Assembly (NCBI GenBank): GCA_015075375.1
Contig: JABTUM010000002.1
Location: forward strand, 16,306-80,305
Length of the DNA stretch: 64,000 nucleotides
Source: Planctomycetota bacterium
GTDB lineage: Bacteria; Planctomycetota; SZUA-567; H5-PLA8
Direction: 5' to 3'
Positions 1-64,000 of this stretch are shown here, piece after piece. Under the pieces are notes generated by a model. The model was not told where the DNA came from. It made no database searches and saw only the letters and a program-made list of their open reading frames with translations. Made by a program: the position numbers and the translations under genes. The stretch's first letter is position 1, and the number at the start of each line of letters is the position of its first letter.

Positions 1-1622
1 CCCACCAGGCAATGGTTCTCGTCCACGATGGGGAACGTAGTTGCCATGCAGTGTTTGATGCGTTCCAGCACTTTATCGAAGGGCAGATCGGCGGGAATTA
101 ATTCCAGCGCCGAGCGCTGCGGCAGCGCATCGCGCACGCGCAGATCTTCCAGCACGTTGATCAGGAAATCGCCGCGGTGGGCCGGCGAGTGCGCCATGTC
201 CTTCACTTGGCTTTCGTTCATCGTAAAGCTGGTGGTGAGCACATAGGTGCTGGCGCACGTCAGCATCAACGGAACGGCTAAGCCGTAGGACCCGGTAAGC
301 TCCGATACCATGACCAGACTCGCGATGGGGGTTTTGGTGCAGCCGCAGAACAGGCCGGCCATCGCCACCATGATCATACTGACGCCGGCCTCTGGCGTCG
401 GCATCAGCCAATGCGGCAGCGGCAAGGACTGCATCGCCTTGGCATACGCTGCGCCGCTGATCGCGCCCACCAGCAGCGTCGGGAAGAGCAAGCCGCCCGA
501 ACCGCCCGCGCCCAGCGTGATGCCCGTGGCTAGAATTTTAAACACCAGCGCGAGACCCAGGACGGTTAGCGTTAACTCGCGCCCGTGAAACAGACTCTCG
601 AACGCCGCCGCATCGGCGCTCGAGGCGCCGCCCAACTGGTCGGCGACCATGTAGCGCAGGAACGGCTCGCCGTCGGCCATGATCATGACCGGGGTGATTT
701 GAAGCAGAAGCAAGGCGAAGGCCGCGAACCCGCCCAGTGCCATCCCGCCCACGCCGGCTTTGGCCAGCGACGGCAAAGGCACTTTTCCGAAGATTTTGTG
801 CTCGATGAACGAAACGCTTTTCACGAATACGAAGGCGACCAATGCGCACAGGAGCGAGATCAGCGCGTAGTGCAGAAACTCACCGAACATGTTTCCGCCC
901 ACGCTGGGGTATTTTAACGCGATGGGAATGTGAAAGACCGGCTCATGTCCGCGAATTCCGGTGAAGACCGAGAAGGCCGTGACCGAACTGATGACACTCG
1001 GGATCACGACATCGTGCTCGAAGTCCGGCTCGCGGTAAAGCATCTCCGCCGCGAAGAGCGCGCCACCCAGCGGAGCGCGCAAAACCGCGCCCAAGCCGCC
1101 GGCGCAACCCGCGAGCATCAAAATGCGGCGATCCCGAACCGATAAGCCCAGTGCCGACCCGAGGTACGAGCCAAATCCCGCGCCGATCTGCAGAATCGGC
1201 CCTTCCTTGCCGGCGCTTCCGCCGCTACCGATGGTCAGGATCGTGCAGATGCCTTTGATAAAAGGAACGCGCGGACGGATCTGGCCCTGCTTGCGGTGAA
1301 ACGCGTCGATCACCGCGTCGGTGCCGTGCCCTCGCGCTTCGGGGGCGTAGCGCAGCGCGATGCCCGTCGCCAGCAACAAGCCCAGCGCGGGAATGCCGAT
1401 CATTAACAATAAGCTGAGGAAAGAGCCGGGCTGGATGCGGAAGAGTCCGCTTTCGTAGTCGCGCAGCAACCAATCCTTGAGGCCCTGCAGACCCGTATCG
1501 AAGACCACGCCGCCCAAGCCGGTCATAATTCCTACAAGTACGCATAAAAGCAGAAGGCGCAGCCAGGACTCGAGGTGGAAAAATTTGACGAGCCCATCAA
1601 AGAATGACTTGAGCCGGATCAT
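1..1622 (-). CDS. ClC-family chloride channel, partial (C-terminal CBS region runs off the left edge)
   Basis: Absent from the ORF track because it has no in-window stop. My reverse-strand translation from the ATG at 1622 stays open to position 1 (MIRLKSFFDGLVKFF...). It carries the ClC filter-like motif GSGGSAGKEGP (1197-1229) and many hydrophobic segments. The last residues, IKHCMATTFPIVDENHCLV, look like the start of a CBS domain. Confidence 0.8.
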   Translation of the reverse strand, partial: MIRLKSFFDGLVKFFHLESWLRLLLLCVLVGIMTGLGGVVFDTGLQGLKDWLLRDYESGLFRIQPGSFLSLLLMIGIPALGLLLATGIALRYAPEARGHGTDAVIDAFHRKQGQIRPRVPFIKGICTILTIGSGGSAGKEGPILQIGAGFGSYLGSALGLSVRDRRILMLAGCAGGLGAVLRAPLGGALFAAEMLYREPDFEHDVVIPSVISSVTAFSVFTGIRGHEPVFHIPIALKYPSVGGNMFGEFLHYALISLLCALVAFVFVKSVSFIEHKIFGKVPLPSLAKAGVGGMALGGFAAFALLLLQITPVMIMADGEPFLRYMVADQLGGASSADAAAFESLFHGRELTLTVLGLALVFKILATGITLGAGGSGGLLFPTLLVGAISGAAYAKAMQSLPLPHWLMPTPEAGVSMIMVAMAGLFCGCTKTPIASLVMVSELTGSYGLAVPLMLTCASTYVLTTSFTMNESQVKDMAHSPAHRGDFLINVLEDLRVRDALPQRSALELIPADLPFDKVLERIKHCMATTFPIVDENHCLV

Positions 1623-2266
1623 GCGCGTACCGAGGTTGAACGTTGAAAGCGTTCGAGCTCCTGTCCTCATCCTATGCCTTGAGCATTGAGGTCAAGCGAT
1701 TATAAGTTCAATCTGGAGAATGGAGTAAAAGGTGCTCCCACGGCCTCAAGTGGCCTTGCGGCCCCAAATGGGTAGAGTTCCCCGGCAATTCTGCCGATGC
1801 CGCTAATAATCCTCGGCTACTGGCCCACAGGGCACAAAGGCTTCAGGTGCTGCACCTGGAGGGTTTGACAAAAGTTGTCAGGAAATTTGACGTTAAGCGG
1901 CAAACGCGCCGGAGGTTGTCAGTGCAGGATGTACATTCCAAGGCCACGGGTCATCTTCAAAGGTATGCGATACAAGGCTTTGTGGAATTGTTGGCTTTAG
2001 GCCTCATGTTGGATCCTTGTTTGCTTGCCACCTAATCGAGATTTGAGGTAGATCAGTCACTAACAAGTATCTAACGTTCCGGCTTGCCCAGGGTGAAGGA
2101 GGTGCGAACTCGGTAACAGTACGCCGGACAGGGCTGAGACCCCTGAAACCTAGTCCAGAAGGTTGGGCTGGCTAAAGGCGGAGGTTGTTTGAGGGTAAGC
2201 GGCCCCTGGGAAGCCGCTGGCGAACGATTGGGATTTTGGGTTCGAAACACTTTAAGGAGAGAGAAG

Positions 2267-2860
2267 ATGAAAAGTCGTGGCTTTACGTTGATTGAACTGA
2301 TGATCGTCGTGGCGATCATCGCGATTATCGCGGCGATCGCGATTCCGAACTTGCTCCGCAGCCGCATGGCGGCCAACGAGTCGGCGGCGATCGCGGCCTG
2401 TAAGACGTACGCCGAAGCGCAGGACATCTATCGGCGCACGGACTACGACAGCGACGGGGTGCTCGAGTATGCGACCACGATTCGCGGCGACAACAGCTTG
2501 TACGAAATCACCTCGGGCACGGGCGACCTGACGCTGGTCGATGCGGCGTTTGCGCGCGCAGAAGGCGACACGCCGGGCGGCGGCGGTACGGTCGAAGCGA
2601 CCGCGCCGAAGGCCGGTTACATCTTCAGCGTGTTGACGGGTCAGGGCGCTTCGGCTCCTGGCGGCTCGAAGAGCTACGTCGTCAACAGCAACATGACGGT
2701 CGGTTACGGCTTGAGCGCGATTCCCAGCACGTGGGACGCCAGCGGTCGTAACAGCTTCCAGATCAACAACACCGGTACGGTGTACCAGAAGGACCAAGGC
2801 AGCGGCACCATCCACCTCACGGTGTACGGCGCGGACACGACCTGGGTCGTCTCCGAGTAA
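2267..2860 (+). CDS. Prepilin-type N-terminal cleavage/methylation domain protein (pseudopilin/pilin-like, copy 1)
   Basis: Internal ATG of ORF 2189..2860, preceded by an AAGGAGAG RBS. MKSRG|FTLIELMIVVAIIAIIAAIAIPNL is a class III signal plus methylation motif. The C-terminal AGYIFSVLTGQG..GGSKSYVV..GYGLSAIP..GRNSFQIN..GTVYQKD resembles a DUF2950-type domain (from memory). Confidence 0.85.
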   Translation: MKSRGFTLIELMIVVAIIAIIAAIAIPNLLRSRMAANESAAIAACKTYAEAQDIYRRTDYDSDGVLEYATTIRGDNSLYEITSGTGDLTLVDAAFARAEGDTPGGGGTVEATAPKAGYIFSVLTGQGASAPGGSKSYVVNSNMTVGYGLSAIPSTWDASGRNSFQINNTGTVYQKDQGSGTIHLTVYGADTTWVVSE

Positions 2861-2885
2861 GGCTGCCAATCGCGTATCGTGCAAA

Positions 2886-2918
2886 GAGGGCGGCCTCAAC
2901 GGCCGCCCTCTTTTTTTT
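2886..2918 (+). terminator. Rho-independent terminator after pilin copy 1
   Basis: 10-bp GC-rich stem gagggcggcc/ggccgccctc (2886-2895 pairs with 2901-2910), 5-nt loop, then T8 (2911-2918). Confidence 0.85.
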
Positions 2919-2975
2919 CGCCCTTATAGTAGAAGGGTTGAGGTTTTGGGAATCGGACAGGTGCGGGTGCCGGTT

Positions 2976-3596
2976 ATGCGACTCACCTCCAATCATTCCA
3001 TCCGGCCGATCCGATATTCGAAGCACGGAGCCCCGGCGTTCACGCTGATCGAACTGATGATTGTGGTCGCGATCATCGCCATCATCGCGGCGATCTCGAT
3101 TCCCAACCTGCTGCGTTCGCGCCAAGCGGCTAACGAATCCGCGGCCATCGCCGCATGCAAAGAATTCAGCAGCGCGCAGGAAGTGTACCGCCGTACGGAC
3201 TGGGATTCGGACGGGGTGCTGGAGTATTCGACCTCGACCTCGGGCGCCAACAGTCTGTACACGAAGGATGTGGCCGGGGACGTGGAACTGGTTGACTTGG
3301 CGTTTTCGCGCGCGCAGGGCGATCCGAGCACCACGCCGCCCAAGGCCGGCTATGTCTTTTCGGTATTGACGGGGCAGGGTTCCAATGCGCCGGGCGGATC
3401 GAAGAGTTACGTCGTCCATAACAACATGATTGCCGGATACGGGCTTTCGGCGATTCCGCACCTTTACGATGCCACCGGGCGCAATTCATTCCAGATCAAC
3501 GGCACCGGCACCGTGTACCAGCGCGATCGCGGCATGAGTCAGAACACGCACTTGACCGTCTTCGATCCGGACACCGCTTGGGTCGTTTCCGAGTAA
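2976..3596 (+). CDS. Prepilin-type N-terminal cleavage/methylation domain protein (pilin-like, copy 2; tandem paralog)
   Basis: ORF 2946..3596. The longest start is TTG at 2946, with ATG at 2976 and GTG at 2961 as alternatives. It has the same FTLIELMIVVAIIAIIAAISIPNLL core and the same C-terminal domain as copy 1, ending WVVSE. The leader is unusually long and has Ala at -1 (..SKHGAPA|FTLIE). Confidence 0.8.
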   Translation: MRLTSNHSIRPIRYSKHGAPAFTLIELMIVVAIIAIIAAISIPNLLRSRQAANESAAIAACKEFSSAQEVYRRTDWDSDGVLEYSTSTSGANSLYTKDVAGDVELVDLAFSRAQGDPSTTPPKAGYVFSVLTGQGSNAPGGSKSYVVHNNMIAGYGLSAIPHLYDATGRNSFQINGTGTVYQRDRGMSQNTHLTVFDPDTAWVVSE

Positions 3597-3624
3597 CCGG
3601 CGTTCCCCATCATGCTCGATTCGC

Positions 3625-4683
3625 TTAAGCCGACGGCGCCCGCTCGCGCCTCAACTGCCCGCACGCCGCCGCGACGCTCTTGCCTTTGCTGAACCGGATC
3701 GTTGTCGGTATCTGGGCCGCGTCGAGCACGGCCTTGAAGGCGTCCTGCGCTTCCCGGCTGGGCCGCTCATAGGGCGTCTCGGCCACCGGATTGAACGGGA
3801 TCAGGTTCGCTTTGCAGGGCAGATCCTGGAGCAGCCCCGCCAACTCGCGCGCCTGCGCCACACTGTCGTTGATGCCCGCCAGCAGCACGTACTCGAAGGT
3901 GACCATGCGCCGCGCCTTGCGGCAGAATTCGCGCACCGCCGGCATCACTTCGCGGATCGGGTAGCGCCGCGAGGCCGGGATCAGCCGCGCGCGCGTCTCT
4001 TCGTCCGGCGCATGCAGCGAGACGGCCAGTTCGAGCTGCAACTGCTCGCCGGCCAGCTTCAGGATGCCCGGCACGATGCCCACCGTCGAGATGGTGATCC
4101 GCCGCGCGCCGATGCCGCAGCCTTTGGGCGGCGGCGCGTTGAGCGTGCGGATCGCCTGCATGACTTCGTCGTAGTTGTGCAGCGGTTCGCCCATGCCCAT
4201 GAAGACGACGTGCGAACTGTGCTCGCCCGAGTGCCCCCACATCTGCAGGTACTGTTCGACGATCTCGTGCGCCGCCAGGTTCCGTTCGAAGCCGCCCAGA
4301 CCCGTCGCGCAAAAGACGCAGCCCATCGCGCAACCCACCTGGCTGGACAGGCAGCTCGTCAACCGCCCCGGCACGCGGATCTGCACCGACTCGATCAGCG
4401 CTCCGTCGCGGGCTTTCCAGAGCCACTTCGCGGCGTCGTCGCCTTCCTGCCGGCCGGCCGCGTCCAGTTCGTACAAGGGCATCCGTTCCGCGAGTTGCTT
4501 GCGCAGCGTCTTGGAGAGGTTGGTTACGCCGTCGTAGCCCGCCACGCCCTTGCGGTAGAGGAACTCCCGCAACTGCGTGACGCGAAAAGCCGGTTCGCGC
4601 AGCTTCGCGAAGATTTCGACCATCTCCGCTTCGGAGCAAGCCGTGGCGGCCTTGGGAACGGGCGGGGCGGGGGAAGCCGTCAT
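3625..4683 (-). CDS. rlmN: 23S rRNA/tRNA (adenine-C2)-methyltransferase, radical SAM RlmN/Cfr family
   Basis: Radical SAM cluster motif CAMGCVFC followed by ATG, plus GMGEPL and a C-terminal ...AACGQL. The N-terminal FRVTQLREFLYRKG matches the RlmN head domain. The longest ORF starts at TTG 4761, overlapping the upstream stop; ATG 4683, preceded by AGGTG, was chosen. Confidence 0.85.
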   Translation of the reverse strand: MTASPAPPVPKAATACSEAEMVEIFAKLREPAFRVTQLREFLYRKGVAGYDGVTNLSKTLRKQLAERMPLYELDAAGRQEGDDAAKWLWKARDGALIESVQIRVPGRLTSCLSSQVGCAMGCVFCATGLGGFERNLAAHEIVEQYLQMWGHSGEHSSHVVFMGMGEPLHNYDEVMQAIRTLNAPPPKGCGIGARRITISTVGIVPGILKLAGEQLQLELAVSLHAPDEETRARLIPASRRYPIREVMPAVREFCRKARRMVTFEYVLLAGINDSVAQARELAGLLQDLPCKANLIPFNPVAETPYERPSREAQDAFKAVLDAAQIPTTIRFSKGKSVAAACGQLRRERAPSA

Positions 4684-4757
4684 GTCTGCAAGCACCTGAT
4701 TCGTGCGCGCGCGGGGTGCGAGCGCAGGCGCATCGTACCACGAAGGGCGCCCCGCGC

Positions 4758-6626
4758 TCAAAGGCCGGAGTCGATTTGCTTCAGGACTGCCCGGGCGAAC
4801 GGGCCCAGTTCGGGATGCGCCGCCAGGCGTTCGGCCTCAGCCCGGGCGCGGTCCGCGCGCTTCAAATCCACCCACGCCTGGAGCCGGTTCCGCAGCAGTT
4901 CGGGCAAGTCCGGTGCGAGCGCCAAGCCCGACTCGGTGAAGGCCAGCCCCTCTTCCGTAGCCCCTCGGCGAAACGCATCGGCGGCCAGGAGCCGCAGGGC
5001 CGTCAGTTTCGCGCCGCGTTCGGTGGGGCGTTCGGCGCGAGCATTCCAGACCGCAGTCGCCGCCGCTTGCGCGGCGGGCCAATCGTCCAGGCCGGCGCAG
5101 AGATGCGCGTACTCGGCCTGGAGCGCCAGCGGATAGATCATCCGGTCGAAGTCCGCGCAACGCAGCGCGCGCTCGAAGCGTTCGCGCGCTTCCAGGCGCA
5201 TCGCGCTCGCGCGGTCCGGATCCTTTTCGTCCGCCGCGCCGTGGAACAAGAGATGCGCGAGGTACGCGTGCCCGTAGGCCGAACCCGGCGCCTTATCGGC
5301 GCCGTCACGCACCAGCGTTTGCGTATCCCGCCAGAGGGTTGAGCGTTGTACGGCCAGTCCCGCGCAAAGCGCCAGTACAACCGCTACGAACGCCGCGCTT
5401 AAGCGAGGCCGGGCGGCGGCAAGCAGGCTCAGCCCTTCCGCCAGCCAGAGCGCGAAAGCCGGCAGCGCCAGATACGTGTAGCGGTCTTGCAATACTAACG
5501 AGAGCTGCGCGAACGGTCCGATCATCGGCGCGATGCCTGCGGCCATCCAGAGCGCGTACAGCGCCACGCGCGACTTCGGAATTCCCAACCGGATGCTCAG
5601 CCACGCGGCGATTGCGAGGGATACGCCGCCGGCGGCGAGATACCGTCCCGCGCCGAGATCCAGTCCGGCCACGGGCACTTCGTAGTAGACGCTCAAGCCG
5701 ACCGGCCCCACCAGCAAGCCCAAGTGCCGCATGAAAAGATAGGCGCTCATGAGCCACGGGCCGAATACGCCTTCGCCCAGCGGCGGGAGCAGTAAATCCG
5801 CGTGCGATTTGCGGATCACGAAGAAGGTCCACAAAAGCGCCGGGAGCAGCGCCGCCGCGCGTGCAAGTTGTTTGCGCCGGCCGGCTTCGGCGTACAAGAG
5901 CAGATCCCACGCCACCAGCACGGCCCACCACGCCACCGCGACGCCTTTGGTTCCCTGCGCGAGCAAGAGGATCGCCGAAGCCGCGGCCACGCGCGCCCAG
6001 CCCGGGCCGCGTTGCGCGTCGCCGCCGCTGTAGACGACCAGCGCCGCGAGGCCCAACAGAATCGCCTGCTGCGTCGTGCGCGCGCCGATCCAGCAGACGC
6101 TCTCGCAGACGGTTGGATGCCAGAGAAAGAGCAGCGCCGCGAAGAGCCCTGGGCCCGCGCGCCCGGTCAGCCGCCGCCCAAGGACGGCGACGCAGCACCC
6201 GGCCAAGCCGTGCTGCATGGCTTGGCTGAGGCGGAAGGCCCACGGGGCGAAGTGTTCCGCGCCCGGCGGCCCGTGCGAGGCCTGCCCGAAGAGCGCGTGT
6301 TCCAGCGCCAGCGACGCCAGCGAAACGGGCGCCCAGTGCGCGGTCTGGAAACCTTCGCCCGTCGCGGGACGGAACGGAAAGGCGAGCAGCTCGCCGAAGG
6401 CACTCCAGCCGTGGACCAGGAGCGGATTCCGCACCGTCCAGTAGACGTCGTCGTACGCCAGCAAGAGCGGCGCGTTCAGGCAGCCGAAGACCGGGAGCAG
6501 CCCGGCGAGCAGAAAAAAGCACGCGGCGCGACCGGGATGCGCGGAAAGCCATGCGGCGGCGGCTTCAAGGGCGCCGTGCGGCTGGAGGGAATTCGTAGTC
6601 GGATCGAGGGCGCGACCGGGGTTCAT
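4758..6626 (-). CDS. GT-C fold membrane glycosyltransferase, TMTC/PMT-like, with C-terminal TPR region
   Basis: About 10 or more hydrophobic segments. A first-loop acidic motif, LLLAYDDVYWTVRNPLL, resembles the FxxDD..N motif of TMTC-like GT-C enzymes. A later QDRYTYLALPAF motif is also present, and the C-terminal ~170 aa is helical and TPR-like. ATG at 6626. Confidence 0.6.
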   Translation of the reverse strand: MNPGRALDPTTNSLQPHGALEAAAAWLSAHPGRAACFFLLAGLLPVFGCLNAPLLLAYDDVYWTVRNPLLVHGWSAFGELLAFPFRPATGEGFQTAHWAPVSLASLALEHALFGQASHGPPGAEHFAPWAFRLSQAMQHGLAGCCVAVLGRRLTGRAGPGLFAALLFLWHPTVCESVCWIGARTTQQAILLGLAALVVYSGGDAQRGPGWARVAAASAILLLAQGTKGVAVAWWAVLVAWDLLLYAEAGRRKQLARAAALLPALLWTFFVIRKSHADLLLPPLGEGVFGPWLMSAYLFMRHLGLLVGPVGLSVYYEVPVAGLDLGAGRYLAAGGVSLAIAAWLSIRLGIPKSRVALYALWMAAGIAPMIGPFAQLSLVLQDRYTYLALPAFALWLAEGLSLLAAARPRLSAAFVAVVLALCAGLAVQRSTLWRDTQTLVRDGADKAPGSAYGHAYLAHLLFHGAADEKDPDRASAMRLEARERFERALRCADFDRMIYPLALQAEYAHLCAGLDDWPAAQAAATAVWNARAERPTERGAKLTALRLLAADAFRRGATEEGLAFTESGLALAPDLPELLRNRLQAWVDLKRADRARAEAERLAAHPELGPFARAVLKQIDSGL

Positions 6627-6759
6627 GGCGCTCCATCATCCACGAAGTTGGTCATCGGGGAAGGCCGGAAGGGGTTGCGTTGAGATGCCAATCCGGCGAA
6701 GACGCGGGCGAATATCACAGCGGTTGAGCGGGGGCGGCGGAGGCCATAACAAAAACGCA

Positions 6760-6779
6760 AATGTTCCACGTGGAACATT
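6760..6779. promoter_or_regulatory. Perfect 20-bp palindrome, candidate operator upstream of the GT-C/rlmN operon
   Basis: aatgttccac|gtggaacatt, verified base by base, lies ~135 bp upstream of the ATG at 6626 in a non-coding gap. Confidence 0.4.
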
Positions 6780-7343
6780 CACGATGCGAAGCGAGGTGCT
6801 CTTGTGCGGCAAAACGGCGGACGAGGAATAAGGACTTATACGCGCGAAAACGCGGTCTATACCACCTCGCGCACGTCGAGCAAAAATTCGATCCTGCCAT
6901 AAAACTGCTATGAATCGCTGCTGCAAAGCGTATACTTGCACGCAGGTGCTTAGCGCTTTGCGCGCTATGCGCGCGGGGCTGAACGGGTGCAAGCGGTTCG
7001 GAGGCCAGAAAAGCGCGGCCTTCCGTGGCCTTCGGCGCTCGGCGGCGGCGGGAGGTTACGCGTGTGGGTAAGTGGGCGCGGTTGTTTTGAGTTTTCTAGT
7101 TTCGGCGCGCGGGGCGAGTGCCTAGCATGCGTGCGATGGGGCGTGGTAGACGTTGAAGGTATGGCTTCAGGAGACCGATGCCAAGCGCGGGCGTTGCGCC
7201 GTTGGGCACGGGTTGCGAACGGATGCAGCGCCGTGGCGCCCGGTCCAAAGGGGGGCACAGGCTCGAGTTTGGTTTTCCCCTTAGCCAGCGCCAGCAGCCA
7301 ACGAATTCTCCTACCTAGAGAAGGAAGTATTCCTTCTTTCTGA

Positions 7344-7811
7344 TCAGCCATCAATGTGGTCAACGTTGTCAGGTTTACCAATCCAAATGACTCTTCTTTC
7401 GCTTATAGATATTTCTCCCTGTTTCACATGCAACTTTGCCACTTCCCGCTTGGCCAGTTGAGGGCCTAACTTCTCGCCTATCGCACACCATGAACCGTGC
7501 GCCAAAAATTTTAGTACGGGACATACATAGAAGCTTCCCCTAATAGAAAAATCAAGCACCTCAACTTCACACTCCCTTAGCCCCTTATCATCAACTCCCC
7601 ACCATCTACAGACTTGGGATCCAATTACCCCCATTCTAGAATCGCCATTTGAAACCTCTGCAATGTAAATCATCTCAAAGCACGGTAGTTCCACGATTTC
7701 CTGTTTGTATACGCTAGAACAATAAGTGAGAAATAATCTTTTCTTGTGGAAATTCCAAAGCTCCGCAAGATTACGAGCAATCTGGCGCGAAAAGTCATAC
7801 GTAAGTGCCAT
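7344..7811 (-). CDS. Hypothetical protein (AT-rich orphan ORF, cassette A)
   Basis: 155-aa ORF in a sharply AT-rich segment with protein-like composition (MALTYDFSRQIARNLAELWNF...). A small hairpin agaaggaa-gta-ttccttct follows just after the stop. No family recognised. Confidence 0.55.
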   Translation of the reverse strand: MALTYDFSRQIARNLAELWNFHKKRLFLTYCSSVYKQEIVELPCFEMIYIAEVSNGDSRMGVIGSQVCRWWGVDDKGLRECEVEVLDFSIRGSFYVCPVLKFLAHGSWCAIGEKLGPQLAKREVAKLHVKQGEISISERRVIWIGKPDNVDHIDG

Positions 7812-7813
7812 AG

Positions 7814-8032
7814 CTATTTTGCCTTATCGGCAGCCGCCCTAACTTTCCTCATGCATGTCTCGTGCTGCTCCTTTGTATATATACCCGTCTCCACCGCTTC
7901 ATCCAACCCAAGGAGGGTGGCCGGTAGCGGATTTTGTTGCTGCGAGTAGGCGCCAGGGGAGGGGTGCCAAGGAGCAAGCGGAGTGTGCTTGCTCCTTGCC
8001 TGGTTGACCGCACGGACTAGGCTCCGTGGCAT
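7814..8032 (-). CDS. Possible small hypothetical protein immediately upstream of cassette A ORF
   Basis: 72-aa ORF ending 2 nt before the ATG at 7811. Only the C-terminal ~35 aa (..LDEAVETGIYTKEQHETCMRKVRAAADKAK) lies in AT-rich DNA. The N-terminal part is GC-rich and may not be coding. Confidence 0.25.
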   Translation of the reverse strand: MPRSLVRAVNQARSKHTPLAPWHPSPGAYSQQQNPLPATLLGLDEAVETGIYTKEQHETCMRKVRAAADKAK

Positions 8033-8045
8033 GTCGCTTCACTGC

Positions 8046-8156
8046 GGATTTGTGTATCGTAAGGCGGTTCGCTACAACTTGTCGGGCTCTGCTTACTTCT
8101 ATACGTCCTCGCCGGATGCTTGGCGCTGGTCGAGCTTCCGGTGGCTGGAGCAGGAG
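8046..8156 (+). pseudogene. Possible relic of the 3' end of an IS200/IS605-like (RAYT-like, Y1 transposase) gene
   Basis: The frame of ORF 7983..8408 reads ..FVYRKAVRYNLSGSAYFYTSSPDAWRWSSFRW... This resembles the conserved C-terminal ..AVRYI.NP....PEDWPWSS.. of RAYT-like transposases (from memory). No catalytic N-terminal part is present upstream. Confidence 0.3.
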
Positions 8157-8465
8157 CGACGAGGGGGCGAGCCCGTGGCGGTGGACGAAGGGGTGGAGGC
8201 TTGCGCGTGCGCGGCCGGTGAGGCGCTCGGTGTGTTTCGGGTCGGGGTGGCTTTATGTCGCCCTTTCAGGGCTCTTGATGGAGAGGGGTGCTTGGGTCGA
8301 GGGGCTCGCGCCCCTCGCTTTAGTATGTCGCCCCTGCGGGGCTGCGGGCAAGGGCGAGCGCGTGGCGGTGGTCGAATAAGTGGAGGCTTGCGCGTGCGCG
8401 GTCGGTGAGGCGCGGAGTAAGACCACGACGCTTGCTGCGTGGCACCCGGTTCCGGCCACCCGCCA
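8104..8465. repeat. GC-rich composite repeat, copy R1
   Basis: Aligns by eye with R2 and R3 from cgtcct.. to ..ggcacccggt(t/c)ccggccacccgcca. Relative to R2/R3 it carries an extra ~25 bp (the WRWSS-coding part) and a degraded terminal hairpin. Confidence 0.85.
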
Positions 8466-8524
8466 ATGAGGCATGTACAAATTCATCTTCGGGATAATAG
8501 AGTGGTAAGAATTTTCTTCACTAA

Positions 8525-8899
8525 ATGGAGACTAAAATAATGTTCAATTCTAAATTACAGAGCATACTTAGTACAATTGGACAGGCTGCCGCCGAGGTCG
8601 AGTGTCTATTCGAAGGCAATCGCGAATTTATTAGTCTTTCGCGCGTTCACGCAGGAAGGATGTTGGCATTCAAAGAAAATTTCCCATATTTTGCCGACCA
8701 GGACTATATATATAGAGTGGTTAGATTGCGAGTTGAATCAAAGCTTATCGATGATGACCACGACTTTTCGAATTCAGATTTTATGGGAATGCAAAGTATA
8801 TATTTGCCTAGTGAAGAAGCGGTGGAGTTTATTTTCTCATTGTGGAAATTCTCTTCTGATTTACTTGATGAGCCTAGAAATACAGATGTCCCCATTTAG
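8525..8899 (+). CDS. Hypothetical protein (AT-rich orphan ORF, cassette B)
   Basis: 124-aa ORF. An alternative ATG at 8540 has GGAG 9 nt upstream. I counted 17 G+C in the 60 nt at 8521-8580, against 39 of 60 in the repeat segment 9061-9120. No family recognised. Confidence 0.6.
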   Translation: METKIMFNSKLQSILSTIGQAAAEVECLFEGNREFISLSRVHAGRMLAFKENFPYFADQDYIYRVVRLRVESKLIDDDHDFSNSDFMGMQSIYLPSEEAVEFIFSLWKFSSDLLDEPRNTDVPI

Positions 8900-8903
8900 C
8901 TGT

Positions 8904-9285
8904 CGTCCTACGCAAACCCTCATCGCGTGGCGGAGCAGGGGATGAAGGAGCCGTCGAAGAAAAGGAGAATAGGCGGGTGGCAGAGGGCGAGCCCGTGGCG
9001 GTGGACGAAGGGGTGGAGGCTTGAGAGTGGTCGGTCGGTGAGGCGCTCGGTGTTCTTCGGGTCGGGGTGGCTGTATGTCGCCCTTCAGGGCTCCTGATGG
9101 AGAGGGGTGCTTGGGTCGAGGGGCTCGCGCCCCTCGCTGGTATATCGCCCTGCTGAAATCTGGGGCTGGGGCGCGCGCCCGTGGCGGTGGATGATGGGCG
9201 CTAGGTTTTGAGCGTGCGCGGTCGGTGAGGCGCGGAGCAAGCTCACGGTGCTTGCTCCGCGGCACCCGGTCCCGGCCACCCGCCA
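8904..9285. repeat. GC-rich composite repeat, copy R2
   Basis: Starts 4 nt after the cassette B stop. It contains two ~65-bp direct sub-repeats (about 8985-9046 and 9168-9233), a 7-bp-stem hairpin at 9117-9136 and a 12-bp-stem hairpin at 9231-9261. Confidence 0.9.
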
Positions 9286-9332
9286 GAAGAGTTTGGAGTG
9301 GATGTCATGAAGATAATGGTTGGAGGCAAACC

Positions 9333-9614
9333 ATGACGAAAGAAGAAGCCACCGCCCTTGCCCTTGCTGCGTTGGCAAGAGCAGGGATTGATCATGGTCA
9401 GTTGATGGAAGTCATTTTTTTATCGGCCGAAGAGAGGCAAAGAGCATACAGAGTTGCTGGTATTCGCGTTGATAAAGAAGTTCCAGATATATGGTCCGTT
9501 CACTTTAGTCCCTCCCCCTCGGATCCGCCTGCTACGGATTCGATGTTGATAATACATGTGGATCCTAGGGGAAAGACATACCTTTTCGATCTAGGAGGCC
9601 AGCGGGAGATTTAG
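9333..9614 (+). CDS. Hypothetical protein (AT-rich orphan ORF, cassette C), weak NTF2-fold/immunity-like pattern
   Basis: ATG at 9333 with GGAGG 6 nt upstream (inside ORF 9225..9614). Sequence: MTKEEATALALAALARAGIDHGQLMEVIF...WSVHF...LIIHVDPRGKTYLFDLG. Confidence 0.6.
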   Translation: MTKEEATALALAALARAGIDHGQLMEVIFLSAEERQRAYRVAGIRVDKEVPDIWSVHFSPSPSDPPATDSMLIIHVDPRGKTYLFDLGGQREI

Positions 9615-9631
9615 TGCAGGGAATTTCTTCC

Positions 9632-10014
9632 CGTCCTCCCCACAGACTCATCGCGTGGCGGAACAGGGGATGAAGGAGCCGTCGAAGAAGAAGTAGAATA
9701 GGCGGGCAGCAGAGGGCGAGCGCGTGGCGATGGACGAAGGGGTGGAGGCTTGCGCGTGCGCGGTTGGTGAGGCGCTCGGTGTTCTTCGGGTCGGGGTGGC
9801 TTTAGGTCGCCCATTCAGGGCTCCTGATGGAGAGGGGTGCTTGGGTCGAGGGGCTCGCGCCCCTCGCTTTAGTATGTCGCCCCTGCGGGGCTTCGGGCAA
9901 GGGCGAGCGCGTGGCGGTGGACGATGGGCGCTAGGTTTGAGCGTGCGCGGCCGGTGAGGCACGGAGCAAGCTCACGGCGCTTGCTCCGCGGCACCCGGTC
10001 CCGGCCACCCGCCA
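9632..10014. repeat. GC-rich composite repeat, copy R3
   Basis: Starts 17 nt after the cassette C stop and is collinear with R2, including both hairpins. It runs into the heptamer tandem array. Confidence 0.9.
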
Positions 10015-10067
10015 CCCGCCACCCGCCACCCGCCACCGGCCACACGCCACCGGCCACACGCCACCGG
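10005..10067. repeat. Tandem 7-bp repeat (9 units: CCACCCG x4, then CCACCGG/CCACACG alternating)
   Basis: Counted directly. R1 and R2 have a single unit at the equivalent position. The minus strand reads GGGTGGCGGGTGGCGGGTGGCGGG, a G3N4G3N4G3N4G3 motif. The array ends 46 nt before the kinase ATG. Confidence 0.9.
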
Positions 10068-10113
10068 CGGAACGCTTTTTGAAAAAGGGGCAAGGAGCCC
10101 TACGCTGGCCGGT

Positions 10114-12690
10114 ATGGATTCGCGCAACCGACTGCATCCCGTGCTACGTTTCAGCGCCTTCTTGTTCTCCGCGCTCTTTGTGTTGCTTAGTTTGGGTTTA
10201 TCGCTTCAATTAAACGTACATTCGGTGGCGTGGCTGCTGGCGTTGTATGTTTCGGCCGGGCTTTTTATCTCGGCCTTGCGCGGCTTGCGGGCTTCGCCCA
10301 TCCGGGGCGCTTACTGCTTCTACCTCGGGATGCTGGTCCTGTATCTGTTTTGCGTCTGGTTGCTACATTTCAGCGTGCCGGGTCCGTATCCGGACCTTGC
10401 GAAAGGCCATGCCGCGGGATGGGCGCTGGTCTTTTACCCGGGGGTGATTTGCATCCCGATTTCGCACTATCATTTTGCGCGCCAATTTTCCGAATCGAAA
10501 TCCAAGGTGCTCTTATGGATCGAGTACCTCGGTTGGGCGGGTACGGCTCTGTTCATGGGGATGCTATTCACGGGGCATTGGGTCAGCGACTATTTCTGGG
10601 CGAAGTACACTTGGGTGCCCAACCTCGATCAAGGGTATGGGCAGTTTTTCTATTTCACGAGCTTCTACCTGACCCTGAGCGTCGCGGTACCGCTGTACCA
10701 GATTTTCATCACGCCCAACCGCAAGCGCCGGCTCCAGCTCATTTATTACGTGGTGGGGGCCGCGCCGGTCTGGTTCATGTGCTGGATTAATTTCCTGATC
10801 AGCTTTGGGCTGGATTTGTATCCGGCGGGCGGGGCATTTTTCATCCTGCACGCGGTCATCATTTCGTATGCGGTTTATAAGCATAAACTGTTCGACGTAT
10901 CCATCGTGATTCGAAAAGGGCTTGCTTATGCGGGCGTCTCGCTTTGCTTGGGCATGCTGTACGGCCTGCTCTTGTGTATCCCGATTTTTACAAACCGCTC
11001 CGGCTTGTCCGATTTCGAGGTGCTTCCCAGCATTCTGTTTGTGGTGGTGGCGGGGTTCCTCGCCGCGCCGCTGCTAGACCTCATCCAGGGTATGGTGGAC
11101 CGGCTGTTTTTCCGCGAGTGGGTCGACCGGCAGGCGATCATGAGCGAATTTGCCCGCCAAGCGTCGGTTACGCTGGATCTATCCGCGGTCGCCCGGCTGC
11201 TGTGCCACGCCGTCGGCCGAGGACTCAAAACCGCTCACGTGAAGCTGTATCTTTGCGACGCGCTTGGTTCGCAACCGGCGCTTTACGGGCAGTTGAACGG
11301 CGAGTTTCGTCCGGCTCCGTGGCCCGAAGGCGTACCGTTGGCGCCCGACGTCTGGAAAACCGCCGGCGCAAGCGCGGCGCCCTACCTGGTTCGTCCTCCG
11401 GCGGCCGAGGGGTCGCCGCCGATTCAGTTCGGGACGCCGGAGAGCGCTCTGGCGATTCCGATTTACTTCCGGCAGGACCTTCTGGGTGTGTTGATGGCCG
11501 ATCCGAAGCGCGCGGACGATCCCTATGAGGAAGGGGAGATGCGTTGGGCCGAGGCGATGGCCGCGCAGGCCGCTCTGGCGCTGGGGAATGCGCGCTCGGT
11601 GGAAGATCTCAAGACGCTGCAAGCGCTGCAGCAGCGGATATTCGATTCGTTGACGGCGGGCGTTATTCTCATGGATGAAACGGGTTTGATTTTGCAGGCC
11701 AATCCGTCGGCGTTGAGATTACTTACCGATTCTGGCGCGCAGCAGGCGGCGGGGCTACGTATGGGTGCGCTTGCGTGCGGTCCGTCCAGCCTGGCGGAGG
11801 TGCTGCTGGCCTTCGCTCAACCGGGCCGGAAGCTCACCAACCAGGAGGTTCAGATCGGCGTGCCTCGGCACGCGGATCTGCTGGTGAGTCTTCGGGCCAT
11901 CGATGCGCGGTCCGATAAGCAGGTTTTTCTCGCCATTTTTCATGACATTACGGAACATAAACAGATGGAGGCTTTGACCCGGAAACAAGACAGTCTTGCC
12001 AAGGTCGGCGAGATGATTGCCAGCATCAATCACGAGATCAAAAATCTGGTCCAGCCGATCCAGTATCAGGTCAACGTGCTTTCTGAGGATGCGTTCGACA
12101 AGCCCGACCATCGCCGGTTCTACGGCGTGATCAAGGCCCGTTTGGCGGCCATCCAGCATCTATTGGCCAACCTGCGGGATTTGGCACGGCCCATGGAACT
12201 GCGCAAGCAGCGGATCGATCTTTCGAAGCTTGCGCTCTCGGTTTGGCGAGAATTCGAGCAGCATGAGAACTTCGCGCGCATTCGGTTTACTTCCGCGTTC
12301 GCGCCAGAGGCGCAATTCGTCCACGCGGATGGCCAATTGCTCATGCAGGTTCTCTACAATTTAATAAAGAACGCGGTGGAAACGGTGGGCGAGGTTTCTG
12401 CTCCTGCCATTCGGGTGCATACCGGATTGCAGGGCCGCCAAGTGCTGCTAGCCGTGGAGGATAACGGTCCAGGCATCGAAGCGTCTTCCATGGCGCGGCT
12501 ATTCGAACCGTTCTTTTCCACCAAGCGGGGCTCGGGTACGGGTTTGGGGCTTTCGATCTGCAGGAAGATTATCGAGTCCCACGGCGGAACGTTGACGGCC
12601 GCGAATGGCCCTGGGGGCGGAGCTGTCTTTGTCGTTGCGCTGGATGCGCAGAGGGAAGCGGCTCTAAATGAGGTTCACACGGCGGGTTAA
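10114..12690 (+). CDS. Sensor histidine kinase (polytopic N-terminal membrane domain, GAF-like and PAS regions, HisKA, HATPase_c)
   Basis: 858 aa. About 300 aa of TM segments, then the H-box SINHEIKNLVQPI, N-box NLIKNAVE, and G-boxes DNGPGI and GSGTGLGLSICRKI. Confidence 0.9.
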   Translation: MDSRNRLHPVLRFSAFLFSALFVLLSLGLSLQLNVHSVAWLLALYVSAGLFISALRGLRASPIRGAYCFYLGMLVLYLFCVWLLHFSVPGPYPDLAKGHAAGWALVFYPGVICIPISHYHFARQFSESKSKVLLWIEYLGWAGTALFMGMLFTGHWVSDYFWAKYTWVPNLDQGYGQFFYFTSFYLTLSVAVPLYQIFITPNRKRRLQLIYYVVGAAPVWFMCWINFLISFGLDLYPAGGAFFILHAVIISYAVYKHKLFDVSIVIRKGLAYAGVSLCLGMLYGLLLCIPIFTNRSGLSDFEVLPSILFVVVAGFLAAPLLDLIQGMVDRLFFREWVDRQAIMSEFARQASVTLDLSAVARLLCHAVGRGLKTAHVKLYLCDALGSQPALYGQLNGEFRPAPWPEGVPLAPDVWKTAGASAAPYLVRPPAAEGSPPIQFGTPESALAIPIYFRQDLLGVLMADPKRADDPYEEGEMRWAEAMAAQAALALGNARSVEDLKTLQALQQRIFDSLTAGVILMDETGLILQANPSALRLLTDSGAQQAAGLRMGALACGPSSLAEVLLAFAQPGRKLTNQEVQIGVPRHADLLVSLRAIDARSDKQVFLAIFHDITEHKQMEALTRKQDSLAKVGEMIASINHEIKNLVQPIQYQVNVLSEDAFDKPDHRRFYGVIKARLAAIQHLLANLRDLARPMELRKQRIDLSKLALSVWREFEQHENFARIRFTSAFAPEAQFVHADGQLLMQVLYNLIKNAVETVGEVSAPAIRVHTGLQGRQVLLAVEDNGPGIEASSMARLFEPFFSTKRGSGTGLGLSICRKIIESHGGTLTAANGPGGGAVFVVALDAQREAALNEVHTAG

Positions 12691-12786
12691 CGATGAATGA
12701 GCCTACATGCCGAGAAGCTCGGTGACGGATTAAGGCGTACGCTTAGGCACCCCAATCCGCATCCCGCGCGAACGCGATTGGGAGGA

Positions 12787-14196
12787 TCAATCGATCGCGG
12801 ATGCTTCGTCTTCGTCCGCGTCTTCCACGCTGAATCTGGAAAGTCCGAAGCTTCGAATTCTGGTTCGAACGGTATTGCGATGGCATTTCAGGATTCGTGC
12901 CGCTCGGGAATGGTTTCCGTTGGCCAGGCGCAAGGCCTTGATCAGATCCCTTTTTTGAGCCCTTTCTTTCTGCGAAAGATTTCCGGTGGCGGGCTCGGCA
13001 CCGCAGGCCAGCAGATCGAGGGGTATAGAGGATTCTTCGATAACCGTCTGGCTCGGGTCGAGGAGCATGATGATGCCTTCGAGCAGGTTTTTGAGTTCCC
13101 GCACGTTTCCGGGCCAATCGTACGCTTTGAACAGTTGGAGCACTTCTTCGCTGGGCACGACGGGGGAGCGCCCCATTTCGCTCGAAAGGCGTTCGCAATA
13201 GTGCGCGACGAGATAGGGAATATCTTCGGCTCGCGAGGCGAGGGGCGGGATTTCGATGGTCGCGACCCGAATGCGGTAGTAGAGGTCTTCGCGGAAGCGC
13301 CCCCGGCTAACCTCTTCGCGCAGGTCTCGGTTCGTGGCCAGGAGGATTCGCGCCGCGCATTCGCGCTCTTGGGTTTCGCCGATCCTGGTAAAAGTTTTGT
13401 ACTCCAGAACGCGGAGGAGCGCCGCCTGCTGTGCGAGCGGCATTTCGCCGATCTCATCCAGGAAAACCGTGCCTGATCCGGCGGCTTCAAATTTTCCGCG
13501 CGCGTTCTCGATGGCTCCGGTGAAGGCGCCCTTACGATGCCCAAAGAGGGTCGATTCCACCAGGGAATCCGGAATGGCCGCGCAATTCACGACGACAAAG
13601 GGCTGGTCTCGCCGCTTGCCTTCGAAGTGAATCGCGCGAGCGACCAGTTCTTTGCCGGTGCCGCTTGCGCCTTCCACCAGCACGCAGCCGTCCAGATCCG
13701 CCACGCGCGAAATGGTATTGCGCACCGCGTTCATCGAAGCGCTTGGACCAATCAAGCTGGACACGCTGTGCTTTCCGGAAAGTTCGCGGACGAGCAGGTC
13801 GTGGGCGTTCCTCAGGCGTTGCAGTTGCAGGGCTTTCGCAATGCGGTTGGCGAGTTCCGCGGGGGAGAAGGGCTTGGCGACGAAGTCGTAGGCGCCCCAC
13901 TTGATGGCTTCCACGATCTGCGTGACGTTTTCGGTTTGGCTGCTTAGGACGACGATCTCCGTGCCGGGCCGTTCCTGGCGGATGCGGCGCAGGAGTGCGA
14001 GATCCTGGGCGTCGGGGAATTTCAGGTCCAGCAGGACCAAATTTACGGGCTGCGCACTGATCGTTTCCCACGTCTCTTTCGCGGTCTTCGAGTACAAGAC
14101 GTTGTATTCGGGATTCTTGCCCAGCAGGTCGCCGAGGTCGTCGCGAATGAAGTCGTCGTCGTCCGCGACTAAAATCGTGCAGGACGGCTTCGGCAT
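12787..14196 (-). CDS. Sigma-54-dependent response regulator (NtrC family: REC, AAA+, Fis-type HTH)
   Basis: N-terminal receiver (ILVADDDD.., LLDLKFPD), Walker A GASGTGKE, the sigma-54 contact loop GAFTGA (ESTLFGHRKGAFTGA), and C-terminal GNHSRAARILKCHRNTVRTRI. Confidence 0.9.
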   Translation of the reverse strand: MPKPSCTILVADDDDFIRDDLGDLLGKNPEYNVLYSKTAKETWETISAQPVNLVLLDLKFPDAQDLALLRRIRQERPGTEIVVLSSQTENVTQIVEAIKWGAYDFVAKPFSPAELANRIAKALQLQRLRNAHDLLVRELSGKHSVSSLIGPSASMNAVRNTISRVADLDGCVLVEGASGTGKELVARAIHFEGKRRDQPFVVVNCAAIPDSLVESTLFGHRKGAFTGAIENARGKFEAAGSGTVFLDEIGEMPLAQQAALLRVLEYKTFTRIGETQERECAARILLATNRDLREEVSRGRFREDLYYRIRVATIEIPPLASRAEDIPYLVAHYCERLSSEMGRSPVVPSEEVLQLFKAYDWPGNVRELKNLLEGIIMLLDPSQTVIEESSIPLDLLACGAEPATGNLSQKERAQKRDLIKALRLANGNHSRAARILKCHRNTVRTRIRSFGLSRFSVEDADEDEASAID

Positions 14197-14588
14197 GGTG
14201 GCGATCCCTCGGGCGCTTGCTTCACTGTAGCAGCTTTCCGCGGCAGAGGGTATAGGACAGAAGGCGCGCGGCAGCGGGCTGCGATTAGGTACGGGGAGGC
14301 TGGAAATGCCGATGGCTTTCCAGGGCGGCCTTGCCTTGGGTTAACGCGGGTTGTGCTTTCGGCACAAGGGTCGAAGACGGCTTGTCGGTTGAGGGGCAAG
14401 GGTGGAGGGTTGGAAAGGGAGTGGGGCGGGCGCGAGCGGAATGTTGGCTAAGGTTGGTGTGTGGGAGTACCGGCAGAGAGTAAGGTTGGTGTAGGCGGGG
14501 GTGGTGAGGCGCGGCGCAGGTTCAGCGCTTGCTTCGTAGCGCGGCGGCATTCCGGGCAGCGTCCGGTTGAATTCAGGGGTTTCTGCGC

Positions 14589-14894
14589 ATGATCACGTGT
14601 CATCTTCGTTATGTCCTCGATCCGGCCAAGCTCAAGGAGTTCGAGCACTACGGCAGAACCTGGATTCGGCTCGTGACAAAATTCGGCGGCATCCACCACG
14701 GCTACTTGCTTCCTTCGGAGGGCGCCAACAACATCGCGCTGGCGTCCTTCTCGTTCCCCTCGCTCGCGGCCTACGAGGACTACCGAACGAAGTCGTTCAA
14801 CGATCCCGAATGCCAAGCGGCCTTCCGGTACGCCGAGGAAACCCGTTGCATCCTCAGCTATGAGCGGACCTTCTTCCGGCCGGTATTCGAGTGA
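14589..14894 (+). CDS. NIPSNAP family protein
   Basis: 101 aa. The YVLDPAKLKEFEHYGRTWIRLVTKFGG.HHGYLLP..G..NIALASFSFPSLAAYEDYR pattern is typical of the NIPSNAP dimeric alpha-beta barrel. Confidence 0.7.
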   Translation: MITCHLRYVLDPAKLKEFEHYGRTWIRLVTKFGGIHHGYLLPSEGANNIALASFSFPSLAAYEDYRTKSFNDPECQAAFRYAEETRCILSYERTFFRPVFE

Positions 14895-15176
14895 TCTTGG
14901 CGATCGGCGGGCAGGGTCCGTTCAAGGGAAATCCGGCGGCGCGTTTCCGTTCGAAGAGGTCGGTTGGGGCGATGGAACGCTCTTGCTGCGCTTTTCGGCA
15001 TGGAATCCGCCGAAGAAAACCGGGCTCGTGTGTTTAATCGGGACTACTTTCGCGTGAGGATTTGCGCGCGTGCGTGAGGCGGCGGGGTCGAACGCGTTGC
15101 GCGGCGGGCGGGGTTGAGGTAGAGCGCAAGGCTGCATCGACCGCGCTTGGGCGGAACGGCGCACGAGGAGACGGGC

Positions 15177-15971
15177 ATGCCGAAGATCGGTTTGCGCGAG
15201 GGGATGCTGACGAAGCGCGGTGCGGATTTCGTGGACGAGGCGGCGGAGCTGGGGAGCGGGGTGGTGGAGGCGCTGCTGCGGCCGGGCGAGGAGTCCGGGG
15301 CTTGGGGCGGATCGGAGGGGCGCTTGGCGTACCGGGAGCGGGCGGCGCGGCGGGGGGTGCCGATCGCGTCGATCTGCCTGGGCTTCTTGAACGCGCTGCC
15401 GCTGGGCGGCCAGGGCGCTCGCGCGGAGCGAGCGTTGGCGTTGCTCGACGCAGGCATCGACTGGGCGGTGGACCTGGGGGCGGAGGCGATTCTGGTTCCG
15501 TTCTTCGGGCTCGCGACGCTGCGCACGCCGGACGATGCGGAGCGGCTGGCCACGCGGATTCGGCGTCTGGCTCCAAAGGCCGAAGCGGCTGGCGTGACGC
15601 TGGGGCTGGAGTCGACGCTGAGCGCGCGCGAGGTGCTGGCGCTTCTGAAGGCTATCGATTCGCCGCGCGTGGGTTGCTACTGGGACACCGGCAACTCGGT
15701 GGCTCAGGGCGCCGATCCGGCGGAGGAGATTCGCCTGCTGGGCGCTCGGATCGTACGCGTGCATCTGAAGGACCGGATGCGTACGGGCGCGGACCGGATG
15801 CTGGGCGAAGGGCAGGTGAACTTTCCGCAGGTTGCGTTCGAACTGCGGCGGTCGGGTTATCGGGGGCCGTTGGTGCTGGAGACGCCGAAGGGTTCGGACG
15901 CGGTGGAGGCGGCGCGTCGGAACCTGGCGTTCGCGCACGGGGTCTTTCAGGCGGAGCGCAGCTTCCTGTAA
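15177..15971 (+). CDS. Sugar phosphate isomerase/epimerase (xylose isomerase-like TIM barrel)
   Basis: ATG at 15177 with AGGAG 8 nt upstream, inside ORF 15147..15971. Motifs: LGLESTL, CYWDTGN, VHLKD. The C-terminus parallels the paralog at 42599..43402. Confidence 0.8.
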   Translation: MPKIGLREGMLTKRGADFVDEAAELGSGVVEALLRPGEESGAWGGSEGRLAYRERAARRGVPIASICLGFLNALPLGGQGARAERALALLDAGIDWAVDLGAEAILVPFFGLATLRTPDDAERLATRIRRLAPKAEAAGVTLGLESTLSAREVLALLKAIDSPRVGCYWDTGNSVAQGADPAEEIRLLGARIVRVHLKDRMRTGADRMLGEGQVNFPQVAFELRRSGYRGPLVLETPKGSDAVEAARRNLAFAHGVFQAERSFL

Positions 15972-16243
15972 GCGAGTGCACAGGTGCCGGGGCTTAGTTG
16001 GCTGTAATTTACAGGGCTGGCTGGGTTTGGCGCGTGGCGCACTGATCTTATAAAATTTTTGCTTCGTGGCGTTTGCGCTATGGATTCTGTAGCTCTGTGC
16101 GGCTTCTTTTCTTTCCACTATTTTCAAGCATCATTCGCCGATCTCCTGTAAATAACGGTTCGGTTAAATGCGCCGCGCGTGTGCGCGTTGGTGTAACAAG
16201 GGTCGGGTAAGGCCTGCGCGAGTCGCAAAAGGGAGAAGCCGCC

Positions 16244-19200
16244 ATGCGAATTGGACTGGTGCTGATGTGTGGGTTGGCCGTGATGGCGGTGGCACACGGC
16301 GGCGAAGCGTATTCGTGGGCGACGGCGCATGCGGAGACGACGCCGAGCGGCGACTTGAAGTGGACGCCGGCGGCGTACCGCTTCGAGGCGGGCGCGTCGG
16401 TGAAGTACATCGATTTCGAAGGCGGCGACGACGGGGCGGCGGGCACGAAGGAGGCGCCTTGGAAGCACCATCCTTGGGATCCGCAGGCGGCGGGGCAGTC
16501 GAAAGCGTGCACGGGGATTCACACGTACGTCTTCAAGCGCGGGGTGGTGTACCGGGGCGAACTTCGGAACGCTCAGTCGGGCGAGGCGGGGAATCCGATG
16601 CGCTTGACGAGCGATCCGAACTGGGGCCAGGGCGAGGCGGTGATCTGCGGTTCGGAACTGGTGAAGAACTGGAAGCAGGGCGAGGCGCACGCGGCGATGC
16701 CCGACGGCGCGAAGGTCTGGCACGCGGACCTGGATTACCTGCCGCGGAACGTGTGGCTGGTGGAAGGCGCCAAGATCACGCGGCTGAATCTGGCGCGCAT
16801 TCCGAACTGGAAGGTGAGCAATCCCGAAGACGTGATGAGCGAGTGGTGGGTATGGGAGCAACCGGAGTGGTGGAAGGATCTGAACAAGACCACGGTCAAC
16901 AAGCGCGAGATGCATCTGGGGATCGACAAGAAGAACCTCACGCAGGATGCGAAGTTCTACGAAGGCGCGATCGTGCGCAGCGAGTGGGGCATCGTGATGG
17001 GGACGCCGTACCCGACGAAGGTGGAGGCGTTCGACGAGGCGAAGAAGGGGATCGCGTTCCAGGGCCCGTGGTTCGGGACGAGCGGGAAAATCATCACGGC
17101 GAACCGCTACTACCTGGAGGATAAGCCGAACTTTCTGGACGAGGCGGGGGAGTTCTGGTTCGAGCGGAAAGGCGAGGGCGGGCGGCTGTACGCTCGGATG
17201 CCGGGCGACGCCGATCCGAACGGCTTGCGGGTGGAGGCGGGTAAACGCTACGAGCTGATTCTGGACCCTGCGGCTTCGGACGCTCCGGACCGGATGGACA
17301 TCTTCCCGGAAGACCAGAAGGCGAAGATGAACGTGACGGGCGTGAAGCACCTGGAGGTCTCGGGGCTGACGTTCCGCTTCACGAACACGTGGTGGGATCT
17401 GGAGCACCCGGAGTGGATGCATAAGTGCGTGCCGAATGCGTGCATTCGGCTGCGCGGATCGTGCGACGACGTGACGATCCGGCATTGCGCGTTCGAGCAT
17501 GTCGGGCGGGGCGTGTCGGTTTCGGGGATCGAAGAGCGCTGCGCGACGGGGACGGTGACGGTGAGCGACAGTTCGTTCCGGCACACGGACCTGGGCGCGG
17601 TGCGGCTTGCGAGAGGTTCGGGGAGTTTCGAGAAGGCGCTGGTGCTGCGCAACAACTTCGAGGTGGTGGGGCAGCGCCCGCACCGCCAGGACAACGGGCA
17701 TAACGTGGAGGTGAACTTCGCGGTGGAGCAGGAAATCGCGGGGAACATCATTCACCGCTGCTACGGCTCGGGGATCTTCGTCTTCGGCGGGAAGCAGGGC
17801 GGGCAGACCGGCGAGAGCCCGCTCTCGCGCGTGCTGATTCACCACAACAAGGTGGTGGATTCGCTGCTGGCGGCGAACGACTGGGGCGGGATCGAGACGT
17901 GGCAGGGCGGACCGTTCTACCTCTACAACAACATCTCGGGGAACCCCGGCGGGTTCTGGAACTGGAACGCGGTGAAGGGCAAGAACGCCCGGCTGGGCTT
18001 CGCGTACTACCACGACGGCGCGTTCAAGAACTACAACTTCAACAACATCGCGTGGGGCAAGTCGAGCGATCCTTCGAGCCCGCTGTGCGCGGCGGTGGCC
18101 TACTACGAAGCGGTGCCGACGGTGCAGAACTCGTTCTTCCAGAACACGATCTACCGCTTCCGAGAGTCTTCGAACTGGTCGCCGCGCGGGGGCTACCACA
18201 AGTGGATCGGGAACCTGTACGAGGACATCAGCAGCTACGTCTTCGCTCACGGGAAGCTGAAGGAAGACAAGGGCGAAGCGGCGAACGAACATCCGCACGA
18301 GACGAACGCGTTCGCGCGGAACGTTTTCCACAAGACCTCGAACGAGTTCGCGATCTTCGAACAGAAGGCGCGGAAGCTCGAAAGCTTCGCGGCGTTCCAG
18401 TCGGCGCTGGCGGAGCGGAAGGCGATGGCCTCGTCGCTGGGCGTGGAGTCGGCGGCTCCGGTGCTGAAGGATCCCGCGAACTTCGATTTCAGTCCGGCGC
18501 CGGGTTCGGCGGCGATCGACGCGGGCGCGAAGTACTTCGTGCCGTGGAGCCTGTACGGCGTGGTGGCCGAGTGGAATTTCGTGCCGGCGGGGAACGATCC
18601 GGGCGTGATTCTGGACGAGCACTGGTACATGACGGAGTACGACCTGGACCGGCACGACTATCATTCGAAGCATCCGCGCTACCCGCTGAAGGTTGCGGGC
18701 GCGGCTGCGGCGGACTACGAGACGGGTGCTCTGGAGGACTGGGCGCCGGGCGCGCTGAAGCTGAACGGGAAGGACCGCTTCGCGGCGGCGGCGCACGCGG
18801 ATATGACCAAGCCGTTCGCGGTGAAGAAGACGGTGGGGAAGGGCAAGAATCAGAAGACGGTGGACGAGACCTACGAAGGGGAGCGGCTGAAGACGCCGGA
18901 CATCCACAAATCGAACTTCCTGATCGAGGCGTACTTCAAGATCGACGCGAACTCGGGCGCCGGCGTGCTGGTGCGCAAGCGCGCGGAGCGCGGCTATGCG
19001 CTGGAGACGGGGGCCGACGGGAAGCTGGTCTTCGCGGCGCAGAGCGAGTCGGCGACGTTCCAGATCAAGAGCAGCGTGCAGGTGAACGACGGGAAGTGGC
19101 ACCACGCGGTGGCCGAATCGGACCGCACGGCGAAGACGCTGAGGCTGTACCTGGACGGCAAGAAGGACGCCGAGGGCGAAGGGCCGGACGCGGGCGCGGC

Positions 19201-19429
19201 GCTGAATAACGGCGCGGACCTGTACGTGGGCGGGACGCCGAAGGGCGAGTGCCTGAGCGGCGCGGTGGACTTCGTGCGCATCGCTCACGGTACGCTGAAA
19301 GACGCGCGTACGAATATCGCGGAGCTGTACGCGTGGCAGTTCGACGGACCGTTCCTGCGGGACTTCACGGGCCGCAAGCCGACGGGCAAGGCGCGGGACG
19401 CGGGGGCGGTGGAGTTCGCGGGGGAGTAG
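16244..19429 (+). CDS. Secreted right-handed beta-helix protein with C-terminal LamG/concanavalin-like domain
   Basis: Signal peptide MRIGLVLMCGLAVMAVAHG and repetitive beta-helix-like segments (NN..W....). The C-terminal FLIEAYFKIDANSGAGVLVRK..GKLVFAAQ..VNDGKWHHAVAESDRTAKTLRLYLDGK..LYVGG is LamG-like. Confidence 0.8.
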   Translation: MRIGLVLMCGLAVMAVAHGGEAYSWATAHAETTPSGDLKWTPAAYRFEAGASVKYIDFEGGDDGAAGTKEAPWKHHPWDPQAAGQSKACTGIHTYVFKRGVVYRGELRNAQSGEAGNPMRLTSDPNWGQGEAVICGSELVKNWKQGEAHAAMPDGAKVWHADLDYLPRNVWLVEGAKITRLNLARIPNWKVSNPEDVMSEWWVWEQPEWWKDLNKTTVNKREMHLGIDKKNLTQDAKFYEGAIVRSEWGIVMGTPYPTKVEAFDEAKKGIAFQGPWFGTSGKIITANRYYLEDKPNFLDEAGEFWFERKGEGGRLYARMPGDADPNGLRVEAGKRYELILDPAASDAPDRMDIFPEDQKAKMNVTGVKHLEVSGLTFRFTNTWWDLEHPEWMHKCVPNACIRLRGSCDDVTIRHCAFEHVGRGVSVSGIEERCATGTVTVSDSSFRHTDLGAVRLARGSGSFEKALVLRNNFEVVGQRPHRQDNGHNVEVNFAVEQEIAGNIIHRCYGSGIFVFGGKQGGQTGESPLSRVLIHHNKVVDSLLAANDWGGIETWQGGPFYLYNNISGNPGGFWNWNAVKGKNARLGFAYYHDGAFKNYNFNNIAWGKSSDPSSPLCAAVAYYEAVPTVQNSFFQNTIYRFRESSNWSPRGGYHKWIGNLYEDISSYVFAHGKLKEDKGEAANEHPHETNAFARNVFHKTSNEFAIFEQKARKLESFAAFQSALAERKAMASSLGVESAAPVLKDPANFDFSPAPGSAAIDAGAKYFVPWSLYGVVAEWNFVPAGNDPGVILDEHWYMTEYDLDRHDYHSKHPRYPLKVAGAAAADYETGALEDWAPGALKLNGKDRFAAAAHADMTKPFAVKKTVGKGKNQKTVDETYEGERLKTPDIHKSNFLIEAYFKIDANSGAGVLVRKRAERGYALETGADGKLVFAAQSESATFQIKSSVQVNDGKWHHAVAESDRTAKTLRLYLDGKKDAEGEGPDAGAALNNGADLYVGGTPKGECLSGAVDFVRIAHGTLKDARTNIAELYAWQFDGPFLRDFTGRKPTGKARDAGAVEFAGE

Positions 19430-19462
19430 GTTCGGGGCGGAGCAAGCGCGGCGCGGGAGCGG

Positions 19463-22400
19463 CTATTTTTCGAGGGTGCCGATGCCGTTGAGCTGGAAGG
19501 CGGCCCAGTGGGCGGGTGTGCGGTCGTCTTTGACGAAGGCGCGCTGCGCGGCGCAGAGCGCGCCGACGGGATCGCGCGGTCGGTCTTTTAATTTCTCGTA
19601 GAAAATCTTCATCAAATCGGTGGTGGCGTCGTTTTCGACCTCCCAGAGCGTGCCGATCACGTTGGGCACGCCGGCGTGCTGGAAGGCTCGCGTGACGCCT
19701 ACGACTTCGTCGCCGCTGCCTTCCCCTCCGATGCTGCTGACGCAGGCGCTGAGGACGACGAGTCCGGTGTGCGGCAGCTTGTACTCGTAGATTTCCTCCG
19801 CGGGCACGCGGCCGTCGTGGTCGATGCGGGCAAAAAGATGGATGCCCGACTGGGAAGGCACGAGCGGGTCGAAGGAGCCGTGCGAGGAGACGTGGAGGAT
19901 GCCGGCTTCGGGCGCGGCTTCGCGGAACTTGGCGGCGGTGGCGTCGCGTTCGAGGAAGAAGCGGGCCTTGGGAAAGGACCGCGCGATTTGCCCGGTTTCG
20001 CTGCGGTAAAAAGGCGAGTTGGGATCGAGCGAGATGAGCGCGTCGAAGGCGATGAGGGAGTCGGCGGGTTCGAAGGTGAGGCGTTTGCGCGCGGCGTAGA
20101 CGCTGGCGCTGGGCGCGTAAAACGGCTCGTAGTGCTGGACCAGGAAGCCGCTGCCGTCGTTGAGCGCCTGGAAGGGGAGGTAGTGCAGAGCCTGGTGGGG
20201 GACGATGCAGACGCGCTTGGCGTTTCCGAGTCCGCCTTCGAGGGGGCCCCAGAGGCGGCGGTGGAGTTCCTGGGCGATCGATTTCCAGTCGCCTTGGCGC
20301 TTGGCTTCTTCGCGGAGGTGTTCGGGCAACTGTTCGAGTTGCCGGCTGTCGGCGAGGATCGCGAGGCGCAGCGCGACGATTTTTTCGCGCAGTTCGGCCT
20401 GCTTGAAGGGCAGGCTGCGGCGCTGGAACTTATCCTTGGTGACGGTCCAGGCGAGGATGTCGTGCTCGCGCAGGAAGTAGACGGCGAAAGCCAGATCGTC
20501 GCCGCAGAGCGCCTGGAGTTCCTTGACGGAGGCGAAGGGCGTGGCGGCGGCTTGCGCGTTCTGGCCCAGGCTGTCGAGGAGGCTGCGGGCGCGGGCGCGT
20601 TCGGCCCATAGGAACGCGGCTTCCTCGTCGCCTTGCGCGACGGCGAGGGAGACGGCGAGTTCGTAGGCTTCGTACTTGTTGTCGCCGGTGGAGAGGCGGC
20701 TGTGGTAATCGCGCAGGCTGGCGCGCTGGCTTTCGATCAGGTCGAGTGCTTCGTAGAGCCCCTTGCGCGCGGCTTCGGGCTTCATCTGCTTGTACGCGGA
20801 CTTGGCGACGCCGACGCGCCACTTCCAGGCAAACTCCTGGCTCTTGGTCTGAGCGGCGGCCTCGCCGGCCTTGCGGTAGGCGGCTTCGGCTTTGCCGGGC
20901 TGGCCGAGTTCGAGCTGGCAGCGTCCGACTTCGAGCCAGGCCAAAGGCGTGTCGGGATGCGCCGCTCCGGCGAGGGCTTTTTCGAGAATCGGGATGGCGT
21001 CGGCCTGGCGTCCTTTGCGGCTGAGGCAGAGCCCCAGGTGATACCAGGCGGTTCCGATCTCGGCCGCGCCGACCTGGAGGCGGTCGAGGCGTTCGGCTTC
21101 TTCCCGCAAGCCTTCCTCGATGCGCGCGTCTTCGACGCCCAACTGTCCGGCCACGACGATGAGGTCCCGCGCGGAGCGGTATTCGAGGAGCGTAAGCTGG
21201 TTGGCGGCGGCGTGGTCGAAGGCCTGGCGGTGGCGGCGGAGGGCTTCGGGAAGATTGCCGAGGGAGGCGTAAAGCTGGCCGAGGCGGTGGTGGGCGGAGG
21301 CCAGGAGGTGCGGATTCTTGCGCGCTTCGGCGAGTTTGACGGTTTCGAGGCCGGTGCCGCCAAGGGCTTCGAGGTTGCCGGCGAATCGCGCGGCGTCGGC
21401 GAGGTTCCAGAGCGCGTGGAGGAGGAGCTTAGGGTCCTTGTCTTTGCGCGCGCGATCGGCGGCGAAGCGGGCCAGGGTCATCGAGAGCTGGGGATCGGCG
21501 TGGGCGGCGTCTTCGCGGGCGCAGAGGCTGCGCAGGATCAGGGCGGCGGCGGGCGCGGAAGCGGCGTTCGCGGGATCGGCGGCTTCGAGCAGGGCGGCAG
21601 GCGGGCTGCCTTGCTTCCAGGCCTCGACAAGCGCCTGGGCCTGCGCCGCGGTGAAGTAGGGCCAGAGCTTATCGAGGGCGGGCACCTCGGCGCCGGAGCG
21701 GAGCGTTTCGAGGAGCGCGGCGTGAAGGACGCCGCCGGTCTTGCTCCAGGCGTCGTACGAGAGATCGGCCGGCGCGTAGGCGCAGAGTTCGAGGAAGGCC
21801 GCGACGGTGGGTTCGAGCGCGCGGTCGAGTTCGAGCTTCTGGAGCATCCGTTCGGCCTGGCAGCCCAGGTGGGCGACGGTGTGGTCCAGGGAATCGGGGT
21901 AGAGTTCGGCGATTTTGGCGAGGTGCGGTTCGGATTCGTTCCAGCGCCCGAGTCTGGCGAGCCCGACGGCGTAGATGACGCGCAGGTCGGAGACGAGATC
22001 GGCTCCGTAATGCCGGGCGCGGTCGACGTAAGGGAGCGCGATCTCGGGGAAGCCGAGGCCGGCCCAGGCGCGCGCGGTATCGAGGAGGCGGTCGCGGCGT
22101 TCTTCGTTGTTCAGGCCGGGATCGTCGAGCTTGGCGTTAAGCGGGGCGATGGCGTCCATGACGCGATCGGGCAGGCGTTCGTTCTGGCTTTTTCGGACGG
22201 GGAAGATCGTGAGCGGTCCCAGGCCGTCGCCTTCGAAGCTGGCGGGCAGCATATAAGGATGCGCACCGCCGGCGTGGGCGGGGGCGGCTCCGGAAGCGGG
22301 TTCTGGCGTGCGCAGCTTCAGCGCCAGCCAACCGACGGCCAACAGCACGACGAAGGCGGCTGCGACGACGAGCAGCGTCTGTGGACTGCGTTTGGCGTTT

Positions 22401-22891
22401 ACCAGCGGTACGGGCCGGCCCGCGGCGGCGGGCGGAGGCGCGGGCGGCGCGGAACGGAAGCCGCCTTGGGGCACCGCGACTTTGCGCGCGGCTTCGGGCG
22501 GCGCATCGGCCGGCGCGCTGGGTTCCGCCGGAGCGGGCACGGGCGCCGATGGCCGGGGCGCTTGCGCGGCGGGCGGTGGCACCGGGGGCAGCGGAGCCGA
22601 AGGGCGCGGGACGGGGGCCTGCGTCCCGCCGCCGGCGCGTTTGGCGGAGGGCGGCGGCGGCACGGGAATTCGTTCGGAAGGGCGCTTGGCGCTGCCGGGA
22701 AGCTGGCCGGGGACGACGGGATCGCCGAGGGTGGGCTCGATCTCTTTGAACGGACGCCAATCGGGCATGCCCTTTTTCCAGCAGGGCGTTTCGGACGGCA
22801 GTTGGCCCATGACCCAGAGCCGGCGCAGTTCCGCGCCATCGACCGGGCCCTGCTGCTGGCCTTGGACGACGAAATGCCATTCTCGCGGCAT
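19463..22891 (-). CDS. GYF_2 domain / proline-rich linker / TM / TPR / CHAT-domain (caspase-like) protein
   Basis: ATG at 22891 chosen, since the longer ORF to 23128 would overlap the upstream gene. The N-terminal WHFVVQGQQQGPVDGAELRRLWVMGQLPSETPCWKKGMPDWRPF is GYF_2-like. A Pro-rich ~100 aa follows, then the TM segment TLLVVAAAFVVLLAVGWLALKL and long TPR-like helices. The C-terminal CHAT domain has the ILHVSSHG (His) and GLVVLSACVS (Cys) dyad. Confidence 0.85.
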   Translation of the reverse strand: MPREWHFVVQGQQQGPVDGAELRRLWVMGQLPSETPCWKKGMPDWRPFKEIEPTLGDPVVPGQLPGSAKRPSERIPVPPPPSAKRAGGGTQAPVPRPSAPLPPVPPPAAQAPRPSAPVPAPAEPSAPADAPPEAARKVAVPQGGFRSAPPAPPPAAAGRPVPLVNAKRSPQTLLVVAAAFVVLLAVGWLALKLRTPEPASGAAPAHAGGAHPYMLPASFEGDGLGPLTIFPVRKSQNERLPDRVMDAIAPLNAKLDDPGLNNEERRDRLLDTARAWAGLGFPEIALPYVDRARHYGADLVSDLRVIYAVGLARLGRWNESEPHLAKIAELYPDSLDHTVAHLGCQAERMLQKLELDRALEPTVAAFLELCAYAPADLSYDAWSKTGGVLHAALLETLRSGAEVPALDKLWPYFTAAQAQALVEAWKQGSPPAALLEAADPANAASAPAAALILRSLCAREDAAHADPQLSMTLARFAADRARKDKDPKLLLHALWNLADAARFAGNLEALGGTGLETVKLAEARKNPHLLASAHHRLGQLYASLGNLPEALRRHRQAFDHAAANQLTLLEYRSARDLIVVAGQLGVEDARIEEGLREEAERLDRLQVGAAEIGTAWYHLGLCLSRKGRQADAIPILEKALAGAAHPDTPLAWLEVGRCQLELGQPGKAEAAYRKAGEAAAQTKSQEFAWKWRVGVAKSAYKQMKPEAARKGLYEALDLIESQRASLRDYHSRLSTGDNKYEAYELAVSLAVAQGDEEAAFLWAERARARSLLDSLGQNAQAAATPFASVKELQALCGDDLAFAVYFLREHDILAWTVTKDKFQRRSLPFKQAELREKIVALRLAILADSRQLEQLPEHLREEAKRQGDWKSIAQELHRRLWGPLEGGLGNAKRVCIVPHQALHYLPFQALNDGSGFLVQHYEPFYAPSASVYAARKRLTFEPADSLIAFDALISLDPNSPFYRSETGQIARSFPKARFFLERDATAAKFREAAPEAGILHVSSHGSFDPLVPSQSGIHLFARIDHDGRVPAEEIYEYKLPHTGLVVLSACVSSIGGEGSGDEVVGVTRAFQHAGVPNVIGTLWEVENDATTDLMKIFYEKLKDRPRDPVGALCAAQRAFVKDDRTPAHWAAFQLNGIGTLEK

Positions 22892-23027
22892 ACGTTGGTA
22901 ATCTTCCAGCCTGTTATTTGATGATGGTACCTTACGGCGCTCGGAAAACGAGAGCTTGCACAGGTGAAGCGCGAATTTTTTTATCCGCGGGAGGAGGCTC
23001 CGTGAAGGCTTGAAAGGGGCTCGCGCT

Positions 23028-24644
23028 TCAGGCGCTTTCTTTTTGTGTGCTGGCCGCGGTTTCGGCCTGCTCGCTTCCGCCGTCAGCGGCCTCGGGGGTG
23101 GCGGTCTCGACGAGGTGGCGTTCTCCAAGCATCTTCAAATAAAGGAGGAGCTTGGTGAACATGACGACGGGATGGACGCCGAGTTCTGCGCAGAGTTCGG
23201 CCAGGACCTGAGCGACGGTGGGGCCGTGGGCGAGTTTTTCCCAGACCTTGCGGCCGATGGGGTCGAGGGCGAGGCGGCGGTGGAAGACTTCGGCCGGGCG
23301 TCCGCCGCGCAGGAGCGTGACGAACATGCCGGAGCCGCCTTGCACGGGGTAGACGAGGGAAGCGGTCTCGTCCTTGAGGCTGGGCTCGAAGCGGACTTCG
23401 TCACGGGTGCGGACGCGGAAGCGGAGCTGCTTGCGGCGCAGGTCGACGGCGCTGAGCTTTTCTTTCTTGGCGGGGATGGGTTCGCCTTGGGCGTCGTCGT
23501 CGCTTTTGAGTCCGGCCTCGGCGTACACGAAGGGCCGCCAATCGACGGGGTGCTGGTCTGGCAAGGCGTGGCAGGACATGCGTTCGGTGAGGGCGCGCAA
23601 CTCGGCTTCGGCATCGGCGTCGCCTTTTCGGACGCAGAGCGCGAAGAGTGCGCGCGCATCGGCGCAGGTCCAGGCGAGGCCGGCGGCTCCGCCGGACCAG
23701 CGCCTGCCGAGCTTACGGAGAATCCAGTCGCCGCCGCGAATGTGGGCGCGGCGGCGTTCGAGGTACAGGCCGGCTTTGTGCGAGTGCACGGAGTCGTCGG
23801 CGGTGCGGCCGTGCTTGCCGGCGGCCTTCTCGATGCCGGGCCCGAAGATGCGCGGCGGCCCGGTCATCTCGCGGGAGACGGGGTCGGTGACTTCGCCGCG
23901 GTCGAAGAGTACTTTCATCAGGCGGGTCTGGAGTTCGGTTTCGTCGATCTGGGCGCGGTGCTGTTCGGCCATGCCGAGCCGGGCGAGGGTGACTTTGCAC
24001 GCGGGGGAGGCGAATTCGGCGTGGACCTGGGCTTCGCCGAGTCGCAAGCCGAGGAGATCGTAGCCCGCGGGGAGATCGACCTGGAGCCCGGCGAGGGCGA
24101 AGCGGACGGAGTCTTTGGCGGAGTAGAGCTTGAACGAGCGCAGGACGCGCTTGGCGGTGCGGATCGGATCGTCGTCGCCGGTGGGGCAGAGCGCGGCGGC
24201 GACGTAAGCGCGGCGGCCTTCGGCGGCGACGCTGAGGACGGCCATGCAGCCGCGCTGGCCGTTCCAGAGGTATTCGCAGGCGGTGCCGTCGGCCTTCGTG
24301 CCGAGATAATCGTCGAGCGTCCGGGGTTCGCCTTTCCACTCGATGGTGACGCCGGTCTGCTTGGCCTGCTTTTCGGCGGCGGTGCGTTCGCGCTTCCAGG
24401 CGGAGGCGAGGCGCTTCTCGACGCTTGCGGGCGATTCGTTGGCGTCGCTCGGGAGCCACATCCAGTTGAGTTCGAGCGGGGTGCCGGTGAGCGTTTCCCA
24501 GCGCAGGTGCGCGGAGCGTTCGGTCCAGTTGGCGAGGTTGGGCTGCCAGGCGAGGGGGGTCTCGAGGCTGAGCGGCGGTACGGCGCAGCGGGTCCAGACG
24601 GTGCGGGCGTCGGCGGGCCGCGGCGTGGTAGGGGCTTCGGGCAT
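23028..24644 (-). CDS. Hypothetical protein with C-terminal PqqD-like (RRE-type) domain
   Basis: 538 aa, ATG at 24644. The C-terminal LDPIGRKVWEKLAHGPTVAQVLAELCAELGVHPVVMFTKLLLYLKMLGERHLV matches the PqqD/RRE pattern (from memory). The N-terminal ~430 aa is unrecognised. Confidence 0.7.
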   Translation of the reverse strand: MPEAPTTPRPADARTVWTRCAVPPLSLETPLAWQPNLANWTERSAHLRWETLTGTPLELNWMWLPSDANESPASVEKRLASAWKRERTAAEKQAKQTGVTIEWKGEPRTLDDYLGTKADGTACEYLWNGQRGCMAVLSVAAEGRRAYVAAALCPTGDDDPIRTAKRVLRSFKLYSAKDSVRFALAGLQVDLPAGYDLLGLRLGEAQVHAEFASPACKVTLARLGMAEQHRAQIDETELQTRLMKVLFDRGEVTDPVSREMTGPPRIFGPGIEKAAGKHGRTADDSVHSHKAGLYLERRRAHIRGGDWILRKLGRRWSGGAAGLAWTCADARALFALCVRKGDADAEAELRALTERMSCHALPDQHPVDWRPFVYAEAGLKSDDDAQGEPIPAKKEKLSAVDLRRKQLRFRVRTRDEVRFEPSLKDETASLVYPVQGGSGMFVTLLRGGRPAEVFHRRLALDPIGRKVWEKLAHGPTVAQVLAELCAELGVHPVVMFTKLLLYLKMLGERHLVETATPEAADGGSEQAETAASTQKESA

Positions 24645-24807
24645 GACGTTCTTTACAGCGGGAAACGGGAAAATTCAAATACAGGGGTGAGCCGTTCCAA
24701 GTTCCACATTCAAACGGCCAGAACTACGCAAGCTTCAGACCGCAAACTTCAAAGGGCAAACAGGGCAAGGGCGGCGGGCGGGACGCCCGCGATACGCAGG
24801 GCAGGAT

Positions 24808-27165
24808 TCAGGGATCGATGGAGGGTTCGGGGGTTACGGAATCGGGTTCTGGGACGGCGGCTTCGGCGATGCGGTCGACGATGCGTTCGAGGCGTTGGAG
24901 TTCCTGCTTGGCGCGGCGGATGGCGAAGGTGTAGCCGAAGTCCTCCTTGAGCGCGGCGAATTCGGGGTTGAGTTCCATGGCGTGCCAGTTGAGCCATCCG
25001 TAATCGACGGCGACGTGGAGCGCGTGGACGCTTTCGTCGCGCGCGCCGATGGCGGCGTAAAATCCCGCGGCTTCGAACCAGACGCGCTCGTCCCGTCGCG
25101 CGTCCTCGAGGGCCTGGCCGACCAGGGCTCGGGCTTCGTCGTGGCGTCCGGCGGCCCAGACGGAGCGGGCGAGTCGCGTGCGCTGCCAAGCTCGGCCCGG
25201 TTTGTCGGCGGGCGCTTTGAGTTCGAGGGCGCGGCGGAGTTCGCGCGCGGCGGCCTCGTAATGCCCGGCGGCGTGGAGCGCCCAGCCGTAGGTATCGACG
25301 ATGTAATCTTCGCGCGGTTCCATGCTGACGGCGCGGGTGGCGAGGGCGAGGGCTTCGCCGGTGCGGCGGTACTCGGGCAGGAAGCTGGTGGCGTAAAACC
25401 AGGCGTGATTATTGAAATAGCCGACGTCTTCTTCGCTGCCACGGCTGATGCGTTCGAAGGCGGCTTGCGCGTCGGCGTAGCGGCCGACTTCGTGGCAGGC
25501 GTTGGCGACCTGATGAAGCAGCCCGATTTCCGGTTCCGGCTTGCGGAGTTCGGCTTCGAGGATGCGCAAGGCGCGGTCGGTGAGTCCGAGGCGTTCGAAG
25601 GTACCGGCGGCGACGCTGGCGGCGTAGCCGCCACGGCCTTCGCCGCGATAGATGAGCAAGGCGCGGCGGACGATGCGTTCGAAAGACTGGCGGTCGTGTT
25701 CGAGCTTGTAGAGCGCATGGAGGGCTTGATCGTCGCCGTCGGCGGCTTTGGAGCGGAAGACGGGGAGCGCTTCGCGGACGCGCCAGTCGGCGAGGAGGCG
25801 CAGCGCGGTTTGAGCGGCGGCGCCGCGGCCTTCGGCGATGCGGATCAAGGTTTCGATGCCTGCCGGATCGCCGAGGTTGGCGAGGGCCTGGGCTTTCTCG
25901 ATCTCGCCTTCGCGAACCTCGCTGAGGTTGAGCGCGCGAATCTGCGGAAGCGCTTCCTTGTATTCGAAGTGGCCGAGGGCGGAGGTCGCGGCCTGGAGCA
26001 CGTCGGGATCGGCGTCCTTCAGGCATGCGGCGATTTCGGGAGCGGCCTCGCGGGCGTTGAGGGCCACCAGGGCGTGAAGGGCGGAGATGCGGACGGCGGC
26101 GGAATCGTGCTTAAGGGCGCTTTTGAGGGTGGGGAGCGCGGCGGGGTCGGCGATGGCGCCGAGGGTATCGACGATGAAGTCCTGGAGGTCCTGATTCTCG
26201 GGCTTGGCGTACATCTCGACGAGGAGGGGCACGCTGGCGGCGTCGCGCAGGCCGGCCAATCCGTTGAGCGCGCCGAGCTTGAGTTCGCGGTCGTCGGCTT
26301 CGAGCGCGTGCTTGAAGACGGGAGCGGCCTCGGGGTCGAGCATGTCGCGCAGTGCGGTGAGCGCGGCGCCGCGGATGGCGGCGGGGACTTCGCCGTCGCC
26401 GATGGCGAGTTTGCGCAGCGCGGGCATGCTTTCGGGATCGCGCAGGCGCAGGGAGAGCACGCGGATGGCCTGGAGGCGGAGGAGTTCGCGGGGCGATTCG
26501 AGGGCTTCGCGGACGAGCTTGAGGGAAGCGGGGCCTTGATCCTGGGCGAGGGCCCAGAGGGTCATGGCGCGGAGCGGTTCGGCCAGATCGCCGCGGCCGT
26601 AGAGTTCGCGCAGGGGCGCGCCGGCCTCGGGAGGCAGAGGCAGCCAGCCGAGTTCGCGGACGATGGCTTCGAGCGCGCCGGGATCCTGTTCGGTCTTCAT
26701 CAGTTCGAGGAGGGCGGGTACGGCGGCGGCGTGGCCGCGCTGGGCGAGTTCGGAGACGGCGGCGGCGCGTTCCTCGGGCTGCTGGAGCGGGTAGGTGCGG
26801 ACGATCTCGCGGAGGCGTTCTTCGAGGCCCGGAGATTCGGCGAGCGCGACGGCTTGGCGCAGCGTGGTGAGGCGCCACTTGAGATCGGGGTCGCCGGTGA
26901 CGTCGAGCTTGGCGAGGTACGGCAGGACGGCGGTGCCGGCCTGGCGGAGGCTTTCGAGGGCCTGCTGGCGTTCGCCGAAGACTTCGCTTTTGAGCTGGGC
27001 GACGAGGCGTTCGAGTTCGGCGGGCTTGAAGGCGGGCGCGGCTTCACCGGCGCTGAGGCCAACCAAGCAGAGTGCGCAGGGCCACAGCGCCAAGAAAGAT
27101 AGAGCGCAGAGGCGGCGTGCGGCGTTCGGGCCGGCTCGGCCGGACGCGCGCCGCCGGGCGATCAC
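24808..27165 (-). CDS. Exported HEAT-repeat plus TPR protein
   Basis: GTG at 27165 overlaps the upstream TGA (GTGA). The signal-like RRLCALSFLALWPCALCLVGLSAGEAAP is followed by repeated ..A..AL..L.DP.A.P.L.. HEAT-like units and then TPR-like helices. The first 154 codons of the track ORF (to 27627) are Arg-rich and overlap the cNMP gene. Confidence 0.75.
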   Translation of the reverse strand: MIARRRASGRAGPNAARRLCALSFLALWPCALCLVGLSAGEAAPAFKPAELERLVAQLKSEVFGERQQALESLRQAGTAVLPYLAKLDVTGDPDLKWRLTTLRQAVALAESPGLEERLREIVRTYPLQQPEERAAAVSELAQRGHAAAVPALLELMKTEQDPGALEAIVRELGWLPLPPEAGAPLRELYGRGDLAEPLRAMTLWALAQDQGPASLKLVREALESPRELLRLQAIRVLSLRLRDPESMPALRKLAIGDGEVPAAIRGAALTALRDMLDPEAAPVFKHALEADDRELKLGALNGLAGLRDAASVPLLVEMYAKPENQDLQDFIVDTLGAIADPAALPTLKSALKHDSAAVRISALHALVALNAREAAPEIAACLKDADPDVLQAATSALGHFEYKEALPQIRALNLSEVREGEIEKAQALANLGDPAGIETLIRIAEGRGAAAQTALRLLADWRVREALPVFRSKAADGDDQALHALYKLEHDRQSFERIVRRALLIYRGEGRGGYAASVAAGTFERLGLTDRALRILEAELRKPEPEIGLLHQVANACHEVGRYADAQAAFERISRGSEEDVGYFNNHAWFYATSFLPEYRRTGEALALATRAVSMEPREDYIVDTYGWALHAAGHYEAAARELRRALELKAPADKPGRAWQRTRLARSVWAAGRHDEARALVGQALEDARRDERVWFEAAGFYAAIGARDESVHALHVAVDYGWLNWHAMELNPEFAALKEDFGYTFAIRRAKQELQRLERIVDRIAEAAVPEPDSVTPEPSIDP

Positions 27166-27737
27166 GGCTGTTCCTTGCGGCCGACGGCTTTCAAGATGCC
27201 GCTGAGGCGGCGGGTGACGGCGGCGAGCTTCTCCTGCGATACTTCCTCGGGCGGGGCGATGTGCGAAAGTTCGATGAGCCGGTCGAGGGCCCAGCGCAGG
27301 CGGTGCGTGGCGATGCGGCCGACGTTGTAGGCCAAGCGGTAGGCGGTGAGATGGCCTTGGGCGATCTTTTCGTCGAAGACGGCCAGGTCGAGGCGTCCGA
27401 CGATGACGTCGGTGCGCGCGACGACGCTGCTGCTGCGTGTTTCGCGCGTCAACAGGCTCATTTCGCCGAAGACGCTGGGGCCGTCGAGTTCGGTGATGAC
27501 GGCCGGTCCGTTGGGGGTATCGCGCATGACGGCAACGCGGCCCTTGGCAAGGACATACAGCCCGCTGGGCGGTTCGCCTTCGCGGAAGAAGATATGCCCG
27601 TTCGGATGGTTGGAGCGGACGAGCCACTCGCTGAGATCTTCGATCTGCAGCTTGCTCATCTGCTCGAAGATGGGGATATCGGGAAGTCCGCCGGAAACCA
27701 TGGCCGTGCCTCGCATCCCAAGTACCTGCCGGCTCAC
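27162..27737 (-). CDS. Cyclic nucleotide-binding domain protein (no DNA-binding domain evident)
   Basis: IPIFEQMSKLQIEDL...GHIFFREGEPPSGLYVLAKGRV...VFGEMSLL is a canonical cNMP-binding fold, with a ~60-aa helical tail. Start ambiguous: GTG 27737, ATG 27716 or ATG 27701. Confidence 0.8.
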   Translation of the reverse strand: MSRQVLGMRGTAMVSGGLPDIPIFEQMSKLQIEDLSEWLVRSNHPNGHIFFREGEPPSGLYVLAKGRVAVMRDTPNGPAVITELDGPSVFGEMSLLTRETRSSSVVARTDVIVGRLDLAVFDEKIAQGHLTAYRLAYNVGRIATHRLRWALDRLIELSHIAPPEEVSQEKLAAVTRRLSGILKAVGRKEQP

Positions 27738-27791
27738 GTTATACCGGGGCGCGCTTGGAGTGAACAGCGCATCGGGGCTCTAACGGGCGCT

Positions 27792-28214
27792 TCAGGTTCC
27801 GGGGGGCAAGGCGCGGTCGGAGTGGCCGGCGGGCAGGCCATCGCGTTCGTTGAGCCATTCGCGCGCGGATTCCAGCGTGCGGAAGACGCCGATCTTGACG
27901 TGGAGGCGTTCGCCGTAGCTGGAGAGCATGCGCAGGAGGCCGAAGGTGGCGGGGGCCTGCGCCAGCAGCGCCCAGCGCGTGCGTTCGACGCGCTCGGGAA
28001 AGGCTTGGAGCAGGTACAGGAGATTCCAGAGTTCGGTGGAGCCGACTTCGAGTTCGGCGGTACGGAAGTCGCCGATGATCTGGATGCCGGGCTTGAAGTC
28101 GGGCTCTTCCAGGAGTTTCCGGATCGCGGCGGAGAGTTCTTTATAATTGATGGGACCTTCGGCGGTCAGGTGCGCGAACGAAGCGGCGGCATGAAGGGTA
28201 TAGCGAATGGGCAT
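27792..28214 (-). CDS. Hypothetical protein, STAS/SpoIIAA-like pattern
   Basis: 140 aa, ATG at 28214. The pattern ..AEGPINYKELSAAIRKLLEEPDFKPGIQIIGDFRTAELEVGSTELWNL..RWALLAQAPATFGLLRM...VFRTLESAREWL resembles small STAS-fold regulatory domains. Weak, from memory. Confidence 0.55.
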   Translation of the reverse strand: MPIRYTLHAAASFAHLTAEGPINYKELSAAIRKLLEEPDFKPGIQIIGDFRTAELEVGSTELWNLLYLLQAFPERVERTRWALLAQAPATFGLLRMLSSYGERLHVKIGVFRTLESAREWLNERDGLPAGHSDRALPPGT

Positions 28215-28412
28215 CGAGTTGACCTGTCATCTGACGCGAGTACGTGCATGTCTAGTTGCTTATACAACCGGTCCTGGGAATTTCCAGAGACCGCTTTGCG
28301 GCTTGTTTCACGGCCGGATGCTACGGAAGAACCGGTATAAGCGCAAAGCGTATGGTCCGCCCGGGGCGGGCGGGAGGTATATCGCGCACAGGTGCTTGAT
28401 CCGGAGGCGTCG

Positions 28413-29510
28413 TCAGGGCCGCAGGACGCTTTTGAACGCCCGAATGCGCGCGTCGTCGGGCTTGCCGCCGGCGCCGAGCGTGGGGGCGATCCAGCCGCCT
28501 TCGTCGTATTCGTTCCAGGAATATACGATCAGGGTGCGCGCGGGCATGGCTTGCGGATTTTGCGCGGCCCATGCGAGCGCGCGCTTCAGGTGCGCGGCGA
28601 TCTCCTCGGGCTGTGCGGTTTCGACGTAGGTGCGGGTGCGGTGGTAGTCGTGATCTTTTTCCCAGGATACGGGGTGGTCCATGCGCGGGCGCTTGTCCCA
28701 GCCGGTGCTGACGAGCGGGATGCAGGGGGCCTGGAGGTCGCGCGCGCGGTTCCAGTAATCGCGTTCCAGATTTTCGCTGAAGCGCGCGAAGATTTTGGTT
28801 CCGGTGTTCGCGTAGGCATACGCGGAAATGGCATCGGCTCCCATCTGGCGGGCCTTTTCCCAGTCGGCGGCGGGGTTGAAGCCCATGTAGGCGATGTAAG
28901 GATCGCCGAGATTCGCTTGGCGCGCGGCGGCGCGGAGTTCGGCGAAACGGGTGCGGACGGGTTCGGCATCGACGGGGCCGCCCTTGAAGAGATACAGCAG
29001 CGGGCGGCCGTCCAGTACGCGCAGGTATCCGGGTTCGCGAAAGAGCTTCAGGTAGCGCTGGAGCACGGCCGGCCACGCCTCGGGCGCGCATGAGACTTGG
29101 CTATGCAGGATCATGCAGAAGCGGACGCGTTCGCGCTGGGGGTGGGCGAGGTAGCGCCGCAACGCGCGCGACATCTCGCCGTCTTCGGGATATTCCAGGA
29201 AGGCCCAGTAATCGATGCCCGCTTCCGCGGCCCATTCGATCTCGCGGCCCATCACGGCGTCGGTATCGCCGCGAATTTCGACGCCGGGCTCGGCTTCCAC
29301 GGTTCGGGCGAACCACGGCAGGCGAAAACGGTGCGGCGGGTGGCCGAGGGTGCGTTCGACTTGCGCGGTGACGGGGCCGCCGGACCAGGCGTCCCAACGT
29401 ATGGCTCCGACGGTGGGGCGCGGCATGGGTGCAGGTGCCTCCTTGGTTTCTCCGGCGCGGAGGGCGCCGGCGACGGCCAGCAGAAAGAGGATCGTTCCGC
29501 GTACGGTCAT
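28413..29510 (-). CDS. Secreted hypothetical protein, glycoside-hydrolase-like
   Basis: ATG at 29510 inside track ORF 28413..29996. Signal peptide MTVRGTILFLLAVAGALRAG. The IVYSWNEYDEGGWIAPT motif is reminiscent of the SWNEW.EG motif of some glycosidases. Family not established. Confidence 0.6.
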   Translation of the reverse strand: MTVRGTILFLLAVAGALRAGETKEAPAPMPRPTVGAIRWDAWSGGPVTAQVERTLGHPPHRFRLPWFARTVEAEPGVEIRGDTDAVMGREIEWAAEAGIDYWAFLEYPEDGEMSRALRRYLAHPQRERVRFCMILHSQVSCAPEAWPAVLQRYLKLFREPGYLRVLDGRPLLYLFKGGPVDAEPVRTRFAELRAAARQANLGDPYIAYMGFNPAADWEKARQMGADAISAYAYANTGTKIFARFSENLERDYWNRARDLQAPCIPLVSTGWDKRPRMDHPVSWEKDHDYHRTRTYVETAQPEEIAAHLKRALAWAAQNPQAMPARTLIVYSWNEYDEGGWIAPTLGAGGKPDDARIRAFKSVLRP

Positions 29511-29580
29511 ACCGTTACATACCCTCGAGCCGGGCTTCGGCGCGGGGTTTCCGCTGTTTCCGGCCCGTGGGCTGGAAGCG

Positions 29581-30018
29581 CTACCGATTGGCGGCGGGGT
29601 CCGCGGAGGTATCGGGCAAGTGGAGGGCTTCGCGGATGAGGACGCGGTATGCGGCAATGTTGAAGGGCTTCGAGAGTATGCCGGCGACGGATTCGGTAAT
29701 TTCTTTAAGAATCCGAGTTTCCGAGCCGCCGCTGAGGCGCCTGCGGGCGTCGCGCAGCGGATCGGCGTGGGCGCTGAGGATGATGACGGCGGGCGGATCG
29801 GGCTGATCGCGCAAACGGCGCAGCAGTTCGAGTCCGTCGGGCTCGGGCATTTCGAGATCGACGATAGCGAGCTTGACGTTGCCGCGGCGCAGGCGCTGCC
29901 AAGCGTCCTCGCCGCTGGTGTACGCCTCGGAAGCGAGACCCATGTCGCCGAGCACGCTCTGCTGCAGCGTGAGCACGCCGCGATCGTCGTCGACAAGCAC
30001 GATGGTGGCGGGTGTCAT
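29581..30018 (-). CDS. Single-domain response regulator (receiver)
   Basis: ATG at 30018 with GAGGA 7 nt upstream. Motifs: IVLVDDD, AIVDLEMPEPDG, ILSKP. Confidence 0.85.
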   Translation of the reverse strand: MTPATIVLVDDDRGVLTLQQSVLGDMGLASEAYTSGEDAWQRLRRGNVKLAIVDLEMPEPDGLELLRRLRDQPDPPAVIILSAHADPLRDARRRLSGGSETRILKEITESVAGILSKPFNIAAYRVLIREALHLPDTSADPAANR

Positions 30019-30127
30019 GTTCGAATCCTCATTGGGCGAAGGGGCGGCGCCAAGCGCTTGACCCAAGCACCTTCAGTATACCCCATGGCACGCCGGTGCG
30101 CTTGAAGCAGAGCCTTGTACCGTTAGC

Positions 30128-31603
30128 GTGACGTCCACATCCGCGATGAAAAACTCCGAGGCTCCGGCCGCACCCTCCGATCCCGGCACCGGCATGACGC
30201 CGGAGGATTCGCCCATCAGCCGGCGCGCGGACGGCGTGCCGATCGAGTGGACCCCCGCGATCCAAGGCATCCTGAAGCGCGTGACGCTGGCGGGCTGTCT
30301 GGCGATGGTATACGTGGAGTTCACGGGCTCGGCGGCGCAGGTGGAATACGCGCGGTCTCTGGGCGCGACGGAATTTCACTTCGGAGTGCTCGGCGCGATC
30401 CCGTCGGCGGCGCTGTTGTTGCAGTTTCTCTCGGCCTTCTGGCTGAATCGATTGCGTTACCGCAAGCGGGTCTGGATCCCGCTGATGACCCTGCACCGGC
30501 TCGTGCCGGTGGCAGTGGCGATCGTGCCGTACGCGATGCCGGCGGCCGATTCGCACACGTGGGTCTGGACGATGCTGGGCTTGCTGGCGCTGAGCCACGG
30601 GCTGGGCAATCTGGGCGTGCCGATGTGGTTCGGCTGGATGGCGGACTTGCTTCCGCCGCGCCATTTGGCCGAATACTGGAGCATGCGCCGGCGCGCGCAG
30701 GCGTTCACCTCGGCCTGCGCGCTGCTGGCATCGGCGGGCTTTTTCTGGTGGCTGAGCGCGGTGGATATCCGCGTGACTTTCCTGGCCGCCTCGCTGGCCG
30801 GCGCGGCGGCGGGCGTGGCGGATATCCTGCTGTTCATCGGCGTGCCGGAACCGCCGAACGCGCGGCCCGCGGACGGCGGCTGGGCGAGCTTTACTGCTCC
30901 GTTTCGCGACGCGGAGTACCGGCCCTTCATCGTCTTCTCGGCGTACTGGTCGTTCGCGGCGACGTGGAGCTTTCCGTTTTTTCGGCTGTACATGCTGACG
31001 GAACTGGGCCTGAGCCTGCCGGCGACGATGGCTCTGTTTCTGGTGCACGCGCTGGGCGGGGCGCTCTTCACGGCCAATTTCGGGCGCTTGATCGACAAGA
31101 TGGGCCAGCGGCCGGTGATCATCCTGTGCACGGCGCTGAAATCGGGCATCGTGCTGGCCTTTCTCTTTGTGACGCCGGCTTCGGCGGCGTGGGTGCTTGC
31201 GCCGGTCTTCGTCTTCGACAACATCATGAATACGGGGCTGCTGATCGGGCACAACGGTTACGTGCTGCGGGAATCGCCGCGCGAGAACCGGGGCATGTAC
31301 GTGGCGGCGGTGCAGGCGTGCAGCGGACTGGCGGGAGCCGCGGCGGCCTTGATCGCGGGGGATCTGCTGCAACGCTGGGACGGCTACGCGGAGGTATGGA
31401 TGGGCATGGCCATGAATCATTACCACCTCGTTTTTGCGATCGGGATTGTGCTGCGGCTGGGGGCGATCGCGATGGCGCTGCGGATCCGCGAACCGCGCAG
31501 CCAGGCGACGGACGAGGTGCTGATCCAGACCGTGATGCCGGCGATGATGCGCTGGATGCGGGCGCCGGCGGGGTTTTTCAGCAGGGAGCAGAAGGGAGAT
31601 TAG
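30128..31603 (+). CDS. MFS transporter
   Basis: 491 aa with about 12 hydrophobic segments and RLRYRKR / GRLIDKMGQRP loop motifs. GTG start at 30128, alternative ATG at 30146. Confidence 0.8.
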   Translation: MTSTSAMKNSEAPAAPSDPGTGMTPEDSPISRRADGVPIEWTPAIQGILKRVTLAGCLAMVYVEFTGSAAQVEYARSLGATEFHFGVLGAIPSAALLLQFLSAFWLNRLRYRKRVWIPLMTLHRLVPVAVAIVPYAMPAADSHTWVWTMLGLLALSHGLGNLGVPMWFGWMADLLPPRHLAEYWSMRRRAQAFTSACALLASAGFFWWLSAVDIRVTFLAASLAGAAAGVADILLFIGVPEPPNARPADGGWASFTAPFRDAEYRPFIVFSAYWSFAATWSFPFFRLYMLTELGLSLPATMALFLVHALGGALFTANFGRLIDKMGQRPVIILCTALKSGIVLAFLFVTPASAAWVLAPVFVFDNIMNTGLLIGHNGYVLRESPRENRGMYVAAVQACSGLAGAAAALIAGDLLQRWDGYAEVWMGMAMNHYHLVFAIGIVLRLGAIAMALRIREPRSQATDEVLIQTVMPAMMRWMRAPAGFFSREQKGD

Positions 31604-31727
31604 GTACGTGAGCGGTTCAGGCAACGGTCCATCGGCAAAAGCCAAACCAACGGTAAAAACAATCAAACGGCAAACGGATCGTTGAACACTTGCTTCACGC
31701 CCTTTGTGGAAGCGGCGGCGAGTTCGG

Positions 31728-33317
31728 TTATTCGATACGCAGGTTCCAGGTTGCGGTGTCGCTTTCTTTGAAGCCAATGCGGATGGCTTTTGCGCGCAGG
31801 TTCGCGGTCTTCTCGAGGCGCAGCGGGGCGGTGTAGACGCGCCATGTTTTGTCGCCGTCGATCTGGTAGCCGATGGACGCGCCCTGGGTGGGCGTATGGA
31901 GCTGCACCAGCAGCGGGGCTGCGTAGGCGGCGGTCTGGGCGACGGGTTCCTGAGCGCAGTTTTCTTCGGTGATGGGGACGGCGATGGGCGCGGCGGTCTG
32001 GGGCTGGGTGCGGTTGGGATACCACTGCCGGACCATCTGTTCTTCGGGGATGTCGCCGAGGTCTCCGTAGGTGCGGCGCCAGTCGTCGAGCGCTCCGCGC
32101 ATGCGTTCGAGTACGTTGCGGTGGGCCGGATCGCCGGCCAGGTTGCGCAGTTCGTGCGGATCGTTTTGCGTATCGAAGAGTTCTTCCGGCGGCCGTTCGC
32201 GGAAAAGGAAGTTCTGGTCGCCGGCGAGTTGGTTTTCGCGGTGCAGGCGCCAGAGTTCCTGGGTGACGGGGTGCCGGTTGCGGTAGGGAATCCAGGGCAG
32301 GTAGGGTGTGCCGGGGTAGTAGTGGCGGACGTAGCGGTAGCGCGCGTCGCGTGCGCTGCGGACCATGTCGTAGGCTTCGTCGTGGCGGTCGCGGGTGGAG
32401 AAGACGTATTCGCGCGGGACTTCGTCGGGCCCCAGGAAGGGCTGCCCGTGCAGATGCGCAGGCCGCGGCACGCCGCAGAGCGAGAGGACGGTCGGCCCGA
32501 GATCGACGAGGCTGACGAGGCGATCGTGGACGCTGCCGGGCTTGATCGGTCCTCCGGGCCAGCGCACAAGCAACGGAATCCGCGTGCCGCTGTCGTAAGG
32601 CCAGCGTTTGCGGCGCGGCAACCCTTCTCCGTGATCGCTCCAGATGAAGACGATGGTGTTCTGGGCGAGGCCGTCGGCTTCGAGTTCGGCGAGGAGTTCG
32701 CCGACGCGCCGGTCGGAGTCGGCGAGGTTGTCGTAGTGCCGGGCGAGGGCTTCGCGGGCCTTACGGGTGTTGGGCAGATAGGGCGGGAGTTCGACCTTCT
32801 CGGGATCGGTGACGAGGGCCTTGTCCTTGGGCCACATGCCGCTTTCGTGGGTGCCGGTGGGATTGAAGACGCTGAAGAAGGGCTGTCCGGGCGCTCGGTT
32901 GCGCCAGTGACCCGTGCGGCTGCAATCGTCCCAGGCGGTGAAGGGCGGGGCGAACTGGTAATCGGTCTTGTCGTTGTTGGAGCAGTAGTAGCCGTGGGTG
33001 CGCAGGTATTCGGGGAAGCAGCGGACGTAGTGCGGGATCACGGCGTCGTAGGGCGTGGGCAGGTCGGGCGTGGCGCGGTTCTTGTGGGTGGTCCGCATGT
33101 GATGGGTGCCCAGGGCGGTCTGGTATAGGCCGGTGATGATCGCGCTGCGGCTGGGGGCGCTGACGCCGGAGGTGCAGAAGGCGTTGGGAAAGCGCGCGCC
33201 TTCGGCGGCGAGGCGGTCGAGGTTCGGCGTGCGCGCGAGGGGATCGCCGTAGCACCCGAAGCGCGGGCTGGTGTCTTCGAGGCTGATCCAGAGGATGTTG
33301 GGGCGATTCGCCGGCAT
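31728..33317 (-). CDS. Sulfatase (Ser-type active-site motif) with C-terminal chitobiase/FN3-associated-like domain
   Basis: NILWISLEDTSP...TPNLDRLA..G..F.NAFCTSGVSAPSRSAIITG places the C/S-x-P-x-R signature as SAPSR. No signal peptide is evident. The C-terminal QLHTPTQGASIGYQIDGDKTWRVYTAPL matches that accessory-domain pattern. Confidence 0.85.
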   Translation of the reverse strand: MPANRPNILWISLEDTSPRFGCYGDPLARTPNLDRLAAEGARFPNAFCTSGVSAPSRSAIITGLYQTALGTHHMRTTHKNRATPDLPTPYDAVIPHYVRCFPEYLRTHGYYCSNNDKTDYQFAPPFTAWDDCSRTGHWRNRAPGQPFFSVFNPTGTHESGMWPKDKALVTDPEKVELPPYLPNTRKAREALARHYDNLADSDRRVGELLAELEADGLAQNTIVFIWSDHGEGLPRRKRWPYDSGTRIPLLVRWPGGPIKPGSVHDRLVSLVDLGPTVLSLCGVPRPAHLHGQPFLGPDEVPREYVFSTRDRHDEAYDMVRSARDARYRYVRHYYPGTPYLPWIPYRNRHPVTQELWRLHRENQLAGDQNFLFRERPPEELFDTQNDPHELRNLAGDPAHRNVLERMRGALDDWRRTYGDLGDIPEEQMVRQWYPNRTQPQTAAPIAVPITEENCAQEPVAQTAAYAAPLLVQLHTPTQGASIGYQIDGDKTWRVYTAPLRLEKTANLRAKAIRIGFKESDTATWNLRIE

Positions 33318-33342
33318 GTCGTAGTCCTCGCGTGAAAAAAGA

Positions 33343-33828
33343 TCAGGCTGCGCTCGCGGCGGAGCCTTTCAGGCGCATGGCAATAAACGCGGACCCGAGT
33401 CCGGCAAAGACGAGTCCGATGAAACCCAGGATCAGCCCGACGAAGTGCTGTTCGAGGAAGCCCGCGATGACCGGCTTGTCGGTATTCAACGGATCGTCGG
33501 GGTCGTAGTACACGTTCACCTTTTCGCCGATGTCGTAGGCGGGCGGGCTGCTGCTGACGGTGCCCAGGACTTCGACGGCGGGCATGGGCTGCTCGACTTG
33601 GCCGGGCGCGGGCGGCGGTCCGAAAGCCGGCGCGGGGTGAAAGCGGACCAGGGGCTTGGCGCCTTTGCCGGAGCCGACGAGTTGGACGACTTCGCCCTCG
33701 GCGACGGCGAAGTTCGCGATTTTGCTCTGGGACCGGTATTCGGCGTACCCTCCGCCGGCCAGCAGGGCCAGCCCCAGCAGAAAGAAGACCAGCGAGAGGA
33801 TCAACGGCGGCGGTTGGTTTCTGGGCAT
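33343..33828 (-). CDS. DUF3592-like membrane protein
   Basis: An N-terminal TM, a beta-rich middle (A.GEVV.L....) and a C-terminal TM. The start is 4 nt after the upstream stop. Confidence 0.6.
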   Translation of the reverse strand: MPRNQPPPLILSLVFFLLGLALLAGGGYAEYRSQSKIANFAVAEGEVVQLVGSGKGAKPLVRFHPAPAFGPPPAPGQVEQPMPAVEVLGTVSSSPPAYDIGEKVNVYYDPDDPLNTDKPVIAGFLEQHFVGLILGFIGLVFAGLGSAFIAMRLKGSAASAA

Positions 33829-33831
33829 GGT

Positions 33832-34041
33832 TCAGTCCCGCACGAGCAGCACGTTGACCGCTTTTACGATCACGCGCACCCGGTCGCCTTTCTTCAGCTT
33901 CAGGCTCTTCAGCGATTCGGTGGTCATGGCGCTGGAGAGTTCGAAGGTTCCTTTAACCTTGACCTTGGCGAGGCTCATCACGTCGCCCTTCAGGATGGCC
34001 GAGACCTTGCCGGTCACGTCGTTGCGTGCGCCGTGTTTCAT
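33832..34041 (-). CDS. TOBE/Mop (molybdopterin-binding) single-domain protein
   Basis: 69 aa. ARNDVTGKVSAILKGDVMSLAKVKVKG..ELSSAMTTESLKSLKLKKGDRVRVIVKAVNVLL matches the Mop/TOBE pattern. AAGGAG RBS 7 nt upstream. Confidence 0.75.
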   Translation of the reverse strand: MKHGARNDVTGKVSAILKGDVMSLAKVKVKGTFELSSAMTTESLKSLKLKKGDRVRVIVKAVNVLLVRD

Positions 34042-34163
34042 AGAGGACTCCTTGGCGTGGTTGATGCGGACATGCTACCGCGAACGACGGGACTTGGACA
34101 GCGCGCCCGAAGCCACTATAAGGTAGGCCTTCCGGTTCGAGTCACCAGGCGAGGAGCAAAGTC

Positions 34164-35441
34164 ATGTCCATGCGCGGATTACTCTTATTTGCGGCGGTCC
34201 TGTGCGGATGCGCCGGCGCGGCCGAATACTACGTTTCGCCCAAAGGCAGCGGGAAAGCGGGCACGAAGGAAGCTCCGGCGAAGGACCTCGGCTACCTGCT
34301 GGCATCACTGAAAGCCGGCGACACGATCCATATGGCGGAAGGGGTGTACGTCGAGCGCAGCGAGAAGGGCGCGGTGACGATCGAGGTGCCGGTGACGATT
34401 ATCGGCGGGTACGACGAAGGTTTCACGAAGCGCGATCCGTGGGGCGCGCACCGGACGATCCTGAGCGGGATCAATACGAGCGTGAATCTGGACCGCGGGC
34501 CGCGGCTGAGCATCAGCTTAAAGAAGATCCGCGAACCGGGCGGTCTGGTGAAGGTGGACGGGTTGATCATCGACAGCGCGGGGCGGAATCGCTACGCCGG
34601 CGAGGGCGCGAAGATCGTGCGCAAGGCCAACCCGGCGGCGAAGGAGAATCCGACGCCGGACAGCGCGGGGCTGAGCATCGAACTGAACGAGCAGGGCGAG
34701 GCGCTCGTCGAGAACTGCATCGTGATGAACTGCGCTCCGACGGGCGGCGCGCTGAATTTGTGGGGTTACAAGTCGACGAAGGCGACGGTGCGCAACTGCC
34801 TGGTGATCAACAACACGGGCGTGGGGATCGCGTGCCTCTCGCGCTTTCAGCCGAAGGAAGTCGAAGGCCGGCCGGCGTTCCTGCTGGAGCGGAACACGGT
34901 GCTGTTCACGGAAAAGTACGACGCGTTCGGCACGATCGCGGGCGACGCGCTGAACGTGGACGCGGTGGCGGTGGTGACGGCGAAGCGCAACGTCTTCGCG
35001 TTTTCGGACCGCTTCGGCGTGAACAACCAGAAGCAGGCGGCGCTGACGCTGGCCGAGAATCTTTTCCGCGGGAACCTCTTCGCGGATTACGTGGAGTTCG
35101 ACACGAAGATGGGCGCGGCGGCGATGGCCGACGACGCGGACAAGCTGACGCCGGAGAGCACCGGGAACGTGACGCAGGAGTTCCAGGCGCCGGTGGGCCT
35201 GGCGTGGGGCGCGCGGTATATGAGCCGCAACGTGATCGACCGCAACGTGGCCGAGGCGGACGTGAAGGCGAAAGATACGGTGATGAACGAATGGCGCAAA
35301 ATCCTGGGCCTGCCGCTGGACGGCGGGACGCTGAAGGTGGATTCGGAGATCTGGCTGCCGAAGATGGACGTGGAAACGGCGGTGACGGTGGGCTCGAAGG
35401 CGGTGCTGGACGGTTACGGTTGTTCCAAGCCGGCGCCCTGA
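34164..35441 (+). CDS. Secreted/lipoprotein right-handed beta-helix repeat protein
   Basis: Signal MSMRGLLLFAAVLCGCAGA, then YYVSPKGSGKAGTKEAPAKDL...GDTIHMAEGVY, typical of DUF1565/pectate-lyase-fold proteins. GAGGAG RBS. Confidence 0.75.
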   Translation: MSMRGLLLFAAVLCGCAGAAEYYVSPKGSGKAGTKEAPAKDLGYLLASLKAGDTIHMAEGVYVERSEKGAVTIEVPVTIIGGYDEGFTKRDPWGAHRTILSGINTSVNLDRGPRLSISLKKIREPGGLVKVDGLIIDSAGRNRYAGEGAKIVRKANPAAKENPTPDSAGLSIELNEQGEALVENCIVMNCAPTGGALNLWGYKSTKATVRNCLVINNTGVGIACLSRFQPKEVEGRPAFLLERNTVLFTEKYDAFGTIAGDALNVDAVAVVTAKRNVFAFSDRFGVNNQKQAALTLAENLFRGNLFADYVEFDTKMGAAAMADDADKLTPESTGNVTQEFQAPVGLAWGARYMSRNVIDRNVAEADVKAKDTVMNEWRKILGLPLDGGTLKVDSEIWLPKMDVETAVTVGSKAVLDGYGCSKPAP

Positions 35442-35872
35442 ACGCGCGGGGGTATTTCCCTTAGCCATTGCGCGAGCGAGTCTTTGGAGAGCGGTTTGGG
35501 AATCAGGCGCACGCGCCATTCGCGGAGCCAGTTGCGCAAGCCCTCGTCGGCGAAGGCGGTGATCATGGCGATGGGCGCCTGCGGGAAGGTCTGGCGGAAA
35601 GAGCGGACGACCTCGCAGCCTTCGGCGTCGGGCAGCCGGAAGTCGACGAGCATGCCGTCGAAGCGTTCTTCGATGAAGGCCATATCCTGCAGCATTTCGA
35701 CGGCTTCGCCGGCGGTGCTGACGGCGACGTGGCGCGCGCCGATGGTGTCGAGCCACCACGCGAGGGCCTGCGCGACGCCGTGATCGTCGTCGACGACGAG
35801 GATGACGGGCGTAGTGGCGCGTGAGGCGCGGCCCGTGGTCCGGTGTATAAGCGGGTTGGTCCGGTTGCGCAT
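35414..35872 (-). CDS. Single-domain response regulator (receiver)
   Basis: Only the 3' 459 nt of track ORF 35414..37045 looks real: MRNRTNP...ILVVDDDHG...MLVDFRLPDAEG...IPKP. It overlaps the 3' end of the convergent gene by 28 nt. Confidence 0.75.
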   Translation of the reverse strand: MRNRTNPLIHRTTGRASRATTPVILVVDDDHGVAQALAWWLDTIGARHVAVSTAGEAVEMLQDMAFIEERFDGMLVDFRLPDAEGCEVVRSFRQTFPQAPIAMITAFADEGLRNWLREWRVRLIPKPLSKDSLAQWLREIPPRVQGAGLEQP

Positions 35873-36037
35873 TTTGCCCCTCGTTTTCCGGGCACTACGT
35901 CCGCCGGAAGGCGTGGAGCAATCCCAAGGCCAACGATGCGGGCGGGGCTTGGCGGGAGCGGGACGGTTCGCCGAAGCGGAAGTGAAGCCGAAATGGTCAC
36001 GGACCGCCGGATAATGTACAGCGACAGGAGGCGCCGG

Positions 36038-36628
36038 ATGAATCGTGGAGCCGCCGCCGTTGCGCTTGGGTTGGGTCTGATTGCGATCGGTTGCGGGCAG
36101 GGCGAGCGGCCGCGGTCGCCGGACAAGCCGCCCGCACCCCATCCGCCTCCGTCGACCGCTCCTGCCACCGCGCCTTCGATCTCGGCATCCGGCGCGCTGC
36201 CTGCGACGGAGAAGCCGGAGCGGCCTGAGGCGGTCCTGCAAACGCGCACGAAGGCCAGCGAGAGCCTGGATGCGTTCTTGCACAGTTATTTCCAAAGCTG
36301 GTCGTCGGGCGAGATGGAGGCCTATCGGGCGCACTTTCATCCGCAGGCGCGGATCTACGTGCTGCGCGCTGGGCGGATCGTGAGCGCTCAGGACTTGCCC
36401 GAGTTCGCGGCGGAGCAGGAACGGCTGGTGCGCGAAGCGGCGACCCCGATGCGGGAGACGCTGGAGCGGTACGAAGTCCACGAGGATGTGGCGGCGGCGA
36501 GCGTGACGGCGGAATGGAAGCTCGTGAAGGGCGCCGAAGTGGACCGCGGGGTGGACCGGTTCACGATCATCCGCGGTTCGTCGGGATCGTGGCAGATCGT
36601 GGCGCTGGTATTCTACAAGCGAGAGTAG
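36038..36628 (+). CDS. Lipoprotein with NTF2-like (SnoaL/DUF4440-type) domain
   Basis: ATG at 36038 with AGGAGG 7 nt upstream. Lipobox LIAIGC. The pattern ..FLHSYFQSWSSGEMEAYRAHFHPQARIY.....WQIVALVFY is NTF2-like. Confidence 0.7.
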   Translation: MNRGAAAVALGLGLIAIGCGQGERPRSPDKPPAPHPPPSTAPATAPSISASGALPATEKPERPEAVLQTRTKASESLDAFLHSYFQSWSSGEMEAYRAHFHPQARIYVLRAGRIVSAQDLPEFAAEQERLVREAATPMRETLERYEVHEDVAAASVTAEWKLVKGAEVDRGVDRFTIIRGSSGSWQIVALVFYKRE

Positions 36629-36654
36629 GCCCACGACGCGGGCCGATCCTGCGG

Positions 36655-37281
36655 TTAATCGACGACGCTTCCGCCGCAGGCCCGCAGGGCCTCGTGCAGG
36701 TGTTTGACCAGATCGTGCTCGTCGCGGGTGACGATCCCGTCGGCGCTGACGGACTGCAGGCATTCGAGGAAGACGGCGTAATGTACGCCGCGGGCTTCGT
36801 CCTCGGAGATGCCGAACTCTTTCTTGTATTTGCGCAGCTTGTCCACTTCCTCGCGCGTGACCTGCATGTTGGCGAGGGTTTCGAGCAGGACCTTGCGGTA
36901 CTTCTCCTGTACCAGGTTCTTGGATTCGGCGAAGCCGATCTTCTTCTGTTCGTCGCCCACGCGAATGGCGAGGGGGCGACGGGGCGTGAAGGTTTGGTCG
37001 GCGTCGGCGACTTTGGTGATCAAGTTCAGGTGGAAGAAGCGCCAACCCGGATCGGGGCTGAGCTGGTACGCCTTGACCATGACGCCGGCGGGCGTCTCGG
37101 TGACGGCGTAGGGTTCGACGAGGCGGGTCTTTTCTTCGCCGGTCAGCGCGGTGAAGTAAGTAAGATTCAAGGCGTGGCGATTGTAAGCGGCCTTGAGGAT
37201 CACCTGGAGGTGTTGCTTTTCGAGGTCGGTCAGCATCGCGAGGTCCTCCGGAATGCCGCTATTAAAAGACTCGCGCATCAT
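36655..37281 (-). CDS. Hypothetical protein with WYL-like domain
   Basis: LNLTYFTALTGEEKTRLVEPYAV..AGVMVKAYQLSPDPGWRFFHLNLITKV fits the WYL pattern (R.V.PY.L....yl.Ay......R.F.L.rI). The C-terminal half is helical and unassigned. Confidence 0.55.
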   Translation of the reverse strand: MMRESFNSGIPEDLAMLTDLEKQHLQVILKAAYNRHALNLTYFTALTGEEKTRLVEPYAVTETPAGVMVKAYQLSPDPGWRFFHLNLITKVADADQTFTPRRPLAIRVGDEQKKIGFAESKNLVQEKYRKVLLETLANMQVTREEVDKLRKYKKEFGISEDEARGVHYAVFLECLQSVSADGIVTRDEHDLVKHLHEALRACGGSVVD

Positions 37282-37413
37282 CTTATGCCCGTTGCGGCGT
37301 TCTGTCGAATAGCTTAAAGGTCCAGACGGTACGGCGGCTCGTTCCAGAGCGTTCCGGCGGAGGGCGTGATTGAATACGAGGGTGCGCGGAAATCCCTGGA
37401 GGCGGAACGTCCC

Positions 37414-38163
37414 ATGTCCATCGAGACGATCGGGTTAAGCGGCGAAGAGCGGGAGCGTTTTCATCGCGAGGGTTATCTGGGTCCGTACTCGATCGGGCGG
37501 CCCGAAGCGGTGCGCGAGATCTGCGCCCGGCTGGAGCGCGAGGTTCAGCCGACGCCGGGGCCTTGGGCGAAGCATCCCGATCAAATGCGGCACCTGGACA
37601 GCGCGGAGGTGCGCGGATTGGTGGCGCATCCGGCGATCGTGGAGCGGCTGGCCGGTTTGTACGGGGCGGACTTGGCGTGCTGGAGGAGTAACTTTTTCTT
37701 CAAGGCGCCCGGCGGGAAGGAAGTGCCGTGGCACCAGGATGCCGAGTTCTGGGAACTGGATCCGCCGGTGAACGTGACGTGCTGGCTGGCGCTGGACGAC
37801 GTGACGCGCGAGAACGCGTGCATGCAGATCGTTCCGGGCAGCCATAAGCGCATCCTGCCGCACGTGGCCGCGGGGGAAGTGATGCTGTTCGATAAGATGG
37901 CCGATCCGAAGCTGGTGCCGCTCGAGAAGGCCATCGACGTGGAGCTGAAAGCGGGCGAGTTCATTCTCTTCAACGAGCGGCTGCTGCATCACAGCGAAGC
38001 GAACCGGTCCGCGCGCTGGCGCAAGAATATGGTGATCCGCTACACGGTTCCGTTCGTGCACGTGCCGCCGTTGTACGAAGGGTACACGCTGACGATGGTG
38101 CGCGGCGAAGACCGCTTCAACCTGAATCCGAGCGTGGCGCTGGCGGAACTCGCGGCGGTGTAG
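37414..38163 (+). CDS. Phytanoyl-CoA dioxygenase (PhyH) family Fe(II)/2OG oxygenase
   Basis: F.REGYLGP, VPWHQDAEFW, and later HHSEAN. The longest ORF starts with GTG at 37366; ATG at 37414 chosen. Confidence 0.75.
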   Translation: MSIETIGLSGEERERFHREGYLGPYSIGRPEAVREICARLEREVQPTPGPWAKHPDQMRHLDSAEVRGLVAHPAIVERLAGLYGADLACWRSNFFFKAPGGKEVPWHQDAEFWELDPPVNVTCWLALDDVTRENACMQIVPGSHKRILPHVAAGEVMLFDKMADPKLVPLEKAIDVELKAGEFILFNERLLHHSEANRSARWRKNMVIRYTVPFVHVPPLYEGYTLTMVRGEDRFNLNPSVALAELAAV

Positions 38164-38170
38164 AGCCTTT

Positions 38171-38629
38171 TCAGAAGGAAACCTGCGCGCGCGTGCGGAC
38201 GATGAGCACGGACTCCTGCTTGAATCGTTTCTTATAGGCCGCGGCGACGGCGTCCACGCGGGCGCGGTGTTCGGCGCCGTCGGGGTGCAGCACGAGCAGC
38301 ACCTTGGTCGGTTCGCGGACGAGTTTCCCGTCTTGTCCCAAGTATTGGCCGCTGGCCTCGAAGACGGTAAGCCCTTCGCGAAAGCGCGGGGTGACTTCCG
38401 AATCCAAAAAGGCCTGCCACTCGGCGGCGCTGACTTGTCCTCCGCCGGGGATGTTCATGCCCAGGTAGCATTCGGTGCGAATCCAGGCCGGCGCGGCCGC
38501 GGCGGTTTCGGGCGTGTCGCGCGGTTCGGTCCGATGCTCGCAGCCGGCCAGGAAACTCCCCGCCAGCAGCAGCGCCGCGTAGGGTGCGATTCGAGCACGG
38601 CGCAGGGGGCGCTCCATCGGGCGCTCCAT
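38171..38629 (-). CDS. DUF3574-like lipoprotein
   Basis: Lipobox LAGC. The YLGMNIPGGGQVSAAEWQAFLDSEVTPRFREGLTVFEASGQY..DGKLVREPTKVL pattern is recognised from memory. Start ambiguous (GTG 38650, ATG 38629 or ATG 38617) because of a 12-bp tandem repeat. Confidence 0.65.
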   Translation of the reverse strand: MERPMERPLRRARIAPYAALLLAGSFLAGCEHRTEPRDTPETAAAAPAWIRTECYLGMNIPGGGQVSAAEWQAFLDSEVTPRFREGLTVFEASGQYLGQDGKLVREPTKVLLVLHPDGAEHRARVDAVAAAYKKRFKQESVLIVRTRAQVSF

Positions 38630-38652
38630 CGGGCGCTCTATCGGGTGCACCT

Positions 38653-40458
38653 TCAGGCGGACGCCGCTTGCTTGAGACGCGATTCGAGGGCGTCGAGTTC
38701 CCGGTTCAGTTCCGGCGGCAGGCGATCGCCGAACTTTTCGTAATGCTTGCGGATGGCGGGAATCTCGCGCAACCAGGCCGGCGCGTCGCAGCGCAGGAGT
38801 TCGCGCAGATCCTCGGGGGTGACTTCAAGTCCGTTGAGGTCGAGCGACTCGGCGGTGGGAACGTGGCCGATGGGCGTATCGACCGCGTCGGCGCGGCCTT
38901 CGATGCGGTCGACGATCCACTTCAGAACGCGGCTGTTATCTCCGAAGCCTGGCCAGAGGAAGCGGCCGTCGGCGCTCTTGCGGAACCAGTTGACGAGATA
39001 AATGCGCGGGAGCTTGGCCGCGTCGTGCTCGCGTCCGATCTTGAGCCAATGCGCGAAGTAGTCGCCCATGTGGTAGCCGCAGAAGGGCAGCATGGCGAAC
39101 GGATCGAAGCGCAGGTCGCCGATCGTGCCGGTGGCGGCGGCTGTTTTTTCGCTGCTGACGAAGGTTCCCAAGAAGGTGCCGTACGACCACGACGGCGCTT
39201 CGCAGGCGAGCGGCACGGTGGTGGCGCGGCGGCCTCCGAAGAGGATGGCGCTGATGGGCACGCCGCGGGGATCCTGCCACTCGGCGGCAATAACGGGACA
39301 CTGCCAGGCCGGCGCCGTGAAGCGAGCATTGGGATGCGCGGCGGGGCGCCCGGATTCGGGGGTCCAGGGCCGGCGCAGCCAATCGACGAGGTGCGCGGGC
39401 GGGCGGCGGGTCATGCCGTCCCACCAGACGTCCCCGCCGGGCGTGGCGGCGCAGTTGGTGAAGATGCAATTGGCGTCGAGCGCGCGCATCGCGTTGAAGT
39501 TGGTTTCGTCGCTGGTGCCGGGCGCGACGCCGAAGAAGCCGGCCTCGGGGTTGATCGCGTAGAGCCGTCCGTCGGGTCCGAACTTCATCCAGGCGATGTC
39601 GTCGCCGATGACTTCCACCTTCCAGTGCGGCAGGGTGGGGATGAGCATGGCGAGGTTGGTTTTTCCGCAGGCGCTGGGGAAGGCGGCGGCCAAGTAATGC
39701 GGCTGCCCGCGCGGCGGAGTGACTTTAAGGATGAGCATGTGCTCGGCCAGCCAGCCTTCGTCGCGGGCCTGGACACTGGCGATGCGCAGCGCGTGGCACT
39801 TTTTGCCGAGGAGCGCGTTGCCGCCGTAGCCGGAGCCGTAGGAGAGGATCTCGCGCGTCTCGGGGAAGTGGCAGATGTATTTGTTGGTGGCGTTGCAGGG
39901 CCAGGGGATATCGGGCTGCTTGGGATCGGTAAGCGGGTATCCGACGGAGTGCAGTCCGCGGACGAATTCTCCGTTGTCACCGAGGGCTTCGAGGACGCGG
40001 CGGCCGACGCGGGTCATGATCTGCATGCTGCAGACGACGTAAGGGCTGTCGGTGATCTGCACGCCGATCTTGGCGATGGGCGAATCGACGGGCCCCATGC
40101 TGTAGGGGATGACGTAGAGCGTGCGCCCCTGCATGCAGCCGGCAAAGAGTTCCTTGAGGCGCGCGCGCATTTTGCCGGGCGCTTCCCAGTGATTGGTCGG
40201 TCCGGCATCGCTCTCTTTTTCGGAGCAGATGTAGGTGCGGTCTTCGACGCGCGCGGTGTCGGCGGGGTCGCTGCGGGCGAGGAAGCAATTCGGCCGGATC
40301 GACTCGTTAAGCTTGATGAGCGTGCCCGTATCGACCATGAGGCGCGTCAGCCAACGGTATTCTTCGGCGCTGCCATCGCACCAGTGGACGTTCAGCGGCT
40401 TGCAGAGGGCGACGATCTCTCCGACCCATTGATTGAGCCTTTGGTGGTTGGTGGTCAC
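38653..40458 (-). CDS. pckG: Phosphoenolpyruvate carboxykinase (GTP)
   Basis: N-terminal [27 protein letters not shown], plus [11 protein letters not shown] (kinase-1a P-loop) and [18 protein letters not shown] at 40458 has GAGGAA 7 nt upstream; the track ORF extends to 40551. Confidence 0.9.
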
Positions 40459-40829
40459 AAACAGGTTCCTCGCTACGCGCAAAACCGGATACGGCGAAAA
40501 GCTGCGTATAGCCACTTTATAGGTGAGAAGCATTCGAGACGACAATCGCATTTCACATCGGAATATAGGCTAATGGACTCCTATCGCGTACGACCGCGGC
40601 GATTCGAAATCGCTCGAAAGTGAGGTTCAAGCGAGGCTGTTCAAAATTGCGCATTGCCAGCACGGGGTGCGTTCCTTATTATTGTGTGCGGCAGGCGGTA
40701 TTTCCCTGAAATTCACAGGCGGTGCAGCGGCTGCATCGTGCGGCTTGTCGGGCTTTAAATGTAAGCTCGGCAAGAGCGTGGGACCCACAACAGGACGCTC
40801 AACGCGCGGGCTCGCTCGCGGATTCGGCC

Positions 40830-42590
40830 ATGGAAATTCTTAAAGGGATTCCCGTCTCGCCCGGTGTGTACATCGGGGAAGCCTTCCTGCTGGAAGGCGA
40901 GGAAGTGCGCATTCCTAAGCGGATGGTGCCGCCGGATCGCGCGGAGGCGGAAGCGGCGCGCTTCGAAGCCGCGGCGGGGCAGGTGCTGGCGGAACTGGAC
41001 AGCCTGCGCGGCGTGACGGAATCGCAGTTGGGCCCCAACCTCGCGGCAATCCTTTCGGTTCAGACGCAACTGCTGCGCGATCCGTCGCTGCGCGAGCGGA
41101 TCACGAACCGGGTCATCAAACAGCATCATTCGGCCGAGTACGCGGTCGCGCGGACCTTGCGCGAGGTCGCCAAGGTGATGTCGGCAAGCCAGAGTCAACT
41201 GATCAAAGAGCGCAGTTCGGACATCATCGACCTCGAAAAGCGGTTGTTGAAAGAACTGCTGGGCGAGGAAGGCGAAGACCTGGAGCACTTGCAGCGTCCG
41301 GTGGCGCTGGTGGTGCACGACTTAGGCCCGTCGCAAACGGCGGCGCTGGACCGGAACAAGATCAAGGCCTTCGCGACGGACGCGGGCGGCCGGACGAGCC
41401 ACACGTCGATTTTGGCGCGCGCACTGCAGATCCCGGCGGTGGTGGGGCTGGAGACAATCAGCACCGATATCACCGGCGGCGAGACGATCATCATCGACGG
41501 GAACCGCGGGATCGTGATCCTGCGCCCGGACGACCGGACGCTGGCGCGCTACAAGAAGCTGCAGGTCGAGTTCCAGGAATTCGAGAAGTCGCTGATCAAG
41601 GACAAAGACCTGCCGGCGGTGACGCAGGACGGCCGGGAAGTCCGCGTGATGGCGAACGTCGAATTCCCCGAGGAAGTGCTGGACGCGATCACCAACTACG
41701 GCGCGGCGGGGGTGGGGCTGTTCCGGACGGAGTTCCTGTACCTGAAGAGCGGCGTGATGCCGACGGAGCAGGACCACTTCGAGGCGTACAAGCAGTCGCT
41801 GCTGCATCTGGGCGGGCGGCCGCTGGTGATCCGCACCTTCGACTTGGGCGCGGACAAGATCGATCCTGCGTACTCGGTATCGGAGCACAATCCGTTTCTG
41901 GGTCTGCGCAGCATCCGCGTATCGATGAAGCGCCCGGAGAATTTCCGGCTTCAAGTGCGCGCGATCCTGCGGGCCTCGGCGCAAGGCAAGATCCGGCTGC
42001 TGCTGCCGATGATCTCCTGCATCGAGGAGCTGCGCTGGGGGCGCTCGACGATCGAAGAGATCAAGGGCGAACTGCGCGTCCGTAACGAACGCTTCGACGA
42101 CGAGATCGAGATCGGCATCATGGTGGAAGTGCCTTCAGCGGCGCTGCAGATCCGCGCGCTGGCGCGCGAGTGCGATTTCCTTTCGATCGGGACGAACGAC
42201 CTGATCCAGTACACGCTGGCGGTGGACCGCGGCAACGAACACGTGGCGCATCTGTTCACGCCGGCGCATCCGGCGATCCTGACGCTGGTCAAGATGATCG
42301 TGGATGCGGGTCGCGAGTTCGAAGTGCCGGTGGCGATGTGCGGCGAGATGGCGGGCGATCCGATCTACGTGCCCCTGCTGGTGGGACTGGGGCTGACGGA
42401 AGTCTCGGTCACGCCCAAGCTGATCCCCGAGGTGAAGACAATCGTGCGCAGCGGGACGTACGAGCGCTTCAAGGAGATCGCCGGGAAGGTGATGGGGATG
42501 GACGAAGTGGCCGAGATCGCGGATTTCCTGCGCGACGAACTGGACGCGGTCCTGCCGCCGGGCAGCAAGTTCGGCGCGGGGCGGAGCTAG
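40830..42590 (+). CDS. ptsI: Phosphoenolpyruvate-protein phosphotransferase (PTS Enzyme I)
   Basis: MEILKGIPVSPGV, GGRTSHTSILAR (active-site His), GLFRTEFLY, SIGTNDLIQYTLAVDR and CGEMAGDP. Confidence 0.9.
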   Translation: MEILKGIPVSPGVYIGEAFLLEGEEVRIPKRMVPPDRAEAEAARFEAAAGQVLAELDSLRGVTESQLGPNLAAILSVQTQLLRDPSLRERITNRVIKQHHSAEYAVARTLREVAKVMSASQSQLIKERSSDIIDLEKRLLKELLGEEGEDLEHLQRPVALVVHDLGPSQTAALDRNKIKAFATDAGGRTSHTSILARALQIPAVVGLETISTDITGGETIIIDGNRGIVILRPDDRTLARYKKLQVEFQEFEKSLIKDKDLPAVTQDGREVRVMANVEFPEEVLDAITNYGAAGVGLFRTEFLYLKSGVMPTEQDHFEAYKQSLLHLGGRPLVIRTFDLGADKIDPAYSVSEHNPFLGLRSIRVSMKRPENFRLQVRAILRASAQGKIRLLLPMISCIEELRWGRSTIEEIKGELRVRNERFDDEIEIGIMVEVPSAALQIRALARECDFLSIGTNDLIQYTLAVDRGNEHVAHLFTPAHPAILTLVKMIVDAGREFEVPVAMCGEMAGDPIYVPLLVGLGLTEVSVTPKLIPEVKTIVRSGTYERFKEIAGKVMGMDEVAEIADFLRDELDAVLPPGSKFGAGRS

Positions 42591-42598
42591 GAGCACGT

Positions 42599-43402
42599 AT
42601 GCTGGCGGATAATCCGATCGGGATTCGCAACGGCTGTCTTTCTGCGGGCTGGCGGGAGGCGTTCGCGTTGGCTAAGGAAGCCGGCGCGGAGTGCCTGGAG
42701 TTGGACGTCGACGCCGAGTACGCCGATTTCCCGCTCTACAGTGCCGCGGGGCGGAGCGAGTTGCAAAAGCTGGCCGCGCAGAGCGGCGTGAAGCTGGTCT
42801 CGATCTGCCTCGGCGCGTTCTGGAAGCTGAGTCCTTCGAATCCGGACGGAGCGATCCGCGCGCGGGCGGCCAAGCTGCTCAACGAGACCATCGCCGGGTG
42901 CGATGCCATAGGCATCCCGTACATCCTCGCGCCGTTCACGCATCACGAAGGCGCGACGGTGGAGAGCCAGCGCGCAGGCTGGGGCGAGGTGCTGGGACAG
43001 GTGGTGCCCACGGCGAAGCAGGCGAAGGTCAAGACCGGGCTGGAGCTTTGCGCGCGGGATTTCGCTCATTCGGCCGGAGACGCGATCGCGATTCTGACCG
43101 CGGCGTCGGCGCCGCCGAATATGGGCGTGTACTTCGATACCGCCAACGGCATGCACCGCGGCCACCAGCCGGAGGAGGAGATTCCGGAACTGGCGGCGGC
43201 TAAGCGCCTGACGGTCGTGCACATCAAGGATTACCGGAACTGCCATCTCGGCGAAGGCAGCGTGAATTTTCCGGCGGTGAAGCGCGAACTGGAAAAGGCG
43301 CAGTATCGCGGACCTTTCGTGCTGGAGACGCCGGGCGGGGACGATCCGCTGGCGAGCGCGAAGCGGAACCTGGACTTTACGAAGCGGCTTTTCCGCGGTT
43401 GA
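42599..43402 (+). CDS. Sugar phosphate isomerase/epimerase (xylose isomerase-like TIM barrel), paralog of 15177..15971
   Basis: ATG at 42599, 8 nt after the ptsI stop. VHIKD...GEGSVNFPAVKRELEKAQYRGPFVLETPGG..PLASAKRNLDF parallels the other copy. Confidence 0.8.
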   Translation: MLADNPIGIRNGCLSAGWREAFALAKEAGAECLELDVDAEYADFPLYSAAGRSELQKLAAQSGVKLVSICLGAFWKLSPSNPDGAIRARAAKLLNETIAGCDAIGIPYILAPFTHHEGATVESQRAGWGEVLGQVVPTAKQAKVKTGLELCARDFAHSAGDAIAILTAASAPPNMGVYFDTANGMHRGHQPEEEIPELAAAKRLTVVHIKDYRNCHLGEGSVNFPAVKRELEKAQYRGPFVLETPGGDDPLASAKRNLDFTKRLFRG

Positions 43403-43417
43403 GCAGGCGCCGTCCGG

Positions 43418-45562
43418 TCAGTTGTAGTGCATCCCGTAGCCGCCTTTGTGGTCCTTGAGCGCGGCCACGACGATCCAGAAAAAGGTGGCGAGCGCTTCGC
43501 CGACGATAAGCCCGATGAAGAAGTTTCGCCCGCGCAGGTAAACGCGCTGGCCGCCGAATCGCACGATCAGCGTCTTGATCAGCCAACCTAAGAAGTACGT
43601 GAACCACATGCGGTGGATGGGCCAAGGGCCCATCCACATCACGTAGCCGATGGGATGCGGCCACCAGAAGAGGCGGGTGCGCAGAAGCAAAAACCCGCCC
43701 ATCATCAGCGCACCGACGCTCATCCAGACGATCTTGTGCGTGTCGGGACGGGCCACCTTCGGCACCTCGGCGGAAGGGACCTCCTTGCCGCGTTCCGCAA
43801 ACTCGGCTTCTTTCTTTTCCCAAGCGTTCATTTTGGAGACGGTATCCGCCATCGAGCGGAACTCGCCCTGCGGGTGGTTGTCGAAGGCCCATCCGAACTG
43901 GCGCGCGCCGCCCGGATATCGGTAAGCGGTGTTGTAGAAGCTGAAGAAACTGACGCCGAAGGTGACGGCCAGCGCCGCGACGAGCCCGATGACGAGAGGT
44001 TTGCGGCGCAGGTTGGTGACGGAGCCCAGATGCAGCGCGCCCAGAATGTTGATCATCGGATTGCTGCGGTACCAGTCGAAGACGAAGATGCGGCTCCAGA
44101 TGCTGAGCATGATGAAGTTCTGCGGCCCCATGGCGACGGGGGTGAAGATCTGCGCGAGCAACTGGGCGGGGTTGGAGCCCATCTGAAGGAAAAAGACGCC
44201 GCCCTCGCTGACGAGGCGCGAGATGGCGGTGGCCGAGAGGAGCAGGATCACGGCGGCGGCGAGCGCCCAGTGCCACGAGATGCCTGCGACGAGGACCATC
44301 CACAAGACGGAGCCGATGAGGCCGCCGATCAGGAGAAACCATAGCGCGCGGGCCTTGCTGGCGGCGCCGGCTTCGTTTTCGGCTTGCAGCCCCAGCGCCT
44401 GGCGCAGGCTGTCGAGCAAAATGGTGCGCGCCATGAAGAATCCGATCAGGACCATCATGAAAGCCGCGCCCATGCCCTGTGAGGTGAAGATGCTTTGGGG
44501 ACCGTCGAAGCCCGAGAAGTACCAGCCGTTGCTGCCCAAGCCGAAGCCCAGCACGGCGAGCAGAATCCCGAGCTTCAAGACCACGATGTAAAAGAACCAG
44601 AGGGAGAAGCTCACCTCGAGGGAGATGAGGTACATGATCCCGATGACGGAGGGATAGATATTCATGTAGACCGGGTGCAGATGCCGCCACGGCGGTTCGG
44701 TGAGGTAGGTCCAATCCATGTGCGTGTTGTGGAGCTGGATGGTGGGCCAAGTGGGGAAGTAGTCGACCATCGCGTTCCAGCCGTGCAGGAGGAACGTGAC
44801 GGCCAGGCCCCAATAGGAAAGGCGGTCTTTGAAGAACAGGGGCACGCCACCGCGGCCGCCCATGCCGACGGTCATGGCTTCGGGAATCTGGGCCAGCGGG
44901 AAGGGGAGGCGTTCGCGGTCGGACCACTGCCGATGCAGGAGCGCCGAGAGGGCGAAAAACATGCCCAGCACCATGACGAGCGCGAGGAACCACCAGAGGT
45001 AAGGTCCGATCAAGCTTTGCCACGGAACCGGAGTATTGGGCGGGAGGCCGGCAAAGAACCATTCGACGGGCCGCGGATCGGTGCTGAGGGGATCGCTGGG
45101 ATCGCGCGCGGCGAGATGCCCCGGGATGAACGGATGTAGCAGGTTCTCCCAGTCGTTCTCGGGGCGGGCGTAGTAGAAGCTGCCCATTTGCGCCACCGTG
45201 CCGTAGGCCATGAAGCCGTACCCGGGCAGCGGGTTGATCAGCATCGTCATGGCGAAGACGAGCGCAACATCCTGGCGGCTGAGGCCGACGGTCTCGCGCC
45301 AGTGCGCGAGCGCGACGTTGCAGAGCACGATCAGTACGAAGGAGAGGACGACCGAGGATGCCGGAAGGAGATTCAGCGTCAGGACAGTATGCCGGATAAC
45401 GTAGTCGATCTGGGGGATCAGGTAACTGAGCGCGGCACAGGCGAGCAGGCCGGCGGCCCAGCCGCGCACGGTGGGATTCGTGGCCTGGGCGTGGTCGAGC
45501 CCTTGCAGGCGCGCGCGATCTTCGGCGTCGAAACGAGGCCCGCCCCGGTACGAATCGGCCAC
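43418..45562 (-). CDS. Large polytopic membrane protein of unknown function (DUF6785/DUF6784-like from memory)
   Basis: 714 aa with more than 14 hydrophobic segments and aromatic-rich loops. GTG start at 45562; no earlier ATG in frame. Confidence 0.7.
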   Translation of the reverse strand: MADSYRGGPRFDAEDRARLQGLDHAQATNPTVRGWAAGLLACAALSYLIPQIDYVIRHTVLTLNLLPASSVVLSFVLIVLCNVALAHWRETVGLSRQDVALVFAMTMLINPLPGYGFMAYGTVAQMGSFYYARPENDWENLLHPFIPGHLAARDPSDPLSTDPRPVEWFFAGLPPNTPVPWQSLIGPYLWWFLALVMVLGMFFALSALLHRQWSDRERLPFPLAQIPEAMTVGMGGRGGVPLFFKDRLSYWGLAVTFLLHGWNAMVDYFPTWPTIQLHNTHMDWTYLTEPPWRHLHPVYMNIYPSVIGIMYLISLEVSFSLWFFYIVVLKLGILLAVLGFGLGSNGWYFSGFDGPQSIFTSQGMGAAFMMVLIGFFMARTILLDSLRQALGLQAENEAGAASKARALWFLLIGGLIGSVLWMVLVAGISWHWALAAAVILLLSATAISRLVSEGGVFFLQMGSNPAQLLAQIFTPVAMGPQNFIMLSIWSRIFVFDWYRSNPMINILGALHLGSVTNLRRKPLVIGLVAALAVTFGVSFFSFYNTAYRYPGGARQFGWAFDNHPQGEFRSMADTVSKMNAWEKKEAEFAERGKEVPSAEVPKVARPDTHKIVWMSVGALMMGGFLLLRTRLFWWPHPIGYVMWMGPWPIHRMWFTYFLGWLIKTLIVRFGGQRVYLRGRNFFIGLIVGEALATFFWIVVAALKDHKGGYGMHYN

Positions 45563-45675
45563 GATTTAGCTTCCGCCTTCATGGGTTGACAAGGAGTCTA
45601 TCGCACATACCCCGCCCGCACGGTTTCGTCGGATGGAAGCTTGGAAATTGACCGCTCTGCCGGGAAAAGAGCCGT

Positions 45676-46437
45676 TCACGGATGAGGCGGGTCCACGAGT
45701 TCCCAAGTTAAAGGTAGCGCTTTAAGCCATTGTTCGGCAAAGTGCCGGGACTGGCGGCGGTGGAACTTGTCCCATTGCTGTCCCATGCGCTGAAACTTGC
45801 GAAGGACTTTCAAGAACGACTGCAACGGTTGTGCGGATTCGCACGCGGGCAGGAGCTGGTCGCGAATTTCGGGATCGCCGCAGTCCTGGGCAAAGGCGCG
45901 CAGCCAGAGACGGTGCTGTTCCACGTCGGCGACAGGAATGCGTTGCAGCGGCTGGCTGGGATCGAAGTGGCCGGAGAAATCGCCGGGCGCATCCGTGGGC
46001 GCGGCCGGCTTGGGCGCGGGTTTCGTTTGCTCGGGCGGCTTCTCGCCAAAGAGCGAAGCGAGTTTCTTGGCGCTCGATTCGCGGCGCGGATCGCCGCCGC
46101 CGAAGGGGTTGGCCGATTCCTTTTTCTCGCGCTTCCAGAAATCTCCGCCGAATGTGTCCTTCTTGGGCGCCGGATCGTCCTTAAAGAGGTCGGCCTTTTT
46201 TGCCACGCCCCCGGCCGGACCGAACGGAACGGGTTCGCTGCGGATATTCACGTCGCCGCCGCCGGGCGGGAGCGGCGCGATGCGGGGCGAGGGCGGCACG
46301 TCGTTAACTTCTTCGGGTGTCAGGGTGCGCGAAGTGATCTCCCCGCTTCGCAGATCGAGGTAGTACGCCAGGAGTTTGTAATCGAACGCGGTCACGGCTC
46401 GGTACAGCGCGTCGGCATCGATGCGAATGTCGGCCAT
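45676..46437 (-). CDS. Hypothetical protein (UPF0158-like N-terminus)
   Basis: MADIRIDADALYRAVTAFDYKLLAYYLDLRSGEI resembles the UPF0158 start. The middle is Pro/Gly/Lys-rich and low-complexity, and the C-terminus is helical. Confidence 0.55.
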   Translation of the reverse strand: MADIRIDADALYRAVTAFDYKLLAYYLDLRSGEITSRTLTPEEVNDVPPSPRIAPLPPGGGDVNIRSEPVPFGPAGGVAKKADLFKDDPAPKKDTFGGDFWKREKKESANPFGGGDPRRESSAKKLASLFGEKPPEQTKPAPKPAAPTDAPGDFSGHFDPSQPLQRIPVADVEQHRLWLRAFAQDCGDPEIRDQLLPACESAQPLQSFLKVLRKFQRMGQQWDKFHRRQSRHFAEQWLKALPLTWELVDPPHP

Positions 46438-46563
46438 CGGTCCGTCCCTCGCGAACGGCGCGGAGTATAGCGGATTTCCGCTCGCGTCCGCCAGAGCAGC
46501 GGCTGGCGTTGGATGAAAGGAGGCGCGCGGGGTACTATGGGCGCGTCGATCTCGGGGAAGCTC

Positions 46564-48195
46564 ATGACCGCCGCAGCCAACGATCCGTCACGAACGCAGG
46601 GCCGCGTCTATTTGGTGGGCGCCGGCCCGGGCGATCCGGGTTTGCTTACCCTCCGGGCGAAGGAGCTGCTCGAGCGCTGCGACGTGCTGGTGTACGACGC
46701 GCTGGTCACGGCGCCGATCCTGGCTATGGCGAACCCGGGCGCGGAGCGGATTTATGTCGGCAAGCGCGGGAACAAGCACGAGGTCGAGCAGCCGGACATC
46801 AACGCGATCCTGGTGGAGCAGGCGAAGCGCGGCAGGCAGATCCTGCGGCTCAAGGGCGGCGATCCGTACCTTTTCGGGCGAGGCGCGGAAGAAGCGGCGT
46901 ACCTGATCGAGCGCGGCGTGGCGGTGGAAGTGGTGCCGGGCGTGACGGCGGGGATCGCGGCGCCGGCGTACGCAGGGATTCCGGTGACGCATCGCGCACA
47001 CGCCAGCGCGGTGGCGTTCGTGACGGGGCACGAGGATCCGACGAAGCCGGAGAGCGCGCTGGATTACGCGGCGCTTTCGAAGATCGGGACGCTCTGCTTT
47101 TACATGGGCGTGAAGAACCTGGGCCGGATTTCGGGAGAGCTTTCGAAGCATCTGCCGCGCGAGACGCCGGTGGCGGTGATCCAGTGGGGCACGACGCCGC
47201 AGCAGCGCACGGTGACCGGGACGCTGGCGGATATCGAAGCGAAGGTGCGCGAGGCGAAGCTGGAAGCGCCGGCGCTGACGGTGGTCGGGAATGTGGTGAA
47301 GGAGCGCGCGGGGCTGAACTTTTTCGAGACGCGCCCGCTCTTCGGGCGGCGCATCGTCGTCACGCGCAGCCGGCTGCAGGCGAGCGACCTGGCCGAGCGG
47401 CTTACGGCGCTGGGCGCGGAGGCGCTGCAGTTGCCGACGATCCGGCTGGAGCCGCCGGAAGACCGGCGCGCGCTGGAAACGGCCGTGCGGCATCTCGACC
47501 GCTTCGACTGGATCGTGTTGGCGAGCGTGAACGGCGTCGATGCACTCTTCGACGAACTGTCCAGGCAAGGTCGCGACGCGCGGGCGCTGGGCGCGGCGAA
47601 GGTGGCGGCGGTGGGCCCGTCCACGCAGGCGCGGCTTATGGAGCGCGGTGTCCGCGCAGACCTGGTGCCGCCGAAGTACGTCGCCGAATCGATCGTCGAG
47701 AGCCTGCGCGCGGCGGGCGTGTTCGGCGCGCCGCCGCCCCGCGAATCCAGCCTGGATGTGGCGCTTTCGAGCGACGGGGCCGCGCCGTTCGCGAAGCCCG
47801 ATGCTGGGGCGCCGCGCTTCCTGCTGGCGCGCGCCGATATCGCGCGGAGCACGCTGCCTGAATTGCTGCGCGAGAACGGCGGCAGCGTTACGGAAGTGAT
47901 CGCGTACCGCACGGTGCTGGAGACGACCGGGCAGGAAGCGGCCCTGGAAGCGCTGGCCGCGGGGGAGGTGGATGCGGTTACCTTCACCAGCAGCAGCACG
48001 GCTCGGAACTTCGCGGAGATTCTGGGGCCGGAGCGCCTCAAGCAGGCGCTGGCTTCACCGCGGCTGAAGTTGTTTTCCATCGGCCCGATCACGAGCCAGA
48101 CCGTACGCGAACTGGAAATGCCGTTGAGCGGCGAGGCCGCGGAGCACGATATTCCGGGGCTGGTGGCGATATTGAAGCAGGCGTTTGCCCGTTAA
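46564..48195 (+). CDS. cobA: Fused uroporphyrinogen-III C-methyltransferase / uroporphyrinogen-III synthase
   Basis: GRVYLVGAGPGDPGLLTL..LL..CDVLVYDALV and LKGGDPYLFGRG indicate SUMT. The C-terminal RRIVVTRSR.QASDLAERL..LGAEALQLPTI...FDWIVLASVNGV indicates HemD. Alternative start at 46513. Confidence 0.9.
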   Translation: MTAAANDPSRTQGRVYLVGAGPGDPGLLTLRAKELLERCDVLVYDALVTAPILAMANPGAERIYVGKRGNKHEVEQPDINAILVEQAKRGRQILRLKGGDPYLFGRGAEEAAYLIERGVAVEVVPGVTAGIAAPAYAGIPVTHRAHASAVAFVTGHEDPTKPESALDYAALSKIGTLCFYMGVKNLGRISGELSKHLPRETPVAVIQWGTTPQQRTVTGTLADIEAKVREAKLEAPALTVVGNVVKERAGLNFFETRPLFGRRIVVTRSRLQASDLAERLTALGAEALQLPTIRLEPPEDRRALETAVRHLDRFDWIVLASVNGVDALFDELSRQGRDARALGAAKVAAVGPSTQARLMERGVRADLVPPKYVAESIVESLRAAGVFGAPPPRESSLDVALSSDGAAPFAKPDAGAPRFLLARADIARSTLPELLRENGGSVTEVIAYRTVLETTGQEAALEALAAGEVDAVTFTSSSTARNFAEILGPERLKQALASPRLKLFSIGPITSQTVRELEMPLSGEAAEHDIPGLVAILKQAFAR

Positions 48196-49034
48196 TCGAA
48201 GACGATGGTGCGGTTGCCGTGCACGAACAGGCGTTCCTCGAAGACCAGCCGCAGGGCCTTGGCGAGCACCAGCTTCTCGACGTCGCGCCCGGCTTGAGCC
48301 ATGGCGGCGGCGCTGAAGGTGTGGTCCACGTGAGTCACGTCCTGCGCGATGATGGGGCCTTCGTCGAGCGCGTCGGTTACGAAGTGCGCGGTGGCGCCGA
48401 TGATCTTCACGCCGCGGCGGAAAGCCTGCCCGTAGGGATTGGCGCCGGCGAAGGCGGGCAGGAACGAGTGGTGGATGTTCACGATCCTGCGCGGCCAGCG
48501 CGCGACGAATTCAGGCGTCAGAATGCGCATGTATTTGGCCAGTACGAGATATTCCGGCGCGTAGCGCTCGAGCAGCGGCCGCAGTCTGGCTTCGTGCTCC
48601 GCGTGTTCGAGCCCGGTCTGAGGCACGCATTCGAACGGCAGCCCGAAGCGCCGGACCAGGTCTTCGAGATCGGCATGGTTGCTGATGACGGCGGCAATGC
48701 CGGCATGCAGGTCGCCGTAGGAGTGCCGTAGGAGCAGTTCGCCCAGGCAGTAGGGTTCCTTGCCGGCGAAGACGACGATGCGCTTGGGTTCGAGCGCGGC
48801 GATGCGCACACAGGCCTCGGCCGGTAGGACGCGGGTCAGTTCGGCATTGACCTGCGCCTGATCGAGGGCTCCGGCGCATTCGGTGCGCATGAAGAAATGC
48901 CGGGCGTCGCGGTCTACGAATTCCTGGTTGCGGACGATATTGAGCCCTTGGCGAAAAAGCACACCGGAAACGGCGTGCACAAGGCCGGTGCGGTCGGGGC
49001 AGTCGATCAGAACGAGCTGGTTGGGGCTGGTCAT
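48192..49034 (-). CDS. purU: Formyltetrahydrofolate deformylase
   Basis: ATG at 49034 inside track ORF 48192..49295. ACT-like N-terminus LVLIDCPDRTGLVHAVSGVLF, then IVNIHHSFLPAFAGANPYGQAFRRGVKIIGATAHFV. Confidence 0.9.
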   Translation of the reverse strand: MTSPNQLVLIDCPDRTGLVHAVSGVLFRQGLNIVRNQEFVDRDARHFFMRTECAGALDQAQVNAELTRVLPAEACVRIAALEPKRIVVFAGKEPYCLGELLLRHSYGDLHAGIAAVISNHADLEDLVRRFGLPFECVPQTGLEHAEHEARLRPLLERYAPEYLVLAKYMRILTPEFVARWPRRIVNIHHSFLPAFAGANPYGQAFRRGVKIIGATAHFVTDALDEGPIIAQDVTHVDHTFSAAAMAQAGRDVEKLVLAKALRLVFEERLFVHGNRTIVFD

Positions 49035-49159
49035 GGCGTCGATTCTCGCCGCAAAGCCCGGATCTGAAAAGCGCAGCGCGGGTTTCCCGGGTGCGGGAAG
49101 CGCGCGAATCGGATAAGTAATACCCCGTTCCGCAATGGTACGGGAGGCCGGGCGAAGCG

Positions 49160-50539
49160 ATGCCGCCGTGGGTGCGACGCGAACTTTCCGGGTGGGCGCG
49201 TTACCCGGTGGAGGCTTGCCACGAGTTCCGGCCGGAGCGGCGCGGGGCGGTGGCCGAGATTCTGGCGTCCGGCGGGCAGAGCAGCTACATCGCACGCGGT
49301 CTGGGTCGCAGTTACGGCGACTGCGCGCTGAATCGAGGCGCCGGCGTGGTGAACCTCACGCGGCTCGACCGATTCCTGAATTTCGACGAAGACACGGGGG
49401 AAGTGCGCTGCGAAGCGGGCGTAAGCTTCGAGGCGTTGCTGCAGACGTGCCTGCCGCGAGGCTGGTTTCCTCCGGTGACGCCCGGGACGAAATTCGTCAC
49501 GGTGGGCGGCGCGATCGCGAACGATATCCACGGTAAAAATCACCACGCCGACGGAACCTTCGGCGCGGCGGTGAACGAGATGACGCTCCTGACACCGAAC
49601 GGCGAGCGGGTCGTCTGCGGGCCGCAGCGCAACGCGGACCTGTTCTGGGCGACGGTGGGCGGCGCGGGGTTGACGGGATTCATCCTGGACGCTCGCTTTC
49701 GGATGCTGAAGGTCGAGACGGCCTACTTGAAGGCGGATCACCTGCGGGTGAAGGGACTTGCCGAGGCCATGCGCGCGATGCTGGATTCGGACGCGGGGTA
49801 TCGCTATTCGGTGGCATGGATCGACGGATTGGCGCGCGGGAAAAGCCTGGGCCGCAGCGTACTGATGCGCGCGAATCATGCGCGGTTGTCGGATCTGCCG
49901 TCGGGGACGCCCAATCCGCTGTGGCCGCCGCCTCGGGGACGCTGCGGCGTACCGTTCAAACTTCCCTCCCTGACGCTGAACCGATGGAGCGTGCGCGCGT
50001 TCAACACGCTGTACTACGCCACGCACGGCGATGCGGCCGGAAAGCTGGTGGACTTCGACGCGTATTTTTATCCGCTGGATTCGATCGCGCACTGGTACCG
50101 GCTCTACGGCCGGCGCGGCTTCGTGCAGTTCCAAGTGAGCTTTCCGGCAGCGAGCGCGGAAGCGGGGCTGGCGGAGGTGCTGGAGAAGCTTTCGGCTTCG
50201 GGACGCGCTTCGTTCCTCGCGGTGCTGAAGCGGTTCGGCGCGGCGAACGCGGGGTGGCTCTCGTTTCCTTCGCCCGGATTCACGCTGGCTCTCGATTTGC
50301 CGATGCGCGATGGCTTGCCGCGCCTGCTGGGCGAACTGGAAAGCCGGGTGCTGGCGCACGGCGGGCGGATCTACGCGGCGAAGGACGCATTGACGACCGC
50401 CGACGCGTTTCGCGCGATGTATCCGGAACTGGGACGCTTTCGCGCGCTGCGCGCGGAACTGGATCCTCGGGGATTGCTTTCGAGCAGCCTGGCGCGGCGG
50501 CTGGGATTGGCGCGGGCGGGCGCGGAGGCGTTCGCATGA
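49160..50539 (+). CDS. FAD-dependent oxidoreductase, DprE1-like (decaprenylphosphoryl-beta-D-ribose 2'-oxidase family)
   Basis: LSGWARYP..., ARGLGRSYGDCALN and VTVGGAIANDIHGKNHH closely parallel mycobacterial DprE1 as I remember it. Confidence 0.8.
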   Translation: MPPWVRRELSGWARYPVEACHEFRPERRGAVAEILASGGQSSYIARGLGRSYGDCALNRGAGVVNLTRLDRFLNFDEDTGEVRCEAGVSFEALLQTCLPRGWFPPVTPGTKFVTVGGAIANDIHGKNHHADGTFGAAVNEMTLLTPNGERVVCGPQRNADLFWATVGGAGLTGFILDARFRMLKVETAYLKADHLRVKGLAEAMRAMLDSDAGYRYSVAWIDGLARGKSLGRSVLMRANHARLSDLPSGTPNPLWPPPRGRCGVPFKLPSLTLNRWSVRAFNTLYYATHGDAAGKLVDFDAYFYPLDSIAHWYRLYGRRGFVQFQVSFPAASAEAGLAEVLEKLSASGRASFLAVLKRFGAANAGWLSFPSPGFTLALDLPMRDGLPRLLGELESRVLAHGGRIYAAKDALTTADAFRAMYPELGRFRALRAELDPRGLLSSSLARRLGLARAGAEAFA

Positions 50540-51300
50540 GCGGCCTGCGCCAGGGCGCCGGACGGAGCGCGTTGATCTTCGGTGCGACGAGCCCGGTGGC
50601 GCGCGCGCTGGCGCGGGAGTTCGCGCGCTGCGGCTACGAACTCTTTCTTGCCGGCCGGGCGGGGGAGGATCTGGAGGCCGTGGCGTCCGACCTGCGCATT
50701 CGGCACCGGGTTTCCGCGCATGCTTGCCCGCTTGATGCGCTGGCGTTCGAGACGCACGCCGCTTTTTTCGAAGCGGTGGCGGCGCGGACGGGGGAGTCGC
50801 TGTACGTGGCGGTATTCTGCATCGGTTCGATGAGTGATCAGAAAGCCGCGGAACGCGATTGGGATGCGGCACGGGCGATGCTGGATACGAACTACACGGC
50901 CGCGGTCTCGTTGCTGGAGCGTACGGCCGCGTACTTCGAGCCGCGCAAACGAGGCGTGATCGGCGTGGTGGGATCGGTGGCCGGGGACCGGGGCCGGCAG
51001 AGCAACTACCTGTACGGTTCGGCCAAAGCGGGTCTTGCGGCGTACGCGCAAGGGCTGCGAAACCGGCTTTGGCGCTCGGGCGTGCAGGTGACTACGATCA
51101 AACCCGGATTCTTGGATACTCGGATGACGTGGGGCAAGCCGGGATTGTTCGGCGTGGCCACACCGGAGCGTGCGGCGGAAGGCATCTTCGCGGCGCTGGC
51201 CGCAGGGCGCGACGTGGCGTACGTCCCCGGCTTCTGGCGCGGGATCATGTTGCTGATTGGCGCGGTACCCGAGCGTGTGTTCAAACGGCTCAAACTTTGA
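50536..51300 (+). CDS. Short-chain dehydrogenase/reductase, DprE2-like
   Basis: The ATG overlaps the upstream TGA (ATGA). Motifs: ALIFGATSPVARALA, YGSAKAGL. 254 aa, the size of DprE2. Confidence 0.75.
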   Translation: MSGLRQGAGRSALIFGATSPVARALAREFARCGYELFLAGRAGEDLEAVASDLRIRHRVSAHACPLDALAFETHAAFFEAVAARTGESLYVAVFCIGSMSDQKAAERDWDAARAMLDTNYTAAVSLLERTAAYFEPRKRGVIGVVGSVAGDRGRQSNYLYGSAKAGLAAYAQGLRNRLWRSGVQVTTIKPGFLDTRMTWGKPGLFGVATPERAAEGIFAALAAGRDVAYVPGFWRGIMLLIGAVPERVFKRLKL

Positions 51301-51310
51301 AAGCGTAAGC

Positions 51311-52210
51311 ATGCCGGAATCGTCCGAAGCCGAAGCTCCTGCCGCCGAAACGCCGATGCGCGCGCCTTGGGTGCGCCTGCTGCGTCCGCGCCAATGGGTC
51401 AAGAACGGCTTTGTCTTCGCACCCCTGGTCTTCACGGGGCTGTACCACCAGGAGCCGACGCTGGTTCGCGCCGTGGCGTTGTTCGGTCTGTTCTGCGTGG
51501 CCAGTTCGGCGGTGTACGTCTTTAACGATCTGTTCGATCTGGAAGACGACCGGAAACACCCGGAAAAGCGCCGCCGCCGTCCGTTGGCGGCGGGCGCGAT
51601 TTCTCCCTCGGCGGCTTGGGTGCTGTTGGTGTGTCTGGAGGCGGTAACGGCGGGAGCCGCCGTGCTGTTGGGACGGGTGGGCTTGGTGCTTGCGGCATAC
51701 CAAGCATTGAACGTGCTGTACACGGTGCGGCTAAAGGATGTGCCGATCGTGGACCTGTTCTGTATCGCGGCGGGATTCGTACTGCGGGTCTATGCAGGGG
51801 CGGTGATTCTGGACGTTCCGCTCTCGCCCTGGATGCTGAACACCACCTTATGCCTGGCGCTGTATCTTGTGACGACGAAGCGGCTCCAGGAAAAAAAGGC
51901 GCACGAGGATTCGGCTCGTCCGGTATTGAAGCAGTATTCGCTGGGCTTACTGGAGTACTTTGCGTTTCTCGCGGCGGTGGGGGCGCTATTGTTTTACGGC
52001 ATCTTCGCGCTGACTGTGCGCAAGGAATTGGCGCTCTCAATTCCGCTGGTCCTGTTCGGGTTCTTTCGGTATCGCTATATCGTGGAATGTCTGGACGGCG
52101 GCGAGTCTCCGACGGACGCGTTGTGGCAGGATTTTCCGCTGGCGCTGACGGTGCTGGCGTGGGTGGGCGTCTGTTTTTACGCCATGCGCATGGAGGGGCT
52201 GGGATCGTGA
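51311..52210 (+). CDS. UbiA-family prenyl-phosphate phosphoribosyltransferase (DPPR synthase-like)
   Basis: LRPRQWVKNGFVFAPLVF and the Asp-rich VYVFNDLFDLEDDRKHPEKRRRPLAAG. About 9 TM segments. 10 nt after the upstream stop. Confidence 0.8.
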   Translation: MPESSEAEAPAAETPMRAPWVRLLRPRQWVKNGFVFAPLVFTGLYHQEPTLVRAVALFGLFCVASSAVYVFNDLFDLEDDRKHPEKRRRRPLAAGAISPSAAWVLLVCLEAVTAGAAVLLGRVGLVLAAYQALNVLYTVRLKDVPIVDLFCIAAGFVLRVYAGAVILDVPLSPWMLNTTLCLALYLVTTKRLQEKKAHEDSARPVLKQYSLGLLEYFAFLAAVGALLFYGIFALTVRKELALSIPLVLFGFFRYRYIVECLDGGESPTDALWQDFPLALTVLAWVGVCFYAMRMEGLGS

Positions 52211-52317
52211 AAGGCTCTGGGGCAGTTGCGTTTACGTAGCGCACCCTATAGGACTAGGGATCTCATGCGGATTGTCTATTCCTCGAACCCCCAGCGTGCG
52301 TCGCGGACCTCGGATTA

Positions 52318-54186
52318 ATGAGCGAACCAGCCATCCACGGCCATACGATTGCCGACGCCTTGATCAATGCGCCGATTCTGGGCAAATGCGACCGGCTGGC
52401 GTTGGCGCGCCTGGTGCCGCATGCGGTGGAATTGCGCTTTCAGCCGGGCGAGAAGCTGTACGGGAGCAACGATCCCGCTGCACAGGCGTATCTGCTGCGG
52501 CGGGGGTCGGTTCGGCTGATGGAAGGCGGCCGGGTCATCGAAGCGGTACACGATGGCTTCGTCGGCGAAGAAGCGGCGGTGGAAGGCAAGCATTACCTGA
52601 CCGACGCGGTGGCTTCCGAGGAAGTCGTTGCGTTGGGGATCTCGCGGGAGTCGCTGCAGGCGCTCTCGAAGATGGATCCAAACGCCAAAGCCGGCTTTTA
52701 CCACAGTCTGATCAACCACTTTGCCGGCGAGCGCGAGTTCCCGGTGGAACTTGGCAAGAAAAAGAAGTCGGGCGATTCGGGCTCCTGGTTGCAGGCCGTG
52801 GGCTGGCTGGCGGCGATTGTGGGCCCGGCCTTTGTGTATTACATCGCTTCTGCGAATGGCATGCAGTCCCGCGAAACGAACTATCTGGCGGTCTTTACGG
52901 CCACGACGCTGATGTGGGTCTTCCGCCTGCTGCCCGAATACATTCCCGCGATCTTCGTGGTGCTGGCTTCGATCATTCTGGGCGTGGTTCCGGCTTCGGA
53001 CGTGCTCTCGGGGTTCGCTTCGGGCAGCTTTTTCATGGCGATGAGCGTGTTTGGGATCGGCGCGGTGCTGGTGCGCTCGGGCCTGATTTACCGGCTATCG
53101 CTGTGGCTGTTAAAGCACGCGCCGGCGACGCAGTTGGGCTACGAATGCGCGATGATGCTGGTGGGGCTGCTGCTGACGCCTGTGCTGCCATCGGCAAACG
53201 GCCGTGTCTCGCTGATGGCGCCGCTGCTGGAAGACATCACGGATGCGGTGCGCTACAAACGCGGGCAAATGGCCGCGACGCGGCTGGCCGCGGCCACCTT
53301 TACGGGGGCCACGGCGCTTTCGGCGGTCTTCCTGACGAGCAAGTCAATCAACTTCGCGGTGTACGACCTCTTTCCGGCGCAGGTGAAATTCCAGTTCACC
53401 TGGGGCTATTGGATCGTCGCGGCGGCGGTGGTGGGCGGCATCATCATACTGGGACACTTCGCGCTCTCGTTCGTCTTCTTTCGAAACGAGGAGAAGCCCT
53501 ACTTGAATCGGAGCCGCGTCACCTCGCAGTTGAAGGTGATGGGGCCGATGAGCAAGGAAGAGTGGATTGCGCTTTCGGGGATTGTCTTTTTCGTTCTTGG
53601 AGCGCTGACGAGCAGTCTGCACAAAGTCCAGCCGCCCTGGATCGGTTTGGCCGTGCTGTACATGCTGATCAACCTGGGCGTCTTTTCCAAGAACGATCTG
53701 CGTAAAGAGATCGACTGGCCGTTCCTGTTGATGCTGGCGGGAATGGTTAGCATCGTGAATACCATGGAGAAGCTGAAGCTCGACGACCTGCTGAAGAAGC
53801 ATATCGAGTGGATGGGCGAGTACCTGCGGGACGACCTTTTTATTTTCTTACTGCTGCTCTCGGCGTTCATCTTCCTGATTCGTCTGGTGATGCCCAATAA
53901 CGCGGCCATCGTGCTGCTGTGCACGGTATTCCTGCCGATCGCCGATGAACAGGGCGTATCGGCGTGGATCCTGGCTTTCGTGATTTTGCTGGTCAGCGAC
54001 GGATTCGTGATGGCCTACCAGTGCACCTATTACCTGCAGTTTCAGGAAGAACTGGAGGGTAAAGGCGACGATGTCCCGCTTTACAACGAGAAGCGCATGC
54101 TCTGGTATAACCTCTTCTCCAACGTCATTCGCATAGGGGCCGTGTTCGCCTCGGTGCCCTATTGGAAACTGTTGGGGCTGCTATGA
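52318..54186 (+). CDS. Cyclic nucleotide-binding domain fused to DASS/SLC13-type (ArsB/NhaD superfamily) anion permease
   Basis: An N-terminal ~130 aa cNMP-binding-like domain (APILGKCDRLALARL...FQPGEKLY..AYLLRRGSVRL...FVGEEA) is followed by a ~480-aa polytopic permease with SANGRVSLMAPL and NNAAIVLL hairpin-like motifs. Confidence 0.7.
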   Translation: MSEPAIHGHTIADALINAPILGKCDRLALARLVPHAVELRFQPGEKLYGSNDPAAQAYLLRRGSVRLMEGGRVIEAVHDGFVGEEAAVEGKHYLTDAVASEEVVALGISRESLQALSKMDPNAKAGFYHSLINHFAGEREFPVELGKKKKSGDSGSWLQAVGWLAAIVGPAFVYYIASANGMQSRETNYLAVFTATTLMWVFRLLPEYIPAIFVVLASIILGVVPASDVLSGFASGSFFMAMSVFGIGAVLVRSGLIYRLSLWLLKHAPATQLGYECAMMLVGLLLTPVLPSANGRVSLMAPLLEDITDAVRYKRGQMAATRLAAATFTGATALSAVFLTSKSINFAVYDLFPAQVKFQFTWGYWIVAAAVVGGIIILGHFALSFVFFRNEEKPYLNRSRVTSQLKVMGPMSKEEWIALSGIVFFVLGALTSSLHKVQPPWIGLAVLYMLINLGVFSKNDLRKEIDWPFLLMLAGMVSIVNTMEKLKLDDLLKKHIEWMGEYLRDDLFIFLLLLSAFIFLIRLVMPNNAAIVLLCTVFLPIADEQGVSAWILAFVILLVSDGFVMAYQCTYYLQFQEELEGKGDDVPLYNEKRMLWYNLFSNVIRIGAVFASVPYWKLLGLL

Positions 54187-55223
54187 ACCTCCAAAAGATC
54201 ACCAGCGCGTTTATGGTGCTGTTCCTGGCGATCGTGGGATCGTTCCTGATCCACGAAAGCTTGAAGCGGCCGCGCATCCTGGTTCTGCACAGCTACTACA
54301 CCGATTACGCGTGGGTAAAGGACATCGATATCGGGATCAGGCGCGAGCTGGGTTCGCGGCCGTACAACTTGCGCTTTCATTATATGGACACGAAGCGGCA
54401 TCCGTTTCCCGAGTTCATGGAAAAGGCAGGCTTGACGGCACGCCGGATGATCGATGAGTGGCAGCCGGATATCATCATCGCTGTGGACGATAACGCGCAG
54501 AAATACGTGACGCGGTACTACATCGACGATCCGAACAAGGTGATTTTGTTCAGCGGGCTTAACGCCGAGCTTCAGGACTACAACTTCCATACGGCCAAAA
54601 ACGTGACGGGGATCATCGAGCGCATCCCGTACGAGGCGGCGCGGGACATTTTTCTGCAGCTCTTGCCTTCCGATAAGCGCCGCGTGTACCACATTTCGGA
54701 CGACTCGGAAACCTCCGTGGCGATTCACAAGGAAATCGAGAACTTCGACTGGAGCCCGTTGAAGTTCGTGGAATCCAAGCAGATCGCGACCTTCGGGCAA
54801 TGGAAGGAGGCGGTGAAGGACGCCGAGGACGAATGCGATTGCCTGCTGATTACGCACTACCACACGCTCAAGGATGACCATGACCCTACGAAAATAATCA
54901 AGCCTATCGACGTGGTGACGTGGACCGAACAGAACACCAAGCTGCCGACCCTGGGCTTCTGGGGCTTCTTCGTCGAGGAAGGCGGCATGATGGCGGTGGC
55001 CGTTTCGCCGTACGAGCAGGGGGAAATCCCGGCGCGCATGGCTTGGCAGATCATCGAAGGCGGTATCAAACCTCACGAAGTCGCGGAGAAATTCCCGTGG
55101 CAGAAGAACCGGCTCTTCGTGATGTTCATGCGCGGGTCGACCTTTCGCGAGCGCCTGAAGGGCCAGGAAATGCCCCTGATCCTGGAAGCCTTCGCTCGCG
55201 CGATGAACCACTATTACGAGTAA
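54183..55223 (+). CDS. Membrane-anchored ABC-transporter-substrate-binding-like protein (PF04392-like from memory)
   Basis: The ATG overlaps the upstream TGA (ATGA). N-terminal TM ITSAFMVLFLAIVGSFLI, then ILVLHSYYTDYAWVKDI..G....L and IIIAVDDNA. Confidence 0.6.
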   Translation: MNLQKITSAFMVLFLAIVGSFLIHESLKRPRILVLHSYYTDYAWVKDIDIGIRRELGSRPYNLRFHYMDTKRHPFPEFMEKAGLTARRMIDEWQPDIIIAVDDNAQKYVTRYYIDDPNKVILFSGLNAELQDYNFHTAKNVTGIIERIPYEAARDIFLQLLPSDKRRVYHISDDSETSVAIHKEIENFDWSPLKFVESKQIATFGQWKEAVKDAEDECDCLLITHYHTLKDDHDPTKIIKPIDVVTWTEQNTKLPTLGFWGFFVEEGGMMAVAVSPYEQGEIPARMAWQIIEGGIKPHEVAEKFPWQKNRLFVMFMRGSTFRERLKGQEMPLILEAFARAMNHYYE

Positions 55224-55225
55224 GG

Positions 55226-57187
55226 TCAGTCGAGTTGCGTTCGGTTGCTGCGCAATTCGTTGCTGCGGTAAGCCTCGATCAACTCTTCCAGTAATTCGAT
55301 CTGAGCGCGAAGGGCAACGCCACGCTCGGTATCGGCCACGCGGCGCGGCTTCTCGTGCCGGCGCAATTCCCGAATTTCGGGAATGATGTCTACGCCGTCG
55401 CGCAACGCGGCATCCACGGATTCGAAGTGGTGATGCTTGGCCAGGAAGGTGCGGTCGGCTTCCAGCACCAGCGTATAGCCGTGATCGCCGTAAGCTTCGC
55501 TGAAAGCGCCGTCGATGGTGATCGCCATGCCGCTTTTCTTGACCGGGTCCTCGCCCTTCTCGATTTTCACCGGTACGTGACCGTTGACGATCCAGCCCGT
55601 GGCGGGATCGACGCCGAACTCGGCCAGTACTTTGGCGCAGAATGCTTTCTCATGGATCAGTTTGAAGTAGGGGTTCTTGGTTTCCTCGTGCGTGGCGGGA
55701 TCGGCGACCAGTTCGCGTTCCAGGGTAGTGATGCGGTCTTTGCCGAAGAGGGGCGAGAGCGGTCCGCACCAGAGGTACCAGAGCAGGTCGATGTCCGGCT
55801 GTTTGCGTTCTTCCAGCGCCCGAACAACCACGCGGTCGATCGATTCCATGAGCTCGCGCCCGACGCGCGGCTTGCCGTCGATGGTGAGCGGGAGGAAATC
55901 GCCCTTCGCATCCACCGCCAAGCAGCCGTGGAAGATCAGAATACCGTCGCGCACGATGAACATGCGCCCTTGTTTGACGACGAACTGGGCGTGATCCCAC
56001 AGTTTGGCGCTGGCCAGGAACGACGCTTTAATGCGGTCCATGCAGATCTGTTCGTCGGGCGAGAGCTTGTACGGATCGGAGGGGTCAACCGTAGGCAGAA
56101 ACGTATCGAGCAGCGGGTAGGACTTGCCGTCGAGCGTGAGCGTACCGTTCTTCGTGTCCAGGAGATGCATCAGGCGGCGATGTTCCTGAGCCCACTCGGG
56201 GTGGTGAGCCAGGAGCTGGCCTTCCAGTTTGAACTGAATGATCCCGATGGCCTTTTGCATGCGCCGCATGGTGATTTCTTCGCGCATGCCGCCGCCTTTA
56301 ACCTTAAAGGTGGGCGGTTTGTCGTTCGCGTAAACGTCGCGGACGAGGCGCTCGAGCGGCTGCAGGGTGATCCCGTACCCTTCTTCGAGCTGGCTCAGGC
56401 GCCGGTAGCGCAGCGAGATGCGCAGCACTTGGGCGATGCAGGCTTCCTGGCCCAGGCATGCGCCCAGCCACGCGGCGTCGTGATTGCCCCAGGTAAACGA
56501 AACGTTGGGCTGCCGGATCAGGTAATCGACGACCTTGTCGCCGCGTTCGCCGCGATCCCAGCAATCGCCCGCGATGATCAATTCGCCGATAGCCAGATTG
56601 CGAACGACGCGTACGGCGAGATGCAGGAAATGGAGGGCGCGGTCGCGGCGGCTCAGTTCGCGCACGATGCCCGCCGTGTTGTCGGAATTGCGTTCGAGCG
56701 TGGCATTGTTCAGCACTTCGGCGAAGAGGTCGCGGTACTCGGCCGGAAAGAGGCGCATGCAGTGCTTGAAGCTGTATTGGCCGGCCAGTTCGCGGACGAG
56801 TTCGAAGAGTCGGCCGAGCATCTTTTCGGCGTACGCGCGCCGGTCTTCGGGCGCAGGCAGACTCTCCTGCAGTCGGCCGATGACTTCGGCTGGGTAAAAG
56901 ACGAGATTCAGAAATTCTTGCCGCTCGGCGGCGTCGAGGCGCTGGCCGAAGCGGGTCTCGATCATGGGGCGCAGGCGGCCGGATGCGTTGTTGATGACAT
57001 GACGGAGCTTTTTGTATTCGCCGTGCACGTCGCTGATGACGTGAATCGCGGCCTTGGGCAATTCGAGTATTGCGGCAAGCCGCGCGATTTCGGAGGAGGC
57101 GGCGTCGACACTTGGGAATTCGCGCGCCAGGATGCTCAGTGTGGCGATCCGTTTGGCTCGCGCGTGAGGCGATTCGGCTTCGGGCAT
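55226..57187 (-). CDS. fbp: Fructose-1,6-bisphosphatase, class 3
   Basis: 653 aa. HVISDVHGEYKKL, GDCWDRGERGDKV and NGHVPVK (metallophosphoesterase-type), with the overall length typical of FBPase class III. Confidence 0.85.
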   Translation of the reverse strand: MPEAESPHARAKRIATLSILAREFPSVDAASSEIARLAAILELPKAAIHVISDVHGEYKKLRHVINNASGRLRPMIETRFGQRLDAAERQEFLNLVFYPAEVIGRLQESLPAPEDRRAYAEKMLGRLFELVRELAGQYSFKHCMRLFPAEYRDLFAEVLNNATLERNSDNTAGIVRELSRRDRALHFLHLAVRVVRNLAIGELIIAGDCWDRGERGDKVVDYLIRQPNVSFTWGNHDAAWLGACLGQEACIAQVLRISLRYRRLSQLEEGYGITLQPLERLVRDVYANDKPPTFKVKGGGMREEITMRRMQKAIGIIQFKLEGQLLAHHPEWAQEHRRLMHLLDTKNGTLTLDGKSYPLLDTFLPTVDPSDPYKLSPDEQICMDRIKASFLASAKLWDHAQFVVKQGRMFIVRDGILIFHGCLAVDAKGDFLPLTIDGKPRVGRELMESIDRVVVRALEERKQPDIDLLWYLWCGPLSPLFGKDRITTLERELVADPATHEETKNPYFKLIHEKAFCAKVLAEFGVDPATGWIVNGHVPVKIEKGEDPVKKSGMAITIDGAFSEAYGDHGYTLVLEADRTFLAKHHHFESVDAALRDGVDIIPEIRELRRHEKPRRVADTERGVALRAQIELLEELIEAYRSNELRSNRTQLD

Positions 57188-57281
57188 GCAGGGAAACCCT
57201 TGATTGGGAACGCCCTGAAAAGCCGCGGCGGGGGCAGGCGCCCCCGCCGCGGTGCAGCAGCATCGACTATCCGGCTGATCC

Positions 57282-59384
57282 TCAGCGATTCGCGGCGATG
57301 GTCCGTTTGGCCGCCTCGGCTACGGCTTCCGGAGTAAAGCCGAACTTCTTGTTCAGCTCCTTCAGCGGGGCCGAAGCTCCGAAGGTGCGCATGCCGATGG
57401 ATTCACCCGTCGGTCCGACGTAGCGTTCCCAGCAGAAGGTGGACAACGCTTCAATCGAGACGCGCGCCTTGATCGAAGGCGGCAGCACCGAATCGCGGTA
57501 TTCCCTATCCTGGTGCTCGAAGAGCTCCCACGAAGGCATGCTGACCACGCGCGCCTTGATGCCTTCGCTCTTGAGTTTGGCCTGGCTGTCCATGGCCAAA
57601 GCGACTTCGGTGCCGCTGGCCATCAGGAGCACGTCGGGCTTGCCGCCTTCGGCTTCGGAAAGAATGTACGCACCTTTGGCGACGCCTTCGGCGGAACCGC
57701 ACTTGGTCCGGTCCACAGTCGGCATGTTCTGGCGGCTGAGCACCAGACAAACCGGCTCGTGGCGCATCTTCATGATTGTCTTCCACGCTTCGAGGACTTC
57801 GTTCGGATCGCCCGGGCGCATCGTGATCAGACCCGGAATCGCGCGCAAGCTGGCCAGGTGCTCGATGGGCTGGTGCGTCGGCCCGTCTTCACCGACCCCG
57901 ATGCTGTCGTGCGTGAAGATGTAGATGACCGGGATTTCCATGATCGCCGCCAAGCGGATGCAGGGGCGGCTGAAATCGCTGAAGACGAAGAAGCCGGAGC
58001 CGTAAGGGCGGACCTTGGTAAGGGCCATCCCGTTGAGCACCGCGCCCATGGCGATTTCGCGGATGCCGAAGTGCATGTTACGTCCGCCGAAGTGAATCTT
58101 CGTCGGATGATGCGGATCGGCGGCCAGTCCGGGAGGGCCGAAATCCTCGGCGCCTTCGAACGTGAGCCGCGTCTTGGTGGACGGCGCCAAGTCGGCGCTG
58201 CCGCCGATCAGCCACGGCACGCTTTGTGCGATCGCATTTAGGACCTTGCCCGAGGCGTCGCGGCCGGCCAATCCCTTCGGATCGGTCGGGAAGGGCTTGA
58301 GATTCTTGTCCCAGCCGTCGGGGAGTTGGCGCTTCTGGATGCGGACCAGTTCGTCGGCTTCTTTCGGGAACTTGGCCTTGTACTTCTCGTAGAGGCTCAT
58401 CCATTCGCTGCGCAGATTGCCGCCGCGCTTGCCCATGCCCTTGTTGAAGTGTTCCAGGACTTCGGTGGGCACGCGGAATTTGGCGTCTTCCGGCCAGCCG
58501 TAGTTGCGCTTGGTGAGCTTAATTTCTTCCTCGCCGAGCGGCGCGCCGTGCGCTTCGTGGGTGTCCTGCAGGTTCGGAGCGCCCCAGGCGATGTGGCTGT
58601 CCACGATGATCAGCGTCGGCCGGCCCTTGGTCTCCTTGGCCAGGTTGTACGCGCGCTTGAGCATCTCGAGATCGTTGGCATCGCTCACGCGCGTTACGTT
58701 CCAACCGTACGCGACGAAGCGGGTGGCGACATCCTCGCTGAAGGACCAGCCGGTGTTGCCTTCGATGGTGATCTTGTTGTTGTCGTAGATCCAGCAGAGG
58801 TTATCGAGCTTCAGGTGGCCGGCGAGGCTGGCCGCTTCGCTGGCGGCGCCTTCCATCATGCAGCCGTCCCCGCCCAGCGCGTAGACGTGGTACCCGAAGA
58901 GATCGAAACCGGGGCGATTGTAATGAGCAGCCAGCCACTTACCGGCGACGGCCATACCGACGCTGGTCGCGTAACCCTGTCCCAGCGGTCCTGTGGTGGT
59001 TTCGATGCCGCTGGTCCACCGGTATTCGGGATGCCCGGCGCAGCGGCTGTCCATCTGGCGGAAGCGCTTGATGTCGTCGAGCGTCACCGAGGGCTTGCCG
59101 ACGCTTTCGTACGCCGCATTGACGGCCTTAACTTGGGTGAGATGCAGCATCGAGTACAGCAGCATCGAAGCGTGGCCCATGGACAGCACGAAGCGGTCGC
59201 GATTCGGCCAGATCGGATCGTTGGGATCGAAGCGCAGGTGGTTCTGCCACAATTCGTAAGCGACCGGCGCCATGGCCATGGGCGTGCCGGGGTGCCCGCT
59301 GTTGGCGGCTTGCACCGCGTCCATCGCGAGCGTGCGAATCGTATTAACGGCCAAGCGGTCCAGATCGGCTTGCGTGGTGGTCAC
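57282..59384 (-). CDS. tkt: Transketolase
   Basis: NTIRTLAMDAVQAANSGHPGTPMAMAP, GDGCMMEG, THDSIGVGEDGPTHQPIEHL. GTG at 59384 has GGAGGAG upstream; the track ORF extends to 59480. Confidence 0.9.
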   Translation of the reverse strand: MTTTQADLDRLAVNTIRTLAMDAVQAANSGHPGTPMAMAPVAYELWQNHLRFDPNDPIWPNRDRFVLSMGHASMLLYSMLHLTQVKAVNAAYESVGKPSVTLDDIKRFRQMDSRCAGHPEYRWTSGIETTTGPLGQGYATSVGMAVAGKWLAAHYNRPGFDLFGYHVYALGGDGCMMEGAASEAASLAGHLKLDNLCWIYDNNKITIEGNTGWSFSEDVATRFVAYGWNVTRVSDANDLEMLKRAYNLAKETKGRPTLIIVDSHIAWGAPNLQDTHEAHGAPLGEEEIKLTKRNYGWPEDAKFRVPTEVLEHFNKGMGKRGGNLRSEWMSLYEKYKAKFPKEADELVRIQKRQLPDGWDKNLKPFPTDPKGLAGRDASGKVLNAIAQSVPWLIGGSADLAPSTKTRLTFEGAEDFGPPGLAADPHHPTKIHFGGRNMHFGIREIAMGAVLNGMALTKVRPYGSGFFVFSDFSRPCIRLAAIMEIPVIYIFTHDSIGVGEDGPTHQPIEHLASLRAIPGLITMRPGDPNEVLEAWKTIMKMRHEPVCLVLSRQNMPTVDRTKCGSAEGVAKGAYILSEAEGGKPDVLLMASGTEVALAMDSQAKLKSEGIKARVVSMPSWELFEHQDREYRDSVLPPSIKARVSIEALSTFCWERYVGPTGESIGMRTFGASAPLKELNKKFGFTPEAVAEAAKRTIAANR

Positions 59385-59733
59385 GTGAAACTCCTCCCGA
59401 AAAGGGGTGAAGGGAAACAAAACCGATATCCAAGGAACACGACGAGTGGAGCCCATGCTAGCGGAGAAGCGATTGCGCACAAGCCGACTCTGAACAGAAC
59501 ATCAACGGATGCGAATATGAGTGATACGAAAACGCTCAAGTGCGTAAACGGGCGCCGACGGTTCGATAAAATCCTCGGGGTGCACTTTCCAGACCGGCTC
59601 CCTCCCATAGAATGCGCGGGTTCAGGATGGGATACCGGACTGCCCGCAGGGCAGTTCCTTATAAGGATGAACTCAACGCCCGCGGGAGCGAAGCCCCGGT
59701 GCTTGAGGCCTAAATTACTCGGGAGGACGGCTC

Positions 59734-61155
59734 ATGGCGGAACATAAATACGATGTAGTGGTGCTGGGCTCCGGCGCGGCCGGCGAGAAGGGCGCGGCGC
59801 AAGCGGCCTACTTCGGCAAGAAGGTGGCCATGGTGGAGCGCGACTACTACCTCGGCGGCGCGACCGCGGGTACGACTGTGCCCAGCAAGACGTTGCGCGA
59901 AACGGCCATGGCGCTATCCGGCGTCCGCGCGCGCCAGCTTCACGGTGTCGACATCTCGCTGCGCGGGCATGTGACGGTGCAGGACTTCCTGCATCACGAA
60001 AAGGTCGTCAAGCAGACCGAACGCAACCGCGTCCAGTTCAACATGGACCGGCATAAGGTGGACATTTTCAAAGGCGCCGGCCGCTTCAAGGATCCGCACC
60101 GCATCGAGATCCTTGCGCCCGGCAAGCAGCCGGACATCCTGTACGGCGATGTGATCCTGATCGCCACCGGGTCGTCGCCGCGCCGCCCGGACGAGTTTCC
60201 CAAGGATGGGCGCATCTACGACAGCGATTCGATCCTGCAAATGAAGCAGATGCCCAAGAGCCTGTGCGTCGTCGGCGGCGGCGTCATCGGCTGCGAATAC
60301 GCCTGCATCTTCGCGGCGCTGGACGTCGACGTAAGCTTGATTCACGGCCGCGATATCCTGCTCGACTTCCTGGACCGCGATATCTCCTACGCGCTGCGCA
60401 ATGCCATGGAGAAGATGGGCGTCACGCTGCTTATGCCGCAGCGCCTGGCCGGGGTCACCGCCGAGAAGGATGGCATTCACCTCAAGCTGGCCAGCGGCGA
60501 TGTGCGCATCGTCGATGCGGTGATGCTGGCCACCGGACGGCAGTCCAATACCGGCGACCTGAATCTCGAAGTGGCCGGCGTAGAACTGGGCAAGTACGGC
60601 TTGATTAAGGTCAATGAAGACTACCAAACCAACGTGCCGCATATCTTCGCGGCCGGCGACGTGGTCGGCGCTCCGGCTTTGGCCAGCACGGGTATGGAGC
60701 AGGCGCGCTTCGCGATGATCAAGGGCCTCAAGCTGCCCAACTACAAGAATGCCGTCGCGCCGATCCTGCCGGCGGGCATCTACACCATCCCCGAATGCTC
60801 CAGCGCGGGGCTGACCGAGGAGCAGTGCCGCGAGAAGGGCATCAAGGCCGTCTCGGGTACCGCGAAGTACGGCCAGAACGCGCGCGGCATGATCATCGGC
60901 GACTACGACGGCTTCCTGAAGCTCGTCTTCCGCTGGGACGACATGAAGCTGATCGGCGTGCACGTAATCGGCGAAATCGCCAGCGAGTTGGTTCACACCG
61001 GCTTGTGCGCGATGACCATGGGCGCGACGAACGAATTGTTCATCAATACCTGCTTCAATTACCCGACGTTGGGCGAACTGTACAAGTACGCCACCTACGA
61101 TGCGATGGGTAAGAAGGCCAAGCTCGAAGCCGAGGAGAAAGCAAGCAAGTCCTGA
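59734..61155 (+). CDS. sthA: Soluble pyridine nucleotide transhydrogenase-like flavoprotein (class I pyridine nucleotide-disulfide oxidoreductase family lacking the redox Cys pair)
   Basis: YDVVVLGSGAAGEKGA..VERDYYLGGATAGTTVPSKTLRE parallels E. coli SthA (..GGGCTHWGTIPSKALR) but has no Cys. A second Rossmann fold (VVGGGVIGCEYA) and FAAGDV are present. 473 aa. Confidence 0.65.
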   Translation: MAEHKYDVVVLGSGAAGEKGAAQAAYFGKKVAMVERDYYLGGATAGTTVPSKTLRETAMALSGVRARQLHGVDISLRGHVTVQDFLHHEKVVKQTERNRVQFNMDRHKVDIFKGAGRFKDPHRIEILAPGKQPDILYGDVILIATGSSPRRPDEFPKDGRIYDSDSILQMKQMPKSLCVVGGGVIGCEYACIFAALDVDVSLIHGRDILLDFLDRDISYALRNAMEKMGVTLLMPQRLAGVTAEKDGIHLKLASGDVRIVDAVMLATGRQSNTGDLNLEVAGVELGKYGLIKVNEDYQTNVPHIFAAGDVVGAPALASTGMEQARFAMIKGLKLPNYKNAVAPILPAGIYTIPECSSAGLTEEQCREKGIKAVSGTAKYGQNARGMIIGDYDGFLKLVFRWDDMKLIGVHVIGEIASELVHTGLCAMTMGATNELFINTCFNYPTLGELYKYATYDAMGKKAKLEAEEKASKS

Positions 61156-61174
61156 GGTTGATCCCGTTCGAATG

Positions 61175-61206
61175 AAAAAAGGGCGGCCTGCGGGCCGCCT
61201 TTTTTA
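61175..61206. terminator. Bidirectional rho-independent terminator between convergent genes
   Basis: aaaaaa-gggcggcc-tgcg-ggccgcc(t)-tttttt: GC stem, 4-nt loop, with an A-run on one side and a T-run on the other. Confidence 0.85.
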
Positions 61207-61219
61207 TTGGGCCCTATTC

Positions 61220-63544
61220 TTAAACTGGACGCTGCAGCCAGAGCACCATGGCGTTGTACAGCGCATGTACGTAGATCGGGGCCAGAAGCGATTTACCGTG
61301 CTCAAAGGCCAACGCCGCGCAGACGCCCATCGCGAATACCGGTGGGAACGAGAGCGGTGGATGAACGGTCGCGAAGACGGCGGCGCTGAGCAGCACGGAA
61401 GGCCAGATGCCGAAGTTTTCTCGCATGCCCCGGTAAATCATGCCCCGGAAAATGGCTTCTTCGCACAGCGGCGCCGCGACGACGGCGAGCGGCACGATCC
61501 ACCAACCTAAGCTGGGCAGCTGGGCGCCCGCATCGTTGCGCGCGAGTTCGAACCAGTAGTTCAGCCACGGCCAGTGCTCCGCCAGCCATAGATAACCCGC
61601 GCCCGCACCCAAGGCCGGCAAGGCCCAGATCGTGCCGGCCAACGGGGTGGCGATCCAGCCGCTCCCGCGTACGAGTCCCAAGGTGTTCCAGAGCCGCGGA
61701 ACTTCGTGCCGCCAGAGCGTGTAGAGGGTCAGCGCCAAGGTCAGCGCACCGGCGGCGGAAAAGGCGATGAACTGCGCCGCCCCGAATGGGATTCTCAACG
61801 CAAGGCTCAACAAGAGAAAGACGCCTTGAAGTACAAAGAAGAGCACCACGGCGATGAGCCCGTCGCTAAGGGTCAGGCGCGCCGGGGGCCTCGAGACGGG
61901 ATCGAGAATGTAGGGCACCATCGCGGCTACCTTCTGCCACAGCGCCAAGGCCAACGCCGAAAGGAGCACCAACAGCGTAATCTTCGCCCACGCGCTGTTG
62001 GCGTAAAAACCGTAGATGTACAGTCCTTCCAAGAGCATTAGGGGATACAGATAGTCTGGGCGTAGACGGTGGCGCGGATCCTTCTCTTCCGGATTGCAGG
62101 CGAAGACCCCAAATGCGGCGGCGATCAGGGCGAACAAAGGCAATCCCGCCAGCGCATAGGCGCTTTCACTTACCAGATCGGCTGACGGACCCAAGGTGAA
62201 CCAACCCCATCCCAAAATCGCCGCGGTGTACAACGAGGCCAATCCGCCCCACAGGAGTGCTTTTTGACGGAGCATCAAGTCCAGGCGGCGCGGAAAGGTA
62301 TACAGCAGCCAAAGGGCCGGACCTTCGGCGGTCAGGACAGTGACGGCGCTGAAGAGCAGCACGTATCCGCCCATCCCGAATGCGATTGCACCCATATGGC
62401 GCACGTCGGTAAAGCCCTTCTTCAGGAGGTCGGGATTGAAGACGAGTTGCATGCCCGCGATGGCCAGCGGAGTAAACAGGGTGCTGACCAAAAAAGTGCG
62501 ATCGCGCAGCAGCAGCCGCAGATCCTTGCCGGCTACGCCGCTCAGCAGTGGCTTACGCGCTCCGGTTCGCGGTGGCGGCAAGCCGCGCGTGCCTTGCAGC
62601 GGACCGGTTGACTCGATAAAGCCCCGCGCCGTCAACCGTTCGAGAAGCCGCCAGCCCAGCATTCCGAATACCGCGCATGCGCCTCCGTAAACCGCGAGAC
62701 TGGCGCCGACGGCTTGCTCGCCCGGGCCCATGGCCCAAGCCACGTTCACCACCCACCCGCCGGGAATCCAGGCGCACCAGTCGCCGCAGAGGTTGAGCCA
62801 GGCCCAGATAAAGTAGTCCGGTTTCTTCATGCCGGCCATGGGAGCCATGACCAGCATGAGACCCACCAAACTCAGCAGTATGGTCATGCCATGAATGTTG
62901 CGCAGCATCGACGGCGGACAGCACATCCGGAGAGTTGTTTCCAGCAGGACACGTCCCATTCCGATGAGCGCCACGAAGGGGACCGCCAGCGCCAGTGCGA
63001 GCACCGGGGCGCTCCAGCGCAGACCCCAATGCCAGGAGAGGCAGCCCAAAAACGCGGTGACCGAGAGCCAGCCGAAGAAATCGAGCACGGTCTGCTCTGC
63101 GATCTTGGCCAGCAGCATGGTTCGAGGCGAGACTGGGAGGGTGAGCAGCCACTCGAGATCCCACTCCAGGCGCGCCGGGTCGCTGGAGCGCTGAGCGAAA
63201 CCGAGCAGAATCAAGGTCGCAAAAAGCTGAGTCAGCAGCAGCGCGGATGCTTCGGCCAGCTTGGCTTCGCCGATCGCGAACACGATGCCTGTCACGATGT
63301 TATGAGCAATAAAGATGGATTGCAGGATCGAGAGCAGCCCCAGCGCGACCGGAAGCACCCAGCCCATTCCGCGTTTACCGGGAGATGCTTGGCGTTTTGC
63401 GGGTGCATCCTTCTTCTTGGCGCGACCGCGGAACCCGCTGAGGAACAGGTTGCTAAAGCGGCGCAGCCTCAAGCCCAGGTAGAGCCGGATCGCCCGAGAG
63501 GCCCGGATCGGCGGCGGCGCGAGGGAAGGGGAATCAGACACCAT
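61220..63544 (-). CDS. Polytopic ABC-exporter-permease-like protein fused to a C-terminal CPBP (CAAX/Abi) intramembrane protease domain
   Basis: 774 aa. The N-terminal ~480 aa has many TM segments (EWDLEWLLTLPVSPRTMLLAK is typical of putative ABC exporter permeases). The C-terminus has all three CPBP motifs: EEAIFRG, FATVH and HALYN. Its start overlaps the upstream ATPase gene by 11 nt. Confidence 0.7.
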   Translation of the reverse strand: MVSDSPSLAPPPIRASRAIRLYLGLRLRRFSNLFLSGFRGRAKKKDAPAKRQASPGKRGMGWVLPVALGLLSILQSIFIAHNIVTGIVFAIGEAKLAEASALLLTQLFATLILLGFAQRSSDPARLEWDLEWLLTLPVSPRTMLLAKIAEQTVLDFFGWLSVTAFLGCLSWHWGLRWSAPVLALALAVPFVALIGMGRVLLETTLRMCCPPSMLRNIHGMTILLSLVGLMLVMAPMAGMKKPDYFIWAWLNLCGDWCAWIPGGWVVNVAWAMGPGEQAVGASLAVYGGACAVFGMLGWRLLERLTARGFIESTGPLQGTRGLPPPRTGARKPLLSGVAGKDLRLLLRDRTFLVSTLFTPLAIAGMQLVFNPDLLKKGFTDVRHMGAIAFGMGGYVLLFSAVTVLTAEGPALWLLYTFPRRLDLMLRQKALLWGGLASLYTAAILGWGWFTLGPSADLVSESAYALAGLPLFALIAAAFGVFACNPEEKDPRHRLRPDYLYPLMLLEGLYIYGFYANSAWAKITLLVLLSALALALWQKVAAMVPYILDPVSRPPARLTLSDGLIAVVLFFVLQGVFLLLSLALRIPFGAAQFIAFSAAGALTLALTLYTLWRHEVPRLWNTLGLVRGSGWIATPLAGTIWALPALGAGAGYLWLAEHWPWLNYWFELARNDAGAQLPSLGWWIVPLAVVAAPLCEEAIFRGMIYRGMRENFGIWPSVLLSAAVFATVHPPLSFPPVFAMGVCAALAFEHGKSLLAPIYVHALYNAMVLWLQRPV

Positions 63545-64000
63545 TCGACTCGGGCGGAGGCGCGGCCGGAGGAGCGTCGGCAGCCGGATGGGCCGGCTCC
63601 GCAGTCTGCGGCATGGCCACGGCGAAGAAGAGATCTTCCAGCGAACCGCCTACACGCAAGGCCGTACGCAGCTCATCCAAGGTGCCCAGCGCCGCGAGCT
63701 TGCCTTGCATGACGATGCCCACTCGGTGGCAGAGCTTCTGCGCCATGTCGAGCAGGTGGGTGCTCAGGAAGACCGTTCGCCCTTCGGCGGCGATATCTCG
63801 AATCAGCGACTGAATCAATCGCGCGGCAATCGGGTCGAGCCCGTTGGTGGGTTCGTCCAGGATCAGGACCGGCGGATTGTGGATCAGAGCGCACGCCAAG
63901 CCCAGCTTTTTCTTCATGCCTGTGCTGTAGTTCGCCGCGAACTCGTCGCCGGCTTCGTCCAAGGTCATACGCGTGAAGAGATCGTCGACGCGCCGGTTCA
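63534..64000 (-). CDS. ABC transporter ATP-binding protein, partial (N-terminus beyond the right edge)
   Basis: YSTGMKKKLGLACAL (signature), LILDEPTNGLD (Walker B), FLSTHLL (H-loop). The frame stays open to the window end. Confidence 0.85.
   Translation of the reverse strand, partial: NRRVDDLFTRMTLDEAGDEFAANYSTGMKKKLGLACALIHNPPVLILDEPTNGLDPIAARLIQSLIRDIAAEGRTVFLSTHLLDMAQKLCHRVGIVMQGKLAALGTLDELRTALRVGGSLEDLFFAVAMPQTAEPAHPAADAPPAAPPPESNGV

Follow-up and report, generated by a model that had tools for sequence, protein, structure and literature searches.

Gene content of the locus

The window, by which we mean the whole 64,000-nucleotide stretch of DNA that was analyzed, contains a run of five minus-strand genes, here called A to E, in the company of sulfatase, MFS, glycosyl hydrolase-like and LamG genes. 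The initial annotation gave all five genes the same strand and intergenic gaps of 54, −4 (a GTGA overlap), 163 and 136 nt, and the ORF coordinates agree with it in every case. Its domain calls (cNMP-binding, HEAT/TPR, PqqD-like and GYF-TPR-CHAT) are also correct, except for the STAS-like label attached to gene A. We found no CRISPR array or cas gene at the locus, and no kinase, phosphatase or cyclase gene near the five genes.

Gene A (27792-28214, minus strand) codes for a protein of 140 amino acids that has no match in Pfam, NCBIfam or PADLOC even at E = 10, and no significant sequence match in PDB. It is represented by only two protein clusters among 5.8e9 proteins. Its AF2 model has low confidence (pLDDT 64), shows an alternating beta/alpha order, and gives no significant Foldseek match (the match to the STAS protein MlaB has an E-value of 0.34); an hhalign comparison to a genuine STAS domain gave a probability of 0.1%. 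The STAS-like assignment is therefore unconfirmed, and a partner-switching role for A lacks comparative support. A is a genus-specific cytoplasmic ORFan with a predicted beta/alpha fold.

Gene B spans 27162-27737 as an ORF, but the conserved N-terminus of its orthologs places the start at 27701 (27162-27701, 179 residues), which widens the A-B gap to 90 nt. The cNMP-binding domain originally reported in it is present (Pfam cNMP_binding, PF00027, E = 5e-19). The closest PDB matches are the CNB domains of PKG, PKA and CRP, which span only residues ~5-160; the protein is a CNB domain followed by a helical tail at the C-terminus, and it lacks an HTH. The sequence FGE is invariant among B orthologs. 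The phosphate-binding Arg of CNB domains is present in the window's B and in 4 of 7 orthologs, with His in the other 3; B may therefore bind something other than a cyclic nucleotide.

The GTG start codon of gene C (24808-27165, 785 residues) overlaps the TGA stop codon of B by 4 nt. C is a HEAT/TPR protein predicted to be exported, as had been proposed: HEAT repeats (Pfam HEAT_2, E = 3e-34) make up its N-terminal half and TPR repeats (TPR_19, TPR_END_plus) its C-terminal half, and a signal-peptide-like N-terminus, with a positively charged n-region and a short hydrophobic h-region, is seen in C and four aligned orthologs (5/5; the KD19 peak for C is 2.25 at residue 19). Just 3′ of the C stop codon, a GC-rich hairpin (GCGGGCG-TCC-CGCCCGC, 24774-24790, reading from 24790 on the minus strand) can be read directly in the sequence. 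It had been suggested to split the cluster into two transcription units. The hairpin exists, but its role as a terminator is not confirmed: no U-tract terminator call rose above shuffled sequences or background, and the hairpin is not conserved in a 94%-identical relative, L001. The 45 nt directly upstream of the ATG of gene D (24645-24689) are identical in L001 while the remainder of the C-D gap has diverged, and this stretch could serve D as a regulatory or leader element.

Gene D (23028-24644) codes for a 538-residue protein from a rare fusion family, with 8 clusters among 5.8e9 proteins and 13 representatives with E<1e-30 among 1.84e9. Its AF2 model (pLDDT 71.6, pTM 0.70) has an N-terminal module (residues ~10-360, 23565-24617) with a predicted tandem PsbP/Mog1/DcrB-like beta-sandwich, and a C-terminal PqqD-like winged-helix domain (residues ~400-515, 23100-23447). 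The PqqD-like call scores only 22.1 bits in Pfam, below the cut-off of 23.4, but it is upheld by profile and by fold: the D family profile matches the lasso RRE TbiB1 (5v1u) in PDB with an E-value of 1e-5, and Foldseek gives TM scores of 0.81-0.83 between the C-terminal domain and TbiB1. This domain is a TbiB1-like RiPP-recognition element (RRE). The best Foldseek match of the N-terminal module is PsbP (E = 1e-4), followed by Mog1, Tsi3, DcrB and Eag/SciW. Cys154, in a C-P pair, is shared by the seven family members with coverage of this region, and His289, Trp325-x-Cys327 and Cys358-His359 are invariant in the family; residues 248-318 are modeled at pLDDT <50, and the geometry of the Cys/His cluster in the model is tentative.

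Gene E (19463-22891, 1142 residues) has the annotated GYF-TPR-CHAT structure, with a GYF_2 domain at residues 5-51 (Pfam E = 1e-16), a linker that is 31% proline, a TM helix at 172-194 (nt 22310-22378), TPR repeats at ~610-690 and a CHAT domain at 872-1136 (E = 8e-55). The GYF domain matches the GltJ/AgmX GYF structure 7z3c in PDB (E = 1e-5). The His/Cys dyad is intact as claimed, the HxxxH (H1004) and LSAC (C1050) motifs being invariant in comparison with two other CHAT homologs. From the predicted topology, we infer that E is a single-pass membrane protein with its GYF domain in the cytoplasm and its TPR-CHAT part in the periplasm.

Conservation of gene order

Co-localization of homologs in other genomes was the check that the initial annotation had set for itself, and it comes out positive for B, C and D but negative for A and E. 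B, C and D are in the same order and on the same strand in the lineage comprising the window and L001 and in five other, divergent lineages of Planctomycetota (L005, L006, L007, L008, which is the same as L027, and L030), with 34-66% identity between orthologs. The start-stop overlap between B and C is retained in all five loci with called genes (including L005-L008), in three lineages C and D lie 0-35 nt apart, and the flanks of B-C-D are reshuffled on both sides, differing from locus to locus. In every lineage except the window's, the gene cca lies upstream of B-C-D; its absence from the window locus indicates that B-C-D moved as a block.

A and E were not found at any other B-C-D locus. They are confined to the window's own genus (L001 at ~94% identity, plus an 82% cluster for A), a peptide-pattern scan of 185,579 species genomes found no ortholog of E outside L001 and L011, and the DNA downstream of D, where visible in other lineages, carries unrelated genes. 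Judged from these sequence comparisons, B, C and D form a conserved core, and A and E are lineage-specific neighbors. The earlier phrase "uncharacterized signaling module" is a fair description of B-C-D, but A and E are not part of the conserved module. The triad is frequent and not obligate, because D occurs without adjacent B-C in two lineages (L003 and L026), and L031 has cca-B-C with no detected D.

Because all the B-C-D loci come from one phylum, their synteny could be partly inherited and not selected. At the extreme, the genes would be unrelated neighbors forming no functional unit, and their co-linearity would be residual synteny among related Planctomycetota, as might be argued from the incomplete loci and from cca, a housekeeping gene that is equally syntenic with B. 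We regard this as unlikely, because order, strand and the B/C overlap have persisted in spite of the low sequence identity and the reshuffling of both flanks, and because B-C-D is intact in the window lineage even though it has parted from cca.

The conservation pattern likewise gives no support to the cNMP-driven, "scaffold-assembled protease pathway" first envisaged, in which all five genes would constitute one cyclic-nucleotide-responsive pathway, with the scaffolds assembling and controlling the CHAT protease and a STAS-like A providing partner switching. Such a pathway would be a genus-specific elaboration of B-C-D. The common strand, the short gaps, the intact CHAT dyad and the predicted periplasmic location of both C and the TPR-CHAT part of E are in its favor. 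The five-gene arrangement is also retained in L001 at ~94% identity, but this relative is too close for the synteny to be informative. Against it, A and E are missing from the five other B-C-D lineages, where unrelated genes follow D; A is not detectably STAS; the vicinity contains none of the kinases, phosphatases or cyclases looked for; and D and E are 136 nt apart. We therefore consider a single five-gene pathway improbable, although within this genus E and A may have come to function together with B-C-D in spite of their lack of conservation.

The RRE fusion in gene D

Residues 14-366 of D are homologous to a family of ~300-residue proteins, A4 (hhalign probability 99.8%, E = 4e-28). In other phyla this module is a separate gene, and a stand-alone PqqD gene invariably comes after it, immediately so at five loci that represent four independent gene contexts. 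The fusion in D and the adjacency elsewhere constitute a Rosetta-stone link between the module and the RRE. Armatimonadota versions of the module adjoin FtsX/ABC transporter genes and a giant M28-peptidase fusion.

These associations, together with the invariant Cys and His residues, could be taken to mean that B-C-D, or D alone, carries out a RiPP-like maturation. In that case the N-terminal module of D would represent a new type of peptidase or peptide-modifying enzyme that depends on the RRE and acts on an unrecognized precursor, in analogy to the split-B proteins of lasso pathways, which combine an RRE with a protease, and the transporter and peptidase genes in Armatimonadota would fit. 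We give this reading a low probability. No catalytic partner or precursor peptide is conserved with B-C-D: the short C-D gaps of three lineages contain no conserved precursor-sized ORF, an 18-codon ORF at the 45-nt stretch of the window's C-D gap is out of frame in L001, and the loci have no radical-SAM, cyclase, YcaO or transglutaminase-like gene. The predicted fold of the N-terminal module is PsbP/Mog1-like, which is a non-catalytic binding fold and not a protease fold.

An anti-phage defense system around CHAT as effector protease is scarcely credible, since, although CHAT proteases serve as effectors in type III-E CRISPR and other defense contexts and PADLOC gives weak matches (BovA, E = 9e-4, for E; Pycsar cNMP domains, E = 1e-3 to 3e-5, for B), no PADLOC defense-system model matched significantly, CRISPR array, cas gene and cyclase are all missing, the neighboring genes are of the sulfatase, MFS, glycosyl hydrolase-like and LamG types, and E is predicted to sit in the membrane with its CHAT domain in the periplasm.

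Interpretation and comparison with known systems

On balance, we lean towards seeing the five-gene run as a composite of three units: a B-C-D operon, which would be the functional unit, a stand-alone E, and the ORFan A. B-C-D would be an uncharacterized sensing/binding module and not a proteolytic one, because none of its proteins has a recognizable catalytic domain. B would be a cytoplasmic CNB-only protein and, lacking any DNA-binding or enzymatic output, would have to act by binding a partner. C, translationally coupled to B, would be exported by Sec and form a protein-binding HEAT+TPR solenoid scaffold in the periplasm. D would be cytoplasmic, with its PsbP/Mog1-like tandem and Cys/His cluster fused to the PqqD-type RRE. 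Among the chaperones and adaptors with a PsbP/Mog1-like fold are the Eag T6SS chaperones, DcrB and Mog1, and PqqD-type RREs capture a short peptide as an added beta-strand. D may thus be a peptide- or tail-binding adaptor or chaperone, whose engagement with its client might be gated by ligand-bound B; the most economical candidate client would be the pre-export form of C, or a partner of C. With B and D in the cytoplasm and C exported, a stable complex of all three is not obviously possible. E most likely acts independently, as an envelope sensor/protease.

A is similar in size to STAS/anti-sigma-antagonist modules and shares their alternating beta/alpha order of secondary structure, but neither its sequence nor its structure is detectably similar to STAS, and the window locus does not have the RsbW-type kinase or SpoIIE/PP2C phosphatase of partner-switching modules. 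B shares the canonical CNB beta-barrel and C-helix, and the FGE...RS(A/S) phosphate-binding cassette, with CRP/FNR and PKA/PKG; it differs from them in having no HTH or kinase-docking output domain within its 179 residues, and in the variable Arg of the cassette.

E resembles Csx29 of the type III-E Craspase in having TPR repeats followed by a caspase-like CHAT domain with His/Cys, a likeness that had been pointed out earlier, but it fails as a member of that group: the NCBIfam Csx29 model scores 36 bits against a cut-off of 300, Cas7-11/gRAMP, Csx30/31 and a CRISPR array are absent, and E is membrane-anchored whereas Csx29 is cytoplasmic. The architecture of E resembles that of DdvA, a transmembrane TPR-CHAT anti-sigma factor of Myxococcus xanthus (PMC11506125). 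In DdvA, and by prediction in E, a small N-terminal domain lies in the cytoplasm, one TM helix crosses the membrane, and a long linker is combined with a periplasmic TPR-CHAT part that has a His-Cys dyad. However, E has GYF_2 and a proline-rich linker in place of a zinc-binding anti-sigma domain, it did not match DdvA at the sequence level in our PDB search, and it has neither an adjoining ECF sigma gene nor a defense island downstream.

For D, the nearest comparison is with the split-B lasso proteins (a B1 RRE such as TbiB1, together with the leader peptidase B2) and with PqqD-type RRE partners in general, because its RRE matches TbiB1 and is fused to, or elsewhere directly follows, a ~300-residue Cys/His partner. 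That partner is predicted to be a PsbP/Mog1-like tandem, unlike the transglutaminase-like protease fold of split-B; lasso cyclase, radical-SAM enzyme and precursor genes are lacking at D loci; and D is linked instead to B, with its cNMP domain, and to C, with its HEAT/TPR repeats and predicted export. Structurally, the N-terminal module is best matched by the PsbP/Mog1/DcrB/Eag (DUF1795-like) fold, whose members are non-catalytic protein- or helix-binding domains. D has only 10-15% sequence identity to these matches. Unlike them, it carries the domain as a tandem pair, contains a basic insertion that is disordered, and has a Cys/His cluster that is conserved.

Gene order around B, C and D

Within positions 19463-28214 of the window are five minus-strand genes, present as listed in the initial annotation: A (27792-28214; 140 aa), the cNMP-type gene B (27162-27737 as first read), the HEAT/TPR gene C (24808-27165; 785 aa), D (23028-24644; 538 aa) and the CHAT gene E (19463-22891; 1142 aa). 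The gaps of 54, -4, 163 and 136 nt between them are right for the starts originally chosen, and direct reading of the sequence confirmed the GTGA overlap of the B stop with the C start. Among orthologs, the conserved start of B is at 27701, which gives a protein of 179 aa. The window comes from a Planctomycetota MAG and has a GC content of 60-69%. Its closest counterpart in a public genome is locus L001 (BTVV01000038, "Planctomycetota bacterium AMX-MBFR-7"), with protein identity of about 94%. A and E are kept in L001, but this relative is too close for their synteny to be informative.

We fetched DNA around members of the D family and relatives of C, and mapped the window proteins onto these loci by tblastn. 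B, C and D are found in the same order on one strand in the window/L001 lineage and also at L005, L006, L007, L008 (identical to L027) and L030, with tblastn identities of 37-66% for B, 34-58% for C and 37-58% for D. The overlap of B with C is retained in the five loci with called genes, and the spacing between C and D is 0, 9 or about 35 nt in three lineages. Genes flanking the triad vary between loci–beyond D, where this DNA is visible, there are convergent unknown genes in L005, HPPK in L006, and an unknown gene with a SprT-like gene in L030. There are exceptions to the arrangement: L003 and L026 have D with no adjacent B-C, and in L031 cca, B and C stand together with no detectable D.

In every B-C lineage other than that of the window, B is immediately preceded by a same-strand gene for a CCA-adding enzyme (PolyA_pol+HD), at a distance of about 5-74 nt (L005:5174-6532, L007:1619-3004, L008:2256-3596, L030:3814-5238, L031:2920-4626 and L006:1-627). 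The gene is absent at the window and L001 loci, so B-C-D relocated there as a block. HD domains of CCA enzymes have cyclic phosphodiesterase activity, and the adjacency of cca to B may reflect either operon hitch-hiking or a functional link. We consider it unlikely that the shared order of B, C and D, broken as it is at L003, L026 and L031, is residual synteny without function.

The initial annotation had proposed that all five genes form a cNMP-responsive, scaffold-assembled protease pathway, with A as a STAS-like component, and its expectation that homologs are co-localized elsewhere holds for B, C and D but fails for A and E. Neither A nor E was found in any of the other-lineage B-C-D loci, so the conserved unit is B-C-D and not A-E. 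A protease cascade controlled by cNMP is therefore unsupported, and the five-gene pathway is quite improbable even though the genes are adjacent and on one strand in the window.

Upstream of A, on the same strand, are genes for a WbsX-like exported protein and a single-domain response regulator, and a convergent LamG-domain gene follows E. The WbsX-like gene (window:28413-29510), which separates the response regulator from A, is missing from L001 (L001:5885-6358), so even within the genus the stretch immediately ahead of A varies. The plus strand has a strong, unusually large GC skew of +0.10 to +0.21 over about 44 kb (window:8000-52000), whichever strand the genes occupy, and this is probably a replication-strand effect. 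Promoter and terminator scans gave nothing above the shuffled background. An Rfam search at E up to 1 gave a single match, a lysine riboswitch inside D, which we took as chance since it is sub-threshold and on the opposite strand.

Proteins of the triad

The reading of B as a cNMP-binding-domain protein was borne out, with a match to cNMP_binding (PF00027) at E = 5e-19 (68.4 bits against a gathering score of 27.5). Its resemblance to the CNB domains of PKG, PKA and CRP stops at the C-helix: CRP/FNR transcription factors carry a C-terminal HTH, but B has none, and its CRP matches span model positions 16-142 of 214. The phosphate-binding cassette of the window protein, FGEM...TRSSS, is intact in its FGE...RS residues, and on this basis the ligand of B in this organism is probably a cyclic nucleotide. 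Three of seven B orthologs (L006:822-1361, L008:3660-4199 and L031:4631-5170) have His in place of the Arg that contacts phosphate in the cassette, with FGE and Ser retained, a hint that the ligand of the family is possibly not a canonical cyclic nucleotide.

C was correctly described as an exported HEAT/TPR protein (HEAT_2, E = 3e-34; C-terminal TPR repeats; signal-peptide-like N-terminus). C and four aligned orthologs begin with a positively charged n-region followed by a short hydrophobic stretch, features typical of a predicted Sec signal peptide. C has no homology to a 683-aa Armatimonadota neighbor protein. A hairpin at 24790-24774 (minus strand), in the gap between C and D, had been suggested to split the cluster into two transcription units. 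The hairpin exists, but it is not followed by a U-tract, was not called as a terminator above the shuffled background, and is absent from L001. The 45 nt ahead of the D start (window:24645-24689) are identical in the window and L001, with indels and substitutions in the remainder of the C-D spacer; they may be a D-specific promoter or leader, and are not conserved in more distant lineages.

The D family is small: a set of 5.8 billion proteins has 8 clusters of it, and a set of 1.84 billion has 13 representatives at E < 1e-30. One genome scan with a single protein, P0026, yielded nothing useful. The PqqD-like call for D was upheld: its Pfam score of 22.1 bits is just below the cut-off of 23.4, and the call is backed by the family profile and the fold. 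Searched against PDB, the D-family profile hits the lasso-peptide RRE TbiB1 (E = 1e-5), and the AF2 model of D (pLDDT 71.6, pTM 0.70) superposes on TbiB1 with a TM-score of 0.81-0.83 in Foldseek. The C-terminus of D thus has the winged-helix fold (a three-stranded sheet with three helices) and PqqD sequence similarity of an RRE. The model has two consecutive beta-sandwich/helix domains (approximately residues 10-225 and 180-360) that a disordered basic insertion (residues 248-318) interrupts, then a linker and the RRE (approximately residues 400-515). For the N-terminal part, Foldseek ranked PsbP first among PDB structures (E = 1e-4), followed by Mog1, Tsi3, DcrB and Eag/SciW chaperones, all of which are non-catalytic binding domains. 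Trp325-x-Cys327 and Cys358-His359 are invariant across the family, and all seven members whose sequence extends over Cys154, in a C-P motif, keep that residue; this pattern of conserved Cys and His suggests a possible metal or redox site.

By exhaustive profile search we found that residues 12-250 of D match a family of proteins of about 300 aa, which has no Pfam or NCBIfam annotation. Aligned by hhalign, the two families match with 99.8% probability over D residues 14-366, and the shorter proteins, themselves tandem PsbP-like, share three motifs: CxxC, a W-x-C that is nearly invariant, and a C-H at the terminus. At five loci, which represent four independent gene contexts and come from genomes of Armatimonadota type and from unassigned metagenome contigs, a separate PqqD gene immediately follows the ~300-aa gene (L021:8001-9448, L022:8001-9342, L023:10001-11427, L024:8443-9953 and L025:3130-4483, with L023 and L024 sharing a context). 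Since the two parts are split elsewhere and joined in D, D is a Rosetta-stone fusion. In L021, L023 and L024 the pair is accompanied by a giant 1,770-aa Peptidase_M28-MacB_PCD-FtsX protein (split into smaller genes in L024), a DUF1559/prepilin-like protein of 149-162 aa, and FtsX and ABC_tran genes. L022 has the giant protein with an RsbW/STAS/SpoIIE set. This cluster of the pair with transporter genes looks like an uncharacterized conserved system of its own. Partner-switching genes occur within a few kb of the pair or of a stand-alone D (HATPase_c_2, STAS and SpoIIE at L022:4047-7244; SpoIIE at L003:6136-7203); this could be coincidence.

Genome mining makes use of RRE/PqqD domains, which are regarded as markers of RiPP natural-product pathways. 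D might be read as a new RRE-dependent enzyme of a RiPP-like pathway. A RiPP biosynthetic gene cluster has a precursor gene and a modifying enzyme beside the RRE, but the D loci have neither. Pfam families of RiPP modifying enzymes (rSAM, YcaO, cyclase, protease) are absent from every locus that we compared. An all-vs-all search for small ORFs was swamped by alternate-frame ORFs in this GC-rich DNA and was discarded, and manual reading of the gaps revealed no conserved precursor-sized peptide: three lineages have gaps with too little room for one, and an 18-codon ORF that precedes D loses its frame in L001 although the DNA is conserved. We therefore regard a RiPP-like pathway as an unlikely explanation. 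A defence system is highly improbable, because PADLOC-DB 2.0 gave only weak domain-level matches (a generic HEAT model came out best, at E = 1e-13), the neighbor Pfam list is free of cas genes, and no CRISPR or tandem repeat arrays were found.

Genes A and E

We found neither a sequence match nor a fold match for the proposed STAS-like identity of A. Its only sequence relatives are its own cluster and one cluster at 82% identity. Family searches against Pfam (even at E = 10), NCBIfam and PADLOC gave nothing, and phmmer found no sequence match in PDB. The AF2 model, built from two sequences only, is weak (pLDDT 64), with the order beta-beta-alpha-beta-alpha-beta-alpha-beta-alpha; it had no significant Foldseek match (the best STAS protein was MlaB, E = 0.34). 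By hhalign, A matched Pfam-positive STAS with a probability of 0.1%, and BLASTP against the 141-aa gene beside SpoIIE in L003 was negative or insignificant. STAS/SpoIIAA-like antagonist systems include a partner kinase (HATPase_c_2) and/or a PP2C/SpoIIE phosphatase, but the window locus has no partner-switching genes: its neighbors include no such kinase or phosphatase, and no sigma-70/ECF gene.

E is a GYF-TPR-CHAT protein and a predicted protease, as originally described (GYF_2, E = 1e-16; TPR; CHAT, PF12770, E = 8e-55, 186.7 bits against a gathering score of 24). The proposed catalytic dyad, His1004 (HxxxH) and Cys1050 (LSAC), is invariant in comparison with two other CHAT proteins. The N-terminal GYF_2 domain matches the solved GYF domain of AgmX/GltJ, a gliding protein of Myxococcus (7z3c; E = 1e-5). 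After a single strongly hydrophobic helix (residues 172-194; KD19 2.86) come about 950 residues including the TPR repeats and CHAT, and the topology that we infer places TPR-CHAT in the periplasm. The linker between the GYF_2 domain and this helix (residues 55-171; window:22379-22729) is 117 residues long and 31% proline, with PPPP/PxxP-type runs. GYF domains bind proline-rich peptides, and it is conceivable that the GYF domain of E interacts with its own linker, within one molecule or in trans. A scan of 185,579 species genomes, of limited sensitivity, found no ortholog of E beyond L001. E is most likely a stand-alone envelope sensor-protease, with its GYF domain passing the signal to the cytoplasm. 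Nothing supports a genus-specific functional link between C and E, but one is conceivable because C and the TPR-CHAT part of E would share the periplasm.

A possible sensing and binding unit compared with known systems

The B-C-D triad includes no recognizable enzyme, and we lean slightly towards reading it as a sensing and binding unit; this applies to the unit, with lower confidence in the details. B would sense a small ligand. D would be a cytoplasmic adaptor or chaperone, with its RRE capturing a peptide segment and its PsbP/Eag-like module holding a client, and C would be an exported scaffold made at a fixed ratio to B through translational coupling. That D binds a peptide, and that it is gated by B, are both inferences. 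In an extended form, which we think rather unlikely, this would be a so far undescribed role for an RRE outside RiPP pathways: a cytoplasmic adaptor, gated by a cNMP-type ligand, whose PqqD-like domain recognizes a peptide tag, and whose tandem Cys/His-containing PsbP/Eag-like module holds the client, would control export or assembly of C as a HEAT/TPR scaffold in the periplasm. The membrane-anchored periplasmic TPR-CHAT protease might also be fed by this scaffold in the window's genus, and the Armatimonadota module-plus-PqqD pair in MacB-type transporter clusters would define a broader new family of RRE-guided protein- or peptide-handling systems.

Any significance of B-C-D and of E would rest on synteny and predicted folds. 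The present value of the comparison is a corrected and testable definition of the unit, as three genes and not five; what remains is a rare conserved three-gene module and a DdvA-like membrane CHAT protein.

The initial annotation likened E to the TPR-CHAT protein of type III-E CRISPR, and this comparison did not hold. E scores 36 bits with the Csx29 model NF041237, for which the cut-off is 300, and the model aligns only to the CHAT part. Csx29/Craspase adjoins Cas7-11/gRAMP and a CRISPR array, but the E locus has no cas genes or arrays; together with the membrane anchoring of E, this rules out its identification as Csx29. E shares with DdvA the layout of a single TM helix followed by TPR-CHAT. 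DdvA is a Myxococcus transmembrane anti-sigma factor whose periplasmic TPR-CHAT is proposed to start regulated intramembrane proteolysis by cleaving itself (PMC11506125). DdvA has a zinc-binding anti-sigma domain and a cognate adjoining ECF sigma gene, whereas E has GYF_2 and no such neighbor. Because phmmer searches of PDB with full-length E and with its C-terminus found no CHAT structures, the likeness of E to DdvA and Csx29 is one of architecture only.

The components at this locus are of known kinds–a CNB sensor, an RRE, repeat scaffolds and a transmembrane TPR-CHAT protein–and literature searches found no description of their combination, in agreement with the initial annotation. The pairing of an RRE with a tandem PsbP-like module, and its link to a CNB-only protein, appear to be undescribed. 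The RRE described here is either stably fused to a PsbP/Mog1-like module that does not look enzymatic or stably paired with one, with no precursor or modifying enzyme nearby, and in Planctomycetota the fusion is linked to a cNMP-only protein and an exported HEAT/TPR protein. If this link is functional, RREs would serve signaling or protein handling outside RiPP chemistry, and output-less bacterial CNB proteins would gain a partner. The GYF-TM-TPR-CHAT protein would similarly widen the DdvA-like transmembrane TPR-CHAT class beyond anti-sigma factors.
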